Assembly: GCF_029910655.1 (NCBI RefSeq) | Contig: NZ_CP123897.1 | Coordinates: 2,011,547-2,035,546, forward strand | Direction: 5' to 3' | DNA length: 24,000 nt | DNA from: Methylomonas sp. UP202 | Lineage (GTDB): Bacteria > Pseudomonadota > Gammaproteobacteria > Methylococcales > Methylomonadaceae | Part shown: positions 1 to 24,000 of the stretch, one piece after another | Layout of the letters: every line of letters begins with the position of its first letter | Numbering within the stretch: position 1 is the first letter of the stretch | Made by a program: the position numbers and the translations under genes | The notes under the pieces: generated by a model | Seen by the model: the letters and a program-made list of their open reading frames with translations, nothing else | Told to the model about the DNA's origin: nothing | Database searches by the model: none

Positions 1-498
1 ATGCCGGCGCTTTTATACTGAAGGTAAAATTGGACAATTTCGGATGGATGGTTTTTCTGACGAACCTCTGTTGCCGGGGAGTCGCTATTTTTGCGAAAGA
101 TTTTTCGGGCATCCTGGGTCGAAAAATCAGGTAAAAATGACGCGACCGCTTAGGCCTGCGACGGTCTAGATTCGTTCGCGTCGCGTCGTTTCGACCCGAC
201 AAGGGGTCGAAACATAGGTTCTCGCATGACTTGACGGCGTTTCGCGAGGCGGCCTTGCAGGTTTTCTCCGCTTCATTGCGAAAACCCGCCTGATGCTATG
301 CCTATTGAGAACTAAAAATCTTCACTTCGCCTTCGCTCCGTTTCCAATATTTTCAGCGAATGATTTGCTGCTGCCAGCGGTAATCCCAAAATGTGCGACA
401 GCCTGTAGTTACGTTGCCATTTTCGGCCTGTCCCCAGGATACCAGTCGCCAATAATGCCAGGGTGTAGTGGTCTTCGGGCGCCTAAGTCGGAGGCCAA

Positions 499-521
499 GT
501 TCCGGCTATCCCTGCCGGAAC
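499..521 (-). terminator. stem-loop just downstream of the trxB stop, possible terminator
   Basis: GTTCCGGC (499-506) and GCCGGAAC (514-521) form a perfect 8-bp stem with a 7-nt loop, about 37 nt after the trxB stop on the minus strand. The trailing T-run is weak. Confidence 0.4.
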
Positions 522-557
522 GGTGTGCTTTTCAAAGCGGGGCGATCGGAAGTGGCT

Positions 558-1553
<996 letters not shown>

Positions 1554-1813
1554 TTATAAGGGTTATTGGCAGGTGGCGAAACCGCGGTTTTGCTGGGTTT
1601 GTAGCGGGCGGAACCGACGCGGGGTCAGCGGCGGCTATCGGCCGTTAGGTTTTCGCGAAACTCGGCGTATACTGAAATCGCTCGGAGAGACTTCCGCGTG
1701 GTTAGTCCGTTTCGGGGCCGGTTGCTTGGGGCGGTTGCCGGCAATCTAATGTGGTCTCGACGTTTATCATCTATAATCCTGTTTTGGGACGCTTTTATTG
1801 AGAGCTTTTAGTC

Positions 1814-4126
1814 ATGGTTGCCGTTGTTGAAGAAAAAGCCGCGCGAGGTTATCGCGAAATCGCCTTGCTGGGCTGCACCAGTTGCGCGTTGTTTTTCCTG
1901 ATTGCACTATTGACGTTTAGTTCCAACGATCCCGGCTGGAGCCATAGCACGTCTTATCAACATATCGCCAATGCCTGCGGCCTGTTCGGCGCGTGGTTGG
2001 CCGATTTCGTGTTGAGTTTTCTCGGCTTGATGGCCTACCTGATTCCGGTGATGATTTTTTGGTACGGCTTCATCCTGTTTCATGGCGGCAAACAGCAGCC
2101 GGGCGGCCAGTGGCTGATTGCGATGCGCTGGAGCGGGTTTCTGGCGACGATGCTGTCCGGTTCCGCGATTTTATTCTTGCATCTGCATTTCCTGCGCACC
2201 AAGGTCGATCTGCCGGAAAGTCCCGGCGGTATTCTGGGCAGGGAAATCGGCGACGCGCTGGTGCATCTGCTAGGGAATTCCGGTTCGACCTTGTTGTTGC
2301 TGGCGATCTTCATGACCGGCGTGACCCTGTTCACCGGCTTGTCCTGGCTGATGATGATGACCTTTATCGGCAAGGGCGCGATGACCGCTTGTTCGGTGGT
2401 GGGCCGTCAGGCGGTGGCCGCGCCCGGCCGTTATCGCGGCGAACGGCCGGCGACCGAGCGTCCGGATCGTCCGGAAATTCAGCGCAAAGCCAAACCCGCC
2501 GACGTCGGCAAAGCCGAAGAACGTACCGCCCGCAAACCGCAGATTCAGGTGGTCGAAACTCCGCCTACCGCGCCAGCGGCCGTCAAGCCGGCCCGCCGCA
2601 AGGACGCCAAGCCGCTGGAGAATTACGACCCCGGCGAGTTTTTAAATGCCTTGCCGCCGCTATCCTTGCTGGAAAAACGCGACATCAAGGTTAAGCGCTA
2701 TTCCAAAGTCGAGTTGGAAGAAATTTCCCGGCAGGTCGAAGATGTATTGCAGGATTACGGCATCGCCGCCGAGGTCGAGGCCGTGTTGCCCGGCCCGGTG
2801 ATTACCCGTTTCGAACTGCGTTTGGCGGCCGGCGTTAAGGTCAGCCGGATCAGCAGTCTGGCCAAGGATTTGGCGCGTGGCCTGTCGGTGACCAGCGTGC
2901 GTATCGTCGAAGTGATCGAGGGCAAGTCGGTGATCGGCTTGGAGATTCCGAATCAGGAACGCGAGATGGTGTCCTTGCGCGATTTGCTGGTGTCCGACGA
3001 ATTCGATCGAGCCAAATCCAAATTGACGCTGGCGATGGGTAAGGACATTTCCGGCACACCGGTGGTCGCCGATTTGGGCAAAATGCCGCATGCGCTGGTG
3101 GCCGGTACCACCGGTTCCGGTAAGTCGGTGGCGATCAATACGATGATTTTGAGCTTGGTCTACAAAGCCAAGCCGGAAGATGTGCGCTTGATTATGATCG
3201 ACCCGAAAATGCTGGAATTGTCGGTTTACGAAGGCATTCCGCATTTGTTGACGCCGGTCGTCACCGATATGAAGGACGCGCAAAACGCCTTGCGTTGGGC
3301 CGTGGCCGAGATGGAGCGCCGTTACAAATTGATGTCCAAGGTCGGCGTGCGCAATCTGGCCGGCTACAACCACGCGGTTCGGGAAGCCGATGCCGCCGGC
3401 CAACCATTGCGCGATCCGCTGTTTTACCCGCAAACGCCGATTCCGGCCGACGATTATCCGTTGTTGACCACCTTGCCCAGCATCGTCATCGTCATCGACG
3501 AGCTGGCCGATATGATGATGGTGGTCGGTAAAAAGGTCGAGGAATTGATCGCCCGGTTGGCGCAAAAAGCTCGGGCCGCCGGTATTCATTTGATTCTGGC
3601 GACTCAAAGGCCGTCGGTGGACGTGTTGACCGGCTTGATCAAGGCCAACGTGCCGACCCGGATCTCGTTCCAGGTGTCGTCGCGGATCGATTCGCGGACC
3701 ATCATCGACCAAGGCGGCGCCGAAGCCTTGCTGGGTAACGGCGACATGCTGTTCCTGCCGTCGGGTACCAGCATTCCGCTGCGGGCGCACGGCGCCTTCG
3801 TCGACGACCACGAAGTCCATGCCGTCGTCGAGTTTTTGAAGAAAACCGGGCCGACCAATTATCTGGACGAAATCACCCAGGAACGCACCGACAGCGGCGA
3901 AATCGCCGGCGTGGACGGCGAGGGCGGCGAAACCGATCCGCTGTACGATGAAGCGGTGGCTTTTGTTACCGATTCGCGCAAGGCGTCGATTTCCAGCGTG
4001 CAACGCCGCTTCAAAATCGGTTACAACCGGGCGGCGCGGATTATTGAGGAGATGGAAAACGCCGGCGTGGTGACGCCGCCGGAAACCAACGGTAGCCGCG
4101 AAGTGCTGGCGCCGCCGCCGCGATGA
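1814..4126 (+). CDS. ftsK: DNA translocase FtsK
   Basis: 770 aa. It has an N-terminal multi-TM domain and a Pro/Ala/Lys-rich linker. The motor domain shows Walker A GTTGSGKS and Walker [11 protein letters not shown]. The C-terminal gamma winged helix reads [24 protein letters not shown]. Confidence 0.95.
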
Positions 4127-4311
4127 GTCCCGCCATCGCCGGCTTTCTGGGCGTGGCCGGCTTTGCCGGTTTGGCGGGCTGGTTGATTGTCCGGCGCAAA
4201 CCGGTCGAAACCGCCGTTAAAGTCATGATGTTTTTCGGCTATTTCTGGTTGGTGGCGTTTTCGCTGCTGGTGCTGCTGGCCGGTGCTTATTATCTCCGGG
4301 AATATCTGTAG
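4123..4311 (+). CDS. small two-TM membrane protein (hypothetical)
   Basis: 62 aa. The start overlaps the ftsK stop (ATGA), and there are two hydrophobic helices ([18 protein letters not shown] and [21 protein letters not shown]). I recognised no family. Confidence 0.45.
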
Positions 4312-4479
4312 TATTTTGCACGACCGGTTTTCAGTTCGTTTTCCGGCCGCCCATTTAAATTCAAGACCGTGGCCGCGGTGTTCGCGGTTTAAATTTACGC
4401 CCGAGTTTGTCTGTCCGTCGAAGGATTCAAGCCGCGTTTTCCAACCAACACTCCACTAAGTTCTCAACCGTAAGTTTCC

Positions 4480-4749
4480 ATGGCATTTTCTTACGAATTC
4501 ATCGGCTATTTGGCCGCGATGCTAACCACGCTGTCGTTTTTACCGCAAGCGATCATGACGATCAAAACCCGCGATACCGGTTCGCTATCGCTGGGCATGT
4601 ACAGTATGTTCACGCTGGGGGTATTAATGTGGTTGATCTATGGTTTGTACTTGCGCAATGTGGCGATTATTGCCGCCAATGCGGTGACCTTGGTCTTGGC
4701 GGCGTCGATATTGTTGGTCAAAGTGCAAAACCTGCTAGGCAAGCGCTAA
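4480..4749 (+). CDS. SemiSWEET / PQ-loop family sugar transporter
   Basis: 89 aa with three TM helices. The PQ-loop motif LSFLPQ is followed by a basic stretch. The protein is colinear with bacterial SemiSWEETs such as the Leptospira protein, as recalled. Confidence 0.8.
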   Translation: MAFSYEFIGYLAAMLTTLSFLPQAIMTIKTRDTGSLSLGMYSMFTLGVLMWLIYGLYLRNVAIIAANAVTLVLAASILLVKVQNLLGKR

Positions 4750-4768
4750 GTATCGGGAGGCTCGAACG

Positions 4769-5575
4769 GTGGCCATCGCGTCCGACGGCATCAGTACCGG
4801 TTCTTTGGCCGCCAACGACAGTGCGGCCTTCATCGAGAAAATTCGTCCGAATGCCGGCGTATCGGAGCCGGTATACAAGCAATTGCAAAAACGCATCGCC
4901 GACATGATTCAGTCCGGCGAATTGGCGGACGGCTTCAGTTTGCCGTCCGAGCGCGCGTTGGCCGAAGCCTTGGCGCTGAGTCGGACCACGGTCAGACGCT
5001 GCTATGAAGAATTGCGGGCGCAGGATCGCATCGCCAGCCACGGCCGTTCCGGCGCCAAAGTCAAGGCGCCGGCGCGTATCAATCCGGAGATGGGGAAGTT
5101 GAAAGGCTTTACCGAGGAAATGCGCGAGCTCGGCATCACGCCATCCACCCAAATCCTGGAGCACCGGGTCGTTGTCGATCGGACTATCGCCTCGCTATTC
5201 AATCGGCCGGCATCGGCGCGGTTTCTACGTTTGGTACGGGTGCGCCTCGGTGACGGCATGCCGCTGTCGCGCGAAGTGGCCTGGTACGATTTAACCGTGG
5301 CGCCGGCGCTGGCCGATTGGGATGGCGAAGGTTCGGCGTATCAGTATTTGGAGTCCGTTTGCGATTTGGGTTTGGTGCATGCCGAGCAAACCATTGAGGC
5401 GGTGCTTTGCGACGACGTCGAAGCAGCGGTGTTCGGGTTCGCCGAGCTGGCACCCTGTTTGCTGTTGAAACGGAAAACCCATGCCGACAACGGTCAGATC
5501 GTTGAATATGTCGAAGGCACTTTTCGCGGCGACGCCTACACCTATCGGGTCAATCTAAAAATTCGGCCGGACTAA
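4769..5575 (+). CDS. GntR family transcriptional regulator, HutC/UTRA subfamily
   Basis: GTG start with GGGAGG 8 nt upstream. The N-terminal wHTH reads LPSERALAEALALSRTTVRRCYEELRAQDRI. The C-terminal roughly 150 aa show an effector-domain pattern typical of UTRA. Confidence 0.9.
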   Translation: MAIASDGISTGSLAANDSAAFIEKIRPNAGVSEPVYKQLQKRIADMIQSGELADGFSLPSERALAEALALSRTTVRRCYEELRAQDRIASHGRSGAKVKAPARINPEMGKLKGFTEEMRELGITPSTQILEHRVVVDRTIASLFNRPASARFLRLVRVRLGDGMPLSREVAWYDLTVAPALADWDGEGSAYQYLESVCDLGLVHAEQTIEAVLCDDVEAAVFGFAELAPCLLLKRKTHADNGQIVEYVEGTFRGDAYTYRVNLKIRPD

Positions 5576-6516
5576 TTAGTTATTGGTATCGGATTGGTCG
5601 CGATAAAGCGCTCGATCTGAGCGCCGGTCGGCAAACTCTTCAAGACGCCTGGGCGGGCCGCGACCCAAGCGCCGCACGCGCTAGCCTTTAACAGCGCGTC
5701 CTCCGCCCGATGCGTTTCCAGCCAACCGATCGCCAACCCGGCATTGAAGGCGTCGCCGGCTCCGGTGGTATCCACTGCAACGATAGGCCAGGCCGCTTGC
5801 CGGTAGATGCGGCCGTCACTCAAAGCCACGCAACCCTGGTCGCCCAAGGTCACGATCAGCAACTTGCCGGACCAGCCGATTCGTTTTGCCCTGGTCGCCA
5901 ATTCAAGTAGGCATTGCGCCGGCTCTATCCCGTCATTGTTGAGATTAAACAAATGGGCGGCTTCGGTTTGGTTCAGCACCAGAATGTCGGTCAACGCCAA
6001 TATTTCAGGATCCAGCGCTCGCCACGGCGACGGATTCAACATCGTTGCCATGCCGCGTTGGCGGGCGATTTCGAATCCCGCGCGGATCGGCGCGTCCTGA
6101 ATTTCGAATTGGGCATACATCAACGCCAAACCGGGCAGGGCGACGATGGCTTGCCGGACATGGCCGGCGTCCAACAGCGCGTTGGCGCCGGGATAGACCG
6201 CTAGAAAATTCTCGCCGCTCGGGCCGATAAAGCCCACGCCAAATCCGGATTGGTCGCCAATCCGCAATAGCCAGTCCACATTCATGCCTTCGGTCATCAA
6301 GCATCGCGACGCGCTGTCCGCCGCTGCGTCGCGCCCTAGCGGCAGTAGCAGACTTACTTCGGCGCCGAGTCTATGTAAGCCGACGCCGACGTTCAAACCC
6401 TTGCCGCCGTGTTCGGAAAGCAAGCTCTCGGCCGCCAGGGATTCGCCGGGCGCCGGCAAATGTTCGACGTTCAGGCAATGGGCATGGACGTAACTGCCTA
6501 ACACCAGGATGGACAC
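5572..6516 (-). CDS. PfkB-family carbohydrate kinase (ribokinase-like)
   Basis: The ORF track gives 5572..6708. I trimmed it to the GTG at 6516 because GGGGAG lies 5 nt upstream. That gives the N-terminus VSILVLGSYVHAHC, matching the ribokinase LVLGS start. Other family marks are GGKGLNV, the NxxE-type region LNQTEA, and the DTTGAGDAF anion-hole motif. The 64 upstream codons look non-protein-like. Confidence 0.85.
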   Translation of the reverse strand: MSILVLGSYVHAHCLNVEHLPAPGESLAAESLLSEHGGKGLNVGVGLHRLGAEVSLLLPLGRDAAADSASRCLMTEGMNVDWLLRIGDQSGFGVGFIGPSGENFLAVYPGANALLDAGHVRQAIVALPGLALMYAQFEIQDAPIRAGFEIARQRGMATMLNPSPWRALDPEILALTDILVLNQTEAAHLFNLNNDGIEPAQCLLELATRAKRIGWSGKLLIVTLGDQGCVALSDGRIYRQAAWPIVAVDTTGAGDAFNAGLAIGWLETHRAEDALLKASACGAWVAARPGVLKSLPTGAQIERFIATNPIPITN

Positions 6517-6599
6517 GCTTACTCCCCAGCAGCAAAAGAATCCATGAAATATTACCGGATCGAAATCAATAATCCACGATTGACACCGAAATTTGTAAC

Positions 6600-6631
6600 T
6601 GGTATTTCTATGGTATCTAAAATAGATACCA
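6600..6631. promoter_or_regulatory. GntR/HutC-type operator candidate in a divergent promoter region
   Basis: Perfect palindrome TGGTATCTA-AAA-TAGATACCA at 6611-6631, with a third half-site TGGTATTTCTA directly abutting at 6600-6610. It has the GT..AC core typical of GntR-family operators. It lies about 95-115 nt upstream of the PfkB start and about 107-127 nt upstream of the 6738 gene. Confidence 0.55.
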
Positions 6632-6737
6632 AATTGAGTGATAAAGTCGCGACGATATGCCAAATTCGTAGCGCTTGATCGCGGTAGTGGCTTTTCGCTT
6701 CCATTCAACCGTTAACGGTTATACCAAGGGCAATACG

Positions 6738-7526
6738 ATGAGACTCAAACAGACCGTACTCGCAATTTCCATCCTGAGTTTGATGGCCTTCAATCACGGT
6801 GCCGCGGCCGGCAGCGCCAGCTCGACCGCGGAGGTCAGCGTGGACTGGCGTAGTTTTCGCGTGACGTCCGGTACCGACGTCAACGCCGGAATCGCTTGGT
6901 ACGACAGGTCGTCGCGCGTCGATACGCGCATGGAGACCCCTTACGGTGATGGCACCTATTCATCCGATTGGGTGACGCCGTTAACCAGCCTGCAAACAGG
7001 GAGCGGGATTCGTTCCCTGATCTCGAAAGCCGATGTCGATCCGGACTTGCTGCATGCCTATTCCCAGGACAGCGATCCGGCCTATGGCGACGCGGTGGCG
7101 ACCGAGAGCTATCGCACCGGCAGTTTCACCGGGTCCGGAACGGGCACGACCACGTTCTCGGTCGATTACAGCATGAGTATCGGCTTGGTGCCGGGCAGCG
7201 GGATGAATGACGTCGCGGCGGCTTGGGTGTTGCTGGTGGTCAACGATTTCGGCGACCCTAACCAGGCTATGTCCAGCCGTAAGGATCTATTCCTGAACGC
7301 CAATCTGGTCGGACAAGTGCCGACCCAAGCGTCGGGGACCTTATCGGTCACCCTACCGACCACGAGTATCGGCCGCATCTCCTTTAAGGTGACTAGCCAC
7401 GCCTATGCGAACGTCTCGGGCGTTTCTCAAGTGCCGCTACCGGCCTCGGCCTGGCTGTTCGGATCGGCACTATTGGCGCCGGGCTGGCTTCGTCTCCGGC
7501 AGCGTTCAACATCCGTGCGGATTTGA
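6738..7526 (+). CDS. secreted protein with VPLPA-type (PEP-CTERM-related) C-terminal sorting signal
   Basis: Start moved to the ATG at 6738 (AAGGG 7 nt upstream). Signal peptide MRLKQTVLAISILSLMAFNHGAAAG. The body is rich in S/T/G/D. The C-terminus is VPLPASAWLFGSALLAPGWLRLRQR, that is, motif, TM helix, then basic tail. Confidence 0.7.
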   Translation: MRLKQTVLAISILSLMAFNHGAAAGSASSTAEVSVDWRSFRVTSGTDVNAGIAWYDRSSRVDTRMETPYGDGTYSSDWVTPLTSLQTGSGIRSLISKADVDPDLLHAYSQDSDPAYGDAVATESYRTGSFTGSGTGTTTFSVDYSMSIGLVPGSGMNDVAAAWVLLVVNDFGDPNQAMSSRKDLFLNANLVGQVPTQASGTLSVTLPTTSIGRISFKVTSHAYANVSGVSQVPLPASAWLFGSALLAPGWLRLRQRSTSVRI

Positions 7527-7605
7527 TGCTCCCGAAATCGTTGCTCGCATAAGCCCTGTCGGCCATCCCATCTCCAATTTCTAACCATCAATATCGAGAT
7601 TTTTT

Positions 7606-8448
7606 ATGAATCGCTTAGTTCTCTTGTTGCCGTTGTGCGCCCCATTGCTTTACGCGCCGGCCGCCAATGCCTACAACACCTCGTTAACCGTGACTGCTAG
7701 CGCCAATGCCGCCTATGGCAGCCCGTCCTACGATTCCGACTTCAAGGCGATAGACAACGTTAACGGCCCTTCCGCGTACGCGGTCGATGCGCTGTATCAA
7801 GTACCCGATCCGAGGAGCGGTCCGGGCTCGAACCTTGAAACTTATCGCTCGTCCGCCAGCGGCTTCGTCAGCGCCGGTATCTTGAAAGCCACCGCCAGCG
7901 CCAGCGCGACCGCGTATGCCGCCAATGTCGCCAGCGGTAGCAGCAAGGTATCGTTTTCCGATCACTTTAGCGTGGCGGGACCGAGCGGCCGCAATATCGA
8001 TTTGACCTTGACGTATCTGGTATCCGGGGGATTGTCCGGTTCGGCGACCGCTCGCGGCAGCGTCCAACTCGGTACCGGCGATAGCATCTCGTTCTCCGAG
8101 AATGGATACACGCCGCGCAGTTTCAACTGCTCTTGGACGCCGTCTTGCACCGGCGTCGCGACGTTTTCGGTGCCGGTGAATACCTTGATTTCGCTGGATG
8201 CCTTCCTGGAAGTGGGCGCGAGCGCCAGCAGCTACTTCAAACCCACGGCGACCCAATCGTCCGCCAATTTCGGGAGCACCGGATTGGTGTATTTGGGGAT
8301 TGCCGACAATCGTTATCAGTTGCTGACCGACAGCGGATACGGTTATGCGCCGGTGCCGCTACCGGCCGCGGTTTGGCTGTTTGCCGGCGGATTGGCGCTA
8401 TTCGGAACCTTGGTCAGCGACAAACGACGAGTCACCCAGGCACTTTAG
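7606..8448 (+). CDS. secreted protein with VPLPA-type (PEP-CTERM-related) C-terminal sorting signal
   Basis: Signal peptide MNRLVLLLPLCAPLLYAPAANA. The body is rich in S/A/T/G. The C-terminus is VPLPAAVWLFAGGLALFGTLVSDKRR. Confidence 0.75.
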   Translation: MNRLVLLLPLCAPLLYAPAANAYNTSLTVTASANAAYGSPSYDSDFKAIDNVNGPSAYAVDALYQVPDPRSGPGSNLETYRSSASGFVSAGILKATASASATAYAANVASGSSKVSFSDHFSVAGPSGRNIDLTLTYLVSGGLSGSATARGSVQLGTGDSISFSENGYTPRSFNCSWTPSCTGVATFSVPVNTLISLDAFLEVGASASSYFKPTATQSSANFGSTGLVYLGIADNRYQLLTDSGYGYAPVPLPAAVWLFAGGLALFGTLVSDKRRVTQAL

Positions 8449-8625
8449 AGCGCCGGCGGTCGCTGGCTAGATGGGTTTCTCTGTCGGATGTTTGGCGTTG
8501 GTTTTGTTCGGTTTCCATTCGTGAGCAGCTCAAGCGTTATCCGGTAGCTTAGTCCGTCCCGCGCCGTTTAATTGTTACAATGCACGTGAACCCTGGCGTC
8601 GCCGGGAGATCACGAAGCAGAGACC

Positions 8626-9162
8626 ATGAAAACCAGAGATAGAAGACAGGGTGTGGTGTTGGTCCACACCGGCGAGGGCAAGGGCAAATCCTCCAGCGCG
8701 TTCGGGATGGTGTTCCGCTCGGCCGGTTGGGGCATGAAGGTTTGCGTGATTCAATTCATCAAGGGCCAATGGCAGACCGGAGAGCAACGCGCGGCCGAAC
8801 GTTTCGACAATATCGAGTGGCACGCGTTGGGCGACGGCTTCACCTGGGATACCAAAAATCCGGAGCAGGACATCAAGACTAGCCGCGACATTTGGGAATT
8901 CGCCAAGCAAAAAATCCTTTCCGAAGAGTTCGATTTGGTCATTCTCGACGAAATCAATTATTGCTGCGGCTACGGCTGGATCGGCGGCCCGGAAATCGCC
9001 GATTTCATAAAAAACCAAAAGCCGGCTTGGCTGCATTTGGTGTTGACCGGCCGCAACGCGGCCCCGGAAGTGATTGCCGCCGCCGATACCGTCACTGAAA
9101 TGACCCGGATCAAGCATGCTTACGAAACCGGCATCAAAGCCGAGCAGGGCGTCGAATTTTAA
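8626..9162 (+). CDS. cobO: cob(I)yrinic acid a,c-diamide adenosyltransferase
   Basis: 178 aa. RQGVVLVHTGEGKGKSSSAFG is P-loop-like, followed by VIQFIKG and LVILDEINY, which is the CobA/CobO/BtuR pattern. Confidence 0.9.
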   Translation: MKTRDRRQGVVLVHTGEGKGKSSSAFGMVFRSAGWGMKVCVIQFIKGQWQTGEQRAAERFDNIEWHALGDGFTWDTKNPEQDIKTSRDIWEFAKQKILSEEFDLVILDEINYCCGYGWIGGPEIADFIKNQKPAWLHLVLTGRNAAPEVIAAADTVTEMTRIKHAYETGIKAEQGVEF

Positions 9163-9229
9163 GCTGAAAAAAAAGCGGTTTTCTGGCAGAATCGCCGGCT
9201 TTTCAACACCTTTCCCGACGGGTAATGCC

Positions 9230-9640
9230 ATGCAAAAGCAAGCGATCGAATTGATTCAGAACTACTACCAAGCGTTCAACAATGGCGACATGGACCGCTT
9301 TCTGAGCCTGCTGACCGACGATGTCGTGCACGACATCAACCAAGGCGATCGCGAAACCGGTAAGGAAGCCTTCGGTCAGTTCATGCAAAAAATGAATCAC
9401 CACTACAAAGAGCAACTGGTGGACATGGTGGTGATGGCCAATGAAACGGGTACCCGCGGCGCGGCCGAGTTCGTCGTTTTGGGCGAATACCTGAACACCG
9501 ACGAAGGTCTGCCGGAAGCCAACGGCCAGACCTATCGCTTGCCGGCCGGCGCATTTTTCGACATTCGCGACGGTAAGGTCGCCCGTATCACCAACTACTA
9601 TAACCTGGGCAATTGGATAGAACAGGTCGACCCGCAATAA
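9230..9640 (+). CDS. NTF2-fold / SnoaL-like (ketosteroid-isomerase-like) protein
   Basis: Start moved to the ATG at 9230. The N-terminus MQKQAIELIQNYYQAFNNGDMDRFLSLLTDDVVH is a typical SnoaL-like opening. Length is 136 aa. Confidence 0.75.
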   Translation: MQKQAIELIQNYYQAFNNGDMDRFLSLLTDDVVHDINQGDRETGKEAFGQFMQKMNHHYKEQLVDMVVMANETGTRGAAEFVVLGEYLNTDEGLPEANGQTYRLPAGAFFDIRDGKVARITNYYNLGNWIEQVDPQ

Positions 9641-9681
9641 CGGCGGTCGACTTCGATTGCCGCTGCCAGCCATTTAGCATA

Positions 9682-9708
9682 GAATCCGAAGGGCAATACT
9701 TCGGATTC
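9682..9708 (+). other. perfect 10-bp stem-loop between genes
   Basis: GAATCCGAAG-ggcaata-CTTCGGATTC. It has no U-tract, so its role as a terminator is uncertain. Confidence 0.3.
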
Positions 9709-9744
9709 GCCGAAAATAATTACAATAGAGAGAGGAGAGCTACA

Positions 9745-10107
9745 ATGGGTGAGACACAGAAATTGATGATCGCTATGGTAGGCGTATTCGTGGTCGGCTT
9801 CATATTGGTCGGCGTCAGCAAGGATCAATCCAACGAAGAAAAAGAGGCGGCGGCGCAAATCCGCGCCCTGGTGGCGATGCAGGAAATGGCCAACCAAAAA
9901 TGCCCGAAACTGATCGAGAACAAAACCGGCACGCAAGTGTTCTTTCCGTCCAAGACCTCCACGGATAAGGCTACTTACGTGACGATGGAATGGGTCGGCG
10001 AGAAAGACTCTAAATTCAAAACCGCGTCTTGCACCTTGCATTTGTCGTTGGGCGGCGTTTCCAAGCTGATTATCGACGACCAAGTCTTGATCGACAAAAA
10101 GCTCTGA
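9745..10107 (+). CDS. membrane-anchored hypothetical protein
   Basis: Start moved to the ATG at 9745, with AGGAGAG 6-7 nt upstream. There is an N-terminal TM helix LMIAMVGVFVVGFILVGV followed by a soluble domain. I recognised no family. Confidence 0.6.
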   Translation: MGETQKLMIAMVGVFVVGFILVGVSKDQSNEEKEAAAQIRALVAMQEMANQKCPKLIENKTGTQVFFPSKTSTDKATYVTMEWVGEKDSKFKTASCTLHLSLGGVSKLIIDDQVLIDKKL

Positions 10108-10115
10108 TTCGAAAC

Positions 10116-10146
10116 GTTGGCTGTCGAGCGCTGCTCGACGGCCAAC
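10116..10146 (+). terminator. strong hairpin downstream of the 9745..10107 gene
   Basis: GTTGGCTGTCGAGC-gct-GCTCGACGGCCAAC has 14-nt arms with one G-U position and starts 9 nt after the stop codon. No U-tract follows. Confidence 0.45.
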
Positions 10147-10354
10147 ATCACCGTTCCACCTATCGCTCAACGAGTCGCACTGTCCCGCCTTCCGGCTTGG
10201 TATTGCGAGTCGTTAGGCAAGCTAAGGTATTGAAGTCGTTAAAGCCGTTTCAATCGGTTGCGACCGGTAGATTGCCTCTTGGCTCGATCGCCGGAACCTG
10301 GATGCGGATCGGCGGGTCCACTGCCTTCCCAATTACTTGCCATCGAACCTATCC

Positions 10355-11338
10355 ATGCCTCGGACCTTGCCCAACCTCCCTCCATCGGAAGCCCAGTCCC
10401 CCAACGTTATCGTGGCCGTGCGCGGCGTCAATAAAGTCTATGCCGGGGGGTTTCAAGCATTAAAGAATGTCGATCTGGATATCCGCCGCGGCGAAATATT
10501 CGCGTTGCTCGGTCCGAACGGGGCCGGCAAAACCACGCTGATCGGCATCATTTGCGGTATCGTTAAAGCCTCGGCCGGCAGCGTCGTCGCCGACGGTCAC
10601 GATATCGCCCGCGATTATCGGGCGGCGCGGGCCAGCATTGGCCTGGTGCCGCAAGAACTGCATACTGATGCGTTCGAGTCGGTGTGGGCCACGGTCTCCT
10701 TCAGTCGCGGCTTGTTCGGCAAGCCGCCCGACCCCGGCTACATAGAAAAGATCTTGCGTGATCTGTCGTTGTGGGACAAGCGTAACGAAAAAATCATGGC
10801 TTTATCCGGCGGCATGAAACGGAGGGTGCTGATCGCCAAGGCGTTGTCCCACGAGCCGTCGATTCTGTTTCTGGACGAGCCCAGCGCCGGCGTCGATGTC
10901 GAGCTGAGGCACGATATGTGGCGCATGGTGCGCGCATTGCGCGAGCGCGGCACCACCATTATCTTGACCACCCATTACATCGAAGAGGCCGAAGACATGG
11001 CCGACCGCATTGGTGTTATCAGCAAGGGCGAACTGATCGTGGTCGAGGATAAAGCCGTCTTGATGCGCAAGCTCGGCAAAAAACAATTGACGTTAACGCT
11101 ACGCTTGCCGATAGACGAGCTTCCCGCCGGCTTGAGTCACTGGCCGCTGGAAATCGCCGAGAGCGGCCTGGCTCTGGTTTACAGCTTCGATAGTCAGACC
11201 GAGGAGACCGGGATTGCCGAACTGCTCAACGCGTTGGCCGAGCACGGCATAGAATTCAGGGATCTGCGCTCCAGCGAAAGCTCGCTGGAAGATATCTTCG
11301 TCAGTCTGGTTCACCAGCCCAAGGAGGCTAGCGCATGA
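10355..11338 (+). CDS. yadG: ABC-2 type transporter ATP-binding protein (YadG-like)
   Basis: Walker [10 protein letters not shown], signature LSGGMKRR, Walker [13 protein letters not shown] and H-loop TTHY. A long stretch is colinear with E. coli YadG as recalled. I placed the start at the ATG at 10355. The TTG at 10337 is the alternative. Confidence 0.9.
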
Positions 11339-12096
11339 ACGTTTACGGCATTCGCGCGATTTACCGTTTTGAAATGGCGCGCACGTTTCGCACACTGGCC
11401 CAGAGCGTCGCCGCGCCGGTGCTCACCACGTCGCTGTACTTCATCGTGTTCGGCAAGGCGATCGCGTCGCGGATGGGCGACATCGACAGCGTCAGTTACG
11501 CAGCCTTCATCATTCCGGGTCTGGTGATGCTGAATTTGCTGAACGAGAGTATTTCCAACGCTTCATTCGGTATTTTCATGCCCAAATGGGCGGGTACGAT
11601 TTACGAATTGCTGTCGGCGCCGGTGTCCTGGATCGAAGTATTGCTCGGTTACGTCGGCGCGGCAGCGACCAAATCGGTGATGCTGGGTTTGCTGATTTTG
11701 GCGACGGCCCGTTGTTTCGTGCCTTACGACATCGCTCATCCGCTGTGGATGGTCGGATTTCTGTTACTGACGGCGATTACCTTTAGCTTGTTCGGCTTTA
11801 TCATCGGTCTGTGGGCCGACAGTTTCCAGAAATTGCAAGTGGTGCCGATGTTGGTCGTCACGCCGTTGACCTTTCTGGGCGGGGCGTTTTACTCGATTAA
11901 CATGCTGCCGCCGCTGTGGCAGAAGATTTCCTTGTTCAACCCCGTGGTCTACTTGATCAGCGGTTTTCGCTGGAGTTTCTATGGTGTTGCCGACCTTAAC
12001 GTCGGCGTCAGTATCGGAATGATTTGCGGTTTACTGGTGATTTGTCTGAGCTTCGTCTGGTGGGTCTTCAAGAGCGGCTACAAAATCAGACATTAA
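11335..12096 (+). CDS. yadH: ABC-2 type transporter permease (YadH-like)
   Basis: The ATGA overlap with the ATPase gene indicates coupling. The protein has 6 TM helices. [54 protein letters not shown] are colinear with E. coli YadH as recalled. Confidence 0.9.
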
Positions 12097-12269
12097 TCGC
12101 GGTGCCGAGATACGCCGGATGTAGGCTGAAAATAGCGAGTTTGTCTTAAACAAGTTATAGTCTGTGGTGAATCCGCTGGGGCGTTAGATGCGCGTTTGGC
12201 GACACGCATCTCTCGGTCCCGCTGGCGGCTCGTGCCATTTGCCGGTCGGTTCAAATTGGAGCTTGAACG

Positions 12270-13346
12270 ATGAAAACGACCTCGCTGGCCCATATGGCCG
12301 TCAAACACGGTTATAACCACTTGGCCGAGGCCTTGTACCTTAGCAGCGGCGCCGATTTGACCAAGCCCGTCAGCTTCTACGCGTTGATCAACGAACGCTG
12401 CAACGTGAAGTGTCGCTATTGCAAGTTTTGGCGTTTGCCCGAGTACAAACCGGAAATGACGATTGAACAATGGCAAACCGCCTTGCTGAGTATTCGGGCG
12501 TTCGTCGGCACCTACTCCATCAACTTCAGCGGCGGCGAACCCTTCTTAAAGCCGGGCTTTCTGGACTTGATGGATTTCTGCCGCAAAAACGGGATTCACA
12601 GTGGCGTAACTACTAACGGATCGACGCTGAACCGGAAGAACGCCGCCCGGTTGGTGGAAACCCAGCCGTTCAATTTGAATATCTCCTGCGACGCGCCGAG
12701 TGCGGAACTGCACGACTACTTGCGCGGCTATCCCTCGCTATTCGAGAGGCTGGTCAACGGTATTCGATACGTTCGCGATGCCCGCGACAAGGCCGGGCTG
12801 AATTTTCCTATCGTCATTAAAACCACGGTGAATGCCAAAAACTTCCGCTTGTTGCCGGAAATGGTGAAATGGGTCCAAGAAGTCGGCGCGACCGCGCTGA
12901 ACTTGCAACCTCTGGATCGCTGGACCCAGGAAACCTACGACGAACTGTGGATCGAAGAATCAGACTGGCCGGAACTCGAGCGGGTGCAGAACACGCTGAT
13001 CGCGCTCAAGCGCGCCGGAGAACCGATCATGAACAGCGAAACGGTCATCAACCAGATGGTCAAACATTTTCGCGAGGAAAAAGCGCCACCCGAGGCCATG
13101 CCTTGCCGAGTCGGTATGCGCGACTTTTTTATTCGGACCAATGGCGATGTCCAAACCTGCTTCTACTTCCCGGTGATCGGAAATTTGACGCAACAGAGCG
13201 CCGAGCAGATCTGGCGGGGTCCGGCGGCCCGTAAAATTCGGAAGGAAACCATCGCTTGCCAGAAGTTATGCCTACATACCTGTCTTAGTCAAAAGACGCT
13301 GCGCGATAAGGTGAAGATGGGCTTGATTTTGCTCCGGGGGCGCTGA
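12270..13346 (+). CDS. radical SAM protein with C-terminal SPASM-like Cys-rich domain
   Basis: CNVKCRYCKFW is the CxxxCxxC motif. GGEPFL is present. C-terminal cysteines occur at PCRVG, QTCFYF and IACQKLCLHTC. GGAG lies 8 nt upstream of the ATG. Confidence 0.88.
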   Translation: MKTTSLAHMAVKHGYNHLAEALYLSSGADLTKPVSFYALINERCNVKCRYCKFWRLPEYKPEMTIEQWQTALLSIRAFVGTYSINFSGGEPFLKPGFLDLMDFCRKNGIHSGVTTNGSTLNRKNAARLVETQPFNLNISCDAPSAELHDYLRGYPSLFERLVNGIRYVRDARDKAGLNFPIVIKTTVNAKNFRLLPEMVKWVQEVGATALNLQPLDRWTQETYDELWIEESDWPELERVQNTLIALKRAGEPIMNSETVINQMVKHFREEKAPPEAMPCRVGMRDFFIRTNGDVQTCFYFPVIGNLTQQSAEQIWRGPAARKIRKETIACQKLCLHTCLSQKTLRDKVKMGLILLRGR

Positions 13347-13513
13347 GGCAACGCTATTTAGTTCGCGCTTTTCCCGCCGCTGCTTCGATATGGGTGGGGA
13401 TTGCACGGATGGCCCGCCGTTCACAGCTTACCGCGTGAATCTTTACGGCATTTTTATCCGCTAGTCCGTACACTGATTGCTGTCTCCCAAATCAAGATCC
13501 GCTACATTTTCAA

Positions 13514-16252
13514 ATGAATCCAGAACGCCCGGATCCCGACCAATTGCTGGCCCGCGTTGCTCGCGACCGGGCCAAGGCCAAGCGAGGCCGATTGAAGATA
13601 TTCTTCGGCGCGGCGGCCGGAGTTGGCAAGACTTACGCGATGCTGTTGGCGGCCAGGGAGCGGCGCGCGGAGCAGTTGGATGTGATCGTCGGCTTGGTGG
13701 AAACCCACGGCCGTAAGGAAACCGAGGCCTTGCTGGACGGCTTGGAGTGTTTGCCGACCCGGCCGGTACCATACAAGGGCGCGGTTCTGCGCGAGTTCGA
13801 TATCGACGCGGCCCTGAAGCGGCGGCCGGCCATCATTTTGGTCGACGAACTGGCCCACACCAACGCGCCCGGTTCCCGCCATCCGAAACGTTGGCAGGAC
13901 ATTCATGAATTGCTGGAAGCCGGCATCGACGTCTACACCGCGTTGAACGTGCAGCATCTGGAAAGCCTGAACGACGACATCGGCCAGATTTCCGGGATTC
14001 GGGTTTGGGAAACCGTGCCGGACACGGTATTCGAAGATGCCGACGAAGTCGAACTGGTGGATTTACCGCCGGACGAGCTATTGCTCCGATTGAAGGAAGG
14101 CAAAATTTATCTGCCGCAACAAGCGCAACAGGCAATACAGCATTTTTTCCGCAAAGGCAATTTGATTGCGTTGCGCGAACTGGCGCTCCGCCAGACCGCG
14201 AGCCGAGTCGATGCGCAGATGCTGGATTACCGAGAAGACAATGCGATCCGCGAAGTCTGGCAGGTTGGCGAGCGCTTGCTGGTGTGCATAGGGCCCAACC
14301 CGTTGGCCGAACGGCTGGTACGGGCCGGGAAGCGCCTGGCGGCCGGGTTGCGGGCCGAATGGATCGTCGCTTACGTCGAGACGCCCGAGCTGGCCCGGCT
14401 GCCGGCGGTCAAGCGCGACGGGGTGTTACGGATATTGCGGCTAGCCGAGCAGTTGGGCGCGGAAACCGTCACGCTCAGTGCGCCGGCAATGAGCGAGGCG
14501 ATCATCCGCTTTGCCCGGGAACGCAATATCAACAAAATCGTGGTGGGCAAGCCCAGTCGGCGCGGTTGGCGGCGCTGGTTATTGGGTTCGGTTGTCGATG
14601 TGTTGATCGCTCAAGCCCACAATATCAATATTTATTTGTTGGGTAGTCCGCGTCGCGGCGAGATGGATGCGCCGGAAGCCGAACCGTCGCTGTTCAGAAA
14701 AAGCCCGCTGCCGGGACTCAAGCAGCGCATCCCGGCCAAGACGCGCCGGCGCTATCTGGGTTACGCCTGGGCGGTCGGCGTGACGGCGTTCAGTACCGCG
14801 GTCGGTTATTTATTGTTCGGCAGCGTCGAACTGGCAAACTTGGTCATGGTGTTTCTATTGGGGGTAGTGTTCGTTGCCACGCGCTTCGGCCGGGGACCAT
14901 CGATTTTGGCGTCGGTGCTGGGTGTCGGCGTATTCGATATTTTGTTCGTTCAACCGTTTTACAGTTTTTCGGTATCGGACAGCCAATATTTGATTACTTT
15001 GCTGGCGATGCTGGTGGTCGGCATCGTGATCAGCAATCTGATGGTCAATGTGCGTTCGCAGGCTAAGGTGGCGGCGCACCGGGAACGGCGGGCGGCGGCC
15101 TTATATGCGATGAGCAAGGAACTATCCGGCGCCCAGAACGAAGCGGATGTCGTCAAAATCGCGGTCCGCCAGTTGTATTCCGAATTCAGCAGCCGCAACG
15201 CGATTTTGTTTGCCAACGCCGAGGATAGAATCGAGCATCCGCGCGGCGCGGCATTGGCGGAGTCTCTGCCGGGCGCCGATCTGGGCATCGCGCAGTGGGT
15301 CTTCGATCACAACGAAATGGCCGGACAGGGCACCAACACCTTGGCCGGCGCCGAAGCGATTTATTTTCCGATTCAAAACGACGATAAAGTCGTCGGCGTG
15401 CTGGCGATGCGGCCGGTCAATCTGCGCAGGGTGTTTTTGCCGGAGCAGCAGAAATTGCTGGAAACCTTTTTACGCCAGATCGGCCAATCCGTGGCCCGCA
15501 TTCGCTTCGCGGAAACGGCCCGCGTAACCCTGTTGCAAGTCGAGGCCGAACGTTTGCGCAACTCCTTGCTGAGCGCGATTTCCCACGATTTGCGCACGCC
15601 GCTGGCGACTATCATCGGCTCCGCGACCACGTTAGCCGAAGACGCCGGCCAGTTGCAGCCGTCGGATAAATTGGAATTAAGCCGGGCCATCGTCGACGAA
15701 GCCGAACGGATGTCGACTTTGGTTAACAATATCCTGGACATGGCCCGCCTGGATTCCGGCGTGCTGGAACTGAACAGGCAATGGCATCCGTTAGAGGAAA
15801 TCGTCGGCACCGCATTGACCGTGCTGCAAAAACGCCTGGCCGGCAGACCGGTGCGGGTATCGCTGCCGGCCGGTATTCCGATGGTTTACGCCGATGCGGT
15901 GATGATCGAGCAAGTGTTGATCAATCTGCTGGAAAACGCGGCGCGCTATACGCCGGTGGGTAGCGATTTGGATATCCGCGTGGAAACCAGCGATCAGGCT
16001 GTCGAGCTCAGCGTCGCCGATCGTGGGCCCGGTATTCCGGCCGGCAAGGAAGAGCGGCTGTTCGAAAAGTTCTTCCAGGTTCGCCACGAAGCCGCCCAGA
16101 GCGGAGCCGGCTTGGGTTTGGCGATTTGTCGAGCCATCGTCGAAGTCCATGGCGGCCGGATTTTCGCCCGCAATCGGTCTGGCGGCGGCGCGATTTTTAC
16201 CTTTATACTGCCGCTGGACCAACCACCGCCCAGCCTGGAGTTAGAAGAATGA
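13514..16252 (+). CDS. kdpD: two-component sensor histidine kinase KdpD
   Basis: 912 aa. The N-terminal KdpD domain has GAAAGVGKTYAML, followed by a Usp-like region, four TM helices and a GAF-like region. The H-box is SAISHDLRTPL. HATPase motifs are LLENAARYT, DRGPGIP and GLGLAICRAIV. Confidence 0.95.
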   Translation: MNPERPDPDQLLARVARDRAKAKRGRLKIFFGAAAGVGKTYAMLLAARERRAEQLDVIVGLVETHGRKETEALLDGLECLPTRPVPYKGAVLREFDIDAALKRRPAIILVDELAHTNAPGSRHPKRWQDIHELLEAGIDVYTALNVQHLESLNDDIGQISGIRVWETVPDTVFEDADEVELVDLPPDELLLRLKEGKIYLPQQAQQAIQHFFRKGNLIALRELALRQTASRVDAQMLDYREDNAIREVWQVGERLLVCIGPNPLAERLVRAGKRLAAGLRAEWIVAYVETPELARLPAVKRDGVLRILRLAEQLGAETVTLSAPAMSEAIIRFARERNINKIVVGKPSRRGWRRWLLGSVVDVLIAQAHNINIYLLGSPRRGEMDAPEAEPSLFRKSPLPGLKQRIPAKTRRRYLGYAWAVGVTAFSTAVGYLLFGSVELANLVMVFLLGVVFVATRFGRGPSILASVLGVGVFDILFVQPFYSFSVSDSQYLITLLAMLVVGIVISNLMVNVRSQAKVAAHRERRAAALYAMSKELSGAQNEADVVKIAVRQLYSEFSSRNAILFANAEDRIEHPRGAALAESLPGADLGIAQWVFDHNEMAGQGTNTLAGAEAIYFPIQNDDKVVGVLAMRPVNLRRVFLPEQQKLLETFLRQIGQSVARIRFAETARVTLLQVEAERLRNSLLSAISHDLRTPLATIIGSATTLAEDAGQLQPSDKLELSRAIVDEAERMSTLVNNILDMARLDSGVLELNRQWHPLEEIVGTALTVLQKRLAGRPVRVSLPAGIPMVYADAVMIEQVLINLLENAARYTPVGSDLDIRVETSDQAVELSVADRGPGIPAGKEERLFEKFFQVRHEAAQSGAGLGLAICRAIVEVHGGRIFARNRSGGGAIFTFILPLDQPPPSLELEE

Positions 16253-16276
16253 TGGTCGAAGCGACCGTAAGCCGGC

Positions 16277-16972
16277 ATGGCTAAAATCGAGCCGGTCATC
16301 ATCGTCGTCGAGGACGATCCGTCGATACGGCGGTTTTTGCGCACCGGTTTGACCACACACGGTTTCGCGGTGTTCGAGGCCGAGACCGGCAAGCAAGGCC
16401 TGATCGAGGCTGGCGTGCGCAAGCCGGATCTATTGATTTTGGACCTGGGCCTGCCGGATATGGACGGGGTTGACGTGATTCGCTCTTTGCGGGCTTGGTC
16501 GGCGGTGCCTATCATCGTATTGTCGGCGCGCAGCAACGAGCAACACAAGATCGACGCGTTGGACGCCGGCGCCGACGATTATCTGACCAAACCTTTCGGT
16601 TTCGGCGAGTTGCTGGCCAGGATTCGAGTCGCGCTCAGACACGCTAATCGCGGCGCGGAAGGTGCCGGCGAAGCAGTGTTTACGGCCGGCAACCTGCGGG
16701 TGGATTTGCAAAACCGTCTGGTTAGCGTCGCGGACGAGGACGTGCATCTGACGCCTATTCAGTACCGTTTACTGGCGGTATTGATCAAGCATGCCGGTAA
16801 AGTTCTGACTCATCGGCAGATATTGAAAGAGGTTTGGGGACCGTCCTCTCAAGAAAACGCGCATTACTTGCGGATCTACATGAGTCAATTGCGCCAAAAA
16901 CTGGAGGCCGATCCCACTCAGCCGCAACATCTGTTAACCGAATCGGGCGTCGGCTACCGATTCAAAGTTTGA
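16277..16972 (+). CDS. kdpE: OmpR-family response regulator KdpE
   Basis: The receiver domain has the LILDLGLPDMDG aspartate pocket and the conserved LTKPF motif. The C-terminal winged helix ends in GVGYRF. The gene sits immediately downstream of kdpD. Confidence 0.93.
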   Translation: MAKIEPVIIVVEDDPSIRRFLRTGLTTHGFAVFEAETGKQGLIEAGVRKPDLLILDLGLPDMDGVDVIRSLRAWSAVPIIVLSARSNEQHKIDALDAGADDYLTKPFGFGELLARIRVALRHANRGAEGAGEAVFTAGNLRVDLQNRLVSVADEDVHLTPIQYRLLAVLIKHAGKVLTHRQILKEVWGPSSQENAHYLRIYMSQLRQKLEADPTQPQHLLTESGVGYRFKV

Positions 16973-17146
16973 CGGTGAGCGATTCCGGCGCGGGCTAGCG
17001 ACGCCAGCCCCAGCGGCCGCCGGCAATCCGGGCGGATTCGAGTGATGCGGACCCGGCCCGCGAATGCAATAAGCCATGTTTTTTCCGCGATGGCTTTGCA
17101 AGTCGCGGCGTGCTGGCGGCCAGCGGGGCGGTTTGCAATCGCCGGC

Positions 17147-17530
17147 TCAATGGTTATCTTTCAGGCAATGTTGTTCATCATGGGCCGGGCCTTCGCTCAG
17201 CGTACCGGCCAGATAGGCTGCCAAGGCTTGATCGGGCGACGTCTCGCCGGTGGTAAGTAACTCGGTAGAGCGGGTCGCCAGATTGCGGATCACGCCGTCG
17301 CCGGCCGATCCGGCGATCGCCACATCGACAGTGTGCAAGGGATGGCGATTGCCGTCGCCGCGCACATGCCATTCGTGCAGGCTGCCGATGTCGGTCAAAT
17401 CCAGCGTCCAGGCCAGATCGGCGCGGGACTCCTTGGTAACGACGTAGACCAGCCAGCGCGACGCTCTGCCCGCGTGAGAAGCGACGCGGCCATCGGTGTC
17501 CACGGCGATGGCTATCAGTTTATCTGTCAT
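17147..17530 (-). CDS. NifB/NifX-family (dinitrogenase FeMo-cofactor-binding-like domain) protein
   Basis: Start moved to the ATG at 17530. The pattern is IAIAVDTDGRVASHAGRASRWLVYVV ... VDVAIAGSAGDGVIRNL ... ALAAYLAGTL, which matches my recollection of PF02579-type small proteins. Confidence 0.7.
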   Translation of the reverse strand: MTDKLIAIAVDTDGRVASHAGRASRWLVYVVTKESRADLAWTLDLTDIGSLHEWHVRGDGNRHPLHTVDVAIAGSAGDGVIRNLATRSTELLTTGETSPDQALAAYLAGTLSEGPAHDEQHCLKDNH

Positions 17531-17689
17531 AGTTTGAATGCCTCTGTTGATATCGAATCGAGTGCAACCATCGGAAAACGCACTCGGCGCACCTATTTCC
17601 CATAAAAATTGCACGGTTAAAGGCAGTATCGCCGATTCGAATCTAAGCGGTCAATGGCTCGGCTAGCGAGGCTGGATCAGCGGGGAGGT

Positions 17690-18838
17690 TTACTGCCGAT
17701 CCGGATCAGCGTGCTTGAACGGCAGATAGCCTTGGGCGGTGAGTTTGTAACGCCGCATGCCGATCTTCTCTCGTTCCAGAAAACGTTCCACCGCGTCCGC
17801 GAAGCCGGGATCGCGCAGCCAATGGGCGGAATAGGTGGTAATCGGTTCGAAGCCTCTGGCAATCTTGTGTTCGCCCTGGGCGCCAGAATCGAAACGGCTC
17901 AGGCCGTTGGCGATGCAATAGTCGATGCCCTGGTAATAGCAGGCTTCGAAATGCAATCCGCTGAATTCTTCGTCGCAACCCCAATAACGGCCGTATAAGG
18001 TATCGGCGCCGATCAAGCTCAGCGCGGCGCCGACATAGCGGTCGCCGTTGATCGCCAGGATCAGCAATATTCGCTGCGGCATGGTCAGCGCGATTTCTCG
18101 AAAGAAATCCAGATTTAAATAGGGTTGCGAGTGGTGCTTGATGTAGGTCGCCGCGTAGAAGCGGTAAAAGGCTTGCCATTGCTCGTCGGTGACGTCGGCG
18201 CCGGCGACGCGTTGCATGACGATGCCTTGCTCTTCGACCTTACGGCGCTCGCGTTTGACCATCTTGCGCTTGGCGGCGGTCATCGTATCGAGAAAGTCGG
18301 CGAAATCGCGATACTCGCGATTGAACCACTGAAATTGCACACCTTCTCGAATGCTCATTCCCAACGCACGCAATGTTTCGGCCTCGTCGGGCCGAGGGAA
18401 CAAACAATGCCAGGACGAGACGGCTTCCCGTTCGGCTCGGTCTTGCAGGTATTCAATCCAGCTTGTCAGCACCGTTTCGTTTCCGACACCGGGCGCTACG
18501 GCCCAACGCGGCCCTTGACAGGGCGTGAACGGAATCGCGGTCAACCATTTGGGATAATAGGCCAGCCCGTGTTGGCGATAGGCATCGGCCCACTGTTGGT
18601 CGAATACGTATTCGCCCCAGGAATGCGATTTGCGATACAGCGGCAACAAGCCGACCGGCCGGCCATTCTCCAGCGCCAACAAATGCTGCGGCCGCCAGCC
18701 TCCGCGCGGGCTAACCGAGCCGCTGTGTTCCAATGCCGTCAGAAACTCGTGGCATAAAAACGGGTAGCCGTCGCCGGTCAGTTCGTTCCAGACCGCCCGG
18801 TCGATGCGGTCCAGGTCGTCCAAGGGAATTACGTCCAT
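17690..18838 (-). CDS. DUF482 / FemAB-like GNAT-fold acyltransferase-family protein
   Basis: 382 aa. FLCHEFLTALEHSGSVSPRGGWRPQHL, YRKSHSWGEYVFD and YPKWLTAIPFTP form the conserved pattern of the peptidoglycan-biosynthesis/recognition (PF04339) family as recalled. Confidence 0.8.
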   Translation of the reverse strand: MDVIPLDDLDRIDRAVWNELTGDGYPFLCHEFLTALEHSGSVSPRGGWRPQHLLALENGRPVGLLPLYRKSHSWGEYVFDQQWADAYRQHGLAYYPKWLTAIPFTPCQGPRWAVAPGVGNETVLTSWIEYLQDRAEREAVSSWHCLFPRPDEAETLRALGMSIREGVQFQWFNREYRDFADFLDTMTAAKRKMVKRERRKVEEQGIVMQRVAGADVTDEQWQAFYRFYAATYIKHHSQPYLNLDFFREIALTMPQRILLILAINGDRYVGAALSLIGADTLYGRYWGCDEEFSGLHFEACYYQGIDYCIANGLSRFDSGAQGEHKIARGFEPITTYSAHWLRDPGFADAVERFLEREKIGMRRYKLTAQGYLPFKHADPDRQ

Positions 18839-19131
18839 TTTAAAATTGGTTTAGAAACTGACTGATGGTGAAAATGGCAAATGGCGTACGCCTTATGCAT
18901 AAAAAACGGAGCCGGAATCTTACCGGGATAGTTCGGAGCGAATCGTAAAAAGGCCGTCCGACCCTGATACGGTTTGGGAAATCAGGTCGGGCGCGATCAT
19001 TTCTACCTTCCGAATCGGGTTTGTCCAGCTGCTGTTTACAGTGCAGAGCAGACTGTCGTGGTTGAAACGATTGGCGCGATCGTCACCGTTGCTTGAATAC
19101 TAAACCGATTCCAAGCCGCTTGCCAGCGGCT

Positions 19132-19399
19132 TCCAAGCCCGCGTTGCTAAAGCTGTCCTCGAGCCGTTCAAAAATTGGGCTTCGCGAACGGCTGGGCCGG
19201 CGGCCCGGCGGCCGAGCGTTGCGAATTCGGCCTTCTTGGAGGTGAATGCACCGCCGTGCGAGCAGACCGAATGCGAGCCGTTCAGACAGGGGTAGGTTCG
19301 GGGTAGCCAGAATGTCGAAACAGCCCGACTGGTTGGATGGCGAATCAAGCCCCTCCTCAAGCCCGTCTTCCGCAAAACAAGCAACCTAGGCATGGCTTG
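19132..19399. other. GC-rich, ORF-poor, self-complementary block (candidate structured RNA or intron fragment)
   Basis: Long-range pairing is possible between CAAGCC/GTTGC (19134-19147) and GCAAC/GGCTTG (19381-19399). There is an 8-bp hairpin AGCCGTTC/GAACGGCT (19162-19193) and an 11-nt direct repeat CGAGCCGTTCA (19160 and 19274). GTGCG occurs at 19256. The only ORF (97 aa, minus strand) looks non-protein-like. Confidence 0.25.
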
Positions 19400-19486
19400 C
19401 CGTTAAGTTTGAGTTAAGAGCCCGATGCGATATTTTTCTCTAATAGAACCGAATTCAATTTTCTAACGATTAGAGGGATAAACCGA

Positions 19487-19789
19487 ATGAAACAAAGTAT
19501 CGAATTTGACTCGAATAATGCGTTTACTCAAGTCAGGTCAGCCATCGCGGAGTTAATGACGTTTTCTTTCGCGGATAGGGAAGATGACATGCTGTATGCG
19601 GTGAATAAATTAAAGTCGGTATTAAGAGCCGTGCATGATAATTATCAGTGCTGGAATCGCGACACGATACGCGAATTCGTGCTTTGTAAAAACGATCCGT
19701 TGAGATTCGTTGATTTGAATTCCGACCAGTTCAATGCCCGAGTCCGCAACATCCAGCAAGATATGATCGCTAAATTCTCGTTGAATTAA
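19487..19789 (+). CDS. hypothetical protein (no family recognised)
   Basis: 100 aa. AGAGGGA lies about 8 nt upstream of the ATG. The composition is protein-like and AT-rich, in contrast to the core genes. Confidence 0.6.
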   Translation: MKQSIEFDSNNAFTQVRSAIAELMTFSFADREDDMLYAVNKLKSVLRAVHDNYQCWNRDTIREFVLCKNDPLRFVDLNSDQFNARVRNIQQDMIAKFSLN

Positions 19790-19963
19790 AATTCAAAATT
19801 TCTAGCCTCTGTTTGGTCAGCAGTCTATTAACAGCGTCTATATCAATAGGTCGAAAGAAGCGAAGATAGTGTCCATTTATAATGAGGTGGACATCGAGCC
19901 GCGCATCTATCTTGTCGCGTTGTTCCGTCAATTGAATCGGGGTTCACTGATTTTCGTGAGCAG

Positions 19964-20167
19964 GTGCTTTTCTCTGGGCAAAGCGGCCCTGACTACAAAG
20001 CAAAGGTCGCCAAACTTTCAGATCAGGATAAAGATCGCTTTCTTTATCAAGAATTCGTTCGCGCCAAGCATGCCGAAAGGATTCGCGCATGGATTATGGG
20101 GCAAACCAAAGATCAACTGGGTATCCGCGACTCGCCGCAAACCGCTCTAACCCACCGCGACCGCTAA
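19964..20167 (+). CDS. possible small CDS or gene remnant
   Basis: GTG start with a weak RBS. The stretch GPDYKAKVAKLSDQDKDRFLYQEFVRAKHAERIRAWIMGQ is charged, helical and protein-like. It overlaps the 19869..20150 ORF in another frame, so it may be a frameshifted remnant. Confidence 0.25.
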   Translation: MLFSGQSGPDYKAKVAKLSDQDKDRFLYQEFVRAKHAERIRAWIMGQTKDQLGIRDSPQTALTHRDR

Positions 20168-20236
20168 TGGGATATCCGGCTGGCCGCCGGAGCAGCGCTT
20201 TCAACGCAAATCCGGCAATTAACGCGGTTCCCAGTC

Positions 20237-20519
20237 TCGATCGCAACGCAAAAAGTCTATCCCGCAACACTAAAAGTGATTCTCGCAACGCTTCGAGCAA
20301 TACACGCAAGGCTCCAAGCCTTGCGCATAACACTAAAAGCCTTGCGCACAAGGCAAATAGTGATTCCCGCAACACTAAAAGAGTTGCGCGCAATTCTCCG
20401 AGCAATAAACGCAAGGCTCCGAGCCTTGCGCATAACACTAAAAGCCTTGCGCGTAAGGCAAATAGTGATTCCCGTAATACTAAAAGAGTTGCGCGCAAAG
20501 CTCCGAGCAATAAACCCAA
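20237..20519. repeat. 14 phased 21-bp periods with TTGCGCGCAA-type decamers (105-bp higher-order unit), iteron-like or centromere-like array
   Basis: Decamers start at 20237, 20258, 20279, 20300, 20321, 20342, 20363, 20384, 20405, 20426, 20447, 20468, 20489 and 20510. Position 6 (C) and positions 9-10 (AA) are invariant. The perfect palindrome TTGCGCGCAA occurs at 20384 and 20489. Confidence 0.85.
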
Positions 20520-20821
20520 GGCAAAAAGCGGGACGGACGGGGATTTTCATTTACGGCGGCAAGTATGTTGCCGTTCAGGCTTCGATAGGACGCTTGCATA
20601 TTCCGGTCAAACCACCCAGCGATTCCGACTTCAAAACCGCCAGGCATTCCGGTCGCAAAGCGGTTGTCGATTCGAACCCAAAGTCGGCCATCGATTCCGA
20701 TACCATTACGCCGGTAGTGAATGACGGCTTTTGGAAATGGCGAATTGACGCGAACGACCCGTTGCGGACTATCGCTCGCTCCATCTGATTCAATGGCAGC
20801 AATTTGACCATTACCGGCCAT
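20480..20821 (-). CDS. possible small ORF with 8-residue periodicity (hypothetical), paralogous fragment at 23115-23257
   Basis: 113 aa. Its only support is the synonymous-biased differences between the two repeat copies in this frame. There is no SD sequence, and the C-terminus runs into the tandem array. Confidence 0.3.
   Translation of the reverse strand: MAGNGQIAAIESDGASDSPQRVVRVNSPFPKAVIHYRRNGIGIDGRLWVRIDNRFATGMPGGFEVGIAGWFDRNMQASYRSLNGNILAAVNENPRPSRFLPWVYCSELCAQLF
20529..20760. repeat. dispersed repeat, copy 1 (contains a 105-bp insertion relative to copy 2)
   Basis: The blocks GGACGGGGATTTTCAT..GCGGCAAGTATGTTGCC (20529-20572) and CCAAAGTCGGCCATCGATTCC...GACGCGAACGACCC (20678-20760) match 23115-23257. 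Confidence 0.85.
20600..20717. repeat. five degenerate 24-bp tandem repeats starting ATTCCG/ATTCGA
   Basis: Units start at 20600, 20622, 20646, 20670 and 20694. Each has ATTC(C)G followed by a CAAA-containing core. Confidence 0.6.
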
Positions 20822-20896
20822 TATTACTTATCACTAATGATATACGTAGAGGGAAATCATATGCTAATCATGAAACGTAGCTCTACGTAGACATCC

Positions 20897-21331
20897 GTGC
20901 GCCCTGTAGCTGAATTACTGTCTGAACCTGGCCGTGAGTGGCGAAAAGTTGATGGTGCATCGCAGTCACACATCGTCGAACTCAACAGTGCTCTCCCGTT
21001 CGAACCACCAGTTGAGTACATAGAGCTCCTCCGCTACTCAAACGGTGGTGAAGGCGAGTTGGCTCTTGAGCCACTCTGGTTTCAGTTGTTTGACGTCGCC
21101 TTTGCAATCCAGTTATGGCGAGACGACAACTACCGCAAGGAATATCCAGACTTATTCTTCTTCGGTAGCAACGGTGGGCTAGAATCCATCGCCTTCGATA
21201 TGGGGTGCCCCAAACCTTGGCCTATTGTTATGGTTGATTGCATAGCAGGACTAGATAGTGCTTGTCGCGTATCGCGCAGCATTGAAGAATTCATAGAAAG
21301 GATTGGGCTTCGTGACGATCAAGATGTCTGA
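20897..21331 (+). CDS. SMI1/KNR4 (SUKH-1) family immunity-type protein
   Basis: 144 aa. LPFEPPVEYIELLRYSNGGEG and FFFGSNGGLESIAFD match the SUKH-1 signature. GTG start without an SD. An in-frame SD+ATG sits 12 codons upstream and is separated from the ORF by a TAG stop. Confidence 0.78.
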   Translation: MRPVAELLSEPGREWRKVDGASQSHIVELNSALPFEPPVEYIELLRYSNGGEGELALEPLWFQLFDVAFAIQLWRDDNYRKEYPDLFFFGSNGGLESIAFDMGCPKPWPIVMVDCIAGLDSACRVSRSIEEFIERIGLRDDQDV

Positions 21332-21407
21332 CCAGCGCGTCAACTTGACCGTCAAGTTACCCTTACCGCATGATCGGCTGAGCAAGGTAACTGAATAAGG
21401 CATAAAG

Positions 21408-22178
21408 ATGGGTGCTTGGGGCGTTGGAATACTACAAGATGATACGGTTTCGGATGTTGTTGGATTCGTCAAGGATCGCATCAAAGCTGGTGAATCCGTC
21501 GCCATCGCGACTGATTCTGCACTTTCACATTTCTCAGAACTTGAAAATGACGAAGATGATGCTCCTTTGTTATGGCTCGCGCTCGCTCACGTCCAATGGA
21601 CTTACGGAATTCTCGAAGATCGCATCCTTGAAAGAGTTCGCAAAGATTTGCAGTTGGGAAACGGCCTTGGGCGCTGGGGCGATGATTCCAAAGCTCTGGC
21701 AAAAAGAAAGGAAGTGCTTAATAAGTTCTTCAATAAGATCGCTAAACCCAAGCCAAAACCTTCACCGCTGCCGCGACTTATTGTCAGAAAGGCTCCTTTC
21801 AAGGCTGGAGATTGCTTATCAATTCTTCTCGACGACGGTCGTTACACGGCAGCACTTGTGTTAAGGGCAGACAATAGCAACCCTGAATATGGCAAGAATC
21901 TAGTTGCAAGCCTCGACTACTTAGAAACAGCGCCGCCATCTCTGGCGTTTTTTGAACTGAGAAGGTGGCTGATTAAGACACATGGAAATTGGAATAACGA
22001 ACAGGACATTAGTTGGTATCAGACTGTCCGCTTCAAGGAAGCAAGTAAACGCATCAGGATTATTGGCTGTATCGATGTGCGGCCAAGTGATCCAAATGAC
22101 TCCCGCTTTTATTCAGGGTGGATCAGCCTTGGTACACAAATTACTCTATGTCGTGCGCATGCGGCAAAATTCTCCTAA
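21408..22178 (+). CDS. DUF4259-like N-terminal domain protein with uncharacterised C-terminal domain
   Basis: The N-terminus MGAWGVGILQDDTVSDVVGF resembles the DUF4259 opening (MGxWGxGxFdnD) as I recall it. A Lys/Pro linker KPKPKPSPLP precedes a C-terminal domain of about 130 aa with no family recognised. Confidence 0.7.
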   Translation: MGAWGVGILQDDTVSDVVGFVKDRIKAGESVAIATDSALSHFSELENDEDDAPLLWLALAHVQWTYGILEDRILERVRKDLQLGNGLGRWGDDSKALAKRKEVLNKFFNKIAKPKPKPSPLPRLIVRKAPFKAGDCLSILLDDGRYTAALVLRADNSNPEYGKNLVASLDYLETAPPSLAFFELRRWLIKTHGNWNNEQDISWYQTVRFKEASKRIRIIGCIDVRPSDPNDSRFYSGWISLGTQITLCRAHAAKFS

Positions 22179-22512
22179 GGCATAAAAATATGCAAGTTTC
22201 GATCAACGCCAATGTTTGTAATCAGCAAACAATGACGATATGTGACCGCCTTCGGGGGCCGTTTAATGAAATCAGGCCGCCTCCTCGATTCCGCTAACGC
22301 TGCATCGAGGCTACGCAAGACCTGCGCCGGTCGTGCAATCATAACACTATCAAACGGCTATCCATTCCACTGCGGTCACTAAAGCCGAAGCCCGGTAGGA
22401 ACGAACCTCATCAATCGCGAACGATGCGATTCACTGTTAATCGACAGCTTGGGCAAGTTTCCACGCCATAATTACGCTCAAGTTCTGAAATATTATTAAG
22501 AGGATGCCTGCA

Positions 22513-22716
22513 ATGAAAACCACTATTTCCCTGGACAACACCGTACTGGAACAACTGCTGACTTACACTCAAGCCAAAACCACCAAGGAAAGTATCGCCA
22601 AAGCCATTGAAGAATACATCCGCTTTAAGCAGCGTCAAGAATTGCTGAATTGCCGGGGAGCAGTCGATATTGAAGACAACTGGCAAGCATTACGGGATTT
22701 GGAACGTCCATCATGA
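22513..22716 (+). CDS. vapB: type II antitoxin VapB (DUF2191-like)
   Basis: MKTTISLDNTVLEQLL...KESIAKAIEEYIR is the typical VapB opening. I placed the start at the ATG at 22513, which is 9 nt after AAGAGG. The ATG at 22504 abuts the SD. The stop overlaps the vapC start (ATGA). Confidence 0.8.
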   Translation: MKTTISLDNTVLEQLLTYTQAKTTKESIAKAIEEYIRFKQRQELLNCRGAVDIEDNWQALRDLERPS

Positions 22717-23100
22717 AACGGGTATTGATCGACACCTGTGCCTGGATCGATTTTTTCAAATCAAAAAATGGTCAATTAGGTGATCAGGTTGTGGCGTTAA
22801 TTGAATCTAACCAAGCCGCAATAACGGGTGTAGTTGTCGCGGAATTGCTACAAGGCGTCAAACAGGAGAAGGAAAGCCAGCGCTTTAAAGCTACTGTTTC
22901 GTTCCATACATTATCTGCCAACCGAAGATAGCGATTGGTTCGCGGCTGGTATACTTGCCCAACAACTGCGAGCAAAAGGTTTAACCTTGCCGTTGACCGA
23001 TGTTTTAATTGCCGTCATCGCTCAGCGGCATGCCATGAAGGTTTTAACCCTGGATAAACATTTTCAACACCTTCCGGTTGAGCATTTTTGCGGCGGGTAA
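22713..23100 (+). pseudogene. vapC: PIN-domain toxin VapC, interrupted by a +1 frameshift
   Basis: The N-terminal part is MKRVLIDTCAWIDFF...VVVAELLQGVKQEKESQR in frame 0, which stops at 22929-22931. The remaining PIN motifs LLFRSIHYLPTEDSDWFAAG...LPLTDVLIAVIAQRHAMKVLTLDKHF are in the +1 frame (ORF 22834..23100). The switch must lie near 22880-22890, in CGCTTTAAAGC. Confidence 0.75.
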
Positions 23101-23114
23101 ATTAAAGAACCAAC

Positions 23115-23257
23115 CGGATGGACGGGGATTTTCATTGAGGGTGTCCTGAAATTTGCAGCGGCAAGTGTGTTGCCCCAAAGTCGGCCATCGATTCCAATAC
23201 CATTACGCCAGCAATGAATGACGGCTTTTGGGAATGGCGAATTGACGCGAGCGACCC
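23115..23257. repeat. dispersed repeat, copy 2
   Basis: It matches 20529-20572 plus 20678-20760. It starts 15 nt after the vapC stop. On the minus strand the homologous frame has an upstream in-frame TAG and no start codon, so it is a fragment. Confidence 0.85.
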
Positions 23258-23509
23258 TAAGGAGCCAGTCACATCTACAATAGGGCTATGTCTGCAGTGA
23301 GACAGTTTGCCGACATTCCGCCTTCCATGGCGTTTGAAGTTCGTTGTAGTCTGGCAATGCGGCATAAACTAGCACGTGTGAATCCCGCCCAGGTAATCCG
23401 AACTAAAATACAGAAGTTGAAACATAAAACAGTACCCCCCTATGATAAACAAAGGATCTATAAGCGGCTAAGAAAGCCCCAACAGCACTGAGCTTGATTG
23501 ATATGACCG

Positions 23510-24000
23510 TCAGAACGTCTTTCCTTTAGAGAGCGCTTCGTAGCCAGAAATCACATCGAACAATTCCTCATCAATTCCACTCTGACGCAATCGATGAAAA
23601 TCCCCATTGAGGCTCTCCAACAAATCTTCGATGTTTTTATCGGCACGCTCCATCGCTGCCAGGCGACTGGCATTTTCGCTTGCCAAGGATTCGGCGCTGG
23701 CCCTGAACAGCGAAACGAAAAGATATTCCCGGATCAGCGCCCGCAAGGTTACCGCACCGCAATTCATGACCTCGGGCATGTTTTTCGTCGGCCAGGGTAG
23801 TTCGACCAGTTTGCGTCGCCAATTTTCATCCAGGGGCAATAGCCGCTGACTTATCGGTTCATTGACGCCGTCGGAAGTATGTCGGTTGTATATCAGGTGG
23901 AGTTCGTTTACTACACCTGGAATATCCCGCTTCTCGCTTTCCACTAGTATTTGCCCGACCAGTGCAGGGATAGCCTTGACGGAGTTGGGTACTGCGAAGC
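23510..24000 (-). CDS. atpG: ATP synthase F1 gamma subunit, C-terminal part (partial, continues beyond the window)
   Basis: REYLFVSLFRASAESLASENASRLAAMERADKNIEDLL...RLRQSGIDEELFDVISG matches the conserved gamma C-terminal helix. The frame stays open upstream of the listed GTG (…VPNSVKAIPALVGQIL) to position 24000. Confidence 0.85.
   Translation of the reverse strand, partial: FAVPNSVKAIPALVGQILVESEKRDIPGVVNELHLIYNRHTSDGVNEPISQRLLPLDENWRRKLVELPWPTKNMPEVMNCGAVTLRALIREYLFVSLFRASAESLASENASRLAAMERADKNIEDLLESLNGDFHRLRQSGIDEELFDVISGYEALSKGKTF

Follow-up and report, generated by a model that had tools for sequence, protein, structure and literature searches.

A phased 21-bp palindromic array in a low-GC island of Methylomonas, possibly an expandable hairpin repeat of the BOX/BIME kind

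A tandem array of 21-bp units in exact register raises the question of what kind of element it is: a plasmid-type origin or centromere, as the initial annotation of this DNA proposed, a protein gene, an RNA, a binding lattice for a protein or a repeat. The stretch analysed, hereafter the window, comprises 24,000 nucleotides of the chromosome of Methylomonas sp. UP202. The 14 decamers of that annotation and their start coordinates were recovered one by one, and its 21-bp register and 105-bp higher-order repeat were borne out by Tandem Repeats Finder and by lag self-identity against shuffles. Tandem Repeats Finder returned a period of 105 with 2.5 copies, 89% matches and 0% indels (20260-20522, score 421), and 21-bp sub-arrays as well. 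The self-identity of the array was 0.59 at lag 21, against 0.266 ± 0.026 in 2000 shuffles (maximum 0.355), and 0.84 at lag 105, against 0.265 ± 0.032, a periodicity far beyond what chance could come near explaining. Feature coordinates are given in Table 1.

Table 1. Features of the array and its surroundings in the window, and homologous arrays in other genomes.
Feature	Position	Strand	Remarks
21-bp array	20237-20530	none	14 units in exact register; five unit types (a-e) giving a 105-bp higher-order unit
Hairpin/palindrome H1, CGCAAGGCT-CCA-AGCCTTGCG	20305..20325; second copy 20410-20430	none	95% of cells paired (seven aligned 105-bp units)
Hairpin H2, GCCTTG-CGCA-CAAGGC (GCCTTGCGCACAAGGC)	20339..20354; second copy 20444-20459	none	100% of cells paired, + strand G.U pairs counted
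Palindrome H3, AGAGTTGCG-CGCAATTCT (AGAGTTGCGCGCAATTCT)	20380..20397; weaker second copy 20485-20502	none	86% of cells paired
HD-CE-domain pseudogene, 3' fragment	19933..20127	+	cut off by repeat module; Pfam HD-CE profile positions 86-121 of 263 only
Left unique arm of non-coding module	20128..20236	none	begins GACTCGCCGCAAACCG; conserved with LWB (L042 from position 987)
Junction segment with hairpin CGGCAAGTATGTTGCCG (20557-20573)	20531..20594	none	conserved in L025, L039, L042, L043
166-bp dispersed element, TGCATATTCC...GACGCGAACGACCC	20595..20760	none	five 24-bp ATTCCG units and right part
Leader segment 5' of SMI1 gene	20761..20845	+	common only to plasmid copies L005, L006; elsewhere unlinked to array
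Array-less partial copy of junction and 166-bp element	23116..23257	none	right edge of low-GC island; without equivalent of 20573-20676
Array of Methylomonas sp. MED-D (L039)			14 units; same locus as window, 98% identity
Array of M. koyamae (L043)			8 units; left context as in window
Array of Methylomonas sp. LWB (L042)			17 units; 84-bp a-b-c-e blocks, then one 105-bp block
Array of bacterium WWC4 (L025)			at least 16 units; 430 bp downstream of secG and tRNA-Leu

Each 21-bp unit is built of a 9-nt arm (CGCAAGGCT-like), a 3-nt spacer (CCG/CCA or AAA/AAT) and a second 9-nt arm (AGCCTTGCG-like), and therefore neighbouring units can pair in two registers; the whole array is nearly self-complementary. 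The decamers had been described as palindromic sites; the perfect palindrome TTGCGCGCAA is found in two of the 14 only, the feature common to all units being the directional pattern nTnnnCGnAAnnCnnnnAGnn. The inverted repeat with 9-bp arms, CGCAAGGCTCC(A/G)AGCCTTGCG, is present at both positions given for H1. Dyad axes, read off the units, recur every 10.5 bp, at the centre of TTGCG-CGCAA and at the centre of CTnnnAG. Positions A9, A10, C13, A18 and G19 of the 21-mer did not vary in 61 of 61 units from five genomes, which looks like constraint above neutral drift.

The three hairpins of the array are together 92% paired, and either strand folds much more stably than shuffled sequence (z = -4.8 and -3.8). 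When substitutions were compared with palindrome arms and with codons, a check suggested earlier, codons were not preserved, the synonymous and nonsynonymous counts being random; in the arms, all five independent one-sided changes stay G.U on the + strand, equivalent to A.C mismatches on the - strand, and no compensatory base changes were found in the aligned units.

As had been reported, the array is crossed without interruption by four overlapping ORFs: 20089..20724 and 20276..20788 on the + strand, and 20094..20519 and 20257..20550 on the - strand. A heptad-repeat protein could be read in frame +1 (20089..20724, SLAHNTK/SDSRNTK), in frame +2 (LKALRxR) or in the minus frame 20094..20519 (LRATLLV). 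Such a protein would agree with a period of seven codons (21 bp) and with the four open frames, with a column entropy of 1.26 against 0.78 and 0.54 whose peak falls on the third positions of frame +1 and of minus-strand 20094..20519, with an AGGA motif 7 nt ahead of the ATG at 20089, and with the ORFs called here by annotators (P0001, P0002, P0006, P0012). However, the annotated frame differs by genome, and the WWC4 homologue P0001 follows window frame +1 and then, owing to a 1-nt indel a little downstream, frame +2. Synonymous and nonsynonymous counts equal random expectation in all six frames (17 substitutions against WWC4), and the codon-phase effect on column entropy, with all units pooled, is not significant (p = 0.10). 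No Pfam or NCBIfam families were found on the array ORFs, and an exhaustive phmmer search of 1.84 billion proteins returned only spurious ORFs from the same DNA module, to which four database 'hypothetical protein' calls were traced. The related arrays of Rhodanobacter and Pseudoxanthomonas, described below, lose the frame through 1-nt indels. A heptad protein is thus highly improbable and protein coding by the array is effectively excluded, in agreement with the view taken at the outset.

Homologous arrays are carried by four other Methylococcaceae genomes (Table 1), so that the array is not private to the window. All five are chromosomal and occupy two unrelated contexts, the HD-CE pseudogene and a site downstream of tRNA-Leu; no neighbouring ORF is shared between array loci across the two contexts. 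Among the loci examined in the five genomes, the array was seen at one locus per genome, the neighbouring 166-bp element being multi-copy. Because 61 of 61 units stand in exact 21-bp register, the length differences are always whole 21-mers. The array motif is not scattered elsewhere in the 24-kb window or in the 20-kb WWC4 locus, and the array 19-mers AAGGCTCCRAGCCTTGCGC (metagenome scan) and CTAAAAGAGTTGCGCGCAA (two viral scans) gave single matches only, none of them inside an array on comparison with the window.

Sequence turnover was followed between near-identical strains. The arrays of the window and MED-D differ at 10 positions in 294 bp (3.4%), without indels, and 13 differences were counted in 20600-20699, against about 8 in 2.1 kb (0.4%) of flanking genes, a turnover approximately tenfold that of the flanking genes. 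Some of these array variants are also found in WWC4, which is consistent with conversion. Recent substitutions cluster at the palindrome centre, columns c4, c6 and c7 accounting for 11 of at least 28 events. Six columns do not vary in the window, and of these c6 alone was hit by the at least 28 events seen across the genomes; the binomial estimate for this is about 0.02, a partly circular figure.

The array lies inside a non-coding mosaic repeat module of about 630 bp (window 20128-20760), in a low-GC island of the Methylomonas chromosome, and homologous arrays are always within this same module. Homology with the other array loci begins at 20128, within the last 13 codons of ORF 19964..20167; the module adjoins the HD-CE gene and took the place of its 3' half, and in MED-D an upstream piece of the pseudogene covers profile positions 15-52. 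The ORF 19964..20167, put forward as a candidate partner of the array, is a truncated 3' piece of this pseudogene. The other candidate partner, a 100-aa ORF (19487..19789), is not present at the LWB and M. koyamae loci; in WWC4 the interval from tRNA-Leu to the array, which includes a scaffold gap, has no such ORF called. The left arm is conserved with WWC4 from 20193 on, the left side of WWC4 being that scaffold gap, and the flanks beyond the left arm are unrelated between loci. The junction segment directly follows the array in every locus, and its portion 20531-20572 recurs at 23116-23174; by self-BLAST, the partial copy there matches at 92.9% over 84 bp plus two short pieces.

The 166-bp element recurs with identical end points and unrelated flanks (L004, L026, L027, three copies in L040, two in L041, L042 and L043) and is multi-copy in Methylomonas, Methylotuvimicrobium and other Methylococcaceae, on chromosomes and plasmids. 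The 24-bp repeats noticed earlier downstream of the array are real, consisting of five ATTCCG units at about 20597-20716, with the same period in MED-D by Tandem Repeats Finder; they start at a defined TGCAT terminus. One inverted pair of the element occurs in L040. A Tn3- or Tn7-type transposon end was considered for it and left as an idea, with no linked transposase and most element pairs direct; the right boundary in L005 is a Tn3-family IR insertion. Integron attC sites were rejected for the repeats flanking cargo, since the ends TGCATATTCC/GACGCGAACGACCC lack RYYYAAC...GTTRRRY cores by eye and no intI is present. The AT-rich segment (20820-20896), noted earlier as following the array, is unlinked to it: in WWC4, LWB and M. 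koyamae the homology stops before this segment, at 20746-20760.

In iterons of theta-replicating plasmids, direct repeats of 17-22 bp stand about two helical turns apart, and the array likewise consists of tandem direct repeats within the range of about 17-22 bp at helical phasing, with an AT-rich stretch near it in the window. Iterons are typically present in 3-8 near-identical copies, whereas the array has 14 units in a five-type higher order; unlike iterons it has no rep gene, and in other genomes the AT-rich stretch does not accompany the array. In the R1/pSK41 parC and F sopC centromeres, tandem repeats also carry short inverted repeats, as those of the array do, with sites phased on one helical face. 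These centromeres lie beside a parA/parM-parB/parR operon on their replicon; the array, in contrast, is chromosomal without a par gene, polymorphic in unit number and subject to fast turnover. By blastn and tblastn, no match to the array was obtained in 72,556 plasmids and 50,697 phages. No Rep-like domain was detected in the window or the four other array loci, and no parA/parM or centromere-binding-protein gene near the array in any of the five. Pfam annotation of the large ORFs of the window (TrxB-like, FtsK, GntR, PfkB, KdpD/E, radical SAM, ABC transporter, FemAB-like, SMI1, VapBC and an ATP synthase subunit) agrees with the earlier statement that rep, par, integrase and cas genes are missing from it. 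An origin or centromere in particular is not supported, given the chromosomal loci, the lack of a shared gene and of plasmid or phage copies, the variable unit number and the fast turnover. As for the argument from helical phasing, the geometry (exact register, invariant positions and dyads every 10.5 bp) is genuine, and a protein supplied in trans may possibly act on it.

As the array is non-coding, differs between strains by whole units gained or lost and is accompanied by a mosaic module, a repeat of the BOX/BIME kind is most likely, and not an origin or centromere. We consider it, with a probability of about 0.5, to be a hairpin-forming expandable tandem module (minisatellite) of a mosaic interspersed repeat that evolves through slippage in register or through unequal recombination. 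Whole 21-mers or blocks of 84/105 bp would be gained or lost by replication slippage or unequal recombination between units, and turnover would proceed by inter-unit gene conversion and mutation at palindrome centres. The array would require no dedicated cis partner gene, and any effects that it has would be structural, exerted through stem-loops that form in DNA or in read-through transcripts, through a hot spot of recombination at an island junction or by blocking transcription.

By analogy, the behaviour of the array parallels that of the boxB module of pneumococcal BOX and of the tandem REP doublets of BIMEs. BOX elements contain a variable number of tandem boxB modules, have ORFs open on both strands, cluster with other repeats and vary between strains, and their length change has been ascribed to unequal crossover (PMC3049150). 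Like BOX of Streptococcus pneumoniae (boxA - boxB(n) - boxC), the module is a composite non-coding repeat with an internal tandem module of variable number (8, 14, 14, 17 and at least 16 units), predicted stem-loops and small repeats adjoining, and is non-coding despite ORFs open on both strands. BOX differs in having TIRs, target-site duplications and more than 100 copies per genome, against no TIR and one array per genome seen here; boxB measures 45 bp, whereas the unit here is 21 bp with a 105-bp higher order, and the two are not similar in sequence. TIRs of the BOX type joining the module arms were rejected, the best alignment of the left arm with the reverse-complemented right side being no better than shuffles, and no target-site duplication was seen at the module junctions. 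With enterobacterial BIMEs the array shares short imperfect palindromes, alternating pairing registers, short linkers and an extragenic position; unlike REP, its unit consensus nTnnnCGnAAnnCnnnnAGnn lacks the GTAG/GTGG head. No RAYT gene is present in the window or the Methylomonas array loci.

Some observations count against a repeat: each genome showed a single array; a mobilising enzyme is not known; TIRs, target-site duplications and compensatory changes in the hairpins were not found; the five diverged unit types, with their five invariant positions, all measure exactly 21 bp; and the columns invariant in the window stayed unchanged except for c6.

Similar arrays occur outside the Methylococcaceae. 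The hairpin 19-mer AAGGCTCCGAGCCTTGCGC had 17 matches in genome contigs. True 21/42-bp arrays were recognised in L009, L014 and L018, and a looser cluster in L013; the matches in L012 and L017 come from an in-frame PSLAPQR repeat within a real Acidobacteria gene, and the others are single hairpins or coding sequence. The Pseudoxanthomonas and Rhodanobacter arrays are built on TTGCGCGCAAGGC with a 21-bp period and are all intergenic. In Pseudoxanthomonas (L014), exact TTGCGCGCAA decamers recur eight times at intervals of 21 bp, the spacers between them being variable (9 matches where 0.8 would be expected). This array alone lies immediately upstream of a pseudogene of the Y1_Tnp (IS200-like/RAYT-like) kind (E = 3e-11), which is present on one side only. 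The 42-bp array of Rhodanobacter (L018) alternates CTCCGAG and CAAAAAG spacers as in the window. These Xanthomonadales arrays share the 19-mer and the 21-bp period with the Methylomonas array, but they are GC-rich, with a 42-bp instead of a 105-bp higher order, other flanks and 1-nt indels through which the phasing is lost (L018 has a period of 85 bp, and indels amount to 5-8% in L014 and L009). Either homology or convergence may underlie the likeness. They were found here, and the searched literature holds no description of them; a literature search with TTGCGCGCAA gave nothing relevant.

Rather than a repeat, the array might be a protein-binding lattice, its sites phased on one helix face for a dimeric DNA-binding protein encoded elsewhere, such as a centromere-binding or silencing protein, a repressor, or a transposase or recombinase handling the adjacent 166-bp element; the iteron or centromere idea would be a special case, the array being a remnant of an integrated replicon. 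On the sequence evidence we regard this as rather unlikely. It would account for the exact 21-bp register kept over five diverged unit types and five genomes, for the invariant nTnnnCGnAAnnCnnnnAGnn and for one dyad every 10.5 bp. The eight exact decamers of L014 resemble a protein-binding array, in opposition to the repeat reading, and L018 has the same alternating spacers; parC/sopC centromeres are likewise tandem arrays with inverted repeats, of about 10 sites (PMC5016525), and the 24-bp ATTCCG repeats start exactly at the element terminus, as do subterminal binding sites of transposon ends. Against a lattice, no rep, par or DNA-binding gene is linked in the five loci, plasmids and phages lack the array, unit number ranges from 8 to 17 with the turnover given above, the palindrome centre, which a dimer would have to recognise, is where mutation is most frequent, and the phasing is broken in Xanthomonadales. 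A narrower proposal, which we hold to be quite unlikely, joins the array and the 166-bp element into a cis site for a trans protein at a junction where defence and immunity cargo is swapped: the phased lattice would load a recombinase, a transposase or a ParR/omega-like protein, and cassettes would be exchanged at 20760. To the right of this boundary lie SMI1-VapBC in the window and a PARIS-like DUF4435/AAA_15 pair in M. koyamae, and on a second M. koyamae contig two copies of the 166-bp element enclose an HNH/MC7-MC6/DUF2326 set.

The array could also act as RNA, a multi-hairpin non-coding RNA or UTR module (protein sponge, stabiliser or terminator array), with A-rich single-stranded linkers (ACACUAAAAG) on the + strand and hairpin-plus-U-tract units on the - strand. 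The strong folding of both strands, three terminator-like hairpin/T-run sites on the - strand and the position downstream of a - strand gene in WWC4 and Rhodanobacter speak for it, as do the five one-sided changes that all stay G.U on the + strand (about 1 in 32 if outcomes were equally likely). It is nevertheless improbable: among the covariance models of Rfam 15 none matched the array at gathering score, with only microRNA-type noise (E ≥ 0.14) and no family even at E ≤ 10, no promoter-like site lies beside the array on either strand, compensatory pairs are lacking, unit number is highly variable, and orientation to neighbouring genes is inconsistent among loci. A CsrB/Rsm-like sponge, considered for the minus-strand GGA motifs in both repeat zones, was rejected with no Rfam match, promoter or GacA-type box and a variable copy number.

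Should the expandable hairpin repeat be the right reading, it would represent a previously undescribed repeat family in methanotroph genomes, usable as a variable-number typing marker, and would illustrate that a selfish or structural repeat can acquire exact helical phasing and palindromy with no partner gene. The locus would gain greater weight if a trans-acting protein lay behind the invariant positions and the dyad lattice of 10.5 bp, and if the array were a cis site, the TTGCGCGCAAGGC arrays of Xanthomonadales would mark a wider, undescribed class of binding array. At the junction occupied by the array, strains differ in their defence and toxin-antitoxin cargo, and arrays resembling it are present in another order of Gammaproteobacteria. 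Additionally, the array causes assembly breaks, short-read assemblies being interrupted within its region, and spurious 'hypothetical protein' calls.

The array is read as the tandem, expandable part of a mosaic repeat that does not code for protein, with a probability of about 0.5. The 21-bp layout at 20237-20530 proposed in the initial annotation matched the listing exactly, with 14 units; five unit types (a-e) make one 105-bp higher-order unit. Tandem Repeats Finder gave a 105-bp period at 20260-20522 (2.5 copies, 89% matches, no indels) and 21-bp sub-arrays, and self-identity reached 0.59 at a lag of 21 bp and 0.84 at 105 bp (shuffles ~0.27 ± 0.03). The inverted repeats already reported at 20305-20325 and 20410-20430 were found, together with two more hairpin types. 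The 21-mer is composed of two 9-nt arms around a 3-nt spacer, and thus dyads lie 10.5 bp apart, at the centres of TTGCG|CGCAA and CTnnnAG.

Relatives were found via the contigs of proteins matching the array ORFs; these protein searches returned only "hypothetical proteins" called by annotators on homologous DNA. Four further arrays were recovered beyond the window, in Methylomonas sp. MED-D, M. koyamae, Methylomonas sp. LWB and Methylococcaceae bacterium WWC4. Together with the window, 61 of 61 units were in exact 21-bp register, so differences in array length correspond to whole units. The array was absent from plasmid and phage collections.

Features located in the window and in other genomes
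Feature	Genome (locus)	Coordinates	Remarks
Junction	Window	20531-20594	64 bp
166-bp element	Window	20595-20760	
166-bp element, second partial copy	Window	23116-23257	Without array; right edge of island
IS66-family left-end remnant	Window	19812-19893	~80 bp, inside island; 83-86% identity to the sequence directly preceding IS66 tnpA in M. koyamae plasmid pLM6 (L029) and in LWB (L042)
Array	MED-D (L039)		14 units
Array	M. koyamae (L043)		8 units
Array	LWB (L042)		17 units; two 84-bp a-b-c-e blocks, then 105-bp block
Array	WWC4 (L025)		At least 16 units, with scaffold gaps between them
Array on TTGCGCGCAAGGC	Rhodanobacter (L018)	2456-2776	Intergenic; alternating CTCCGAG/CAAAAAG spacers as in Methylomonas array
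Array on TTGCGCGCAAGGC	Pseudoxanthomonas (L014)	5918-6146	Intergenic; eight exact TTGCGCGCAA decamers, 21-bp spacing
Array on TTGCGCGCAAGGC	Pseudoxanthomonas suwonensis (L009)	1661-2107	Intergenic
Looser cluster on TTGCGCGCAAGGC	Aquabacterium (L013)	~2820-3060	Intergenic

Two unrelated genomic contexts were observed, with no neighbouring gene common to both. For the window, MED-D and M. koyamae, the start of the module (window 20128) falls within the final codons of a truncated HD-CE pseudogene, of which Pfam covers no more than profile positions 15-52 and 86-121 of 263. The module of WWC4 is located downstream of secG and tRNA-Leu, behind an unrelated small ORF; LWB has this ORF and the left flank in common with WWC4, and its 2.8-kb contig ends short of any tRNA. 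Remains of the HD-CE gene were only frameshifted, 3'-truncated fragments (window 19933-20167, L039 4466-4847, L043 53-644), and the gene of MED-D was ~605 bp longer than that of the window, the extra sequence being inserted at window 19934.

The array always precedes the junction and then the 166-bp element, which consists of five 24-bp ATTCCG units and a right part. The fixed end points of this element (TGCATATTCC ... GACGCGAACGACCC) recur with unrelated flanks and in multiple copies, some as inverted and some as direct pairs, in many Methylomonas, Methylotuvimicrobium and other Methylococcaceae chromosomes and plasmids (L004, L026, L027, L040, L041, L042, L043). Sequence past 20760 varies among genomes; therefore, the AT-rich segment initially tied to the array is not part of it. 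Sequence comparison suggests that cargo is swapped at the 20760 boundary. One left context (HD-CE pseudogene and array module) is followed by strain-dependent cargo (window ~20760 versus L043 ~1111; L042 ~1682 was also compared): SMI1, a 256-aa ORF and VapBC in the window and MED-D, and a 259-aa ORF with a DUF4435/AAA_15 (PARIS-like) pair in M. koyamae. Direct pairs of the element enclose SMI1/256-aa/VapBC in the window and an HNH_2-CTD11, MC7-MC6 and DUF2326 set in M. koyamae (L041), and an inverted pair encloses a Peptidase_C92 gene in L040. In M. koyamae plasmid pFW12EY (L026, 2700-3000) an unannotated ORF, by its motifs a putative IS5-like transposase, breaks off at ...VEHVFAWM, exactly at the TGCATATTCC terminus.

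Window and MED-D differed at 49 of 3336 aligned positions, without indels: 10 differences were in the array, 13 in 20600-20699, 10 in the second copy of the 166-bp element and ~8 in 2.1 kb of genes. Several of these variants were also present in WWC4. Of at least 28 substitution events visible within unit types, 11 fell in unit columns c4, c6 and c7, the GCGC centre of TTGCG|CGCAA; strains differed there by C>T (c4), C>G or C>A (c6) and G>A (c7) (e.g., window 20347, 20452, 20494). This hot spot could result from hairpin-loop mutagenesis or from deamination of methylated GCGC. Fast turnover, whole-unit changes and the palindrome-centre hot spot fit a recombining, hairpin-prone minisatellite. 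A9, A10, C13, A18 and G19 were invariant in 61/61 units and the five diverged unit types keep 21 bp without exception, which argues for constraint on the array.

We conclude that the array does not encode a protein. Four ORFs are open through it, as the initial annotation stated, column variability peaks at would-be third positions of frame +1, and the codon-phase effect with all units pooled had p = 0.10. The case already made against coding is upheld by inconsistent frames (annotated as +1 in WWC4 and +2 in MED-D, LWB and M. koyamae, with a frame switch at a 1-nt indel in P0001, the WWC4 database protein called on array DNA), by random synonymous counts (17 substitutions between window and WWC4, synonymous changes exceeding random placement in no frame) and by the lack of a protein family in Pfam, NCBIfam and an exhaustive phmmer search; an encoded protein is thus highly improbable. 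Action as RNA is unlikely. Both strands fold better than shuffles (z = -4.8 and -3.8), three modelled hairpins were 92% paired across seven 105-bp units, and five of five independent one-sided changes were G.U-compatible on the + strand; these units showed no compensatory changes, Rfam gave no matching family and no promoter-like sites were found flanking the array.

A predicted protein-binding lattice, with its binder supplied in trans, is a rather doubtful reading, although less so than the RNA one. The centromere or iteron proposed earlier is a special case of it: the repeat geometry agrees, but every other membership feature examined fails (PMC5016525 as comparison), and the window indeed contains no rep, par, integrase or cas gene. 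The preferred tandem module behaves like boxB of BOX elements (PMC3049150) and like BIME doublets (PMC3686654). It belongs to neither family on present evidence: terminal inverted repeats and a REP head are lacking, and the array was seen at one locus per genome. The likeness would concern mode of working, not family.

A further point in favour of constraint is that the 19-mer AAGGCTCCRAGCCTTGCGC, used as query, uncovered intergenic arrays of 21/42-bp period in three more genomes. Because of 1-nt indels, these arrays of Rhodanobacter and Pseudoxanthomonas are non-coding and imperfectly phased; the L014 array immediately precedes a Y1_Tnp (RAYT-like) pseudogene that carries an internal stop. 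In two Acidobacteria MAGs AAGGCTCCRAGCCTTGCGC was inside an in-frame 21-bp PSLAPQR repeat (x6 in L012, 1777-1910; x2.5 in L017, 2822-2874), probably a coding look-alike unrelated to the array; the interrupted gene presumably encodes a DUF1223-like protein, as recognised from sequence.

The locus is syntenic with MED-D (98% identity). G+C drops from ~58% to ~48% at ~19400 and remains low for nearly all the rest of the window; by gene content this island reaches ~23300, is bordered by a FemAB-like gene and by the ATP synthase operon, and carries small ORFs and SMI1/KNR4, VapB and split VapC genes. Elsewhere the window carries ordinary chromosomal genes (TrxB-like, FtsK, GntR, PfkB, KdpDE, radical SAM, ABC transporter, FemAB-like, N-type ATP synthase operon). 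Short-read contigs from two public runs stop at ~20346 and resume at ~20632; therefore, the repeats break short-read assembly. Following vapB, the gene for the VapC (PIN) toxin comprises two overlapping ORFs (22713..22931 and 22834..23100), probably split by a frameshift. A nine-codon mini-ORF (MLIMKRSST and stop, 20860-20897) with a GAGGG Shine-Dalgarno sequence sits amid AT-rich palindromes and stops 8 nt before the SMI1/KNR4 GTG start; it may be a candidate leader or provide translational coupling to that gene.
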